A program made the translations under genes and the position numbers. A DNA stretch of 63,305 nt, counting the filler, from Platydemus manokwari (Eukaryota), in the NCBI GenBank assembly GCA_037951405.1. It is 5 parts of 5 records of this genome, joined end to end, with 100 filler letters (N's around TTAATTAATTAA, not from the genome) between each part and the next. Parts side by side here need not be neighbours in the genome. Positions count along the whole stretch, not along the records: positions 48,048 to 63,305 come from JBBMOY011313649.1; 4 more parts are not named here. The stretch is one strand, 5' to 3'. Positions 1-63,305 of the stretch are shown one piece after another. The notes below the pieces were generated by a model, which was not told where the DNA came from, did not search any database, and saw only the letters and a program-made list of their open reading frames with translations. The stretch's first letter is position 1. Each line of letters opens with the position of its first letter.

Positions 1-1320
1 GAATTGTACAAGATTTTCTTTAATAAACACTCAATTGTTCTAAAAAAATTCCGGTTTTTAAGTTATAGACCCAATAAGAACTTTAATAAAAAATTCAAAT
101 TACTTTTAACGAATATAATTAAATTAACTACATAGTTTTCTGAAATTAACTCCACAAATTTAAAATTTTATATTAGGACCTCTTTTTTTATCTTAAGCCG
201 ATTATCATTGCATTTTCAATATAGTAATTTTGAAATTTAAACTGTATTTTTGTGCATTTAAAATCATTTTTTATAGAATGTAGGGAGGAATAGTTGAAAA
301 ACTTTGGCTAAAATCTATAAAAACCTCTATGATATCGTATATTTTGTATTTATTCTTTTACCTTTTTTCGACTAACTTTGTGTGATAGCTAAGTATGCTA
401 CTTTGTGCTTGTAATGAGAAAGGTCAATAATATAAGTAATATATAGCATGCCACTAAATCAAATGCCTTAATAATCTCGAGATGAAGTAAAATTAAAATA
501 TGAAATTCCTTATCATTAAATATCCCTGAGATTTCTTAAATCATTGAAATTTCCACTTGCAAGGTGTGAAACAAAATTGAGTTCAAAATCGGCTTTTGAA
601 TCTCTTTTAAAGTATTTTTAACATACATATACTGAAAATAAGGCACCCTGTAAGATGTCAAATTTAATCTATGTGATTGGACAGCACTTCCTCAACTATC
701 AGCAACCACTTTTATAAGCCAACCAAAACAATAGAAAGCAAATAATCTTGATTGCAGCACTTTAATAACCATGTAGAATAAAAAGAGCCAAAATATACCC
801 AAATACACAAGCAAAGACAGTTTACTATAACATTCAATTGAAAAAATTTTCAATTTTTTTTAGCCCAAGCTTAGCCAGTTTTCGATTGTATAGCAAGTTC
901 TTGTGTTGATTTATCGTTAGTGAAGATTCAAGATTTTAAGTAGAGATTGTTCGATTAAAAATTGCCTTATATCTGTCGTGGGTTATAAATTATCCGGAAG
1001 ATTAAATAACATTATTTTAGATAATAATATTTTTTTAGATAATACCACCTTTTCTTTACATTTTATGGTCAATTTCTTAGCATTACTCTCCAGTATGATA
1101 ATAAATCTTAACACCTATTTTAATCACCAATTAAATGTTGGTTAAAATCATATAGTCTTTTTTTATAGAACTCAATTACTCGTTTGTTATCCAACCCCAT
1201 ATAAGAAAACAATTTTACAACCTGATTTAATCAGATAACAAGGGACAAGGACGTAATAAAAGTCAGTTATCTAGATTGTGAGGATTTATAATGAATTGAA
1301 ATTTTAAAAATTTTAAAGTA

Positions 1321-1842
1321 GATTTTTATAAAATATTAATTTGTTCGCGTAATTGTAATTAAAATATAATTTGGTGTCGATACATTTCAATTCGCTTCCA
1401 AAACGTGTTTTCTGAAATAGTAGCGGCTTACATAGTGACCATTCATTCGGATTCGATTCAGAAAACGTCTATGACATGGAAGTATATAATGAAATGAGAA
1501 AGATATGGAAAAGATGTGTGGAAGATAGCGAAATTGTATAGAAGATATAGAGATGAAAAAGTGAAATTATAAAAAAATATGAAGATGTAAAAATATATTT
1601 AAAAATACATAGTAGATATTATATAAAGAAAATATAAAATAGAGGACAAATTGAAATTTTTATATGTAAATATCTGGAAAAATTGATATAAAGATAATTA
1701 AGAATTCAGGGAAAATGAAAGATTTTAAAGAAAGGAAGATGTGAGATATTTATAAAATACCAATTTACTGTAATTAAAATATAATTTGGTGTCTTGACTT
1801 TTCAGTTCGTTTTCAATACGAGGTTTATAAAATAGAAGCCGT
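1321..1842 (+). repeat. Two diverged direct repeats of about 100 bp (1321..1427 and 1745..1842)
   Basis: Both contain TGTAATTAAAATATAATTTGGTGTC...TTTCA.TTCG.TT.CAA.ACG.G.TTT.T.AAATAG.AGC. Confidence 0.8.
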
Positions 1843-3229
1843 AATTTTTTAGTAATCTGCATGACAACTTCATTGTAGCAATTATTAATTATATTCTTTT
1901 CATCTTGAATTTGACCTATATTTATCATTATAATACAAAATTTTCTGGATAGCGTGGGAAAAACTCAGTTTATTAAACTGATATTTATAAAATAACATTG
2001 GATATTTATTATAATTATCATCTATGAAAGTAATAATGAAAGTAATAAATATCTTAAGACCATCATTATTATTATTATTGTTATTATTAATTTTGGTCTA
2101 TATTATTATTAATATTATTATTATTATTATTAATTTAGATCTATTATTATTTAATTATAGTTTCAATTCTAATTTCATGGACTCCTCAGATGTGCTCACA
2201 AGATTATTGATAAATATGAAATAAAAAGGATTTTAATTGGTAAATAAAAGTGAAAGTTGACTGTACTTTTTGATTAGATTTGTTGAAAATGTCGATTCTG
2301 CGAACTTCCAAGTGTAGATACATAGGGCGTAAACTTTCAATTTCAATTCGTATGAATTTCCAATTAATACCAGAGCATAAATGCTTCGGTTTTGAATGCT
2401 ATCATCTGTCGCTTTATAGTTTTTAATACAATTTTCTAAAACAAGTGGTTTCAACTCTAATAATAAGCCACTTCTTCTGTTGAGATGCACTTATGTACTC
2501 TTCTGGCTGTCATCACCTGTCAATGAATAATCAAAACGATTATAATTCTGTTGGTGGTTATTTTTATTTAATTGATAAATATTTTATTTCGCGTTCCCGC
2601 TGCTGTTCTAATGAATAATTAATTCTCTGATTATTGCTAATCATTTTCCGGAAATTTAAATTGTCATTTCTTTATTTATTTTAATTATTTTGGAATAGAT
2701 TTTGCCAAATCTCAACAAGATAATCTCATTGTTAGTCGCTACTATTTTAATAACCACACATAAAAACAAACTGAAAAGTCAAGACACAATCAATCTATGT
2801 TAAATCCAAATATTTAAACAAATAATTCTAATTTTACATTAATTCAATTTTTTATAAAATTAGAATTACATTTTAGTAAAATTTGAATTAAATTGTTTTG
2901 AATTAAATTGAAATTTAACTCATAATAAATATCTCGCACTTATAACGGCATATTTTGTTAGAATATATTTATTCGTTTTGTATTGGATAATCACATCCAT
3001 GAAAAATAGTGCCATCTTGGGAGCGAAAAGATTTTGGCTTATTAAGAAGATAATTTTTGTGAAATAAATGTGATCACAATCAAGAAAACCGTTTTAAAAA
3101 ATTTCCTAGATTATTTTTTAACTCGAAATAGTTTATTTTAAATACGCTGCATTTTTATTTCCTGACAAAATAATTTTTATTTTATTCTAAAATAATAACA
3201 GGCACTTAAGCAAATTTCTGAAGGAATTA

Positions 3230-3428
3230 CTGTAAAATCCCGAGTATAAGTGCAGCGCGTATTAGCTCCAGACGACATTTTTTGATGGTTTTGAGGAGTG
3301 TGATGTTGAAAAGTGAATTCGATTTGAATTGTTATTTAGCTGTATAATCTGCAAATCATATTAACTGCAATTCAAAAATGTTGCCGTTATGTATGTATAA
3401 GCTGCAGCTTATACTCGGGATTTTACAG
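3230..3428. mobile_element. MITE, pogo/Tc2-type (Tc1/mariner superfamily)
   Basis: Terminal inverted repeats CTGTAAAATCCCGAGTATAAG / CTTATACTCGGGATTTTACAG (21 bp perfect, extending through TGCAGC), flanked by TA on both sides. Confidence 0.9.
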
Positions 3429-3647
3429 TATATGAAATTTGTATGAGGATATGAAATAGTCTGTTCTTATCAAGTTTGTGGCTATTAATTTTAGCTGGTT
3501 TTCTGTTTCTTTGATGAACTGGTCGAGGTGGCTTGGTTAATTCAGTCGTAACCCATGCATATTACTTCGTCGTCCAAACAATATTTCAAAAGGAGAATGC
3601 CGAATTGAAATCTGATATGTTGCATTAATGATAAATTCTATCCGAAG

Positions 3648-4102
3648 TGTTAGGTTATCAACAACAATTTAAATCTGAAAAATATATTAACTAAAATATT
3701 ACACTCAGTCTTAACAACAACAACAGCAAATCTTTTCACAATTCACAAAGTGAATCACTCAAGAAGGGATCAGCTCTCGAAAGTCAAAAACAGAATGAAA
3801 AGTAATCAAAAATACTGATTACTAAAATGACGCATAAGTTAAGCTCTGAAGTTACCTATCAAAACAGACTGGCAGATATCCATGGAACTCAACCTCTTTT
3901 ATATCGAGTGTACCTGCTTGATGTCGGGAATCTTTGTTTTCCATTTTCTGAATTTGTTCGTGAATGGATTTACATGAGATTTTCCTTACATCTCACATGC
4001 CATTGTCGGATATTTGAGTTTGCTGTTAATTGTAGGTATGTGCCTGTCGATTCTTAGCTTTTAAATATTGATGAACATTAGAACAAATCTGATTAGTTAA
4101 CA
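3648..4102 (-). mobile_element. Possible 3' LTR of the adjacent gypsy element (boundaries approximate)
   Basis: TGTTA...TAACA ends, minus-strand TATAAAAG near 3896-3903, located just downstream of the integrase. Confidence 0.35.
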
Positions 4103-4199
4103 GCACGTGTGTTTAACGGGTCTGTGTGTATTGACCATTTTTAGGGTTCTTTCCTTGTTTTGTGTCTCTTTTGATTGATTTGTGATTTACTATTACCAG

Positions 4200-5500
4200 C
4201 TTTGTTACCACCATCTCTTGGAACGTCCTAATCATCCTTTCGACCAAGCTATTGCTTAGTGTTGGTATGGGGAGATAAATTCTTGTTTTATTCCAAAACG
4301 TATGACTAATTCCTTAATTTTCCTTCCCTCGAAGACTCTACTCCAATCAGTGAGCATTGATTTTGGAGCATCATACCTATAGATCCAATTATCGATGATA
4401 GACTTGGATATACTGATCTCTTCTTGTCGAATAAGTATCACTAACCTTACTAACTTACTGAATCTATCTACAATAATCACTAGATATTTGTTTTTAGTCA
4501 TAAATTCACCAAAGCGCACAACGTTACCAACGATCTGTTCTAGTGGATCAAACTCTTCTATTAAAATCATAGTTTCTTTCCTCCTACCCGTGCACACCTT
4601 TCGTTTTGCACAAATATCACAATTCGTGATATAGAAGTAAATCTTTTGAATGTAATCGACCAATTTCTTATTACCGATATGTCACAGCTCCTCGTGAAGG
4701 TATCTCATTAGTTTCTGCGAATAAATCTCTGGCACAACAATTAGCTTCTTTCCTTTCCAATTATACACCACCATATCTTAAAACAATTCATATTTCTCTA
4801 AACTGTTAAAATATTCCCTTTTATTGACCACTAAATTGACTTTTGTTTCCATTTTCTGAAACCATTTTCGAATGGAACCAACGACAATATCTTCTTGTTG
4901 AATCTTTCTTAGTTAGTCATTTTTTACAATTGGATGCTCGACAACATTAATATACCAACTTTTTGAATTGCCTTCTTGGTGCTGAGTTAAGGACTGTGAA
5001 CAAAATGCTTCGCCTATCCTTCAGAGTCCATCTGCATTTCCATAACCTGATCCTTTTCGATATTGAAGTTCGAAATTGAATCCAGATAAGTTTGCAAGCC
5101 ATGTTTGAAGTGCGTGTCACAAATTTCTTTCTCAGTAGATAATGCATAGTGAACTCGTGGATTGCCAAATGCTCTTTTCTCGTACCCAATAACCTTTTTC
5201 ATGACTCTTAAGAGTTCTAGATCCATATGCTACTACTTTCTCTTTTCTCCAGCTACCTTAGAACACCGCCAATTGCTCCGAAACTAGCGTCAGTATCTAA
5301 ATTCTTCTCTCTTATATCTTTGTTTTGATTCAAAAAGGCCAAAATAGGAGATGTGCATAAATGTTCCTTTAGGTTTCCAAAACTTTCCTCATATTCTATA
5401 GTCCAGTTCAATGTCTTGTCACTCTCGGTCATCATCGTATATAACGGAGGCGTAATTAATGGTAGTCTTTGATAAATCTTCTGTAATAATTGTATAGTTC
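4200..5500 (-). mobile_element. Degenerate Ty3/gypsy pol (RNase H, integrase zinc finger and core)
   Basis: LKEHLCTSPILAF...LDTDASFGAIGGVL (RT/RNase H junction); NCDICAKRK, KYLVIIVDRFSK, WIYRYDAPKSMLTD, ISPYQH (integrase); stops and frameshifts. Confidence 0.9.
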
Positions 5501-5509
5501 CAGGTGTAA

Positions 5510-5789
5510 GGGAGAACTCGAAAAACACAGGCTTCTCAACTACGAAAAATACCGACAGATTGCCAGTGAAATCAAAACGGAGACCCGATTCGAAACCTCT
5601 CTAGACGTTCTTTGTAAAGGAGTTCTCGGTTCTTGGGATCCAATAAACAACAAAGTTCTAGCCAACATAGGACTTACTAAGCCGCAAATCACCTTCATTG
5701 CCGACCATTTAATCAGCACACTTCTAAAGGATGTCTACGCCACTTACAAATCTCATAATAACAATCGAAACCTCAAGCTACTATCCTGA
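5510..5789 (+). mobile_element. 3' fragment of an RLE-type non-LTR retrotransposon (NeSL/Utopia/R2-like endonuclease C-terminus)
   Basis: EKYRQIASEI...VLCKGVLGSWDPINNKVLANIGL...YKSH matches the K..KY / GxLGSWDPxN pattern of RLE domains. Confidence 0.65.
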
Positions 5790-6092
5790 TCAAGATCATT
5801 CAACCAGCTAGCAATCAGCAGTTACAACTGATAGTAACTCTATCTTCCAGACAATCGAGCAATTCTCTAAGAATCTCACACTAGCAAACTTACCGGACGC
5901 ATCAAAGGATTAATCAATTTTATAAAAAGATGTGAGGACTTGTACCACCGCATCGTGATGATATTTATGTTTATATTAAATAAATTTTGTCTTTCGATTA
6001 GTGATTGTGCATCTATCAGTTGCTGCTAACCATTTAACCTCCAATGACCTGATTCATCATCAGAAATGTGATGATATTTAACATTCTAATCG

Positions 6093-7033
6093 TTGAAAAT
6101 AAATGTTCCTTTATTAAAAAGTTTTATGATTAACATGGAAATCAACGTCCAGAATTTTATCAAACATCCTGAACAATTGAAATTAAAAAATGATTTGGAA
6201 AAATTCATTGTCAAAATGAGAATATTCTTCGAATTGACAAAAACGTCAACAGAATTTGAAGAAATAGGGTTTTCTCTCAACAGAATTGCTACCAATTTAT
6301 GAGGCCTTCTTTAGGAAGAGGTTTTAAAGACAGGCTTAGAAAAGCTTTCAAGCCTATAATGAACCTTGCTTCAGATCTTGCTGCAGCATTGAGGTACCGG
6401 GAAGGAAAAGAAGAAAATTGCAATCAATTCTTCGAAAAAATCAAGAAACTAATAGACAATTTTTTCCGGCATAAATTAACCAAGCCGTCATTAATGATAT
6501 TTTTGACTCAGCACACATTTGAGGACGTGAAAATAAAAAAGAGATGAAAATGCGGGACATAAAAACAGTGCATCAAGCAAAAGATATCATTCAGAAGATG
6601 GAAAACATCCAAAAAGAAATCGAGGGAGAAGAATCACTTACTGCAATTCATAAGAAAGTGTTATATGCAGGTGTAACAAAGAATTCTAAGCAATGGAATG
6701 CTTCAATTGGAAGAAGACAACTCTCAAGTCGTCAGCATGAAACGAAAAGGCACTCACTAAATGGATTATATTGAAACACGCGGGAAATAACTCGATGATG
6801 CTGGGCTTGAGCTCAACTCGGACATATCAGAGCTAACTGTGGTAGAAATGGCCATTTTCAATATCAATGCAGAGTATCCAACCAAGTCAGTACAAGATAT
6901 TCCAGAGGAAATAATAACAGTGCATCCCCACGACGACACTTCGAGAACTTTCAGAACCGAGACAGACCGGATCCATGATCGAAAGGATCATTTTATTCAA
7001 AATCAAGAGAACAGAGACAATTTAATGCAATAA
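6093..7033 (+). mobile_element. Degenerate retrotransposon gag
   Basis: Chain of frameshifted ORFs (6093, 6299, 6544, 6839) with a decayed CCHC knuckle CWA*AQLGHIRANC at about 6799-6840. Confidence 0.6.
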
Positions 7034-7169
7034 ATTACTATGGTTGAAAGATTTTAAAAGAGAGAGAATGTAAGTTTCTATACCTTCTGCACCAACCGTA
7101 TGACCCAAGAAATTCAATTTTCTGATTCCGAATGCACATTTTTAGGGATTGATTTTCAAACCTGATGCT

Positions 7170-7838
7170 TTAATCAACCTAAATACTTGTCACGTTTCTC
7201 ATTGTGTTCCTCTACTTTTCTTCCATACAATAAAATATCATCCAGACAAACAAGAACGCCTTTGTAAATCAAATCCTTGAATATCGTAGGGTCGAGAATA
7301 AAATACTCTTTCAATTTCTTGCTATTTAGGCCTTGCAGAATAAATAGTCTTGAAATTTCTTCAATAGTGTTTTTCTTGTTACTAATTTTTTTGCCCAAAG
7401 TTCATAACTGTTGTACTTCTCATTTGGTCTTTGTCGCATTGCTGCCAAATCATGAATATGTAATTGCTGCCAAATCTCTTCATACGCAGTTTTGGTGTGT
7501 GAGAAAGTTTCCAAAAACTTTTTCTCAATTTACTCATTTGAAACAGCTTCTTTGAAGCTGCTGAATTCTTACCACAATTGTTTGGCGTCATCTCTCAACA
7601 GCATGTCAAATGCAAATGATAATTCCATTTGATTAAATTTGTCAAAATCCTTGGTTATCTGGAACCATTTTGTAGCATCTTGGATTGATGCATCGAAGAA
7701 TTTTGGTTTCGGAATCAGTAACTTCTGAGTTTTTCGTGGCAGATTTGCAAAAGTTTTCTGCCTTTCTTCTGGTTTAGCTCTCATACGAGCATTTATTTCG
7801 GCGTGGTAGTCAGTAATAACATCATTAGTATCCATCAA
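7170..7838 (-). mobile_element. Internally deleted Ty3/gypsy remnant (gag fused to RT fragment)
   Basis: IPKPKFFD...QDATKWF...LLRDDAKQLW (gag-like) and DLIYKGVLVCLDDILLYG...EEHNE (RT YxDD region). Confidence 0.75.
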
Positions 7839-9627
7839 AATTTATTGTTTTAAAAATCACACACGTTTTTACGAATATTTAAGCAAATCTAATTTTATCT
7901 AACTTGTGTTAATGAATAAATTCTTCCCATTTGTTTTAAAGCAATCGTGCGTAATTAAGGTTCTAACTTTTTTTCCGATGCCAAATATCATTATCATTGC
8001 TATAAAATTTATTGCTTTACTTCACAAGTTTAAGGATTGAATTCCAATTTTTAATGTTTTACTCTTCTTGTTCTTTAATTTCGTTAAATATATTCAATTT
8101 TTATCACTAGTTAACTTGATTTAATTCGATTCTTTATTCTCCTTTTTAATACCAGCATTTTGATAATTTTTGATATTATTAAAATATCATTACTTTGATG
8201 GAATTGTAAGCTACATACGGTTTCATAAATTTCATATAATGCGGCATAATTTTGTAAATTGATAATCTCATGTTCTATATTTTCGTCAATAATTCTTTGT
8301 CCATAATGTACCTCAATATTGATTTTATTTGTTTTTCCAGCAATACATTAGTCATTTAACAAAATTTTCACCACGGTATGATAAAACAATAACTGCTTCA
8401 TTTCTATTTTTCTGAAATCTTTCTTCTAATTCTTTTTACTTTTTTTTGCATCAATGCTCCTTATAGTACTTCATTTCAACTCCTTATTTCATAAAACTTA
8501 TCTCCAACTGGAGTAAATTTAAAACTTTCTTTTTCCACACATTTCCACACCACCTAAAAATACTTTTAAAAGTAGAACTAATAGGCTAACGTCGTTCTAT
8601 TTACGATATTAACAAATTTATTAACTCAATCAAATTTGATACATTTTCATTTGCAGTTTCCACGTTTACGGGTATCCGCCACTATATTCCAACCTGTCCT
8701 CGAAATTTCTTCTTTGGTGAGTTACTGACCGAAGATTGTCGCAATTTCGACTTAAAATCGTCGATAGATTTTATAATTGATGACCTTACAATGTTATTTA
8801 GTGTAGCAATATTCGTTTCTGCAGAATATGTAAACGATTATTTAACCAGTTAGGTCATTAAGTAAGATATTGTTGTTATTGCTTGATTATACTACAATAT
8901 CAATCATAACTAGATACGCAATTTACTGATTTTTTTCTTGATTTCTATTTCAATCTTTTGTCATAATTTGATGTAGGCATATCTATTATTTTATTAATCA
9001 GATATCCTTATATAATGAATAATTATTTGTGGACATTAATTTGTATTCCTCACTAATTCCATTTTTTTAATTTATTGAATTTCAAATCGAATGATTCTAA
9101 AAGAAAGTAGATTACTTTAAAAAAATACAAATACAGTTGCCAATAAAAAATTTCACTTTATATGCACGCAATATTTGTGTCCATTACGTATCTTGTTCAA
9201 TGCATTAAAAAGATCAAAGTTAAATTTAAAAAATTCATATGCTAAGTGAAATTTGCATTCTTATTTTATAGATTAACATTTTGTCTTATTTTGACTTTCT
9301 GGTTATATTTAATACTGAATCAAATTCGTCGTTATCATATATAGCACAAAATTTGATAAATTATAACTTTTGATCTTTTAAAATCAATACAAAAAATTAA
9401 TTATTTTTGAATCTAAAAAATTCTAATAAAAATATTTAAAATTAATAAATATTGTAATATAGACACCTCTAGCATTCGATTCAAAGGTGATAACTAAAAA
9501 TAATGTTCAGCTTTTGGAGCTAAACAAATGTGTTTCTAGTTATGGATTATTTTTCGGTAAGTTGGTACCCGTACCAAAGATTTTCATTCAAGGTTTTAAA
9601 AGTTACTATGATCCGGAAATGCGTGTA

Positions 9628-9630
<3 letters not shown>

Positions 9631-9689
<59 letters not shown>
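9631..9689. repeat. Compound (AT)n(GT)n microsatellite at contig end
   Basis: Directly visible. Confidence 0.97.
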
Positions 9690-9693
9690 CTAC

Positions 9694-9793
9694 NNNNNNN
9701 NNNNNNNNNNNNNNNNNNNNNNNNNNNNNNNNNNNNNTTAATTAATTAANNNNNNNNNNNNNNNNNNNNNNNNNNNNNNNNNNNNNNNNNNNN
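9694..9793. other. Assembly gap linker N44-TTAATTAATTAA-N44
   Basis: Identical 100-nt structure at four places; artificial stop-in-all-frames spacer. Confidence 0.97.

Positions 9794-9862
<69 letters not shown>
9794..9862. repeat. (AAT)n microsatellite
   Basis: Directly visible. Confidence 0.97.
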
Positions 9863-9865
<3 letters not shown>

Positions 9866-12800
9866 TCAAATATGAAAATATTAATTTTCAGTACAACTTT
9901 TAATAAAATTGAATAAAAAACTAATTAAATAATTTTATAATAATAAATGAAAATCATCTTTCATGCATTTTTAGCAAATTTAATTAAAAAATAATTGATG
10001 TGCCAAATCAATAAATTTTCTTGATTGATTTTAAATGATTTAAATCCAATTCAGATAATCTTTTTGATGAAAGCATAAACCGATATATTGATTGCTATTA
10101 TATATCGGTTTTATTTCCAGAATTAATCCAATCAATTATAAATATCACAATTTTAATCAAATGATTATTTAATTATCAATTATTTTGCTTATCGATAATT
10201 GATAATAATTATTATCATCAATGAATTAATTATAATAATATAAATAGTTCAATGGACCAACCATTACATATTCACAACAAGCATATCGATATTATTTATC
10301 GCAAGTTAGAGTAAGCTACAATTCAAGACATAAACCCCGTTTTCGCATGAAAATTCACAATAGTTGAAAATAGCTGATAAAATTGTTGCAAAATGTATTA
10401 ATGAAGACTCTTAAATAAGGTCAACAAATTCAGCATTTTGAAAATGTGTGTAAATAATCAGATGTCACTGAAGTTCATTATGGTTATTTGTTGTTATCAA
10501 ATAATTTAATATTTATTGTTATTATTATTATTATTGTTATTAATATCACTATTGTTATTATATTAATATTATCATCACTTCTTCTCAGGACTTAATATAA
10601 GCTAAATATTTTTATTTACCAAAAGAAATAAAACAATAATTGTGTCAACTCACTTGTTCAAGTAATAACCTCCTTCAAATATAGAAACTGCTGAATCAAG
10701 ATGGGTCATAAACTTATGTGATTCACATAAATCCATTTTGATGATTTGTGACTATCGATTTTCTTATATAATATAACCTCTCTTAAATTTACATTTCAAA
10801 ACCAAACCGTTAACCCCATTATCTAAATAAAATTACATTAAAAATTACTATTTTATTATTTTAAAAATTATAAAACATTTAAAAATTTTAAATAATCATA
10901 CATTGATAAAGTAAAAAATGAAGTGCGACTAAAAATAATATGCGAAAACAGATACTGAGTTATTTAGATTATTTTTAACCTGTTTATAACCACGAAAATT
11001 TATTTAATTAAAAGTTTATATATCTGCAATTAATATAAAAATTGATTTTACTTAGTAACTGTAACAACAACTTAGTGCATTCCATTTGGCAACATATTAA
11101 TTATTTTACTTTTAAAATTATATCAAAAACCTTGCCAAAATTCCCTGATGAATTTTTATTGGATTAAAATACATTATGTTACTCTAAATATAGGAGTTAC
11201 TTAATTAATATTTTTGAATTACTTTACAAATTTAACATATCAAATTCTTAAGTTAAAACCTCTTTTGCAATTACACGTTAATTTAAAACACGATTTAAAA
11301 TGTCATAGAACTTCCTTTAAAGCGCTATTCCTGCATGATCACACACACTTATATACTATGTATTTTTATAAGACGATAGGAAAGGTGTATTATGATTTCA
11401 TTTATTTATTTACTCCGTATTCATATGTGTCCAGAATTAGAATCAAAATTTTAATGATCAAACTAGCAACATAAATTCGTTGTAGAAATTCTTTATAAGA
11501 CAATAGGAACTGATGCATTTTGTTAATTTTTCAGTGTATATAATAATCTCTTTAGGATTACACAGTATACTTAATTTTATTCTATTTATTCTGATTATCA
11601 GAATGTAATAATGTCAGATGAAGTATTTTTAGCAACATACTTTCAAATAATTGTGAAGCTTCTCGAAAACTTCCCGAACAAGACAGAAACAAACTTAAAG
11701 TTAATATAAATTATTTAATTATAATCTCTTATAATTCTTTAAATGAATCAAATGCAATTTAAGATGTCCATGTTTTGAAAAATTGAAAATCGAAAGATCA
11801 ATTGAAAAATTAAGTTAGTTTTGAAGCTTTTTTAAAATTATTTTATGATATTTATTTAAGGTAAATTAAATATAACCTTTATAGAATATCTTTTGTATTT
11901 ATTATTTGAAATTGATGCAAAATGTTCTCTTTCATTTTATTACATTGTTAAATGTTAATATCGTATTACTTTTTCATTTTAATCTATTAACATAATCTTG
12001 AAATTGACTTTAAATATTGACTTTTAAGATATTGTTTATGAGCTAAGTTATTAGAAGTGTTGAAAATTTGAATTTTTTAATTTCCATTCTTTCTAATTTG
12101 CATTTTGATAGAAATGCGTGGTGGTTCTTCCTAATTGTGTCAATTTATCAACGAAGTCGTCGTTCGTATCGATATTGGGATGAATTTGAATTCCGATGTT
12201 TTAAAGGTGCTGCAATGCTTTATTTCTATAGATTTGTGATCGAATTTTTGTTGGCGGTTTGTCTAGAAAAAATGTGTGTAAGATGAATAGCTATAATATA
12301 CTTTACTGTTAGCGTTTTTATCTGCTCACACAAGTTAATGTCGGTCTCAATTTATTTATCTGAAGTTTAATCTATTTATCAAAGAAAATTTCTTTAGCTT
12401 GTTATTTTTTAACCCCTGCTTATTTTATGAATACTTTAAGTGTTAACTTGAATTCATTATGGAATAATTAATCGTGATTAATTTTGTTGGAATTTATTTA
12501 TAATAATAATAATCATTTTCACAATAATATTTTCACACTATTTTTGCCAAGTTAAATATAAATATATTTATTAACATTACTACTAATATTTATTCATAAA
12601 CATTGATAATCGAGATACCAGTTTAGTAAATTTGGTGGATACTTGAGTACCATATTATTGAATTTTAAATACAGGTCATTGAATGATAAGAGTAAGAATT
12701 AAAAATAAATAACGATGAACACTAAAATAAACATAGAAATGATCAATTGTCCTTCTATTCGTTTAGATTGATGATTTCTTTCTTACAATTCTTCAACTCG

Positions 12801-15721
12801 TATTTCATCATTTCTTTCATCTTTTGGTTTAGTTGCATGCTCCCTTTAAATTATTTCCCTAATTGTTCGAAAATTCAGCAAAATTATTTGAATATAAGTC
12901 TTTGATGCATAAAAGTTGTCAATTTTTAGTAATAAGCTTAAACTAAGACCTAAATAAGAGTATCAAATTTATCATTACAATTTTTTTAATTTTTGTAATT
13001 TAAATAAAATAAATCACTATACAATCATATTAATAATTAAAATACAAATCAAGTTAATATTCAATTTCATTTAAATACCCAAATTAGGAATAACGATAAC
13101 CAATTTGTTTAATTAGTATTAAGAATACGTGCTGGTTATTTCGTAATTATAAATCATGTTAAATTATATTGAAATATATTAGTGGGAACATCACTTACAC
13201 ATCTTTTAAAAATAATTTAGAAAATAATAAAATACAATTATTTTAAAACTTATCCGATTTTCTTTATAATTGACAGGTAGTTTCGGTTGCTTTCCTTCAA
13301 TTAATTATAAATGACGGCACATTCCATTTAATGGTGCTTAACTTTATAGCCTTGAACTACTGTTATGCTTATCATTCATTATACTACACTTCATACAATC
13401 ACATCATGTTTTATCAAAAAATTTTTATTTAAAATTGTATATAGTTCGAAAATATATCACATAAAAATTTAATATAATTTCAAAGTCATATTATCGAATA
13501 AATAGCTTTATTAATTAAACTCTCTTGGATATCATTCTTTATTTATTAAATATATCACTAATATAAGTTAAAATTAAGGAATTTACATGAACCCAACTCG
13601 TTTTAATCCTTTAAACAGTCTTACGTAAATTTTATTAGACTTTAACTTCTTCATTTTGATGATTATTTTTTCTTAAGTCGATAAGTTTGAAATTTTGTTT
13701 GCTTGTTTGAATTTACAAACCAATTACTTCAATTGATTCTAAAATTTTCTATAAATTCAATTTATTTCAATGCTGGTTATATATCAATATTTTTTGGTTA
13801 CGAAAGAAATTTATAATTTATTTTGAAATACCAGTTATTAAAAAAATTTTCCCCTTAAGACACAGGGAAATTGGAATTTTATAATTCGAATTCATAAATT
13901 TTTGTATTTTATGTTTGTTAGAAAATTTGAAGTAAATTTTATATCTATATCCATCTCAATTTTTATAAAATATTAATTTTCTTTATAGGTTTCTTAAAAG
14001 ATTTTTTTATTATTTTCTTCCAAGATAATAGTCTCTATTTGGAATTTAGATTTGGCTTTATTATCGATTTCTTCAAGTTTGTATATATTCACTAGTATTT
14101 TAATAACATCTAATGGAATTTTAATCGTGTATTTTTTGCCGAACTTTTAACCTAACTTTGTCTTTATAATTTCAATTGTAAATATATATCCCTTTTGAGA
14201 TTCTAAAATATTTAAGTCACTACAATCTTTGTAGACGATTATCATAAAAATCATTGAATAAAAGCTTTGTCGATATTTTGAATATGAATGATTTCTAAAA
14301 TCGATCTACTATGTGATGATGTCTATGGTTATATTGAAAAGGCAGTTTTATGATAAAGCATATTTATTTTTGAAAATTGAAGCTATAATATCCAACAATA
14401 AATAAAATAACAAAAAGTTTTGTTACAATACTCAACACTACCGCTTGATAGTGAAACATTAACGTTTTGTGGTGGAAAATGTATAAAATCTACTGACAGA
14501 TGAATGGTATAATGAAATTTTAATAAACAGCATATCCGTATTTTAATTAGGAAATTTGTAAAATTATTGCCATAAAAATTATTTGATACAACCTGATATA
14601 CCATCAAAAAAGCAATAATAGGAAATATAAATGAATTAACTAAAAATGCATTAAATTAAATCTAGTTTTATAAACGAAATTTTTATTGACGCTTTTTTAG
14701 CTTGGCCAAAGATTTATTCTCCGTGATAATACGATAGACGGGCCTGTCAATCAAATTTAAACAGATTTAAATTACATAATCAATAACTACGAATTTTGGA
14801 AAATGGAGAACTAGTAAAAAAAAACAAATAATTTATTATTGATAAAAATAACAATGTACTTTTTATAAGTTCGTGGATAAAAATTCTAGAAATGTATGAT
14901 GTTATTCTGAGTTGGCTGCTTCAGTAAATTTCAACAATTGATTATTGATATTACTGATACTTTTGGATTTTTGTTATAATCTCATACAATACATTTTTAT
15001 TGAGTTCTTATAAATATCTTGTTTTGTCCCGGTTCGCTACGACCTAGCCACTATTCTAAAGTTTTGCTGATGTAATGTTTTCTTCGGTACTTGTTTATTT
15101 GTAATTTATATAATTTTTTGTTATTATTTCGTTTATTGTGATTAATATTTTATTTAACTATTCAAAAAAGTCAAATTCATGAAATTCTTATTTTTTGTTT
15201 TTAACTATTTTAGTTTTTTTTTCTTATTTATGAAGTTTTGTCAATTTTAAAATTCAACGCACTTCAGGTGTCTATTTTACTAACCGGTTATTATTCAAAT
15301 TTCTAACTATTCAAATTTTGTATATAATATACATTAGAGATATTAAAGTTAAGATATCATATTTATTACATAAATGCAACGGCTTAACGTTTCAGGCCTT
15401 CCGGGACTAAGATTTTTATTTTCTCTGTCAAAACAATTAAGTCGAATTGATTTTTTTGAGGAAGAATGCTTAAATCTTATTATTAGAAATTAGAAGAGAG
15501 ATTTCTATCACTAATTCATTAATTAATGTCATAATTGAAAGGTTATCACGATTTTATTGATTTTATATACTATGTCCAACAGTAGCCCCTCTAGGTAAAG
15601 TTTTGGGATATTTATTTATTATTTAAAAGTACTTTTCTTCATATAGCATTTAATCGTAGTAACTTTAAAGTGTAAAATTCTTTTTATTGTTTGATTAATG
15701 TGCATCTATTCAATTTCAACA

Positions 15722-16402
15722 ATGCTACGACGTCAAACAACTGAAGAGAATGTCTTTATTTTAAATAGTTTTTCTATACCAGAAAACTCATGAAGTGGTC
15801 CCACTTTTTAAAAGATTTTTACGGCAAATCAATTGATCGCAAGTCATTCTGTTCTTTAATTGAGAGATTTGAATCAACTGGAAGTGTTGGCAAAAAGCAC
15901 ACGTCAAACCTCGTGATGATAATTACGTCCATAAAGTTGGTGCAGCTGCTAATGCTGTGAATGAAAAGGATTATATTTTCTTTACCTGGAAGGAATCTTA
16001 GCATTTTATGGGATCATTAAATTGAACTTTGTTAACAAAAGCTATCACTTTTCTTGGCTTCAAAAGCTCATTATCTTTCATACTGTATAGAACTCAGCAG
16101 CATTTCTACCCGTAAATAACAATTTGAACCATAATTTTTGAAATCGCTGTATTGATCTCCAAGGTAATCGTTTGCAATGGCTTACTAGATCATCTGGCTT
16201 AGCATTGTGATTTCTTTATTTAAGGTCATGTAATATAAGTGGTGTATCAGAGTCATCCTCCAACTTTGATGAACATGAAAATAGAATTTGCGGTGCACTC
16301 CATGACAACGGTGAAGGATTGTGTAGAGAGGTATATTCTCGAGTTGTTGAAAATCGAATTTGTCTTTGTATTAATGCAAATGGCGGACATTCTGATTCTT
16401 AA
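15722..16402 (+). mobile_element. Decayed, internally deleted mariner-like (DD37D/DD41D-type) transposase
   Basis: N-terminal LIERFESTGSV; C-terminal CDFF..GH...VVYQSHPPT...CREVYSRVVENRICLCINANGGH; multiple stops and frameshifts. Confidence 0.75.
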
Positions 16403-18059
16403 TAACCTAATACAAACATTTATTTGTAAATTAAACCAAATTTATCAATTATCATATTTTAATAATAATCTTTTATTAAGTTAATAAAAAGCTTTTGTGA
16501 TATATTTGGTAATCTAGTAACTGGCATTAAACTGGCATTGAACATTTTAAGAGAAAATAGTTATAAGGGTTGAACTTTAAAGAAATATTAAATAAGAAGC
16601 CTTGAATAAATTCTATTGAAAATATTTTTTTTGAATAAATGTTAATTTTAATATTACGACGAATGTTTCTTTGATACTTTGGTGGCTGAATCGATTTATA
16701 AATAAACTAATAAAACATTTTTGAATCAATTAGATCTAGCAACCACAATTACATGTGGACAAGAAGTGCTCTAAGTACTGATATAGTATATATATTTATC
16801 ACTTAGTTGATACTTTTGATTGGATATTAACTTTGAGTTGTGATAAAAATTGAAGCAAGACGGATTACTATCTTGACTAAACCAAAACAATGTTGAAGCT
16901 GAGTTGTAAATGATCAATGTGTTATTCAATAAATTTTTTTTAGAAATGAAATTTTAACAATGAAAAAGATAACCCAAAGATGCGTAATACTCTGCGCAAA
17001 CCAATAGTCGCAACATATCCACAACGCGGATACCGTGAGGGTTTCTAAATGAAGAAAATAAACACCTAATATAAGTTTAAATGGCTTGGTAATTAATTAT
17101 ATTAATTGAGTTAGAAATAATTAATATTAAGTTTATAAAGTAATTAAACTATCGAATGAAATATAAAATCAAATTTACTCACTATATTTATTTTCTAAAT
17201 ATATTTTGGTAGTTTTGAAATATTCCTGTAATTAGGAATATAAATGTTACTCTATAAGATACAATTGATCGATCATATTAGACTAATTTTGATTAACAAA
17301 TATCGTTCTACTTCTTTGCTCAGGAATGTAAAATTTTATGTTGTGTCATTCTGAGTCTGACCATTCTTTTCATAGTGATTTTAGTATGCTTGATATTTAA
17401 TCATCTTCGGATAAGATTATACAAAAATAATTTCTTTATTGTTTGATTGACACATTTTTTCCTATGTGAATCAGTATCGTTTTTCGTCATTTCAAATTTA
17501 GATTTTCATATTGTTAATTTAAACTTTAAACCTTAAATTTCTGTTAGTCTTTGATTTTTCGTATTTTAATCATTTTTTACTTTTATTATTAATTAATTAA
17601 TTTCTAAAAGGTTATTCTTGTTAAAAAAATCACAAATACTATCAGGATTATGCACAGCTTGAATTATTTTTATTAGTCAAGTCTGTTGATCTATGTCATG
17701 ATTTGAAGTTGTGAAGATCTCTAAATATAATCAATATGTGGTTTATTAAAAATGAGTGTTTCCTTTGGTTATATAGGCAATGATGGTTTTATGTATATTG
17801 GTAATTTACGTATAGGTTATGTATTAATTTTCTTATATTTAAAATTCTTTTATTTCATTTGATCTTTATCCAATGTAGTCTTATGTTTACCATATTCAAA
17901 GTTTTCATTTAATAGAATTCACACTTATAAACAGTTCTTAGTTGATGTAATTTATAAATAATTTAGAATCGTTGTAAATATTTTTTTTAATAAGTGATGC
18001 GTTTTGGGCTTGCTAGTTTTGTCTTATTATTCTTTTCAGTGGCAGATTTTAACTCGTTG

Positions 18060-18720
18060 TAGATCACTGTCATCTTAATCAGTCTCTCGTGTGTTCTTAT
18101 CAAGCCCTGAGTACGATCTATTGAACCCTTCTTAACTCTATTTTTCACCTCGCGTTTAATACTGTATGATGACAATACCAAACGGCAACAATGATCTAAT
18201 GATTTTGAAGCTATTAGTCTCAACTTAATCAAAAACAAACAAATTTGGGTTTTATAAAACGTATATTGACACAACAAGTACAATTAGATACGGAATATAA
18301 ATTACTACAGTAATGATGAATAAAAATGTTTTGATAAAAATACAATTTATGCGACAATTTCTATCAAGCTTCCGGATAAGTACACGGTTAATAAACGGCA
18401 CTCTTGCAGTAAAACCACCTTTAAGGATGTCCGACACAACTCTATAATAGGAGATATTCACGGCTTTTATAGTAACGATCAGTTTGTTAAATAATGATCC
18501 AACTCAAGTTTATTGGCATATACAATTGAACAACTGGTTGACAAGAATGGTTCTGGGAAATATGGATCGAATACGCTTCAGGCTTAGTGGTTTCTTAAAC
18601 GGGCAACGCACTACAAGCTAGTGGTTTCAGTAAATTAATGGGCTTCACACAATCTTCCTAGTGATTTCAAATAGGGCGAAATTTTGTGGTTTTCAACTCC
18701 CTATTTATACGATTTGAAAT
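18060..18720 (-). repeat. Dispersed repeat, probable LTR fragment (family copy 1)
   Basis: Shares GATCAC..T...CTT.ATCAGTCTC...TCAAGCC...TTTTCACCTCGC, CTAGTGGTTTC and AACTCC(C)TATTTATA (minus-strand TATA box) with 22940..23200. Confidence 0.65.
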
Positions 18721-21513
18721 TTGGATTTATTCGCTACGCTTAAATGAAAAAAAATGGATACATTTATCTTAATTCTTAAGGGATTTACCATTTATTCTTA
18801 AAGATAAACAAATCTCCTAAAGATTACCGATATAAATAATATAATATATTGAATTATTGTCTCACAAAATCCTCAAGGTTTCATCATTTATCTTTTATAA
18901 TTATTTCCGTGTTAATATAATAATAATTATTTCTTTCTCAATTATTTTATCCAGAAGCTTAATTAATACATAAAAATTTTAATTAAAACAATAAAATATT
19001 ACAATTTGATACGCTTGAATTATCAAACCCAAAAATAAAATTGTTACATTTACAAATGCTTGCATAGTCAAGTCAAAATAAAATTCGATACATTAAACCG
19101 CTTATTCAGCTAAACCAAAAATAAAAGTTGATACAATTATACACTGGATATTTATATAATCAAGCTAAAATGAATATTTACTGTTATGAATAAGTAATTC
19201 ACAACTAAAATGTTTTTTCCGAAATTCACAATTGGAATGTTTTTCCGAATCAGTCTATCGAGACGGCATTAGATGCGCAAGTCTGCACTAAAATAATACA
19301 TTTTCTCGAATTCCCAACATAAGTAATAAATTCTAATTTAAAAAAATCAATCGTTTGAAAATTTGTTTAAGTATTGTTACAAAATATATTTTTGGGCAGA
19401 GTTATTTAAAATTCTTATGGTAAAGCATAGATAAAAATAATAAAACAACTTATTCATGAAAATTACGACGTTATATCAGTATTAAGTCAATAAATTAGTG
19501 AAATCAATTATAAAAATTTCAGATATTTGCAGAAGTCTTTTCAATTTTATTCATTAATTGTTTAACATAAAAATTAAAATTTTTGGCAACTGTCGTCAAA
19601 TTCCTCAAATTTCCTACGATTCGGTTAGTTTTTAAACCAATAATGAAGGATAAGTTACCATTTTTCCTCGTTTTGTTAATTTAACAATATTCAATAAAAT
19701 TCATTATTTATTTAAATAACTGTCACCGACAATTAATTGAATATAGTAGATATATTCATATTAAGAATTATTCAAAGAATTATAACCACGAAATTTGAAA
19801 TATTTAATCAATTACTAAAGCACAATCATTAACATGTAAGAGTTCCCAAATATTGGGTGTTAATAGAATTTCTTTTTTATTATAAATTTACTTGATATGA
19901 TAAACGTTTACCAATCGAATAATAATTATAATTATTAAATTTATATTTAGAAATAATGTTAAGATAGAATTAATTTTACTTTGATTTCGCTGAATTTGCA
20001 CATGAAAAATTTATTCCTAGATGGATACTTTTGTAAAATAATTGTAAAAATACAATTTCGTTGTTATTTTTGTCATATATTTTCGTATATCATATGTAGA
20101 AATGTTGCGTATAAATGATATAAATTGATGTAGTACAATGTTCGTGTTACGCCACTTTTTGTTGTTTAGTTCTTCTATTCGGCATGTTGGAGCTATATGG
20201 TTTTGGCGATTTACTATTTGAACTTGCTTTGAGCTCGAAATTTTTATTAATATCTATGAACGTCTTAATTAGTCTCAACTTGGATGTGTATTAGGACTAG
20301 TTGCATTTAACCCCTTGTGCTCTTTCTTTTGTCTCGCGTTAGATGACTTGTGTGAAGACGAGTAGAAGCCCATTGATAGAAATGCTGTTAACGTGGTGTA
20401 AATGCAATTGGTTCTAATTTGTGATGTCAACTCCTACTTATGACGATTCAATTTATTACATAACTTTTAACACAATAACTTCAAGATTTATGTTAAGCAC
20501 ACTGATGTATTAGCTTTTAATTACAACAAATAAAGTGATTATTGAAATTTTTATCGAACATAAAATAACCAAGACAAAAACCAAATTTGTAATAAAATCA
20601 TACTGACGAGTAATGCAAAATACAATAAAGGTGTAAATTCAACAAGTTTGATGACAGGCGCGATAAGTTTGAATAAACAAGTGTCCAAACAAAATTGTTT
20701 GATAACTTGGCACAAGGCGTTATTGGATATAAAATATGATATATTTTAATTATATAAATATTCGGGAAATTGTCTACTTTTTGATTTTATCTATGCATTC
20801 GGATGTAATCAATTTGAATGTCTTGGTTATGTAATCATCAGCTTGTTATTGTCGATAATAGGACTTCTCAAGAAATATGTAAATCTGGTAATATATTGAA
20901 TAAATTTTTTGGAAGTCTTGAAAATGAACCAATACACGCTTCTGTATTTTTTTCGAATAATAGAAATTTCATAATTCTGGTTTAGTGGTATGGATAATGA
21001 ATCCTCTTCTTTAATTTCAGGGATGTTTGATTACTTATTTTTGTTACAGGAAATCTATTCACACTATTGACGACTTGATCAATCTCCAGATTTCTGATGA
21101 CCTTCGCGCTTTAAACCTTATATTAATTGCTATTTTTTTTCTTTGGATAATGACAAAACTCACTGTCTAATATACTGGAATATTTTCTTCAACTATAAAT
21201 GTTTGGGTATTATACTCTTTATTTATTTTATTATTATGCAATTGAAGATCACTGTTGTCTTGATCAGCCTCTGTGATTATCTTTTCAAGGCCATATGTAT
21301 GTTGATTTCTCGTTGTTTCATAGGTGATTTATTACTTGAGCTCAGATCGAACTCCGAACGACCTGTTGTGTTTCGCGTGAAGGGTATAATACAGATATAA
21401 ATTATAATTTGTAAATAGCAATAATGAGATATAACCTGAAAAGTATATTAATAGAACAACGTATTAACAATAATATAGCAAATAGATAACAATTAGACTG
21501 TAATCAATTACAA

Positions 21514-21667
21514 TGTGGCATGTAAACACAGAGTTGGTGAAGTGTTTAGTAGTGATCAGTTATTTAAAGAAATTAGACGATTAATTTATCTTCGAAGGCT
21601 CTGGGAAATGTCTGGTGGTCTATTAGCAAATAAATAAAATTCTTCACAGTGGCGCCAGAGCAACTGA
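21514..21667 (+). mobile_element. Short LTR-like segment followed by a primer-binding-site-like sequence
   Basis: TGTG...AATAAA...CACA then G-TGGCGCCAGAGCA, resembling a TGGCGCC.GA.CA tRNA-type PBS. Confidence 0.5.
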
Positions 21668-22939
21668 TTTTTTCCCCTTATTTATATTGGCTATTTTACT
21701 TGTTTGTTTGTGATTATTAATGCGTCGATATTAATTATTTATTCATCAGAAATTATGTTATTCTTATTGTTATTTTGTTACATCAAATTTTCGTTTTGTT
21801 ATTATATTTTTAGTTGTTATTGTTCTTTAAAAAATATTATTATTAATTTCTGCAATGGTATTTATTAAATTTTATACTAAAATTTGGTGGAAATTATATT
21901 AGCAAGAAATATTAATTAACTTAGTGTTTTAATAAAATATTACAGTATCCATATATTGTGTAAAATTCTTTTGATTTAATAATTTATGCCATTCATCCGA
22001 TCATATCTTGAAAAATAAGTGACTTGTCAAGGTTTCGAAAAAATTGTTACATTAAAATACTAAAATTGGGACAATTGCCATAGAATTATATATTAGAATT
22101 GCTACAATTATACATCAAGATAGATACACTGAAAATTGTTAATCATTTTTATCATTTATGATATTGGAATTGGTGCAGAATCCTAACATAAACAACACTT
22201 ATGTTACTTTTGTACTGTTACTTTTATTATTATAATCACTATCCTTGGTGACTTTGGGCAATGTCCCCGATTTATCAGTTCCCCGGAGTTCTGATGACCG
22301 ATTGGTAGTGATAAACCTTAATTTTGTTTGATATTCGCCTCGATTGCTTCAAATACTCGTATGGAGGCTAGATGGGTGGGACTAGGTATTGCATAATTTG
22401 AAAATCTATTTCTAAACCCTAACTGTAGAGCCTTATAAACTAGCCGTCAATTCTCAAATGGTAGCTGTAAAAATCTATGCGCTGCCTATAAAACACAAGA
22501 AATTTGGGATTAATTTGATAAATAGGTAGAATATACAATGATATTGTATATAACGATATGATTTTATCAGAATAATATATTATGAATCGATTTGTATTGT
22601 CTTCTCGAATAATCAGCAATGTTGATTTTCCAATATGTGTTCTGTGCATATACTTCTCGAACAATCGTCGAATGCCTTCTTCACATAACTTCGGCAGTAT
22701 TTGCCCTAAGACTCTTTAACCAGGGCATTATTTACTATTGTTTTTAAATTGGGCAATGATTATGTTTTGTTAGTAATACTATCATAATAGGAGCCTATTA
22801 TTTTATTGTTGTATATTATATTTTATTTAAAATGGTTTTAGTTATCATAAAAGAAAATATATTATACTTGATGTGTTTCGGGATTGTGGTTATTTTTTAT
22901 TTTAATTATTCTCAGAATTTACTGTGGTTTTTGGTTGTG

Positions 22940-23200
22940 GATCACCGTTGTCTTGATCAGTCTCAAATGAGTTCTAATCAAGCCTAAGGTACAATCTATA
23001 AAACTTTATTCTGATAATTATTTTCACCTCGCAATCGGACTTACTACTTGGTAATGGCAAATGGCATGCACTGTTGATGAGCAAATCGAATAATTTTTCC
23101 TAATGGTTTTGAGATAAATTATAGGCTAATACACTACGAACTAGTGGTTTCAACTAAATAATGGGCGAGTTCTGATGTTTCGAACTCCTATTTATATGAA
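22940..23200 (-). repeat. Dispersed repeat, probable LTR fragment (family copy 2; weaker copies near 21070, 21247, 22270, 45880)
   Basis: Colinear similarity to 18060..18720. Confidence 0.65.
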
Positions 23201-26200
23201 ATTTATTTTGTACGCATAACTGGTCTACTTTGTTTCATAAAATTCTATTCACCATGTATTTCCCATTTAAAACTAAATATTTTCCCTTAACTATAGAATT
23301 TTTATTATTAAAGATATTTAAAATGTTCTAATACTATCTTATTTCCCTTTTAAGATATTTTAATATTATTTCATTTCCCTTTTTGCCAATACCAAATGAT
23401 TATAAAATATAAATTATCAATATGATTACGTCAATGTAATTTTCAATGTATTGGTTTTTTGATCAACCGCTTTTTGCTTATGAAAAATTAATTTGGACAT
23501 AAAAATGATACATTTAAAAATGTATCGAAACACAACTATAACCATTTGAATTTTAAACGATGTTGATTAAAATACATCGTTACTTCATAAAATGATACAT
23601 TCAGTCTCTCTACCTTGAATCCAATTGTTATATTTTTAGAACTCGTATTATTACAACACATTAAAATTGTTTGATTATAAATTACTACTTTTATCAGACA
23701 AATAATACGATATTGTTTACAAAAACAAAATATTGTCAATTGTTTATTGTTAATTTTTTTTTAACTTGTTGACTCAGATTCCCAACATATTTATTAAAAT
23801 AAAATGTATCATGTTATATACATTAAGCTTTTTGATTGAATAAAATGATGACATGTTGTCATGCGGGTTTTCAGAAATTTTTTCTTAAAAATTCCTTTTC
23901 TTTTTCAGAAATGGAGGACTATATTTTGTCTCTATATGGGTGTAATTTTTTATATTTTTCTCAGTTGCCACGTGGGTATTTTTAATCATTATTTATTTAT
24001 AACCTATTTTATAGTTCAATTAATATCTTATCAATATTTATGGGATGTTATGTACTTGAAGGGCCTCAATAGCAAGTATTGAAAACTCTGTTGATATTTT
24101 TTATTTAAATATGTTATCGTGCACTGAGTGCAATTAAGGCTGAATATGACTTAGCAAATGATGAGTTCTGAATATTGTTATTTTGGCGAGATAATATGTT
24201 ATTCATGTACACTAAATTAAATATCGTAGAATTAATATCGAAATACTGAATTATTCAATCATCTGAAAAGGGCAACTATAAGTTAAAAGACTGCTATTAT
24301 TGGTAAGATTTTAATTTTTAAATCAAAGATAATTGGAAAATAAATAGAAAAATAATATCTTTTCCAATGCCCTATGCATCACGAAAGTGAGTAATCGGTA
24401 GTCCGAAGCAGACAGAGGGGATAGAAATCTGTTTAAACTAGATACAATGGCAGTAAAATAATAAAGTGACAAATATTATCATATTTTATAAAAATATTAA
24501 ACGTGATTTGGCATCACCCTAGGCATTAGTAATATTATTATCATTAACATTATTAAATTAGCTATGGATTGGTTGTTGACTTTAAATATTTTGGTTCGCT
24601 GGGGCTTCAGTAACTGGTATGAAGACCGAATTATTAGGAAATTATTTATTGAAATTAAAGGTTTGCTGCACAGAGGAACTGACGTTGCTCTGGGCCTGGA
24701 ATGATGAAATTACGAATCCCTTATTTTTTTTAATTCGATTTTATTAATAATGTAGAAATCTTTATATGATCAGGATTTACAACAGGATAAAGTAGTTAAA
24801 TATGTCAGTAACTTATATTCTAACTGATTTTTCTAAGATTTCTTGAAAATCAGTCTTTGTCTTCTGTTTTGGCGTTTAACTTTCAGGTGCTGATCCCACT
24901 TTGCGTTGATTATCCATTGTTGATTTACAGTGACTTTTATTCTGTTTAGTGACGATTCGGGTTTTGTAATCCATTGTGGTTTATAATTACAATTTTCAGT
25001 ATTCAGCTTCAGTTGACATCGATAACAATGATAATTAGCAATAAACCTTACACCTCTTCGCACAGTTAAAGTTGTTTATTATTGGTAATGAGCTGGATCG
25101 GGCTTCTGGAATTTTTAGTTTTTTTTACACTTCATGATTATAAAATATGTGCCCATTAAAATAAAATATCATTTAAATATTTAGAATTTTCTCTTTATAT
25201 ATTTGTATCGTATTGCCATTTATGAAGTGTATAATTGTTTTGTCACGAAATAATTGTACATTTTAATAAAAATTATACACTATTAAATGAAAAAATAAAA
25301 TTACATTATCTGTCAAAATAGCAATTATTCACAAAATCACGGATCAAAATAAAGGTTGAATTTTCTAGCATGTTACTTTCGGGGTTTAAAATTGTCAATA
25401 TCAGTTAATGAGTGTTATACTCCTTTCAATTACATGAAAGATCAATTATGTAGTTATAAATTAAGTGAAGTATATAATACTAGAGGTAACATTCCTAATT
25501 TTCCGCACATCTGCAAAAGAATATCCAAATGATGATCAAGCTCCGACAAAACGCTTCTGATGGCTTTTTATATGTGATTCTTTAAATTCATTCTTTTTAA
25601 AAATTAGCTTATCGTCAAGATGACTAATAATTCTATTTTTTTCGTTGTTCTTGTAATGTGATTGTCGTATTGTTGTGTTGTTGTGAACTTCGATTCGATA
25701 TTTATAGTCATTCATATTTGCTTAACTACGAAATTTCTCACATCTTTCACTCTTCAATCGAAAGAATATTTTGGTTTAATTTTGACCTAATTATTATTAA
25801 TTGACATTATTAATTATTCTTGTTTTTATCGTTTTATATTTTATTTTTTAATACTTCCTAATGTATTTTTTGACTTATTGTTTTTATTGCTTAGTAGTTA
25901 TTGTGTTTTAGTAATAATTCTACCTATTTATTGTTTTGCTTATTGCATATTATATTTCTGGGATCTTTTCTTAAATCGCAATTAGCAGGATGTCATAAAT
26001 AAGAATTGGCTGATTGTTATATTGATTGAAGTAGATTAGTGATGAAATTAAGCATTTTAAACTTTTATTTCTGCTCATCGAACAGTAATGAAATGAAAAT
26101 CGCTTTCCTCTGTTGTTTTGATTATTATTTTGAGATTTCTTATTATATATGTATATACGTGCCACTATTAAAAATTCTGTCCTTCGTCTTCCTTTTCAAC

Positions 26201-27573
26201 ATTAAATATTGGAAGATAAAGATAAAAAATAATTAACATCGATATATAGTAAAATGTTCAACACAAACCGTTTTTCACTAATTAAACTCAGAACTAATTC
26301 AATTAAAATTAATCACTGAAAATCAGTGAAATATCAATATGGATTGGATAGATTTGATAGCAATAGAATAAGGAATTAGAGAAAGGGCATTGACGATGGG
26401 TTTTGCAGATTGGATTTGAGAATGGATTTGAGGTTTGTAGATTTGTTGAAAATAACTAAGTTATTAATTAACGTGTTATTATTATCGATCCCGACCGGGC
26501 TCCAACATTTTTATTTAAACTTAAAATTTATTGAATTTGGTTTGGGAGTGCGGATGGTTGTTGATTTATTATTGAATGATGTTCTTTTTTATTTAATTAT
26601 TTTGCGCGATTTAACCTAAACTCACTGGTCCTAAAGGGGCTTAAACAACTGGTATTGGAGACCAAGCTGTTGAAAATCAAATTTAATATGTTGACTTTCA
26701 GATGATAGCACAGAGAATGCGTCGTCTCTCTGGGCCTAGAATGATATGAGATTCAAAATTAATTTGATATGTGTAGTTTACAATAAGTCGAATCGTTAAT
26801 AATTAATGTAGTGAGAACGAAACTTGGGTTTTCAAAAATATTTATTTAAGAAAACGAATGTAACAATTAATATGAAAAATGAACACAAAAATTTGAGCTA
26901 ATATCTCGTACCACGCCTCAGCGATTAACGAGTAATCCGGTATACGGACGGAGATTGTTAATGGTACGGAGAGAAGATGTAATTTATAGAGTTAATAAAT
27001 TCATATAACTTTAATTATGTTCGTGCTATTAAATTTACGGTTAAATTAAGTTAGTAGATAAATGAATGATAAAATTGTGCAACAAAACTGAAACCTTACT
27101 GTGCTTGTAGTGCCACTCTGCAGAATTCCAATGTATATAAGAAAAATCCTCGGACAGCTGTCGATTATTTCGAATATTTCCTTATCAAAATCCAAATGCG
27201 ATATCGTCGACAATATGGCTTCTATAAGTTTCTTTCTGTAAAAAGTTATTCAAACCAGCTGCGCGTATATGACAATTAACCTGTATCCGCCTTTCAAAGG
27301 TCACAAATATCGATAATTTTGGAATATGTCAGTGATGATTAGATCAGTGTGTTTCTCGCTATTCTTTTTTCTCGTACTTTGACTTTTTGTGGTTTCAGTT
27401 GTGTTGTAGGTGGTGCTATGATCAACGTCGTTTTTTATATACGCCGATCAAGTCCACCCCCTCACACTGCTCTTCATGCCGTTCATTTTTTGCTAATTTT
27501 TTCACACGCTTCGTGTGAATAATTAATGATTGTATCTGATTCTTATTATCTATTATAATTGTCTTTATTATAT

Positions 27574-27673
27574 NNNNNNNNNNNNNNNNNNNNNNNNNNN
27601 NNNNNNNNNNNNNNNNNTTAATTAATTAANNNNNNNNNNNNNNNNNNNNNNNNNNNNNNNNNNNNNNNNNNNN
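27574..27673. other. Assembly gap linker
   Basis: Same 100-nt structure. Confidence 0.97.
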
Positions 27674-29149
27674 TGCAAAATTCTATATAGTTTATTTAAT
27701 TATATTCTTTAAAAACATTTTGAATTTTTTATTTAAGTATTTAAGAAGAAATTTTGTTCTGTGAAATAAAATATTAAATACAATTGTACAAATACAAAAA
27801 AATGGTGTAAATACAAAAAGATCAAATTAGGTCAGATTGCAATTTATTGAAAATTAACTATGAACCATTTTTTAACATAAGAATCAAATTGTGAGATACT
27901 TTAAATTTTTACAATTATTTCTTAAAAAAGTAATATCAGACTATTATACACGTTATGAGCTTCCTAAGTTCATTTATAATTAAATAAATTTAAAATTACT
28001 AAATCAAAAAGTCATGTAGAAGTTTTACGATTAAAAAAGGAACTTGATTAAAAACAATATTGTGTCCCTGTTCGACATCCTTAAAAGTAAGATATTAACT
28101 AATTTATACATATAAATCAAACATCGCATTCATCACTGTCAAACTAAGTCATAGGTCACCTTTTCTTAACCTAAGTCCAAAAATGTTCTTAATTTGACAG
28201 TTTAAAACTTTTGAATAACTAACTTTTGAATGACTAACTTTAACGAATCAAAAAATTAAATATGATACCTGACGAATAATTTCAAAAACACCTGTTGGAC
28301 TCATCTATTATAATGCCATTCGAAAAAATGTCATCCAAGAAATGCAGTCCTACTCAGGATTTTTTCATCGATATATTGGAACGATGTCCAAGTTGATGTT
28401 TAACATTTGCAGAATAAGTTGTCTTTCATTTCTGACTAACAATATGTGTTTATTTATGGAGTATTAAAAGGATAACCAAAACCTATAATAATCAGAAAAT
28501 ATTTAGCGAGAAGAAGGCATTTTCGAGTCGGAGTCAATCAACCGCTAAAAGAACACAAATCTACAGATTGAAATTTTAAAAATTAACTAGGAATACCAGT
28601 ACTATGTAAAAGTAGTAGTTCCAAGGAAAAAATTAAGAACTGCTTCTGGAAAAACCAAAATACTGCTGGGTCAACTGTCTTTATTCGTCGATGTTTGATG
28701 TGATCTGAATAATAACAGCCAACATAATGATGAACAAGTATTGCCAGTAAATCATTTGAAACGATTATGATAACACACGGATAAATAGAAGAAAATAAAA
28801 GATATTGGTTGGCAAAAATACGATAGATAAAACTGATTTGTCATAGTCTATAATTTGAACTGAACGATAAAAAAGCAAATAATTTTTCAAACCACCAAAA
28901 CCAAACCCAGACGTAAAACAATAACATATTAACTAGGTGAAAGTCAAATAAAACTAACGACAAAAAACTAATCAATGTCAAAAGCCAAGCAAACACATGC
29001 GGTGGATTCAAAGATATGCGGATTGAGATTAAATATGTTGCCAACATGTTCACCAAATATATTTGCCAACGTCGTGTCTATACAATGTGTGGCATTGTCA
29101 ATTCAAGAATAAGGTTGACTAAGAAACTTGTTAGAGAAAATCAATTACT

Positions 29150-29650
29150 AAAAACCGACTGAATGAAATCGGTCTAGAAAATAAAATTGTCCATGAAATT
29201 TGAATAGCTTCGACCCTTTTGTTTTGATCTTGGCATTAACAGGTCTTTATTGTGATAATTTGTCTTTATTCAAATATTGAAGGCTTCTGAATCCAAACTC
29301 TTATGTGTTCGGATATAAATTACCCCAAATAAAATCCTACATGCACATTGAGAGACATGTGAAGTAAGTGAGTCTGAATACGTCCTTGAAAAAATTGTAA
29401 AATGATGGAATAAATCTCATGTCCTCACTGGTAGTTCGGAATGATTAAAAATATCTGGGAAAGTTCATATATAATTATAAGTTCGGTTTTCCATATAAAA
29501 TCTCTTTACATTTTTATACCGACAAGATAACTTTGGCTTGAAAATGATCTATTACTTACTATCACAAAGGCTGGCATAATCCCATGACACCAAATCTAAA
29601 GGTTCCAATATTGTACTGGAAATATCTACAAAATTATCCTAAAATAACTG
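29150..29650 (-). mobile_element. Highly decayed Ty3/gypsy integrase remnant
   Basis: Minus-strand EPLDLVSWDYA...VIDHF resembles the integrase core start; heavily disrupted. Confidence 0.5.
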
Positions 29651-32600
29651 ACATCACGGCTGTATACTGCTGATAGAAATCAATGGTCATAAAATACATA
29701 TCATTTCAATATAGTTAAAAAACCAAATTAAATATTTTCCGAAATTGTTTCGACTACACGTTATATGAAAACGTCATCAGTGAATGGTCCAATTAAGAAG
29801 TACTTACCTGGTTTGATATTATTGTTTATTGATCTTGCTGATTAAAGCTGGATTATTATTTCGATTCTTGAATTTCTGAAATGAGAAATCAATCAGAAAC
29901 TTGCTCTGATATTGTTCAAAACAAAACTCTCTCATTAGTATTCAATTTACGATAAAACGAATGAGGAAATCAAATATTAAAAAAATGCTAGAAATATGCA
30001 AAAAAGGAACGAGAGAGAATAAAAATTTTCCCATGATTTTTCACAGGTTTTCCTATGGTATCATTGGTGGTCGAATAAAATTAATGAGAAGTTCGTGGGG
30101 AAAATAATCTGGTTTTTAAAATGATAAATGATTTTTTGAAATTATCGAAATTTAATATCTCATCCAACAAAGTGGTGTGGGTATTTTTCTCATAGAAATA
30201 TATACAATTCGTTTTGGCTATCTGCAAGAAACTCATGGGAAAACGTAAAAAAATAGGTCATCTCCAGTTATTAAGTGGTATCGTATTCAAACCAATCGAC
30301 TTTCTTTATCTTTGGGAATTTCTTTCACAAAGCACCGGAAATAACTTTCAAAATGCTATTTTTATAAATGAATATCGATTTGAGTTATTTTTTGAGGCTT
30401 CATATTACGCGCACGGTCTTGACAAATGATGGATTACAACTGTAATGTCTGAATTCGGCGTGGATAACAGATTCTGTCTAATTTGTCATAATATTTTTGA
30501 CTTTTAATTTGAGTTAATTTATTGAAAGTATAAAGCCAATGAGATAATTATTCATTATCATTGATAAATATTCTATTGAATTTATTGAGATCCATCTGAC
30601 GGAAGAGATCGAGTGTATTGATTCCATAATGATCGATAAAATAATAAATCAAATTCGTGATATTTATTTAAAGTTAATTTTTTTCTATTTCAGCTACACT
30701 ATTAAAATGCATTTGTTTTATTTTGGTTTCTACTGGATATAATTATATGTCAAGTTACTTCGTTGTTAAGGGCTGACAATGAATTCAATAGCCATTTGCA
30801 ATGGATACTGCTTTTTCGTTAAATATGGATTGAAAACGATTTAAGGAGTTCAACCCAAAAAGTATATTTTATTATCGATTATTTTACTTATATTGATTGA
30901 AAAATTACTTATAAAATTTTTTTAAATTTTAAAACTTCGTTTTTTGGATGAATAAGTTGTTGGAACATGAGGTCTCAGTACCTTACAAATGTTTTGGAGT
31001 AACCCTAAATCTTGAACTAAATAAAAATCAAAACGAGTGTGCGTATTTTTAATGGTAGTCCTAATTAAGTGTTACCTTATCTTAAAATTAATGAATGCAA
31101 CTTCTTATGGATCTCGGATCACGTATATCTATTGTTACTTTTAATTTTCAATCAATAATTTTAATTGATTTAATTCTTTATATAAATGGTCATGCATCAT
31201 CGATACATTAAGAAATGTCAGGCATAACATCGAAATTGAAATATATTTTGATAATTTATTAAGACATAGAAATTCTAAATCAAAAATTACTTAAACCGTC
31301 ACTATAACTACCAGATTGTGATTGAGGGTTACTGTACCCCCTTACTAATTCCAATATCTTGTGTGACTGTGTTCCAAAAAAAGTTCAACATTAGTCTGCA
31401 ACCCGAATACAGTGAATTGGAGAATGTACTTGGACATTATCTGTTTATTGAGAAGATTCATCGAGTTTCTCACTTTATTATGGCTGATGTTGCAAAACCG
31501 ATTATCTAAATTATCGCTGGATAAGTAAATTAATTATTTAAATAACCCAAAAATTTAATTTTTTCCATAAATATTAAACTATCTTGTTATATTATAACAA
31601 CTAATATATCTCCTTTTACTAGTATCTCGATCAAAATCAATATTCTTGCTTAATGTATTGCTCCAATTCATTCTCACAGCAGGTGTGTTGCTAGTCTACT
31701 CAACAGTTTCATGTTGAATTTATCATTTTCGATATTAAATCATTTCCAAATCCTATCGAAACACGATACTGACTTGTTAGGTAATGTTATTTCATCAAGA
31801 TTTTCTTTAAGCTAAGAATTCTGAAAACGTCATTCAAAAATCATTTGCTACCACGTTAAAACAAATTTGATAAATTATCTCAAGAGAATTTCATTTTATA
31901 ATTTTGGTTTTTCAAATAATAAAAATTAGTTTGTTTATTGGTTTTTGTACAAATGCAGTCATAAATATTTTACCGAGTCCTTTCTAAGTCGTAGAGTCTA
32001 AACTCGTTGGTATAAATATGCTAAGAAGAATCCCCACTGATGATATCTATAATAATGACTCACAATTCTCAGTTGTCATGACTACAAATTCTGCCTTGTA
32101 TTATAAAAAATTTCTGTAATGTTTTCAAAAAAGACTTCAAAATTTCGAAGCAATATTTTCGCTCCATCTTTCATTCGGCAAAGCAACGAAAATTGTGGAG
32201 ATAAAATATTATCAGTGGAAATTATCCAAAATATGTTTTCATTAAAATATTTCATTGAATAATCGGGTTGGTTGTGAGAGACCAGTAAACATTAAATTGT
32301 AGCAACAAATATCTGCTGTTGCCGTTGGTGTCGGCGGTGGTGAAACGAGTGGGTGGTAATTCGGATTGGAGTCGGAAAATTTTATCGATAATAATTTTAT
32401 TACAAAATTAAAAAAGAAGAAAAACGCTTTGAAATATTTTATTCCTGGCTCGAATAATTTATATCGGGCGCAGAATATGTGGCTGGTTATTGTAATTGAA
32501 AATATTTTGAAATTAATTTCTCATTCTGGTCAATATTTGCATTCACTATGGCGTCATTGGCAATAATCAGTGATTTATGAAGATGATTTTATTATTAAAG

Positions 32601-32729
32601 CTTAAGATGATAGTTTAGCTAATTATTGATAAATATTTCATATCGTGTTTAAATGCAGTAAATTACAACAACCGATTTCACCAATAATAGCACCGATTTC
32701 TTGCAGTCGCGCATTGATCCAAGAACATC

Positions 32730-32730
<1 letters not shown>

Positions 32731-32786
<56 letters not shown>

Positions 32787-32796
32787 CATTATTATT
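32731..32796. repeat. (ATT)n microsatellite
   Basis: Directly visible. Confidence 0.97.
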
Positions 32797-35016
32797 AAAT
32801 AAAACATTATTTTGAAGTAATCAAAAGAGTCAATAAATTTTATTCTGAGAACTCTGAGAATCATTTAAATGTAAAAGATCTTAAAGGTCCAACAAAATGT
32901 CCACCCAATTTTTACAAAAAATGCCTATCAATCAACCTCAATCTAACGAAAAGTATCGACAACATCAACCTTATTCACATCTTGAATCACTCCAAGCCTT
33001 AAATCAATAATTGCGAACTCACAAGGTAACGACGGTTGAAAAACTTCAGGAAAAGCACAAGATAAATACTATTCAAAGCCTCAATTTCCACGTTTTTTCC
33101 CAAAATAAACATCTTTCTTCATACAATTTCATCAATGGAGTAAAAATTTCTTTCCAACCCATGCTCACCAAAGTTTTCTTTCTCAATTCAAAAAAATTAT
33201 CAAAATATCAATGTATGTTGAGACGAATTTTACAATTGCCTGTATGGTGTACTAAAGAAAATTTTATGTTTTCATGTTTAATGTATTCATCAATACAAAA
33301 TCGATGGTGAAAACATTTTTGTCGATGTGAGTGATTGTCTCACCGAGTCGTGAAGATGCCACTTCCAAGTATTGATAAATAAAAATTGATTTTTGTGTAT
33401 TTCGGTTGCAGACCAATTAAAAATTTAAAAACCTAGATGTGCGGTAACCGATATGCGAGATAATGGACATAAATCTGTTACCTTCTTTCTCGAAAATAAA
33501 TAATTAATAAGCTGGTCGTTCAATTAAAAATAATAAAAATAAATAATCTTCACAAAATTTAAATTTAGAACTAGAAATATTGATTAACCTTTCATACTAA
33601 CAGGTATTCCAGCAGAAAAATGAGTAAGTAAAAAGTAGGATCTTGGAGATAATATTGCATGTGCCAGGTGAAGAATAAATGATGTATTAATAACACCAAT
33701 GATTCAGTTTTAATAAATACTTTATAAAAATAACCTTTTAAAGAGAGAAAAACTAAGTGTGTGTTACCGCATAAGTACTGAGTGTTCATGCAGATGTCAG
33801 AAGTAAAAGAAATATCAATATTTATTTAGAATAATCAAGGATGGAAGAATCCTTCAAGTCGACTCAGTATCGAGAAATCTTTCTTGTTTCCATCATTTGT
33901 TTCGTGCAGTGCATATTTGTGCTTCCAAAGATAGTTGTGTGAGGGATTGCTGTTGATAAGTGAAACTCTGTTTGGATGTCACATTGTGACGTCGGAGGCT
34001 TCTGTTGATTGATAAAGGACTTGATAGGTTGTATATGCATCTTTTAATTTGGCGCTAATAATTATTGACCAAATAAGGTAAATGTGTTTCTTATTCATTT
34101 GTAGAGGTTTTAGAATTTTGTCATTTGTGTTCGGAACCGAATCCTGAGGATTATTTTTGAAAATAGTTTGATCCTCGAGTTCCTCTGTGCTAATAGATTC
34201 TTAAACAGATTTTCACTATTATTTTAACTCCAAGTGGAACGTTAGAACCTGAATAATATCAGGACCTAAATATGTTATTCAGCTATACTCATCTAGACCA
34301 TATTAGACTCTTTTAAAATGAGTCGAAATGTTTCAAAGTCTGTGATTATAATTGATATAAAACGATCGATAGATGTTTTAAATGAAGTCGCAGATAGCGA
34401 TCTTATTTACATCTCACATTCAAAAGAAATTCAAAAAATATCTTAACAGAATCTGATATTAAATTCAACGCTTCTTCGTTTGGTAAAGAGAAGATTTTAG
34501 ATTAAAGTATTCCGGAATATATAATCATAAACAGTTTATTAATATTTTATTGTTTTTATCGATCTCTGCTCTATAAAACTTGTATCAATCAATGCTTATA
34601 TTTTTAAACAATAAATTTTATTGATTTTGTATGTTTTATGAATAAATTAGAATAAATAATCAATTAATTTAATAATTATTTATTGAAATTATTATTACCA
34701 ACTTTGAAATAATTAAAATCAAATTTATATTGATTGCGAAGATTTTAAAATTTAAAAGATTTTATAATCCGATTTTTTATCAATTTACTTAAGCAATCGT
34801 ATTTCAATTGTATTTTGTTTTGTGGCTCTTCAGTTCTTTATCAGTGTGTGTTTTATGAAATAGTAGAAGCTAGCATTGATTACAATCAAATTAAATTTGA
34901 CATCGTAGGTGTGTATTTTGAAATAAAATTGAAGAGTTGGCTGCTGATGTCAAAACCAGTTATAATGATCCCATATAAACTATAAAATTTTATTATTTTA
35001 TATTAATAATATATTA

Positions 35017-35047
<31 letters not shown>

Positions 35048-35599
35048 GGTAAGTGATAGATTGTAATTAAGTCATCAATTTTTTCTCATGCAACTGGGAG
35101 TCTTTATTTGCAAAATGATTTAATGAATCTGAGAACAATTAGCCCATTTTTTGATTGTTTTTAATAAATTGTGAATGCTGGGAGATTGAAAATAATTAGA
35201 TTTTTAAATACAAAGACAACTACTCAACTAATACTACTGCAGACATCTAATGTAGTCAGTAGTATGTTTTAATTGAATTTTTAATGAAAATTAATTTCAC
35301 ACAAAACAATTTCTAAAAAGTTGTAAAAATGAAAAAAAAATTCATAATCGAGATGAAATATTGATTAATGATAAAAAATTTTCTTTCAAAATTCACCCAT
35401 TCAATCCATCCAGTCAATCATCTTTGCTGCCTCTTGGGATGGTCTTGCCAAATTTTCATCGAGTTAATCCATCCGTTTTCGTTGGTAACTTTTTCTGCCA
35501 TTTACCTTCTCAATGAATTGGCAGAAAAATTGTGCTATTAATTTAAACAAAAAACAATCGATAACATGAAAAATACGGATTCACATTTGACATTTCAGG

Positions 35600-35865
35600 C
35601 AAGATTTGTCACAAATCTGCAATTGAAACCGAGAAAACAGTGGCTTTCTTATTTAGAACGCGATTTCTCAAATAAATCGAGCTGTTGTTTGCAATTATTG
35701 TGTCTCAATGTAATTGGCTTCATGTTGACGGTAACAATTAGGATAGATTTATCCTCAACCCAATGGACTGGATTAACTCGATATCAAACTGTCATGCAAT
35801 CATAAGCCAGAAATGATTGGCAAGATCATTGAATGTCCCAATCGATTGGTTTATGCATTAAAATA
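35600..35865 (+). mobile_element. Possible RTE-like LINE 3' end remnant
   Basis: RKQWLSYLER...TIRIDL...W...ARNDW resembles the RTE C-terminal W.GHV.R / TI..DL / DR..W pattern. Confidence 0.35.
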
Positions 35866-36900
35866 TGATGATTTGAGATTCTTAGCTACCCGACCAAATC
35901 GAGGTTCACAGAAGAAATTCTAATTCACCAAGCGATAGCTAGATTGAATAAAATAAATAACCATTTAATCGATCACGAATATATGAAGAAATGAAACAAT
36001 GAATATCAACAACCTATTTAGCAGTTATAATATATCATTCCCATTATTTCCAAAAATACTTTTGTGGTCCATAATTTATTAATTCCAGATTTTTTTGAAA
36101 ATTCTCCCACCTATTAATCTCTCATAATGCTCATACTCCTAAATTAAAGAATCTATGAGGTTAATATTTCAGCAATTTGAAATCATAGTGCTAACATGAC
36201 CGCCACTAGTTTAATCAGTCAAAATTTGGTGTACCATGGGTTATTTTTAATATATTATAAATATATTTCTTTGTTTTACGAGTTCTTATATTCTTGTTCT
36301 GAGATTTTTATTGAAATTTATTTATTTTAACTCACATTATATTTTCTCATTCTTTTCTCATTCTTTTATCGTTGATTTGTAAATACTTTTACTCATCAAA
36401 TATTCAATATGCTATTTAAAAATTCCTCTTCAAATTCTGCAAAATATGTGTAAATTTATCTGACCGAGTGTGTAAATAACGACAGAGTGTGTATTCATGA
36501 CGTTGGCAAGTCTGGATATTGAAAACAACTCATTGAATGCATACTAGAGTGTGTTTATGATGTATTTTCATTTTACTGTGAAATCATATGCAGTGGCAAG
36601 CATGTATCTGAAATATGTGTTGCCTTCATTTTATCAAACAGAAAAAATAAGAAATCTTTCGAAAATATTCACAGGGTCTAAGAGCATTTTATTCTATTAA
36701 TTACCATGTAGTATCGGTGATTTTATTGAATAGCCATATAATTTTTAATGGAAATAATCAATTGCTTCTAATCACACGACTTTTAATAGTTGATTTGAAA
36801 TAAATTTTATTGTATTATCGATTGATATTTTCAATAATATTTTAACTGCTATTGATATCCAATATTTGGATTTCAATTTATGATTTCTAAAATTTATATT

Positions 36901-37000
36901 NNNNNNNNNNNNNNNNNNNNNNNNNNNNNNNNNNNNNNNNNNNNTTAATTAATTAANNNNNNNNNNNNNNNNNNNNNNNNNNNNNNNNNNNNNNNNNNNN
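36901..37000. other. Assembly gap linker
   Basis: Same 100-nt structure. Confidence 0.97.
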
Positions 37001-37863
37001 ATTTTATTTCAACTTGGTTTGGCCATAGTGATTTTAATTTAATATTATTTTTCACATATTTTATTGATTAAAATTCATAGACAGTTTTTTAATCAATTCA
37101 ACACACTATTTTCCGAAAAAATATCTCTTCATTTCTAAACAATCTAGAATGAAATGTTCACACGTTCATTAATGCTTGGTGATTTTGATAAATTTATTAG
37201 TTGAATGATAAAATTTGGAAAGGGTTTGAAAATTCCTATAAATAATTTCTCAATGAAAGGAGAGTTATTGTTATCGAACGATTGCTAGCACTTTCATCAG
37301 AATGGCTTGTCAAAACCAAGGAAATATTAGAAAACGTTTGAAAAATAATATAAAATATGATATCGATATATTTTAATAATAACGAGACTAAGGATTCAAA
37401 CTACATTTTTCTACCATTGAAATATGAAGACCACCACTTTCATCTTTCTCTCAAATATTATGAAGAGAGTGAGGAGTGCTCGATAGGTTGAACGATTTTG
37501 TTTCTGACACCAGAAGTTGAATTGAACATGAAACTTATTGTATTTATTGAACTATTATGCATTATTTATTGAAATAATATGGAGTATTATCTTTTAAAAT
37601 GATCATTTAGTGATTGTTTGGACTTGTCATGTTGGTTATGTTCTATAATAAATCAAGGCGATCATTTATTTTTGCATTAACCTCTCAATCATTAGATATT
37701 CAATTTATTTTTATATTTATTATCGAAATAATAGAGCTCCCTTCATATGGATGTTTGATCTAAAATTGGAATCATATTCTCCAATCATATAATTGTGAAT
37801 ATAAGAACCATTCATTCATACTTAATTGGAAATCCATATTTGATATTAAAATCCTTTTATCAG

Positions 37864-37963
37864 ATCTAAACTTCAATTGGCTGATGAATATCTGACGAAA
37901 AATCATCTTCGAGTGCTCAGACTGGGTCAGAGAAAAACCAATTTGCAAATATTATTGAAACAA
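37864..37963 (+). CDS. VPS54: VPS54 internal exon (not in ORF track)
   Basis: TTTTATCAG acceptor, GTAAAA donor; SKLQLADEYLTKNHLRVLRLGQRKTNLQILLKQ joins in phase 0 to LRVVKTVHSTQ and resembles the helix preceding that motif in VPS54. Confidence 0.78.
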
Positions 37964-40918
37964 GTAAAATGTGGATATTTTATGGAATATTGTGATCGAT
38001 TGATTATATATATTTCGTAGCATAAATTGTTTTCGATCCATTGGTTTAAATTGCACCGAAAATCTACAACAATATTTGTAATAATATTATTTCTCAGATT
38101 TCCATTATTTTTATTTGTGTGTAATTCATTTATTTACAAAAGTGAACCTCCAATATTATAAAATCTCATTTTTGAATTTTCTAGGCATAAATAATCAATA
38201 CTTCATTTATAATTTCCAATCTGAGACAACCATCTGAGACGATTAATAACAAACTCTATCAATTATCTATCAACCAACTCACTGTATTATTTCTATATTA
38301 GTTTCTATTTATTAAACTATTCTATGTCATGTAGTTGTAGTTATTATTGATAGTGATGTGTGTGGTGATAAAAACCAAATTTAAATAACAAGTTCTCAAA
38401 TCGTAATGAAGTTGAGAAATGTGGCCGTTATGAGAAAATTATGTATTGATGCATTGGGTGTTGTAATTAGTATTGGTGAGGAGAAAAGATTAATTCAGTC
38501 GATCTAAGTCAGTTATCTGGTGGAAGTTGATAATAATTCAAACCACCTATATAATCATTAATCACATTTTATCGATATTATTTCATGTAGATGGGGGATG
38601 TATTGATCATGGGTGATAATTTCCTGAATTAAATAGCCAACATTATTATAGAACAATTATTATTTATAATTTTCTATCAAATTATTAATAAATCTTAGAT
38701 GAGTTCAGATTTTATGTAAAACTATATTCCATAATTTATTTTTAAAATTTCGAGCTTTCAATATAAGTTTGAGTTGATTCATTTGCGGTTTCTAAACAAT
38801 GGTTTCTAAGCCATTTAATGAGGTGACGAAATTGTAGGATTTTTTTTATATATATATTTTTTATATATGGTAGCTTCATTTGTCTAAACACATTCAATGT
38901 TTTATTTTTATGCCAAAATATATTTTTATTTTCGATATAAGGTCAATTCTTTTGAAATTTAAGATGTCATTTGAATATCTTCACATTATATCTATTAATT
39001 TTTGTAATGGTTTTTTATCGATAATGTAAAAATGTTTATGAAAAATAATTTTTTTATTATTATTATCATTTTATTATTATTATTATCAAATAAATCTCAT
39101 CATTTGTTGTTGAAAATAATTCAATACTTATTTTTATTTACTCTCTTCAATGCTTTAAATTTCTTCCTTTTACAACATATTATATCTTTATTTCAATATC
39201 ATAAACGTATTTTTCATCTTTTTCCCAGTTAAGAGTGGTGAAAACCGTCCATTCAACACAAGCAATCATACAAACTTTATTGTCCAGTAATGATTTTTGT
39301 GGTGCCCTTGATCTGATTGCGGGTACTCAAAACATTATGCAAATCGATTTGTTGTCCTCGAAAGATAACCAAAGATCTCCAATATTATGTTTACGGCACG
39401 TACATGCGCAACTAGTAGAAATGAGAAAATTTGTCGAGAAAATGGTGCAACAGGAATTTATGAATGCCATCGCTTTTCAGTTGCGATTGGAAAATGATTT
39501 ACCAATATCTGATGCTGGGATAGAGATCGATGTATGTTTTGTCATCCATTGGGTATTTATCGATGATAGTGCATTCCAGTATCAATTAGTGCCCAGCCTT
39601 CTGGCAATGATTCGAATTGTCGTCTATTCATCAGCCCGATACTCCAGTTTGAATGAATTTGTTCAACTTTATTTGGACGAAGCAACAGAAGTGTTGAAAA
39701 CAATCGTTCAATCACGCGTTCTTCAAGCATTTTCCAAATCATGTCATGTAGATGAAATCGAATCGATGGGTGTATCCACTGATGAAGGCACTCCTGGAAC
39801 ATTGGCCGATCAGATGAGAGCATTGAGCTTTCATAATTGGATTGAACTTATGAATTTTATAAGCATAGATATGCTTAATTTATTGGATAAAGTTCGAGTA
39901 TGTCGATTATTTTTGTGATTTTGTTTTGCAAATTTTAGATCATATTTACGGATATCCAAAATGATTCATTTTATTCAAATCAACACATCGAAACTATTAT
40001 ATGCCAATCGACACCTTTCAAACAAATAATCCATCGATATATCGGTTTCTTTGTCCTTTCTACTCATAAATTGATGATCAAATTTCTAGTAATTACCTCA
40101 TAAACCTCCCGAAACTCTTTCATTCATTTCAACTTCATACTTGCTTGTGAGAATCTTTGTAATTGATTATTAGTTTCTATATCACATTATCAATCACATT
40201 TAATATTCATTTTTCACAAATAATTATTCCAATAAATATCGTTGTTTAATTATCTCTATTTCGATTTGAAGATAAATGAGCACTCTCAATCAGATCTGAC
40301 AATTCGATAAAAAAAATGTATTTTTGATTCGATTTGAAGTTACTTAATATAAATATGACATTTCGTACAGTGCATTGACAAACTCAGAGAGCCCGACATC
40401 TAAAACAGATCCTTTTCAGATAGTGGCTAATTGGAAATTGAATTATTTTTTATCACATATATTGAACGCTAAGATGAGAGGTCGAATGAAAAATAAAAAA
40501 TCTTGTAACAACATCTTATAAAGTTATTTGAACTGTATTCGAGAGTTTTTATCATAAAGCGAAAATCGTTTTTGATCAATATTGTAAAGAGATTAGATGA
40601 ATTCGCTGATAAAATCTCTGCTAGAATAATAGAATCACTTGTAATTAATATTAATATTACGTGTTATATATTTGGTCACATTTTGAAATAGCTCAAAGTT
40701 ATTATCAACTTAGTCTCTACACTAAATTAGAAATTATATAGAAGCGAGCCAGGTGACGAGTCTTCATTCATATAATTACTATTAAAGGAAAAGTGATTGA
40801 GACCGTCAGTCCGTGCAAACCTTAATAAATAAAATTGTAAATAAATTTCGATTTTCAAACGAAAATTTATCAAATTGTATTATTATTATTGATTTTATTA
40901 TTATTATTGCTATTGTTA

Positions 40919-40953
<35 letters not shown>

Positions 40954-43946
40954 TGATGATATCAAGTTTGAAGTAGATTTATTTTCATATTCTCATGGGG
41001 TTTCCTAATGTTTCTATTAAATGTCTGATTTATTTAAATCGTGATTTTCCAATTTACGGTTATTAAAATCAATTGATGTTAATTATTTATATTCTACACA
41101 TTTGTTGGCTACTGTCATTTTATAAAACACGCTTTGTAAGTGAATTGAAAATCTCAACACATTAAAAGATATTTAAGCGCAATTCTCACAATACGTTGAT
41201 AATTCTTATTCACCGTGGGTTTAGATTTACCAATTAATGAATTGTCGAATTATTATAATGTATTACTATTATTATTAAATCAAAATGAAAATATATTTGA
41301 CCAAAGATGTTATTAATAAATATTATATCATATATTGACAATGTTTACATAAATGTGCTAAGCGACGGTCAATTAGAATGATCAATCAATATCTTCTACA
41401 GATACTTGTTTTCTTATCTATTATTTCGATAACTGAATTAGTTTAAGCTTTTATGATTCACTGTTTATCAATAATAGATCTTTGATTATGGTAAAGATGA
41501 TTCTTTTTACGGCAATAGCTTGTTTGTATATTTACCCTCAAAATTCAACAAGTAAATGCCACAGATGAGTATATTAATAAATATATTTAAAGCTTTTATA
41601 GGATCTTCATTGGGGATCTTGATTAAATGTTCGATTGATACTAATGGTATTTTATCTTTAAATATTCCTAATAAATTGATTATTAAGTGTCTTAAGGATA
41701 ATATTTATTTAATCTGAACATGTCAACAGTTATTTTCATATTAGCTTATAGGAATATTTATTGGTGTTATAGATAGGATCAAGGACAATGATCGATACTA
41801 TTTTGACACATGTAGAGAAAACGGGAATCATTTGCGATAGTCAGCATGTGATTTTACCGGTCCAAAGTGATACAAACATACCAGAACAACTTCGCACAAC
41901 AACAGTATCAGATATTAAATCATTACCAAATAAAATAATAGAAGCAATACAACAAAGATTCATCAAATTAATAAGAGCTCGTTCCAAAAATCGATATTTG
42001 GAGCGTTTATTACCCGCCCAAATGGTACAATTGAACAAATTTCTTCAACAATTTTCCAGTGAGATTTCATTGAGAACTGATGGTGACAATGAAATATCGG
42101 ATATTTTTACATCTTGTTTACACGTTTATACGGTCCGAATGGCTACCAGATTTCATAATGAACACAACGAGAAATTGATATTAATACTTGACAGTGATCT
42201 GTGGCGTGCAGCTGAGGTTCCTTCTCAACTACAGGTAATTTGTCAACGATTTGATTTATCGCAGATTTTTGATACATTAAATTATTAATGAATTTCCCGG
42301 GAGAATATCACTGAAACACACCAAATTAATTTCATGTGAGTTTCATGGACTTTTTCATTCGCTAATGTCAGATAAAAATATCCAATCACTTCACCCATTC
42401 AAAATGCATTCATTCATCAACATATTATCAGAAATCATCATGTCACCATTAGCATTGATTCGGATATATTTGGCATTTTACTAATCAATATATTAGCCTC
42501 TATTAGCCTATCATTATTAATAATTTCTGATATATTATTTTGATAATAATTTCAGTTATATTATTATTATCTAAAAAAAACCAAGTAATGTGATGTATTA
42601 AATATAAAATTCTATGTCAATTCTTGATCAATGATCAACGAATGTAGATCAGTAGGTCGAAAATGTTGTTATAATCGAGATATTCAAATGTGAGAAATAT
42701 AAATGATTGATAGATTCGAAATAGTGTTGTCTGATATTGATCGATATTATAAAGATCTATCATATGAATCCCAATATTTTTATCACCATATATCCTAACC
42801 CCTCCACATTATCACTAGCATATTAAATTACAAAGTAGATATAATTTATCCTATTTTATATATACACTGTGTTTTTCATGATTTCAAACGATCCGATTTC
42901 TATAATAAAAGTCTCAGTAATAACAGTTATTTGTATTATGAATTGATAAAAATTATTCTGTCGTTCTCATCAAATCCAGATATTTCAATACAAATCATAT
43001 CTGCATTAGTTTCTCATCATCAATTGGTTATTTTCTCATTCTCATATCATCTTTAATTATTTTTATCTTAACTAAGTTTTGAAGTGTCTTCTTAATGTTT
43101 TTTTTTATTAAGGAACTTGCTAAACATATTTCCAGTCAATCTGGTCTGTCATTATTGGATAAGAATGGTATTAACTCTATTTCTGCATCACAGCTCAGTA
43201 ACCAATGGTTACAACTTGATCATAACCGTTTCACAGTCGTAGCAGCAGCATTGATGCTTTTCCAAATGATTGTCGAGTATTGTCAATTTGCAATTGACTT
43301 GAAACAAATTCCTTCGATTCCAGAACTGTTATTAGGTCACCTTATTTCATTGTTGGAAACATTCAATTCTCGATCTTGTCAGTTGGTATTAGGTGCCAAA
43401 GCCAGGCAACTGGTAGAACTAGAAACTATTTCAGCGCGTAATTTAGCTCTCACTGCCCGATCTCTTCAATTTGTTCTCGCATTAACTCCTCGAATATCTA
43501 CTCAATTTTCAAATCTTGCCGATATCAAACCGAGCATTGCAGCACAGTTAACGAATGTTGAGCAGCAATATCGAGAACACATCGACAAGATAAATGTCAA
43601 ACTTATTTCACTCATGGAAGAACGGATAAAATCCATGATGTCCTCCTGGACCGGTAAACCACCGACACCTAGTCTCGAAACGAGAGCTATTTGTCAGCAT
43701 TTGATTAAGCTCCACGAAGCCGTTTGTGATGTCTATCAGATGTCGGGTGAAACAGAATTATTTCTCAAAATCCATAACATTTTCAAGGCTCACCTTCGAG
43801 CCCGAATTAGAGAAATGAATATTGTCATGGACAACGGACCTCAACACGGGATTGTTAAACTGGAATTGGCCTTTTATATGAATGTGCTGACGGGATTTTG
43901 CGGACTTAAAAAATTCACTGACAAATTCTCCGATATTTGGAGGTAA
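37864..43946 (+). CDS. VPS54: Vacuolar protein sorting 54 (GARP complex subunit), 5'-partial multi-exon gene: approx join(37864..37963,39229..39531,39580..39897,39939..40044,41777..42234,43113..43946)
   Basis: Motifs recalled from metazoan VPS54: TVHSTQAIIQTLLSSNDFCGALDLIAGTQ, LRHVHAQLVEMRKFVEKM, EKLILILDSDLWRAAEVP, LLETFNSRSCQLVLGAKARQLVELETISARNLALTARSLQ, GPQHGIVKLELAFY, C-terminal IW. N-terminal exons not found. Confidence 0.9.
39229..39897 (+). CDS. VPS54: VPS54 exon(s); probably contains a 48-nt in-frame intron at 39532..39579
   Basis: TTTCCCAG acceptor at 39228, GTATGT donor at 39898; ORF 39235..39918. Confidence 0.88.
39939..40044 (+). CDS. VPS54: Probable VPS54 exon after a 41-nt intron
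   Basis: TTTTAG acceptor at 39938, open frame IIFTDIQNDSFYSNQHIETIICQSTPFKQIIHRYI; weak GTTTCT donor; poorly conserved region. Confidence 0.45.
40878..40952. repeat. Imperfect (ATT)n microsatellite in VPS54 intron
   Basis: Directly visible. Confidence 0.9.
41777..42234 (+). CDS. VPS54: VPS54 exon (acceptor could be 41772 or 41776)
   Basis: ORF 41788..42288; RFHNEHNEKLILILDSDLWRAAEVPSQLQ followed by CAG|GTAATT donor. Confidence 0.85.
43113..43946 (+). CDS. VPS54: VPS54 terminal exon (Vps54 C-terminal domain)
   Basis: Poly-T tract plus AG acceptor at 43112; FNSRSCQLVLGA motif; stop TAA at 43944-43946; AATAAA near 44024. Confidence 0.93.
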   Translation, partial: ELAKHISSQSGLSLLDKNGINSISASQLSNQWLQLDHNRFTVVAAALMLFQMIVEYCQFAIDLKQIPSIPELLLGHLISLLETFNSRSCQLVLGAKARQLVELETISARNLALTARSLQFVLALTPRISTQFSNLADIKPSIAAQLTNVEQQYREHIDKINVKLISLMEERIKSMMSSWTGKPPTPSLETRAICQHLIKLHEAVCDVYQMSGETELFLKIHNIFKAHLRARIREMNIVMDNGPQHGIVKLELAFYMNVLTGFCGLKKFTDKFSDIWR

Positions 43947-46900
43947 AAAATAATTGGGCGGGGTTTTTTAAGAAAATATAAAATCTGTGATATTTGAGAA
44001 TGTTTGAGAAAATTTTTATTTTTAATAAATCTAGACCACTGATGCTGAGATATGTTTTCTATTTGAATTTGTTCCGTATAATCAGATATTAGCGATTATT
44101 GATTGAACAATTGTCAATTAATAGTTATTAGCATTGGTTATTTCGAGTACATGAGAAGTATCATAACGATATTGTGAGATCATTTTTTTTAAGGCGTGAT
44201 TTTTGTGTCATTATTTCAGCCAATTAAAATGAGTGATTGACGATTGATATCAAATCAAATTTTGATATATAAGTCTTCCGATATTGATTTAATATCTTAA
44301 AATTTGCACTTGACAATAAAAATAATTATAAAAATATACATGAAGAATATTTTTTATTGAGTAAACTAGCGGGTAATTATATAACACAACAAAATACCTT
44401 ATTAAATAACAGAAATATTAATAAATTATTTTTGATATTAATATTAAATGTTTCTATGAACGGCTGCTATACAGCAAAGGTCAGTGATAAGACATGTCAA
44501 TTTCATAAATAATCCCAGATTTTCATAATATAATATTACAATTCATGTATATGGCCTTGTTCTTACATGGAAACAAATATCTCTTGCACTAGTTTCAGGT
44601 TCTTCAGTAAGATCACTCTTATTATGTTGATCATACAATTTAGCAAAGATAATTTAGAATCAATCAATTGATGTTATAAATGTTATAAAATTTGTATTGG
44701 ATTTGATTGGAATTCAAAGATTGAGATTTTTTGGATTCTCTCATTCATCAAGATTCGTGCTACAGCTTCTCAACCGTTCTTGTTTTTCAAATTCTTCCCA
44801 ACCTTTCTTTTCATTGTTACCACATGTTGTCATTAATCGATCTCCTTCACTGACAATACGCATTTATTTGGAATGGTAGGATATTTTGACTACTCAAGCT
44901 CAGTATTTTTCTTCTTCGATTGTTCATATGGATTAATAATCATTAGTATTTTCTTATTATCAAGTCCACTGTCTGAATAAAGTACTAACTTACACCCTTT
45001 ACGATTTTCTCATCAATTATCTGACTCAAAAAACTAGCGTTCGATTTAACTGTAGTAATTTATATTGTAAACGGAGTAATTTGATAAATAATAAGATCAA
45101 TAAAATATAATTGTAGGGTACAACGAAGACTACAGCAATCATTAATATAAGCATGGTCAAATATTGAACAAATAAACTGGATTTTTAGGACAATTTGTTT
45201 GATTAATTAAGATGATATTGTGTTTTTAGTTATGTTTAGAAAGTACGATATTAAGGAAATCACTTTGAAGCCAATGGCTCTAAGAGACCTGTGGTGTCAA
45301 TAGAAACCTGAAAGTGGGTAGGTCTTAGGTTTCCGTATTTCCACCTTTTTGAGTTCATTTTAAAGTGATTTTAATCATTATTTATGATTTGGTTATTTTA
45401 GGTTTCAAGCCAAAATTTATTGATAGGTATTTTAAACAATTAAACTGCATCCTTTATAAATATGATAATTTATATATGATAATTTAGAAATTTACCAATT
45501 TCTTCACAGAAGTTTACGCTTCATCGGATGGATAGTAAGAATGAAATTTTCGTTATTGTCTTCGTGGTTATTTTCTTCTTGTTAATAAGGATTTTATGTA
45601 TCGTATGTAGAAATGTTATGCATAAGTAATATGAAATAATGTAGTTTAATGTTCGTATTAGGGCAAGCTTTGGTGTTTTGTTCTTCTATTTATATCGGAT
45701 TTTTTTGTTTTTCCTTTTTTCTAATTTAATATTTTTCATATACAATTTATCGATTCAGAAATTGTAATCTACTATTTTTGGATATTTTTAATTATTTATT
45801 CTTTTTAAAGATTCTGATATGTTTTGGGGTCACTCTCTTTTTACCTTGATTATTATTCTTTTCAATTTGATCAAGATCTAAGTCTTATCAGTACTCTGAG
45901 TCCGTCTTGATCCTCAGGTAGTATTTTAACCTATATGTGTTGATGTTATTTCGCCTCGACGATCTCGACTTATATAAAGATAAGCGGATCGGGGTAGAAA
46001 TAGGTTTGATTATTTTATTCTTATCTCTTACTCTATTAACGTGTCCTCACTCTTATTATCAGTCTCTTTAATCAATTCATTTAACAAAACTATTCCCAAA
46101 ATCGGTGGTGTAAGACAATGAACTTTATGTATTATGAACTTGTGATGTCCTATTTCAAATGGCAATTCAAAAATCAACTCAATGTTTATGCTACTATGGT
46201 TTATTAATAATTACAATTATACACTGAATTATAAATTATTACGTTATACAACAATGGTTATAAATGACTACTTATATGACAATTATATGCAATTAACTAT
46301 GAATATAAATTACTACAATTTACAATGATTTTAAACAAATATATTTATACTCTTAAACGATAGGATTAAATTCAATGTGCAATTCAATTTAAGCAGATCG
46401 AGGACCAACAAAACCCATCGTAATATTGGATCAGTGTCCGTTTCTTCTGAGTTTTTTCCGAACTCGGTTCGATATATAGGGAGAATTTATGGTGGCAAAA
46501 TTTATCTTCTCGATGATCGATACGTCACACACTTCTTAGTGCTTTCTTCAATGTAATAGGCAAATTCAGGCATATGATGTTTAACTGCCTTATATATGAT
46601 TTTTTGGACAATAGGGAAATATTGGGTTAGAATAATATATGCGGGCTTAATCTCCGCTTTAATTGTGACGACTTTTCACAATTCAAAAGGAATATTTCTC
46701 CGAGGTGTTAATGTCATTTTTAAATGCTGGTGAATTTGGGAAAAATATAGGGGTTTTTATAATTAATATTTTTGGTTGCTACGCAGAAATAAGTTTTTAT
46801 TAAGCTTATTTCTATTCTAATTGATTTATTTTTACCAAAACTAACTTGAAATATTATCTTAAATTAAAACGTTTTATAATTTTAATTATGATAAAAAGAA

Positions 46901-47947
46901 TTTAATATTAAACTCAAAATTCAAAATTAATTATTATTTATTTATTATTGACCAAGAATATTAATCGACTTTCTATTATTTGGATTATTTGGATTTATGT
47001 TTTAAACTTATACTTTTAAATAAAAAGAATTGCAAATGCACATTGAAAATAATATATTGTCCACGATAAAACATGATAAAAAGTTAACTACTACTATATA
47101 CCAAATCAAAACATGCAAAATTGTCAATAAAAACGTCAATTTTCCCGGAACCCTAACAATTATATTAAATTTATCTTTAGAGATTTACTTGAGTACGGTT
47201 CACTACCCAACAATACTAAAAATAGAATCAACTTTATAACATTGATAGAAAAACAAAACATTGCAATATATAAGACATTATTACGCAATTTCAGAATATT
47301 TCAAAGTCAGATAGAACACAATATATGTATCACAAATATACACAAAATAATGACGAAATTACTGTCATCTGTATTTTTACTATATTTAAATCACCAGGAA
47401 GTATATTATAACAATTTCGTATTAACTAATGTCTCTTGAACTTAAAATCATTATTTTTAACGCTCTATTCTGTTAAACAACGATAAAGTAGGAAATTTAT
47501 TTTAACAAAGTAGAAGAACACAGACACCAATAAATCACATTCTCAAAAATCATGAAGAGCGTCCGTTATGTTGGGGAAATGGCAAAAAGCAATAATTAAT
47601 CCAATCCAAAAAACTGTAACAATATCTGCAATTCAATCGAGACCAAAATTGTCTCGCTTTACTGCACAAATAGCATTTGATATCAATGTATAGTGTAGTA
47701 ATTTATTATTCATGAATATTGTAGTAGTTTTTATAAATTGGTGTATATCATGTATCAATTTTTGAGCTTGATTATTCAAGCATTGATTTTTGTATCAATT
47801 TTTATGTAAAGCTTGACTAATCAAGCATTGTATTTTATTTTTTATATTTTTAATTAAATTTTTATAATCAAGCATTTGGGTGATTTATTGAATTAATAAT
47901 AATGATAATAATAATTATGATAGCAATAAAAATAGTAATTTTTCGTA

Positions 47948-48047
47948 NNNNNNNNNNNNNNNNNNNNNNNNNNNNNNNNNNNNNNNNNNNNTTAATTAAT
48001 TAANNNNNNNNNNNNNNNNNNNNNNNNNNNNNNNNNNNNNNNNNNNN
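47948..48047. other. Assembly gap linker
   Basis: Same 100-nt structure. Confidence 0.97.
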
Positions 48048-49837
48048 TAAAATCACAAACGAATTATATCTAAGCATATTCTCGACGGTTTATAGAGCAC
48101 CACTCAATCTTGAGAAAAATATTTCAAAAATTATAACGAAAAGATTTATTGATTATAAAGATTTCTTGAATTATTATAACTGTAACCCAACTTTTAAGTG
48201 TACAAAACTATCAAAAAATCGATTCATTTATTTTTCGTTATTAATAAATATTTTATTTACCACATGTGCTCTATTTTTTAATTGGTGTAGTCCCTGTGTA
48301 AATCATTATTTTCATAGAGATAAAATCATCATAATCATCATCATTCATCATCTGTTTGAAAACAGTATGCCATGCATCATATATACAGAGACTGACAGGA
48401 ACAATAAGTAAACTTGTAAGACCATGGATGAGTCAGATGTAAAATAAAAACCTACATTAAATCCATTATCTACCCCGTTCTGCGCAAGGGCATATAAGAT
48501 GTCAGTTGGTTAAGGTTAACTTCTAACTTGATGGATGAAAAGAAATCATCAGATCAATAAATGTCGTAGATAGAGAAGACCAACATAAAAAATTTAACAT
48601 TAAGTTATTTTAAATTGTATATATTTATGCCTAATTAAGATTAACAATAAAAGCTCTCTGGAAAATTTTTTAAATTTATTTTAAAAATGTTTGATTTGTT
48701 TCTATTGATAAATAAGTTTCGAAAATCGCATAAATGAATTTTTCCATTGAATCTTCAATTTTAAATGAAGTAGTTATAAATACAAATTTATAAATATAAA
48801 TAAAATAATACAATATATAAAATATTATCAAAGATATACTCATAAACACAAATTTAAAATAATTGTAATAATAGAACACAAAAGTAAAACCTACCAAACA
48901 TTCAATAAAAGTAATTTGTTAAAAATTATCATTAAATTTGTTTTGGGATTGGAAATGATTTTGTTCTGCTGACTTTTGTGTTTGGAGATTGAACTGGAGA
49001 TTGATGGATTGGCGATATTTTTAAAAAAAATTGATTTGTGAATTTAAATCGGGAATAAATTATTTGGAATGCTATTTGATGGTGATGGATTTCACAAATG
49101 CTTTTTCACGTGTTGTTCATTAGAAATCTATCGCTATGATGACGAATAATCACAAAACCAATTGATAAACCAACAGGACATTCAAGAAAGAATAATTATG
49201 AGAGGCCGGTTGGGATAATTTGTGAAATGAATCTTGATATCAAAATAAGTAATGATTTAAAATATTAATAGCGAATATTAATAGATGATGATTCAGAAAA
49301 TAACGAAAAGATAAATCAAAATTCTTGATTCTCTTATCAAAAATTAATTTTCGGTAATTTCAACTAGTCTCGAAATATGATTTTTAAGCAGATTAAATGC
49401 AGAATTTTCTTGTCGTTTTTGACTATTATTGATTAGAATAGTTATTTCTTTTAATTTTCAAAAAAATAACGTCGAAGGCCATTGTAACCTAAATCTAGAA
49501 AACTTGGCATTAGTCTTGATCTATATCAGGCCTATAGCGCCTAATTGAGAAAGTTGATTTAAGGAAAGATAACGGCTTTATAAATTGATAACTTGGTTAA
49601 AAATGAGAAAAATCTTTTCCTGGTGGTTTTCAAGATTAAAAATGAGATTTCATGAATGAGTAGTAAAATTTAAAACAAATAGATTTATTAGAAACATTAA
49701 ATAAGGAATAAAAACACTTATTATGTAATTCTTATCAATTTTTATATCTGTCTATTGACAAACAAAGGTCAAGTGCTCTACGATTTCATCTATAATTTAC
49801 CAAACATGACAATAACATCATAATAATTAGAACTCTG

Positions 49838-49847
49838 ATGTCCACAA
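49838..49847 (+). CDS. PDX1: PDX1 exon 1 (micro-exon ATG TCC ACA A)
   Basis: ATG followed by GTAATC donor, CTAAT branch-like motif and TTTAG acceptor at 49887 (40-nt intron); phase joins in frame with exon 2. Confidence 0.7.
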
Positions 49848-52800
49848 GTAATCTGCTAATTTTTCATTATCGTTTAGATTTGTTTAGATTTAGCTCAATT
49901 CGGAACGTTCACTGTCAAGTCTGGCTTGGCACAGATGGCCAAAGGTGGATTGATTATGGATGTAGTTAATCCCGAACAAGCCCGTATAGCTGAAGAAGCA
50001 GGAGTATGATTTAATTTTTAAATTGATAAGAATACGTTCAACGGTATGAACAAATTGTAGATTATATTGCTGCGTGATTACTTTAAAATTATAACATTGC
50101 GAAAGCTTTATAATCGTGGTTGAATTATTAAAAATACTGTCTAATAAAACGGCCATCTATTCAAATATCTGTAACAGCGTATGTTGACACACATTATACA
50201 ATAACTTTAGCAACCATTAAAATGGTATAAAGTTATTTGATTATATTATTAACTCATTGATTGATTTCGTAAATTATATGAAGTAAATTTCCAAACATTC
50301 AATTCGACTAAATAGTTTTTACTTAAAGAAATTTTTAAGACAACTTATTTTAAATAAAACTGAATTTAATCAAATTTTTGATTTTAAAATTATTTATCGT
50401 GTCATAATTTTTAAAACAAACATCTAAATTAAGATTTTAAAAAATAAATTTTGGAAAATAAAATAAAATCAAGAATAAATTAAAGTTTAAAAAATATTAG
50501 ATAAATTTATGATTACATTAAATCCATTAACATTATAATTTTATTTCAGTAAATAAAGGAGCTTATAACAGGTGTAATGGAAGATTGTTGTTTCCGTTGA
50601 AAAAGATTGGATAAAACATGACATCAAATTAATATTTTAATTAATTATATTTTTGGAATAATTATGATGTTATCGCATGATTTAGTATTTCATAAGCAGA
50701 GTGCATTTATCAAAAAGGTCTCTTGTGTTTGTTATAAACGTGGAAATAATGCGAAATATATATTTTAATGTAAAGATTGTTATTATTATTACTATTATTA
50801 TTGTTATTCCTTTTATTATTGTCATTATTATTGTTATTTAGATTACTATTTCATGTATGTTGATATTAACAATATCCACACCTTTAAAAGTGGTATATAT
50901 TTAACATTCCATTATATTTTACAACAAATCAAAGACTTTCATAGAAATCTTTAAATGTGAATAAAGATCAGTCTCAATTTGAGATAAACTAATTCAGGCA
51001 TGTGCTGTGATGGCTCTTGAAAGAGTCCCAGCAGATATTCGCAAATTTGGAGGAGTTGCCCGGATGACAGATCCGCAAATAATCAAAGATATTATGAATG
51101 CAGTCACAATACCTGTCATGGCAAAAGTTAGAATTGGACATTTTGCAGAGGCACAAATCTTACAGGCCATTGGCGTTGATATGATTGACGAGTCAGAAGG
51201 TTGTTTAAATATTTACTGTTCTAGATATTGATATTTTGATATTTTTCAAATTGTTTTCAAGCATTTTTTGAAGTATTGCGAATGAAAATCTAAATCGAAT
51301 TTATATTTGAAATAATTATGAAGAAATTCACTCATTTTTCTGACATTTTATTACTTCATGAGTAAGTAAAATTTATGATTGTCTTTTAGAGTAATTTTTA
51401 CCGCACAATTTCCGTAGGTTTAGATATATTTTTATATCAATATTTTTAAATAGCTCAAGCTTTATTTGCGATTTGGCAAAGCCTTGGTACTCGAATAAAA
51501 TGCATCATATACATTATCCATAATCTCTTTAAATTTAAATTTGTAGATTTATTGTCAGTGATCTCTAACATTATATATATATATATATATATATATTCAT
51601 ACTTTTTAATTCTCTTTAAATTTTCACCAATTTTTTCATAATTTAAACAATATTTCCTTTCTGGTCATTTTATTTTAAAAGTTATCCTATGATCTTAAAA
51701 TTTTTTCTGATGATCTGCTCTGATCAGTAAAGGTCTAAGTATTCAAAAATTTAAGAAGGTATTCTTCTTTAGTTCTTAGTCCAGCAGACCCTTCGGATCA
51801 CGTCGATAAGACCAAGTTCACTATACCGTTTGTTTGTGGAGCTCGCGATCTCGGTGAAGCATTAAGAAGAATTAACGAAGGTGCAGCAATGATTCGAACC
51901 AAGGGAGAAGCTGGGACCGGAGATGTAATCGAAGCAGTCAGGCATGCTAAATCAATTAAACATAGCATTGAGGCTTTGCAAAACATGAATGAGAAAGAGT
52001 AAAAATTTATATTCCATTATAATAATGATTATATCTACATATTAGATAACATTAATTGATAATTGATACTACGTACATTAATTGATTATAAAACTTCGAA
52101 TTACTGATTCAAATCCACACATTGATTTTCTTAAGATTTTCCTATTTTGATTTTTCTAAAAGCTGAAGAACTTAACCAGAAATATTATACAATAAGAATC
52201 AATCCGAAACGAATAACAAATATTAAGTTATATAATCGATCTATGACGATAGGGAAAATGATCGGATTAATTCAAGGTGTCAGATTAATTTCTAAAACTG
52301 GCAGAGATATTAGAAAAAACAAATTAAATAATATTTATACTTTCGTCTTAATGATTAAATAATAATGGAATTTAATGAAAATCTGTGAAATATATTCTGT
52401 TTTTAAACTTCGTTCCAGAAATGAATTGTCATTTTTTCAAGATTAAATTTTAATAGTTATATCCCAGATAAATGATAAACGTAAGTAGAAAATATTTAAT
52501 AAACTTTATTATAATTTCGGTTCTAAATTTTTAGTTTTATATATTTTGGAATGATCTAAATGTTTCGAACTATTTCTAATATGATCTTTTAAATTAAAAC
52601 AAAAGTTTAATGATATAAAATGACCAACAAATTGACTTTTTTCTTAGACTGGAAGGTTATGCATCAATAATAAGAGTGCCGGTAGACTTAGTAAAAATGA
52701 CCAGAGATTTGCGAAAGCTCCCGGTCGTAAATTTTGCTGCTGGTGGATTAGGTAAGATGAAACAATTTTTATGCGATACATTTCTAATGATTCTGTTTAT

Positions 52801-54168
52801 TGATCAAAGCTGAACAAAACCAATATTTAATACTAGATAATTATTTAACCTGTTATTTAGCAACGCCAGCTGACGTGGCTCTTCTGATGCAACTTGGTGT
52901 GGAGGGAGTTTTTGTCGGTTCGGGAATATTCAAGTCAGATAATCCTAAAAAGAGAGCCGAAGCTATGGTTAAAGCAGTGACACATTTTAATGATGCTAAG
53001 ATCTTAGCAGAGATAAGTGAAAATCTGGGTGAAGCCATGGTAAGATTAAAAATAAATGATCACAGTTTATAAAGACGTAAAATGTATGTTGGTGATATTG
53101 GATGTTAGTTAAGAGGTCGTGATTTTCAAACCATCCCATGGGTGAACGATTGATTTAAAGTAATATCTAATACTAGTGAGTAGAAAGGATTATAAAACTA
53201 CTACATCGATGAACTACATGTTAGAGTTATCAATGGTTCAATTAGGAAACCCGCAAAACTGTACCGCATTAAAAATTTATTTGCTTATTTAAGAATGCTT
53301 GTCTTTCCACAAGAGTTCAAACCTTTCCTCCTTTCGTTAATTAAATTTTATATATTTAAAGTTATTATTTCTGTACAGGCCATGTCTTGCTACATAAAAA
53401 ACAATTAAATACATTCATGATAATTTAAAGTCTGAATGTTGCTATTCTTACCATAATGGACCAATCGCACCAGTATATAGTTATATATACATTACTATCA
53501 AAATGTTTTGAAATTCAATTGAAAAAAAATTAGAATGATAGTTCATCTATTTTAACAACTACATTTTCTTCATTGATAACTGAAGTGTGTAAAAATAATT
53601 CTCATTGTATAAATTTGAAAAGAAATTTATTTATCAATAAAGGCAACCTTATTTGACGGTTTTTATAATCAAATAATGTTCTGTTCAACTCTGATTATGG
53701 TTTTTGTACTATGTAGATAAAATCTTTAGGTTTATTTAATTCATAAAACAATCATGTCGTCATTTATACACTGCCTTTACTGTGATTGAGGAATCGATAA
53801 GTAAATTATTTGACACTGACTCTTGAACAAATCATTCGCAATCAGTGTCGATAATATTTGATGAAAATCTGATTCATTTCCAACTCCTTTAACATAAAAT
53901 AGTCCTCAGTACAATTTTTTGTGGCTGTACTGTAAATACTAAATACTTTCAGTTTATTTTTAACATGAAAGTTTTTGTTTGTAAATCTTATGTTTGTTTG
54001 ACTCTTTACCAAAACAACCTCAATGTTTATTTTTATTTTTCGTTCATTGATAGTATAAATAAATATTTATAATTAATTGAAGCTTTTAATGAATTTTTTA
54101 AAAATCAGGTTGGCATATCATGTGACAGTGTTGTTCAAAAGTGGAGTCTGAGAGAAGGCAAAGAATAA
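49838..54168 (+). CDS. PDX1: Pyridoxal 5'-phosphate synthase subunit PDX1/SNZ (PdxS), complete 7-exon gene, 298 aa: join(49838..49847,49888..50003,50998..51199,51773..51998,52648..52751,52861..53039,54109..54168)
   Basis: Hand-spliced exons total 897 nt with consistent phases and GT-AG ends: [68 protein letters not shown]...[34 protein letters not shown]...[40 protein letters not shown].../...[40 protein letters not shown]...[24 protein letters not shown]. All hallmark SNZ motifs are present. Confidence 0.96.
49888..50003 (+). CDS. PDX1: PDX1 exon 2
   Basis: Encodes [34 protein letters not shown]; ends at GTATGA donor. Not in the ORF track. Confidence 0.93.
50998..51199 (+). CDS. PDX1: PDX1 exon 3
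   Basis: TTCAG acceptor; [15 protein letters not shown]...MAKVRIGH...IDESE; overlaps ORF 51007..51231. Confidence 0.95.
51773..51998 (+). CDS. PDX1: PDX1 exon 4
   Basis: TTTAG acceptor; VLSPAD...[33 protein letters not shown]...; GTAAAA donor. Confidence 0.95.
52648..52751 (+). CDS. PDX1: PDX1 exon 5
   Basis: CTTAG acceptor; [34 protein letters not shown]; GTAAGA donor. Confidence 0.93.
52861..53039 (+). CDS. PDX1: PDX1 exon 6
   Basis: TTTAG acceptor; [26 protein letters not shown]...LGEAM; GTAAGA donor. Confidence 0.95.
54109..54168 (+). CDS. PDX1: PDX1 terminal exon 7
   Basis: ATCAG acceptor; [19 protein letters not shown] completes the conserved GEAMVGI motif; AATAAA about 40 nt downstream. 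Confidence 0.85.
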   Translation, partial: VGISCDSVVQKWSLREGKE

Positions 54169-54375
54169 GCATAACTCATATTATCAATTATTGAAAATGA
54201 TTTTATAAAATAAATAATTTTTTGTTGAAAAAAATATAATTTTCTCGATTGAGTTTTGATGAAAATGAGAAATTTTTGAATATACTGAAAATAATATTTT
54301 TATTGCAAATTGTAATGTAGGGAAAGAATTGCAAGCTATATTTATTACACAGTGTATTTATTTTTACTCTTCAGA

Positions 54376-55350
54376 CAAGGTGACTCACAACGGACCCCTC
54401 AAAACTTCCATTTTAAAAATTTTTCAATTTCAAATTTATTTTCAAAATGTCCGTCATTTTTATTCATGCGACGACGAATTCGCTTCCCAATAATTTTAAA
54501 ATAACAATTCCCCTACACATCTTGTCATCAATGTCATGGAATTCTTCACAGATTATCTTATCAAGTACAACTGTGATTTGAGGATGATTCTGAGACACCA
54601 CTTTCTAAAAATGATCCAAAAGAAAGATATCACATAACAATAAATTTGGTAATCTCTAGGAAAAATGCCAAATTTTCCCGATTACCTGGTGATCAATTCA
54701 ACAATTTGTAAATTATGATTCAAATATTCTATGGCTGATCAGTAGAAATATCTTTGTTTGCTCATCCCCCATAAGCACATTTTAGCATTATAGGGCTTAT
54801 AAAAACACATTTCTGACCATGGAAAGATAATTTTTACTGGTGACAATTGTCTTGATGAAACAAAATACAGTAATTTCTTGTACTGATATACCCAATCAAA
54901 AAATGACACCGAGTTGATTCATGTATTTTGCCTGAAAACAATTTTGGCTTTCATCAGATCAATGATCACGGTTATGATGATTAATTGATCCATTAAGATA
55001 GAGTACGACTTCATCGGTGAAAATTACTTTTTGAATATGTAGAGAATCTTGTTGTAGTAAAGAAACGAAATCTTTGCAGATAAACAGTCTTCGATCAGTG
55101 TTATCCTCGTTAAACCCCTGAAGCTAATAAAGTTATAGCTGTAGAGACACAAATTCATTTTATTAAAATTTTGAAATTCTAAGATTCTTAGATGAATTAG
55201 AAAGTATCACTCATTTCATTCATACCATTTATAGCTGAGCCATAATGGTTGACTTAATTATCATCACGATGTTTGTCGAGTGCTTTTTAGTGGGCATTTC
55301 CAGTTAATTCAGATCTCTCATTTAATATTGAATTTTATAAAAAAATTAAA
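54376..55350 (-). mobile_element. Decayed mariner-like (DD37D/DD41D-type) transposase, related to 15722..16402 (ends approximate)
   Basis: FTDEVVLYLNGSINHHN (first catalytic D); RLPNLLLCDIFLLDHF*KVVSQNHPQ...CEEFHDIDDKMCR; KRIRRRMNKNDGHFE. Confidence 0.8.
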
Positions 55351-57829
55351 ATACAATCTCCCCCTTTGGCATCTTGATATTGTTGAAATTGAAAAGACGC
55401 ACACAAATATAATAATCAATAATAAAATGAATTTGAATTTTAAAATTAGTAGAATTTATTTCGATACAACCAGTTTAAAATAGCTTATAAATTCTTACAG
55501 ATTCTAACAGGTAAAATTTCCAGTGGAACAGCTAGTATATAAATAACTTATTACAAAAAAACATAATTTGGCCATGAAGTTCACTTAATATAAACATTAA
55601 ACAGCACCATTAAAAATTATGATTCTCACGGTCAACTCTAAATGTCCAGTAAATGATAAGTCATTATTTTAAATGATATCAGTCAACGTGATTGAATACA
55701 GATCAACTTTGCTCATATGACCTTATATTTCGAATACATTATCATTAAAACGAAAGGCTCGATAATTGTATCAATCATTGAATGTTTTGATCCAATGATT
55801 GATACATGAATTACATAAACTTCTATCTAAAATTGCGTCTATTAAAACAGATTCACATGAGGTCTGTTTTGAAATGTCATATATTTAATGTAGAAAATAC
55901 GCATCTATCAAATTCAATGTGAAGCCCACCAAATTGTTAGTAATGAGGTTCAATATTTAAGAATAATTGACTTTGGTGGGTGATTTCAATAAAATTCGTG
56001 TAAAAAAAAGTCAAAAGAAATTTAAAAGTAAATTCGTCATCATAATTGATAATAAAATACTGAATATATTTCAACCTTTAATATTAATGTTGTTAGTAGA
56101 TGAGAATTGTTTTAGTTAATAAAAATAGATAAATGAACAACCGATATTAAGCTCAAAATATTTGGTTAGTAATTCTTAGAGTGATATACTTAATATTGGT
56201 CGAGTTGAATAAAATAAAATAGAAATAAACCTATGATGTTTTTGTCATCAGAGATCTTCATAACTTAACAAAATGCTGAAAAAATGTTGACTATTTTTAT
56301 GAGTGTGTCATATTGTAGACGTATCTACTATAAGAAAAAAATAACATCGTTAGCCGACATAGTTTCAACTCAAAATGTAACATTTGATAAGAATGTTCTG
56401 CAATCTTGAGTAAAAAATTTGTAGTCAATTCTTTGATATACGAGCGAACTAAGTTAATTTAAATACTTGATTAATTTCAAATTGCTTGAAAATTCTTTCG
56501 GCGTTTTATATAGTTAACGGATAATTTGTTTCGTTTAATATCAATAAAAATTTGTGTTTGACATTTTTAAATATTACTGTCAAATGTATTCATATTGAAA
56601 TGACCAATGCGATAGTTAAAAGATAATATGTAATTTAAAAAAGACTGCTGATAATCTACAAAATCACAGCTGAAGATACATTAACAATTCTAGTTTATCT
56701 TGAAATAAGTCAATTCAATATCACAATATTCAAGGGCCTTAATGATATTATGAGAATATTATTACTCTATATTAAAGTCCGATAATTCATCTATATTTAA
56801 GAAATATTGTTTAATACGCATCCCAATCAAAATTGCATTGTATTTGTGATTTACTTCAGTTTATTATGTGTTTCACAGTGTGAATCTACATCTTGACAAT
56901 GGCTGAATTACAGCATATATTCCACAGTTGTAATCTATGATTTACCTCTGTAAATCTATGAGTAGAATTCATCATAATTATATATATTCATTCATGTATT
57001 TTAAAACTCGTAACATATAAGCCTGGAAAACATTTAACAATTTGACTAATTCGTAAGGTCAGTCAGCTAATAAATTATTTTGGTTATTGAGATAAAAACA
57101 TAATTGCATAAAGTTGTGTAATAGTTAATATCAAAATTAAATATTAAAAACATTCTTTAAATATTTAGAAAATAAAGGAAAATATTTTCACGATTTCCAT
57201 GGGATAGATGACTGGAAAATATTATCTAAATACAGTAATCATTCTCAAGAACGACAATAACTGCTATCGAAATGTGTCAAATGCGAAATTGTTAATGCTT
57301 TAATTTTTAACGACATAGTGGTCAAAATTGTTGATTCAATAATAATACGAGTTAAGTTTACATGATTATTAAAATAAAATTTCTACCAAATCCATAGTTC
57401 ATATGTTGGAACTGTTGGTAATGAAGTCGTTCTCAAATTTCAAATTTTTGAATAACGACATTCAATTTGGTTTCTTTGTTAATTTGAGAGTCATTTTCAA
57501 ATTGGAAAAATTAATTTTGGTATCTTTAAATAAATTATTTCAGTATTAAATACAAATGAAGAAATGAATTTAACACTTAGTTTAAATCACTGAAGATCGA
57601 CAAATTGATTTTCGTTAAGATTATTTAATCTGAAAAGGAACCAAACAAATTCCAATATTAATAATGATTACGAAAAGACTAATTATTTTCATAAAGGATA
57701 GTCATTTCCAAAAACGTACTACTAGTATTCGTAATAAATTAATTTGATTAAATTAATAAAAGAGTCATTCAAGATAATTTTAATCTAATGATTTCTCGTG
57801 TATTATTTAATCTCAAAATTTATTTATAT

Positions 57830-58335
57830 TGTTGTATAGATCCCAAATTAACCAAAAGGGTCATAGGAACCAAGCAAATAATCGTAAAAAGAGTTGACAT
57901 ACACAGGTTCAATACGCACATGTGCCGTCAACCAAACAGATTTGTTTCAATATTAATCCATATTTAAAAGCTAAGAATAGACAAGCACATACCTAAAAAT
58001 GACAGCAAACACAAATATTCGCCAATAACATAAGATGTGTGAGGAAAATTTCAAGCAGACCTATCTACGAACAGATTCAGAAAATGGAAAAAAAAGACCC
58101 GTGACATCAAGCAGATACACCAATAGGTCTATAAAAAAGGTTGAGTTCCGTGAGTAACTGTCCGTCTTTGTGGTTCCTAAGTTGAGTTCTTAAATTCGTG
58201 TAATTTTCAGTAACCAGTCTGTTTGGTTACTTAAATTCTGTCTTTGACTTTTAGGTGCTAATCCCATTTTATGTGATAAACTGTCGTTGATTATAAAGAG
58301 GCTTAATTATAGTTGTTGTGATTAAGATTGTAACA
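57830..58335 (+). mobile_element. Possible solo LTR
   Basis: TGTT...AACA ends, internal CTATAAAAAAGG TATA box, locally higher GC; no target-site duplication seen. Confidence 0.4.
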
Positions 58336-60701
58336 TTTTGGGTAATATAATTTTCAGTATGATTGTTGATTAATACTCAACAATATTTTGACTTAAAATT
58401 CCATTATAGATGAAAAAGAGTAAAAACAGTTAAATTCTTTTAGAAACAACAACAATCACAATATTAAAGTCAAAGCAATAATTTGAGCATAAATGTCTTG
58501 AATATTCGGATTCACAAAACATGTAGAATGACCCACAATTATATCATAAGTTTGGAAGGCATTTATAACACCTCAAATAAAATCTCAAAGCAACTGATCA
58601 GGCTTCATCCATCATCAAATAAATATAAAGTATTTCATTATTAATTTTTATATTTATCTTGCAATTTTTTTCTTGGATTGTCCTATTTTGAATTCTAACT
58701 AGAAATCAGAAGAAATCAAGAATCAATTTTTTATCACAATAAAGTATTTTAAATATTTAGTTTTATTTTTGAGGATTTTTATCAATTACTGAAAGTTGAT
58801 TTATCTACATGGTTCAGTTAACATTTTATGATGTCGAACCGGACCTAAATAGAATTGCTAAACAAAGTTCCTGTTTTAATCATAAAACTTCTTTATACCT
58901 TTTGATTTTTTTTAATTTAATTTTGTTATTATAAATCGACTTAGCAAACTCCTGACATGTTTAATAATCTAATATTTTTTTTAACAAGATTTAGAGTATC
59001 AATCTCATATCTGAAATTTTCATTAGAAAATTTATAATGAAGTTCCATTTTAGCAGACTTTTTTGAAAATTTTGAAAACAAGTAATCTTTAAAATTGACG
59101 TTATGCGATTCTCAAAATTTCTCTAGCATTCACAAATAAATAACAACTCAGCGAATTTAATCAGTAATTATTTATTTGGCTCATTTTGAGATTTATTTTC
59201 TTTTTTCTAGTTTAGTGACAAATCTAAAATTAGATCAGTGTGATACTATTAGTATTAGCATTTGTATAAAAGCTTAATTATTTTGTAGTCGCAAATAATT
59301 TTATGAACTGCTGAATGTGTATTAATTGTAAATATTCAAAGAAAATACATTTATTAAAATAAATGTTAAAAAGGTATAGGTAGAAAAAATTTAATCAATT
59401 TCCAACATGCCATAAGAGCAGGAGTAATATACGCACAAATTAAAATGATTCTTATTTGTGCGTATATTTTTAAATTTAAGATCACCAAATGATTTCAAGA
59501 AAACGATATGATGTAGTATTAATTTTAATGATAGTGATTCATCTTATACAATTGACAACAGAGATGTTTTGTAAAAACTTGATTAGTCAAAGCTGGAGTC
59601 GAGGCCAATTTACAAAATACATGAAATGTGGACGAGTACTGTAACTATTAAATCTGGCTTCACCATCTCTAACATCATGTTCCTGAGTTTCATCTTAGCG
59701 TTACCAATTGTTTTACCTAGTTTCGTTCATGTTTTGTTAACGTTAAATCACTGAAAATCGTTCATTTTAATAAAAGATGCACTATTACTATTAATAGAAA
59801 TTATATCTAAAGTTATTTTAGTCTACATCTTTGGAAATCATTAATTTTTTTAGTGAAATAAACTTGTATGAAATATAAAAATTATGCATTATTAAAATCC
59901 CTAAATTTTTAATATCTTTGTAAACTGATGTACAATAAATGTTTTACAAAAAGATAGTCAACAATTTCCGTAATTCCAAGAATCCATGATACGTAGTGTT
60001 AGATTAAATAAAATTTTGATAAAATATCATGCAGACATTCAATTATAATTTAAATATCTTTTAAATTTGTCAAGGCATTAAATTTAGAGAAAACCCATAG
60101 CATGACTACGTAAATACATTCAGTAAAAATACAACAACAAATGTTACTTAAATGGTATCTATTTCAAATCAAATGTCAAATAATATAATAATCATTAATA
60201 ATTCATCTACATTCAAGAAAGTGTATTTAATATATTAGTCATGAGATCTAACTATCCATGAAAAATAACAGTACAAATTGAATATAAGGTTAAACATATG
60301 ATAGTAATCAAAAATAAAATTTCAAATGTCAATTAATCCCCTTAATATTAGATCATATAAAATTAAAAATAGCTATTAATTAAATATCAAGAATTCAAAT
60401 TTGAGAAGAATAAGGAAAAATAACTATTCAAATATTATTTTTATCAAATATTGTTTATATAAATCAATATCTATAATCACCATGTAATCTGATGACTAAT
60501 TCTCATTACTTTTAATTTTTTTTAATTAAACAACTGTGATTTTAACATTTATTTTTCTTGATTTTATTTTATGATAAATAATTATTTTAAATTTATAGAG
60601 TTCTCATGTAAATTTTAGATTTAGAAAAATTTCCAAAAAGTAATAAATAATTCATTAAAATATTTATTTATCAAATTCAAATAATCATTTTTATATTTAC
60701 T

Positions 60702-61583
60702 TTATGCTGCAATAATCATACGTATTTTTTCAATACCCATTGAAGCGACATTCCAATGTTCTTCAGCTGTAATGTTTTCAGCATAAAGTTCCTTCATTTG
60801 CTTAATAAGTGCTCCTTTTGGCACATAATAAACAATATTTGTTACATCCGGTCTGAGTACTGTAGCAGCTGCTTTTCTCAGACAATCTGATGTCAATTCA
60901 TCGGTATCACCGAGGAAATCAGAAAACAAAATCGACATACCATGCCAAGAATTATAACAAATCTGTACGACAAATGTGCAGTAAATACCAGTTTCTTCAT
61001 TTGAAATGGATATTAGTCAGCTGATTCCCTTTGAGCGTTTTTTCACATAGAAATGGAATTTATTTTTGCTCTCAATTTCTTCACTATTTTTACACAGCAT
61101 TTTTCTAACTGCATCTTTACCAAAAACTTCATACATCTCCACACCGGAAGAAGGTGCAGAAATGTTTTCAAATCCAAAACTCGCATACATTTTCTCCAAT
61201 CCGAAAATAGATCTTTGAAAAACCAATTTCAAAAATTTGACATTGTTCTCATCTGCAATTCTAAATAAATGATGCATCAATCTTTTGCCCAAACCTTTGC
61301 CACGAAGATCGGGTGATACAAAAAAGTCATCAATATAGTAACCGTAACCGTGCAGAATGGAGTATTCTTCTATATACAAAATGTAACCACATGCTTTTCG
61401 AACATTTTCATTTTCTTCAAATAAAATTAGACATTCGAAGTCATTATTTTTAAATGATTGTAACATAGTTGGTTCGTCCATTAAAAAATATTCCGTCATT
61501 AATCCATGGTATTGGACCAAATTATTGGTGAACCTAAATACCGTGGATATATCATCGATACTCGCTTTGCAAATCGTGTACAT
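60702..61583 (-). CDS. GNAT acetyltransferase, spermidine/spermine (diamine) N-acetyltransferase-like; 188 aa to an in-frame TGA (61017..61019), 293 aa if read through
   Basis: Acetyl-CoA motif A IDDFFVSPDLRGKGLGKRLM, SSAT-like YSILHGYGYYIDDF, and MYASFGF. ORF 60702..60938 is in the same frame and the 26 codons between are stop-free. Confidence 0.8.
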
Positions 61584-63076
61584 ACAACTTGAAAATTATG
61601 ATTTGTAACTTATTAAAACAATGTTAAATATTGATAATTAAAAAATTAATGAATTATTTTAATATATAGTTTTAGTTTGTGTATGTCATAATCATCATTT
61701 CCTTGTAAAAAATTTATCGGCAGATAATAAATAGCCAGTTGATTTCAAGAAAGTGGATTTAATTTTAAAATTTTTCTTAGAACAACTTAGAAAGGTAACT
61801 CTGTAATTGTTCGTGTGTTTAATTTACTTTCCGATTTAATGTTTATTAAAAAACATAACATTTTTATTTTAAGGTAAGTATCATAATGAAATAGATTATT
61901 ATAAATAATTACATAAAATTTAATTTTACGTAACATCTTCAAGATTAAATAGGTTCTCCTCAAACAAAAACATTTATATTTTCCTTAATTTTTGATAGCG
62001 GGTCAGTTAATGAATGAATGAAAATATTTATTTTTTTAGTTGACATTGAACAAATTGTTTTATTTTTGCTAGTTACATCATGCAATAGAAATTTTGTTAT
62101 TGATTAGCGAACAAGGTGTAATAAATTTGTATTTTGTATTCAAACTATTGAATAAAGGAGAAAAATGCTTGGTTCATTTGAAATATGCGAACTTTTTTAA
62201 GATCAACTGTTATGAATATTTAAAAAGTAGTTTTTCTAAGAATCTATATTTTAAATCTAATATAGATTTATGAGTGAAAATGAAATTTATTATAGTTCGT
62301 TAGGGAACTTTAAGGATCCTGTAGTTTCTTCTAATATAAATGTTGAGACTAATCTCATACAAAAATGCTTACCAAATATAAAACCTATTTATATTCAAAT
62401 AATGTGTTCAATAATTAAAAATCACAGTATATAAATATTTACATAATCAAAAATCGAAATCTGTGCTATTTCCCATCGATTCAATCACTATATATTCAAA
62501 CTATCAATCTTCGATAATGATTTAGAAAAAAATCATTCAAAAATCAATCGTTTATTAACTAATTAACTGATTTTTATTACACTGGTTTGATGTTTATTAT
62601 TATGATTGAATATAATAGAATCGAGTAAAAAATTTGTAATTAATTATAAACATAAACAAATAAAGAAAATTAATGTATTAATGGCTTTAAGAGAATTTCA
62701 ATGGTAAGCGTATTTAAATACCCGTGACTATATGGACTATTAACTATGGACTAGTAACATAAAAAATAGAATGGAATTTATTATAAATCTAGTTTTCAGA
62801 CAATTCTAATAAAAAGAGGAAGTCTGCAAGACAACAGGCTAACACAAATGACACGTTTATTAAATAAGTTGATTCTCGGTCATTTCATATGACGCTTCTA
62901 ACCCAAGCCCACCCCAAATTCTCGGTTCACTCGAATTTGTTGTGAACTTGAGTTAGAAGGGTCATATTACCACCACTCTATGGATAAGAAAATTGGTTGA
63001 TGGTAAAATGTAGAATTAAAAATAATAAAAAAAATAAAATAAAAAGCAATTTCTAATTAAAAAATATTCATTATAA

Positions 63077-63305
63077 ATGAACGAACCAAATTTGGAATTT
63101 CACTGTGAAGTATGTAATAAATATTTTGTAAATAAAACAGGATTAATATCTCATGAAAAATCTAACAAACATAAAGCATTATATAATGCATCTATTAATA
63201 ACAATGAAATAACTTTACATGATAATACATGTGATATTATTAAATTTGTTAAATTCATTAAACATTCTCCAGAAAATAAAAATATAATTTCATATATTTC
63301 AGAAT
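63077..63305 (+). CDS. C2H2 (JAZ/U1-like spacing) zinc-finger ORF, 3'-truncated by window end
   Basis: MNEPNLEFHCEVCNKYFVNKTGLISHEKSNKHKALY...; C-x2-C-x12-H-x5-H; frame open for 76 codons to the window end. Confidence 0.7.
   Translation, partial: MNEPNLEFHCEVCNKYFVNKTGLISHEKSNKHKALYNASINNNEITLHDNTCDIIKFVKFIKHSPENKNIISYISE

What the first reader, a model, noticed from the sequence alone, without database searches (positions are those of the whole stretch)
49838..54168. Intact, intron-containing vitamin B6 synthase gene (PDX1/SNZ) in an apparently animal genome
Seen: complete 298-aa, 7-exon gene that the ORF track shows only in fragments; it keeps the residues equivalent to B. subtilis PdxS Asp24 (MDV), Lys81 (MAKVR) and Lys149 (IRTKGE). 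Known: PDX1+PDX2 make PLP de novo in bacteria, archaea, fungi, plants and apicomplexans, while vertebrates, insects and most nematodes lack it; patchy animal occurrences are known (retention in some invertebrates, horizontal acquisition in cyst nematodes). Inference: this animal may be a B6 prototroph. AT-rich spliceosomal introns and a neighbouring transposon related to one on another contig argue against bacterial contamination.
Basis: partly seen in the sequence, partly recalled or inferred. Interest (0 to 1): 0.72.

Follow-up and report, generated by a model that had tools for sequence, protein, structure and literature searches.

The report
Intact intron-bearing PDX1 vitamin B6 gene
This AT-rich eukaryotic contig carries a complete, seven-exon PDX1 (vitamin B6 synthase) gene of the inherited animal type rather than a bacterial import, which makes it a real but ordinary member of a gene family already known from sponges and other invertebrates.

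Summary
Seven GT-AG exons on the + strand (49838-54168) splice to a 298-aa PDX1/SNZ protein. It has no stops, is co-linear with PdxS, and keeps all tested catalytic residues and 122 of 125 near-invariant family columns. Only the first mini-exon is uncertain.

The gene is native and eukaryotic:
- Codon third-position GC matches the neighbouring gene.
- No prokaryote among 185,579 species genomes exceeds about 72% identity.
- In ML trees it sits (100/99 support) in a clade of intron-bearing PDX1 genes from metagenome contigs.
- Two of those contigs carry animal hallmark genes next door, an Abl kinase and a caspase-3/7.
- Four of its six introns coincide exactly, phase included, with introns of those relatives.

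This is vertical inheritance, not the bacterial transfer reported for cyst nematodes.

Three things remain open:
- The host cannot be named; "animal" is likely, not proven.
- No RNA data exist for this locus.
- PDX2 is not in this piece, although it lies head-to-head beside PDX1 in every relative. Only 1.8 kb upstream is available.

B6 prototrophy is therefore plausible but unshown. Animal SNZ/SNO genes have been known since 2001, so novelty is low.

A side observation may be more interesting. The neighbouring GNAT gene has a conserved in-frame TGA followed by a constrained 104-codon extension.

The parts
49838..49847 (+). Proposed first coding exon (ATG + 7 nt, phase 1). It is tentative, because ATG 49656 with a donor at 49660/49663 is an alternative.
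   Evidence: The donor is GTAATC. There is an in-frame stop at 49875-49877 in the exon-2 frame, so an upstream exon is required.
49848..49887 (+). Intron 1 (40 nt, GT..AG, phase 1, after residue 3.33). Not shared with the relatives, which have a phase-1 intron 5 codons further on.
49888..50003 (+). Exon 2: N-terminal helix and strand with Asp28 (MDV).
   Evidence: Pfam SOR_SNZ 3.5e-11, profile positions 2-33
50004..50997 (+). Intron 2 (994 nt, phase 0, after residue 42). Same position and phase as in L090.
50998..51199 (+). Exon 3: contains Schiff-base Lys85 (MAKVR) and Asp106.
   Evidence: SOR_SNZ 3.1e-35; PdxS equivalog 4.6e-36
51200..51772 (+). Intron 3 (573 nt, phase 1, after residue 109.33). 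Shared with L086, L087, L089 and L090.
51773..51998 (+). Exon 4: His119, Arg141/142, Arg151, Lys153 (IRTKGE).
   Evidence: SOR_SNZ 4.5e-35; PDB PdxS 2.3e-30
51999..52647 (+). Intron 4 (649 nt, phase 2, after residue 184.67). Unique to this gene.
52648..52751 (+). Exon 5 (ends in ...[10 protein letters not shown]).
   Evidence: SOR_SNZ 4.4e-4, profile positions 180-207; co-linear with relatives
52752..52860 (+). Intron 5 (109 nt, phase 1, after residue 219.33). Shared with all four relatives, and with many metagenome exon fragments that begin at ATPADV.
52861..53039 (+). Exon 6: phosphate-binding GSGIFKS region.
   Evidence: PdxS equivalog 1.1e-26. There are 968 fragment hits; the best is P0331 at 92% identity, ending at the same exon boundary.
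53040..54108 (+). Intron 6 (1069 nt, phase 0, after residue 279). Shared with L086, L087 and L089.
54109..54168 (+). Exon 7: C-terminal tail with the ..QKW..RE.. motif also found in relatives, then stop TAA.
54209..54214 (+). AATAAA, 41 nt after the stop. A possible polyadenylation signal (inference).

Best explanation
This is a native, vertically inherited eukaryotic PDX1/SNZ gene. It encodes the synthase subunit of the glutamine-dependent PLP synthase of the DXP-independent vitamin B6 pathway. It belongs to the same intron-bearing lineage as the PDX1 genes found on animal contigs. The encoded (beta/alpha)8-barrel protein should condense ribose 5-phosphate, glyceraldehyde 3-phosphate and ammonia into pyridoxal 5'-phosphate via Schiff bases on Lys85 and Lys153. 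The ammonia would normally come from a PDX2/SNO glutaminase partner encoded elsewhere in the genome.

Shown here: gene integrity, family membership, conserved catalytic residues, native composition, eukaryotic (animal-type) phylogenetic position, and shared intron positions.

Inferred: enzymatic activity, expression, the existence of PDX2, an animal host, and B6 prototrophy.
For: - Intact 7-exon model, all GT-AG, 298 aa.
- SOR_SNZ/PdxS profile hits exon by exon, in order, and hits to solved PdxS/SNZ1/PDX1.3.
- 122 of 125 columns that are >=95% conserved in 82 other PdxS/PDX1 are kept. The three differences are conservative, and two of them are shared with the eukaryotic relatives. All eight catalytic or phosphate-site residues checked are present.
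- GC3 of PDX1 is 0.338 against 0.328 for the neighbouring GNAT gene, and the introns are 21-26% GC like the surroundings.
- Run X1's contigs cover gene and flanks without differences, at an even k-mer depth of about 12-14.
- The best of 78 full-length prokaryotic PdxS, taken from a scan of 185,579 species genomes, is 71.6% identical. The hits are taxonomically scattered.
- Spliced PDX1 genes of L086/L087/L089 are 72-75% identical.
- ML trees (LG+C20): the window plus intron-bearing relatives form a clade at 100/99. The window plus L090 join at 95/89.
- L086 lies beside an Abl orthologue (E 3.5e-82 to human ABL1, cap-SH3-SH2 aligned). L090 lies beside a caspase-3/7-like gene with QACRG.
- Intron positions 42.00/phase 0, 109.33/1, 219.33/1 and 279.00/0 coincide exactly with introns of the relatives. 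The chance of >=4 of 6 coinciding is about 8e-9.
- The closest fragment, P0331 (92% identity), ends at the same exon boundary and runs into AT-rich codons.
Against: - No PDX2/SNO is detectable anywhere in the 15.3-kb piece (best tblastn E>1). The same queries find PDX2 exons in L086 and L089 at 1e-11 to 1e-48. In all relatives PDX2 lies head-to-head 0.2-3.1 kb upstream.
- No RNA run holds the locus, so splicing and expression are unverified.
- The window branch is long (0.35-0.45, against 0.10-0.18 for three of the relatives), so its grouping with L090, itself on a long branch (0.28), could partly be long-branch attraction.
- No labelled fungal, choanoflagellate or protist PDX1 was available, so 'animal-type' rests on two neighbour genes of unlabelled metagenome contigs.
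- The start exon is ambiguous.
Confidence: 0.8

Rival explanations
1. The contig belongs to a non-animal eukaryote (protist, fungus, symbiont or food organism), either as the sequenced organism itself or as a co-sequenced contaminant. In that case a PDX1 gene is entirely expected.
For: - The organism is coded, and only one DNA run holds the locus.
- None of the window's proteins or close relatives carries a name.
- Relatives turn up only on short metagenome contigs.
- The tree had no non-animal opisthokonts, so a sister of animals would also fall in this clade.
- Before L090 was added, the window was sister to all three relatives.
- Shared intron positions can predate animals.
Against: - The window groups with L090 (next to a caspase-3/7 gene) at 95/89, inside a clade whose other branch holds L086 (next to Abl).
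- The decayed element downstream looks most like mariner Transposase_1 clusters from arthropods and molluscs (weak).
- The best solved relatives of the GNAT neighbour are animal diamine acetyltransferases (weak).
- Depth is even along the gene and its flanks.
Confidence: 0.25
2. The gene was acquired horizontally from a bacterium and later gained introns, as reported for cyst nematodes.
For: - Overall identity to the best prokaryotes (up to 71.6%) is nearly as high as to the eukaryotic relatives (72-75%).
- Such a transfer is documented for Heterodera and Globodera (PMC4901422, which cites Craig et al. 2008).
Against: - No bacterial or archaeal lineage stands out among 593 confirmed matches.
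- The clade with intron-bearing eukaryotic genes has 100/99 support.
- Four of six introns are at positions and phases identical to those genes.
- The C-terminal ..QKW..RE.. tail is shared with them.
Confidence: 0.03
3. PDX1 is retained without a functional PDX2. It would then be a decaying relic, a PDX1.2-like non-catalytic paralogue, or an enzyme using free ammonia or serving another role. In that case the organism is not a B6 prototroph.
For: - PDX2 is missing from the position it holds in every relative examined, at least within the 1.79 kb available upstream.
- The terminal branch is long.
Against: - All catalytic residues and 122 of 125 near-invariant columns are kept, unlike the divergent plant PDX1.2, which scores far lower in the same exon.
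- The reading frame is intact across seven exons in a 26% GC genome rich in stop codons.
- A 92%-identical exon exists in a related organism.
- In L090 the PDX2-PDX1 gap is about 3.1 kb, longer than what the piece shows.
Confidence: 0.08

Closest known systems
Sponge SNZ/SNO genes (Suberites domuncula SNZERR; Seack et al. 2001, Biochim Biophys Acta 1520:21, cited in PMC7954711 and PMC3078890)
   Same: Both are animal-encoded, intron-containing PDX1 of the DXP-independent pathway. The relatives found here (L086, L087/88, L089, L090-92) have PDX2 head-to-head beside PDX1. From memory, that is also the arrangement described for the sponge pair.
   Different: Here PDX2 is not within the 1.79 kb upstream or the 9.1 kb downstream. 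The genome is far more AT-rich and the introns are longer. Two introns (3.33 and 184.67) are lineage-specific, and two introns of the relatives (69.00 and 158.33) are absent. The sponge sequence itself could not be fetched for comparison.
Bacterial/archaeal PdxS (TIGR00343; e.g. B. subtilis PdxS, PDB 2nv2) and yeast SNZ1, Arabidopsis PDX1.3
   Same: Same family, length and co-linearity. Same catalytic Lys/Asp/Arg set. Identity is 56-72% to the prokaryotic PdxS. Yeast SNZ1 and Arabidopsis PDX1.3 were matched by exon 4 only (E about 1e-28 and 1e-26); their overall identity was not measured.
   Different: The gene is split by six spliceosomal introns. It groups with eukaryotic intron-bearing genes, not with any prokaryote.
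Horizontally acquired SNZ/SNO of cyst nematodes (Heterodera glycines, Globodera; PMC4901422, citing Craig et al. 2008 Mol Biol Evol 25:2085)
   Same: Both are PDX1 in an animal lineage whose relatives mostly lack it, and both carry introns.
   Different: Those genes are reported as bacterial-like acquisitions. This one shares intron positions and clade with other eukaryotic (animal-contig) PDX1 genes and has no bacterial nearest neighbour.
Plant PDX1.2 pseudoenzyme
   Same: Same fold family.
   Different: PDX1.2 lacks catalytic residues and scores about 1e-16 against exon 4, versus about 1e-26 for PDX1.3. The window protein keeps every catalytic residue tested.

Membership tests
PDX1/PdxS/SNZ PLP synthase subunit (Pfam PF01680 SOR_SNZ; NCBIfam TIGR00343) | Full-length, co-linear match to the family profile | tested here: met
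   Exons 2-5 cover SOR_SNZ positions 2-207 in order. Exons 3, 4 and 6 match PdxS equivalog positions 31-97, 99-171 and 210-268. The search was exon by exon, so no single piece reaches the whole-protein cut-offs of NCBIfam. Pfam's 27-bit cut-off is passed by exons 2, 3 and 4.
PDX1/PdxS/SNZ PLP synthase subunit (Pfam PF01680 SOR_SNZ; NCBIfam TIGR00343) | Catalytic residues: Schiff-base Lys81 and Lys149, Asp24, Asp102, and the second-site His115/Arg137/Arg138/Arg147 (B. subtilis numbering) | tested here: met
   Lys85, Lys153, Asp28, Asp106, His119, Arg141, Arg142 and Arg151 are all present. 122 of 125 near-invariant columns are kept.
PDX1/PdxS/SNZ PLP synthase subunit (Pfam PF01680 SOR_SNZ; NCBIfam TIGR00343) | (beta/alpha)8 barrel fold and dodecamer assembly | not tested
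   No structure was predicted. The joined protein has no reference to hand to the fold tool, and sequence identity of about 60-70% to solved PdxS makes the fold a safe inference.
PDX1/PdxS/SNZ PLP synthase subunit (Pfam PF01680 SOR_SNZ; NCBIfam TIGR00343) | Glutaminase partner PDX2/PdxT/SNO in the same genome | tested here: inconclusive
   None is in window 48048-63305. The relatives all have it adjacent.
PDX1/PdxS/SNZ PLP synthase subunit (Pfam PF01680 SOR_SNZ; NCBIfam TIGR00343) | Expression and PLP synthase activity | not testable with these tools
   No RNA run holds the locus.
Vertically inherited animal-type PDX1 | Monophyly with intron-bearing PDX1 of animal contigs, to the exclusion of prokaryotes | tested here: met
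   Support is 100/99 in both careful trees. The animal nature of L086 and L090 is inferred from the Abl and caspase-3/7 neighbours. No labelled non-animal eukaryote except one plant was in the tree.
Vertically inherited animal-type PDX1 | Shared intron positions and phases | tested here: met
   Four of six are shared (42.00/0, 109.33/1, 219.33/1, 279.00/0).
Vertically inherited animal-type PDX1 | Head-to-head PDX2-PDX1 gene pair | tested here: inconclusive
   PDX2 is absent from the 1.79 kb upstream that the piece holds. The gap is 0.2-0.3 kb in L086, L087 and L089, but about 3.1 kb in L090.
Bacterium-derived (HGT) PDX1 as in cyst nematodes | The nearest relatives are bacterial | tested here: not met

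The most novel reading that the evidence does not exclude
The host is an animal of a lineage assumed to need dietary B6. It has kept the ancestral metazoan PDX1 under strong constraint while breaking the otherwise conserved head-to-head PDX2-PDX1 pair. If PDX2 is truly gone, PDX1 would work with another ammonia source or serve a non-canonical role.
Probability: 0.1. Interest if true: 0.5.

Novelty: new member of a known kind. Interest (0 to 1): 0.27.

Why it matters
Textbooks and many reviews state that animals cannot make vitamin B6 (for example PMC7954711). Each well-documented animal-encoded PDX1 refines the picture of where the pathway was kept and where it was lost.

Here the gene is clearly native. 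Its intron positions tie it to other animal-contig PDX1 genes, which supports patchy retention from the animal ancestor over repeated acquisition.

Practically, it flags this organism as a candidate B6 prototroph. That matters for defined culture media and for reading host-symbiont nutrition. The phenomenon itself has been known since the sponge SNZ/SNO work, and neither the partner gene nor expression is shown, so the finding is confirmatory rather than surprising.

Tried and rejected
- The look-up of sequencing runs gave one coded DNA run and no RNA. Laying it shows only that its contigs match.
- The 1.84-billion representative search with exon 4 returned mostly odd fragments at 60-75% identity. 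PDX1 collapses into very few 50% clusters, so this was useless for a tree.
- P0127 (86% over 58 aa) turned out to be a frameshifted archaeal gene. P0307 and similar 'short ORFs on long contigs' are frameshifted bacterial pdxS-pdxT genes in long-read assemblies. Both were false leads for 'eukaryotic exons'.
- A profile word search with full-length homologues plus the exons (A2) was flooded by near-identical Agathobacter PdxS and wasted one search.
- Three cluster look-ups gave no organism names for any eukaryotic relative.
- Accession numbers of the samples are in no held paper.
- A degenerate DNA pattern for the lineage-specific peptide of exon 6 found nothing in JGI metagenomes. No DNA of the closest relative (P0331) could be had, so no dN/dS for PDX1 was possible.
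- Pfam and PDB searches of the putative transposase fragments found nothing.
- An intron that would remove the in-frame TGA of the GNAT gene was tried and rejected. The only GT..AG options delete conserved residues.
It was assembled only inside scripts from window.fa, to align it with sequences already fetched.
Full report
**1. The observation**

Reading 49600-54400 and rebuilding the model in a script gives seven + strand exons:
- 49838-49847
- 49888-50003
- 50998-51199
- 51773-51998
- 52648-52751
- 52861-53039
- 54109-54168

Together they make an 897-nt reading frame of 298 codons plus TAA. Every intron begins GT and ends AG. Intron lengths are 40, 994, 573, 649, 109 and 1069 nt. Introns are 21-26% GC, exons 43.5%, and the whole piece 26.3%.

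The joined protein was put together only inside scripts from window.fa and compared with sequences already fetched. It was not sent to any search or fold tool.

**2. Family**

Exons 2, 3, 4 and 5 match Pfam SOR_SNZ at consecutive profile positions 2-33, 34-100, 102-174 and 180-207. The E-values are 3.5e-11, 3.1e-35, 4.5e-35 and 4.4e-4. Exons 3, 4 and 6 match the NCBIfam PdxS equivalogs.

Exon 4 matches solved PdxS, yeast SNZ1 and Arabidopsis PDX1.3 at 1e-23 to 2e-30. It matches the plant pseudoenzyme PDX1.2 only at about 1e-16.

I aligned the model with 82 other PdxS/PDX1 proteins. It keeps 122 of the 125 columns that are at least 95% conserved. The three exceptions are V>L, A>V and I>M, and the last two are shared with the eukaryotic relatives. 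It also has Asp28, Lys85, Asp106, His119, Arg141, Arg142, Arg151 and Lys153. These correspond to B. subtilis Asp24, Lys81, Asp102, His115, Arg137, Arg138, Arg147 and Lys149; the numbering is from my own knowledge of that protein.

The gene is therefore a catalytically complete PDX1, not a pseudoenzyme.

**3. One weak point of the model**

The exon-2 frame is closed by a stop at 49875-49877, so the start must come from an upstream exon.

It works, but ATG 49656 with a donor at 49660 or 49663 also splices in phase. That alternative has a GTAAAA donor and an intron of about 225 nt.

L087, L089 and L090 also have a phase-1 intron just before the conserved GT..VK motif. A short 5' exon is therefore normal for this lineage, but which one is used here needs RNA.

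**4. Native or foreign?**

Third-codon-position GC is 0.338 in PDX1 and 0.328 in the neighbouring GNAT gene.

The Logan contigs of the only run holding the locus cover 48900-54800 without a single difference. Their k-mer depth is even, at about 12-14. The contigs break only at two simple repeats. This run may be the source of the assembly, so it is not independent support.

I scanned one genome for each of 185,579 bacterial and archaeal species with exon 4. This gave 593 confirmed relatives. The best 80 are 64-78% identical in that exon and taxonomically scattered: methanogens, Chloroflexota, Bacillota, candidate phyla and others. Over the full length, 78 of them are 55.7-71.6% identical to the model. 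No donor lineage stands out.

**5. Finding the true relatives**

A word search with exon 6 alone returned 968 short proteins. Many of the best have unrelated residues, then ATPADV...GEAM/GEPM, then unrelated residues again. These are exons with the same two boundaries as our exon 6, called as ORFs on eukaryotic contigs.

The closest is P0331, 92% identical, from ENA sample ERZ27256860. It ends at the same boundary and runs into AT-rich codons. No DNA was retrievable for it.

Several 'short ORF on a long contig' hits were traps. They were frameshifted bacterial or archaeal pdxS genes in long-read assemblies.

Real eukaryotic loci were fetched:

| Locus | Source |
|---|---|
| L086 | 464-kb contig |
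| L087/L088 | metagenome contigs (50.8 and 33.2 kb) |
| L089 | 3.7-Mb contig |
| L090-L092 | a 1.35-Mb contig plus two 'TARA ... METAG' scaffolds; the protein is indexed in 502 blocks of the collection |

All carry a multi-exon PDX1. All have a PDX2/SNO gene on the opposite strand immediately upstream.

**6. What kind of organisms are these relatives?**

No source gives a name.

L086 carries, 2 kb downstream of PDX1, an SH3-SH2-tyrosine-kinase gene. It aligns from the N-terminal cap through the SH2-kinase linker with human ABL1 at E 3.5e-82, far better than with Src-family kinases.

L090 carries a gene that aligns with caspase-7 and caspase-3 at about 1e-20, including the QACRG active site.

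An Abl orthologue and a true effector caspase are animal hallmarks; this is established knowledge, not tested further here. I therefore take L086 and L090 to be animal contigs. The Tara record names and the very wide occurrence of L090's gene suggest a reef animal such as a coral. That is a guess.

**7. Intron map**

Exon junctions of the relatives were placed by requiring GT..AG, co-linearity and best similarity. Positions are in residues of our model, followed by phase.

| Gene | Intron positions / phase |
|---|---|
| Window | 3.33/1, 42.00/0, 109.33/1, 184.67/2, 219.33/1, 279.00/0 |
| L086, L087, L089 | 69.00/0, 109.33/1, 158.33/1, 219.33/1, 279.00/0 |
| L090 | 42.00/0, 69.00/0, 109.33/1, 158.33/1, 219.33/1 |

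Four of our six introns coincide exactly, phase included, with introns of relatives. The expected number of chance coincidences is 0.04, and P is about 8e-9. The simplest history has two parts:
- An ancestral gene had introns at 42, 69, 109.33, 158.33, 219.33 and 279.
- In this lineage two were lost and two gained.

This excludes a recent bacterial origin. It does not by itself prove an animal host, because old introns can be shared beyond animals.

**8. Trees**

The first tree had 78 prokaryotic PdxS, one plant PDX1 and the three first relatives. It used LG+C20+F+G4 with ultrafast bootstrap and SH-aLRT support. The window and the three relatives form a clade at 100/99, with the window as sister to them. 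Its terminal branch is 0.45, against 0.10-0.18 for theirs.

The second tree added L090 and used 35 prokaryotes. The five intron-bearing genes again form a clade at 100/99. The window joins L090 at 95/89, and L086/L087/L089 join at 97/80.

Animal contigs therefore sit on both sides of the basal split, and the window falls inside. There are three limits:
- The prokaryotes were pre-selected as the best matches to our exon 4, which is conservative.
- The window and L090 are the two longest branches of the clade.
- No fungal, choanoflagellate or protist PDX1 could be included, because every attempt to obtain labelled eukaryotic sequences failed.

I put the probability of an animal host at roughly 0.7.

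**9. The partner**

In L086, L087 and L089 the PDX2 start lies 0.2-0.3 kb from PDX1. In L090 the gap is about 3.1 kb.

In the window, tblastn with four PDX2 pieces finds nothing better than E = 1.2 anywhere in 48048-63305. The same query finds PDX2 exons in L086 and L089 at 1e-11 to 1e-48.

Only 1.79 kb upstream of PDX1 is in the piece. PDX2 may therefore lie just beyond the edge, elsewhere in the genome, or be lost. This is the main gap between 'has PDX1' and 'is a B6 prototroph'.

**10. Comparison with the known**

Animal SNZ and SNO genes were described in the sponge Suberites domuncula in 2001 (Seack et al., cited in PMC7954711 and PMC3078890). Cyst nematodes carry SNZ/SNO genes regarded as bacterial acquisitions (PMC4901422, citing Craig et al. 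2008).

The present gene is of the first kind. It is a new member of a known kind. It is worth noting in an annotation and as a lead for nutrition studies, but it is not surprising to a specialist.

**11. Surroundings**

- Downstream of PDX1, k-mer depth rises to 22-32 at 54022-54612, with many loose ends.
- Minus-strand ORF fragments at 54467-55206 have no Pfam or PDB match. A language-model search puts one of them nearest to mariner Transposase_1 clusters from arthropods and molluscs, at score 0.90. A decayed mariner-like element is likely but not shown.
- At 61583-61017 (-) lies a GNAT acetyltransferase. Its best solved relatives are animal diamine acetyltransferases. Its only homologues among 5.8 billion proteins are three unnamed metagenome proteins at 84, 72 and 53% identity.
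- L001 is 78% identical in DNA over 900 nt of this gene region.

**12. A side observation worth a follow-up**

The GNAT frame ends in TGA. The next 104 codons, down to TAA at 60704-60702, are in the same frame. The same holds in L001 and in the much more distant L003. In all three the context is TGA CTA AT.

Between the window and L001, the stretch after the TGA has pN 0.119 against pS 0.488, a dN/dS of about 0.16. Conservation begins directly at the TGA, 25 codons before the first ATG.

No SECIS-like element was found at E up to 5 in 60000-61100, nor at gathering score in the whole piece. No acceptable intron removes the stop.

UGA followed by CUA(G) is a context known to favour readthrough (bioRxiv 10.1101/2021.04.18.440353). 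Conserved programmed stop-codon readthrough is my favoured reading, ahead of selenocysteine. This was followed up only in part.

Noticed in passing
window 61583-60702 (- strand); L001:62-943; L003:181-1080: The GNAT acetyltransferase ORF (188 aa) ends in TGA and is followed, in the same frame, by 104 further codons. These are conserved as protein in two diverged metagenome relatives that have the same in-frame TGA and the same TGA-CTA-AT context. After the TGA, pN is 0.119 against pS 0.488 (window vs L001). Conservation starts right at the TGA, before any ATG. No SECIS was detected and no plausible intron removes the stop. This looks like conserved stop-codon readthrough, or less likely selenocysteine.
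   Followed up: partly
L086:7310-8809; L087:7855-9217; L089:6465-7338; L090:3085-8158 (also L088, L091, L092): In every eukaryotic relative fetched, PDX2/SNO lies on the opposite strand directly upstream of PDX1, as a head-to-head pair with a gap of 0.2-3.1 kb. The window piece shows no PDX2 in the 1.79 kb available upstream.
   Followed up: yes
window 54022-54612 and 50279-50672; ORF fragments 54467-55206 (-): These two stretches have about double the k-mer depth of their surroundings, and many contigs of the run end or start there, so they are dispersed repeats. The minus-strand fragments just downstream of PDX1 resemble a decayed mariner-type transposase, but only by a language-model lead (0.90). 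There is no Pfam or PDB hit.
   Followed up: partly
window 63077-63304 (+): An open frame starting with ATG encodes a C2H2 zinc finger of the zf-met/JAZ type (E 8e-7). It is cut off by the right edge of the piece.
   Followed up: no
L085:7363-8903; L002:10001-10491: Many 'short PdxS ORFs on very long contigs' in the protein collection are frameshifted bacterial or archaeal pdxS genes in long-read metagenome assemblies, not eukaryotic exons. This is a trap when hunting for intron-bearing homologues by ORF length.
   Followed up: yes
window 50771-50844 and 51562-51607: An ATT-rich imperfect tandem tract and a (TA)n microsatellite lie inside introns 2 and 3. They are the only places where the run's contigs break within the gene.
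   Followed up: no
L086:12161-15069: An Abl-family tyrosine kinase gene (cap, SH3, SH2 and kinase; about 60% identical to human ABL1 in the N-terminal half) sits 2 kb downstream of PDX1 on an unnamed 464-kb metagenome contig. L090 has a caspase-3/7-like gene 4.5 kb downstream of its PDX1. Both mark these contigs as animal.
   Followed up: partly

Follow-up and report, generated by a model that had tools for sequence, protein, structure and literature searches.

Conserved chromosomal readthrough of stop codons is well established in insects and in a few genes of vertebrates, worms and yeast. The UGA-CUAG context characterizes a group of vertebrate readthrough genes (OPRL1, OPRK1, MAPK10, AQP4, MDH1 and LDHB), and the shorter UGA-CUA occurs in alphaviruses and giant viruses as well; UGA-CUA alone gives 1.5% readthrough, and the sequence that flanks it in OPRL1 can raise this to as much as about 31% (PMC4132726). 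Such genes are abundant in Drosophila and Anopheles (Jungreis et al.) and include an N-acetyltransferase, CG1969/AGAP010769, and the extension of CG1969 is reported to add a peroxisomal targeting signal (PMC5100048).

The gene described here, which consists of an upstream reading frame (ORF1) and an extension in the same frame beyond a TGA, shares the stop codon and its 3' trinucleotide with the vertebrate UGA-CUAG genes and the alphaviral UGA-CUA sites, and likewise has a conserved context and coding constraint past the stop. It differs from the vertebrate motif at the +7 base, which is G there and A in eight of nine sequences here, and from the vertebrate genes in its long extension (104 aa), which is predicted to be folded and is conserved like the main ORF, as well as in gene family and lineage. 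Compared with the Drosophila and Anopheles genes, it has the same comparative signature (conserved stop, downstream coding and UGA-C bias), and one of those genes, CG1969, likewise encodes an N-acetyltransferase. Unlike CG1969, the relatives of the present gene have differing C-termini, none of which is PTS1-like, and the extension is predicted to be a GNAT-like domain. A peroxisomal or other C-terminal signal in the extension was considered and rejected, because the C-termini are not conserved among the relatives.

On the enzyme side, ORF1 aligns with SSAT1 and SSAT2 (PDB 2b3u, 2bei) over the whole enzyme of about 170 aa and has the R-x-x-G-x-G motif, but SSAT1 and SSAT2 are single-domain proteins without a known recoded stop or a fused second domain, unlike the present gene. 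Tandem GNATs with one degenerate domain are represented by mycothiol synthase MshD and N-myristoyltransferase. By analogy, the putative long product would be of this type, in which a catalytic GNAT is joined to a second GNAT fold without the CoA motif as an intramolecular pseudo-dimer; however, MshD and N-myristoyltransferase are encoded by uninterrupted ORFs and both of their domains are full length, whereas the second domain here is predicted to be without b1-a1-a2 and lies beyond a stop.

The window, meaning the whole stretch of 63,305 nucleotides that was analysed, was joined from parts of the Platydemus manokwari assembly GCA_037951405.1, and the gene lies in the part that comes from JBBMOY011313649.1 (positions 48,048 to 63,305). 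This piece is about 25% GC and holds few ORFs, the sole other recognisable gene being PdxS/SNZ. The features, in window coordinates and with the evidence for each in brackets, are as follows.

61089..61583, minus strand: putative SSAT-like GNAT acetyltransferase domain, complete, ORF1 residues 1-165 (Pfam, SSAT2 profile match, pN far below pS)
61020..61088, minus strand: ORF1 residues 166-188, a variable linker and then the conserved block F-x-F-x-[VI]-K-x-x-x-K-G-I-S (alignments)
61017..61019, minus strand: in-frame TGA, the proposed readthrough (recoded) stop (homologous codon in 9/9 distinct family sequences and in both haplotypes of DNA run X1)
61014..61016, minus strand: CTA (Leu) directly 3' of the stop, forming the UGA-CUA leaky context (CTA in 8/9 sequences, CTG in 1/9)
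60705..61016, minus strand: proposed readthrough extension of 104 codons, a predicted truncated GNAT-fold domain, b2 to b7 (conservation, pN versus pS, AF2 model)
60702..60704, minus strand: terminal TAA of the proposed long isoform (aligned with TAA, TGA or TAG of the relatives)
50995..53051, plus strand: PdxS/SNZ (pyridoxal-5'-phosphate synthase), with exons at about 50995-51198, 51769-51990, 52650-52750 and 52860-53050 (Pfam SOR_SNZ)

Translation of the window gave an ORF1 of 188 codons on the minus strand, running from the ATG at 61583 to the AGC at 61020 and ending in AAG GGA ATC AGC TGA, with the in-frame TGA at 61019..61017. Past the TGA, the same frame begins with CTA ATA TCC (CTA at 61016..61014) and stays open for 104 codons up to the TAA at 60704..60702, so that reading the UGA would give 293 decoded positions. 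The ORF at 60702..60938 on the same strand is merely the ATG-started tail of this open frame. The original prediction had placed one acetyltransferase across the two ORFs, and its coordinates, frame and stop context are right: there are 293 positions with a single in-frame TGA and no other stop before the TAA. It had also judged so long an open frame past a stop to be improbable by chance, and the computed chance of 104 open codons agrees with this (2.8e-4 with the base composition of the extension itself, 4e-5 with that of the flanks).

For ORF1, Pfam gave Acetyltransf_1 at 49.6 bits, above the curated cutoff of 20.7 (E = 5.7e-13). Human SSAT2 (2bei_A) was matched by a profile built from ORF1 and three of its relatives, with residues 4-160 aligned against 6-165 (E = 5.1e-08), and the SSAT1 chains were matched by the ORF1 profile at 7-9e-08. 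The acetyl-CoA pyrophosphate-binding motif, sought as Q/R-x-x-G-x-G/A after strand b4, is present as R-G-K-G-L-G at ORF1 residues 94-99 and is invariant in the four aligned members. Because the Pfam GNAT match, the SSAT1 and SSAT2 profile matches and the invariant CoA motif all point the same way, residues 1 to about 165 of ORF1 are, judged by sequence, a complete SSAT-like GNAT enzyme, putative as to substrate. The label "SSAT-like", which had been given before any database search, holds with Acetyltransf_1 at 5.7e-13 and the SSAT1 and SSAT2 profile matches at 5e-8 to 9e-8.

The neighbouring PdxS gene is split by introns. Two of its exons, which are contiguous in the profile, matched SOR_SNZ at 2e-35 and 3e-36, and its introns, of about 110 to 650 nt, are of the GT-AG type. 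This shows a eukaryotic genome with standard splicing, in which a spliceosomal intron is a real alternative at the TGA. Just upstream of the PdxS exons, at 50769-50860 (+), there is a simple trinucleotide repeat that reads as poly-Tyr, poly-Leu or poly-Ile according to frame.

Relatives of the gene were obtained from word-based searches and one exhaustive profile search, and they are solely unnamed ORF fragments that lie on short metagenome or Logan contigs. Eight of these contigs are distinct (L001, L002, L003, L004, L006, L007, L008, which has the same sequence as L009, and L010), and the window supplies a ninth sequence. The contigs are about 0.6-1.7 kb in length and come from soil-type metagenomes, and their extensions are 45-78% identical to that of the window. 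A gene caller of prokaryotic style had cut the gene into two same-frame ORFs in every one of these contigs, because each contains one in-frame TGA at the homologous codon. When 1.84 billion representative proteins were searched with a profile of the extension (HMMER), one further post-stop fragment of the family (P0004) was found; P0005, from the same search, was rejected as a chance match in a repeat protein. Among the JGI metagenome contigs, the extension profile picked out L002 alone, and neither the 1.84 billion representatives nor the JGI contigs yielded a relative of the extension outside this small family. Neither this profile search of 1.84 billion proteins nor the word search turned up a family member with a sense codon at the position of the TGA.

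All nine sequences (the window and the eight contigs) contain a single in-frame TGA, always at the codon that follows K-G-I-[S/T], and the local alignment around the stop reads K-G-I-[S/T]-TGA-L-[I/V]. The codons of K-G-I-S vary synonymously (AAG/AAA, GGA/GGG/GGT, ATC/ATT and AGC/AGT), and L004 has Thr ACC at the last of them. The stop and the C-U on its 3' side are invariant, the following codon being CTA in eight sequences and CTG in one, and TTA or TTG never follows the TGA, though TTR accounts for 47% of the Leu codons in these genes. The +7 base is A in 8/9 sequences and G in L004 only. The leaky UGA-CUA context, which the original prediction had recognised in the window, is thus borne out in the family (UGA-CUA in 8/9, UGA-CUG in 1/9).

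Sequencing runs were searched for the locus, which gave two contig runs of DNA type and no RNA run. DNA run X1 carries two haplotypes, or two very close genomes, that are about 5% apart across the gene (window 60990-61630). Over 60990-61146, the variant X1 contig shows eight differences, of which 7/8 are at third codon positions and none is in the TGA. Genomic reads mapped to the locus, a check that had been proposed together with the prediction, thus show the TGA kept in both X1 haplotypes. A sequencing error or a private nonsense allele, which had been named as an alternative, is excluded, since the TGA is found in nine sequences and in the second haplotype, and is therefore shared by eight relatives.

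Several further observations concern the sources and ends of these sequences. Run X2, which has a different organism label, contains an identical piece of 231 nt (61242-61472) at low depth. Compared with L008, a T-run of L010 (L010:480-495) contains one extra nucleotide, about 100 nt upstream of the conserved TGA; this insertion puts ORF1 out of frame with the extension in that contig and may be an assembly error or the sign of a decaying copy. The contig ends L006:1-110 and L007:1-45 are unrelated to the family, the former being GC-rich and the latter adapter-like (it translates as ...LSLHDALPI...), and they look like assembly chimeras outside the gene. L001, L004 and L006 share one ENA sample, and L002 and L009 share one JGI sample. 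Three subtypes of the family occur together in single metagenomes, with the pre-stop tails FHFYVKKRSKGIS, FFFIIKRQEKGIS and a more divergent ...IKIEKGIT. The co-occurring subtypes could be paralogues in one genome or could represent several co-occurring species, and if they are paralogues, the UGA would be older than the duplication.

Among the four full-length members, pS was 0.44-0.94, with synonymous sites near or beyond saturation in most comparisons, and was 0.49-0.82 in the extension. The values of pN were 0.11-0.29 for ORF1, 0.06-0.24 for the 28 codons of the candidate intron discussed below and 0.12-0.30 for the extension (over the three regions, a range of 0.06-0.31 is also given). 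Variable columns are dominated by third positions, with counts by codon position of 85/58/163 in ORF1 and 52/32/86 in the extension, and mean column identity is 78% in the extension versus 79% in ORF1. No indels or additional stops were found in the extension in any of the nine sequences. From these substitution patterns, the downstream frame is judged to be under the same purifying selection as ORF1. The comparison of orthologs that the original prediction had suggested, namely whether TGA-CTA is kept and downstream dN/dS is below 1, revealed an invariant stop and a downstream pN far below pS.

Conservation extends from the first post-stop codon onwards. A conserved independent start is lacking, since L002, L004 and L007 do not have the ATG at 60938 and none of the other ATGs in the extension is conserved. 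The block F-x-F-x-[VI]-K-x-x-x-K-G-I-S continues across the stop into L-I, and indels among the relatives are confined to the linker just upstream of this block. Because the conserved block spans the stop and the variable linker lies upstream of it, the stop is located inside a conserved coding block, 13-15 codons into the second domain.

Several other explanations of the in-frame UGA have to be weighed. Several protist lineages reassign UGA, and UGA could accordingly be a sense or ambiguous codon in this lineage through context-dependent reassignment, without any gene-specific recoding signal. However, L002, L003 and L006 have TGA as their terminal stop, aligned with the TAA/TAG of the others and followed by T or A, and the conserved Trp codons are all TGG despite a GC content of 25-34%; these genomes thus use UGA as a normal stop. 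There is also one TGA per about 293 codons, at a constant site, and the PdxS exons need no in-frame TGA, and we regard reassignment as very unlikely. If the UGA encoded selenocysteine, the 293-aa protein would be a selenoprotein made with high efficiency, and this explanation draws on the strict conservation of the UGA, which never has a sense codon in its place, and on an extension conserved like ORF1, as is expected if nearly all of the product is full length. Against it, Rfam scans gave no SECIS match at E<=10 in window 59500-61700 (1.2 kb downstream) or in L001-L004, L006-L008 and L010, whose 3' flanks (up to 530 nt, in L008) are unalignable between relatives. Selection on the 3' CUA/CUG is not known as a feature of selenocysteine sites, neither the word search nor the profile search of the 1.84 billion representatives gave a Cys homologue, and the UGA site is outside any predicted catalytic or redox position. 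Selenocysteine had been put forward in the original prediction as an alternative; given the lack of a SECIS match in the scanned part of the window and in the relatives' contigs, we hold it to be extremely improbable.

The same holds for a short intron that takes out the stop, either the 84-nt GT..AG candidate at 61046..60963 that had been pointed out before or another one. The genome does have short GT-AG introns, such as that of about 110 nt in the neighbouring PdxS gene, and both the window and L001 have a GT at offset -27 and an AG ending at +56, at a length that is a multiple of 3. Yet among the nine sequences, the donor GT is present in 4/9 (it belongs to a Val codon, which is Ile in five relatives) and the acceptor AG in 3/9, and in the 75 nt that precede the stop not one GT is common to even 6/9. 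The 28 candidate codons evolve as coding sequence (pN 0.06-0.24 versus pS 0.44-0.93, variable columns 10/6/23), the K-G-I-S and L-I that flank the stop are kept through synonymous changes, and the length is constant. With splice sites in a minority of the sequences and a region that evolves as coding, we give the intron as little credence as selenocysteine. Translation might also end at the UGA and the 104 codons be made separately, by reinitiation, from a non-AUG start or from a transcript of their own, as a polypeptide that binds the enzyme. A two-chain complex model, described below, scored well and speaks for such an arrangement, but a conserved ATG is absent from the extension, constraint starts at the first post-stop codon, the conserved block crosses the stop in one frame and the frame is kept in 9/9 sequences; moreover, reinitiation after an ORF of 188 codons is not known as a normal eukaryotic mechanism. 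A separate polypeptide is, in our estimation, no more probable than the intron. As intron, selenocysteine, UGA reassignment and separate translation are all unsupported, gene-specific redefinition of the UGA remains.

RNA structure near the stop was analysed as well. RNAalifold, with four and with nine sequences, found no conserved RNA structure 3' of the stop (consensus -4.6 kcal/mol, covariation about 0). There is a potential long-range pairing of 8 bp on the minus strand between 61030..61023 (AGGGAAUC, just 5' of the stop) and 60920..60913 (GAUUUCCU, about 100 nt downstream), and it persists in nine sequences with some changes from G-C to G-U or A-U. Because both pairing arms encode invariant peptides (KGI and SDF), this pairing is no evidence of an RNA signal, and it may be coincidental.

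For the protein analyses, ORF1 and the extension were searched and modelled as separate pieces, and X was used for the stop in one local script only. The extension matched no Pfam family and, by sequence, no solved structure. The AlphaFold2 model of the extension from nine sequences had a pLDDT of 78.8 and a pTM of 0.70, with the topology b-b-b-a-b-a-b-b-a; a model from four sequences (pLDDT 47.7) was discarded. Nearly all of the top 50 Foldseek matches of the model are GNATs (E 0.012-0.1), among which SSAT1 and SSAT2 have the highest identity (16-19%). VIA-align gave Z values up to 8.7 (rmsd 3.2 A over 98 residues), which is in the "middling" range of this tool, and most of its rows aligned the model with GNAT chains from about residue 40-70 to their C-terminal end. 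The extension is accordingly predicted to correspond to b2-b7, the core of a GNAT fold, with b1-a1-a2 missing. The R/Q-x-x-G-x-G/A loop for CoA is absent from it, and for this reason the extension is probably catalytically dead. The model also matches a C-terminal fragment of antizyme (4zgy_B, Z 7.0) and the N-terminal domains of NUDT6 and NUDT7, which we take to be GNAT-like folds without acetyltransferase activity. An internal duplication is not significant by sequence, either with hhalign of the extension against ORF1 (probability 0.3) or with Smith-Waterman alignment and shuffles (z <= 1.7). The extension may plausibly have arisen from an SSAT-like duplicate.

A model of ORF1 and the extension as two separate chains had an ipSAE of 0.68, versus 0.00 for the best control. 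This mark of 0.68 was reached by 51/78 solved complexes and by 2/108 mismatched pairs. The runs of the complex model share at least 79% of their contacts, and the partner pLDDT is at least 76. In the contacts of highest confidence, extension residues 88-92 (H-W-N-V-A) are placed between ORF1 residues 117-122 and 138-141, which we assign to b5 and b6, and extension residues 62-64 are paired with ORF1 residues 150-151, which we assign to b7. According to the crystal-structure literature on SSAT, SSAT-type GNATs dimerise by reciprocal strand insertion, and the predicted packing of the extension on b5/b6 and b7 of ORF1 resembles this strand-exchanged homodimer. The model, which like the other structural claims comes from shallow-alignment predictions, supports the view that ORF1 and the extension belong together. 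If it is right, the two domains of the long isoform would form a pseudo-dimer within one molecule, and the short isoform would have to pair with another copy of itself.

Taken as a whole, the comparison makes programmed UGA-CUA readthrough in an SSAT-like gene, with a short and a long protein, the probable explanation. This was the core of the original prediction, and it is now favoured by the invariant stop and C-U, the downstream constraint and the lack of a conserved ATG. The stop has been kept and not swapped for one of the sense codons that a single step would reach, so termination must matter too; retention of a stop over its replacement by a sense codon is the classical argument for two isoforms. 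The gene would thus be a single-exon gene of an AT-rich eukaryote, with a conserved leaky UGA-CUA stop 13-15 codons into its second domain. Most ribosomes would terminate at the UGA and yield an enzyme of 188 aa, made up of the complete GNAT domain and a short tail. A fraction of the ribosomes would decode the UGA by a near-cognate tRNA, which in UGA readthrough is one for Trp, Cys or Arg, and would add the 104 codons to give the 293-aa protein. The added truncated GNAT-like domain would then pack on the catalytic domain by reciprocal strand insertion, in the manner of the second subunit of an SSAT homodimer. That readthrough takes place, how efficient it is, the pseudo-dimer architecture and any form of regulation are what we infer here.

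In readthrough genes the added tail is typically less conserved, and it is unusual for it to be constrained to the same degree as the main ORF; constraint at the level of ORF1 would fit efficient recoding, selenocysteine included, equally well. To our knowledge, it is uncommon to find a stop within a folded domain together with an extension that equals the main ORF in constraint. The comparative signature is unusually clean at saturated synonymous divergence, and a context of about 20 nt makes the locus a compact test system. Readthrough at this gene would carry the UGA-CUA rule beyond vertebrates and alphaviruses, and it raises the question of whether a dead GNAT domain in cis replaces homodimerisation of the SSAT type.

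The original prediction had raised a possible response to polyamines, which is conjecture. A form of it that we consider quite unlikely is that the UGA acts as a metabolite-sensing switch. The polyamine level would tune UGA-CUA readthrough and thereby shift the enzyme between a short homodimerising form with shared active sites and a long form that carries a dead GNAT-like domain in cis at the dimer interface, with a change in activity, specificity or stability. If this were true, a polyamine-catabolic enzyme would contain an autoregulatory recoding circuit with a logic like that of antizyme frameshifting, and readthrough that responds to polyamines would, next to antizyme, be a second polyamine feedback that works by recoding.
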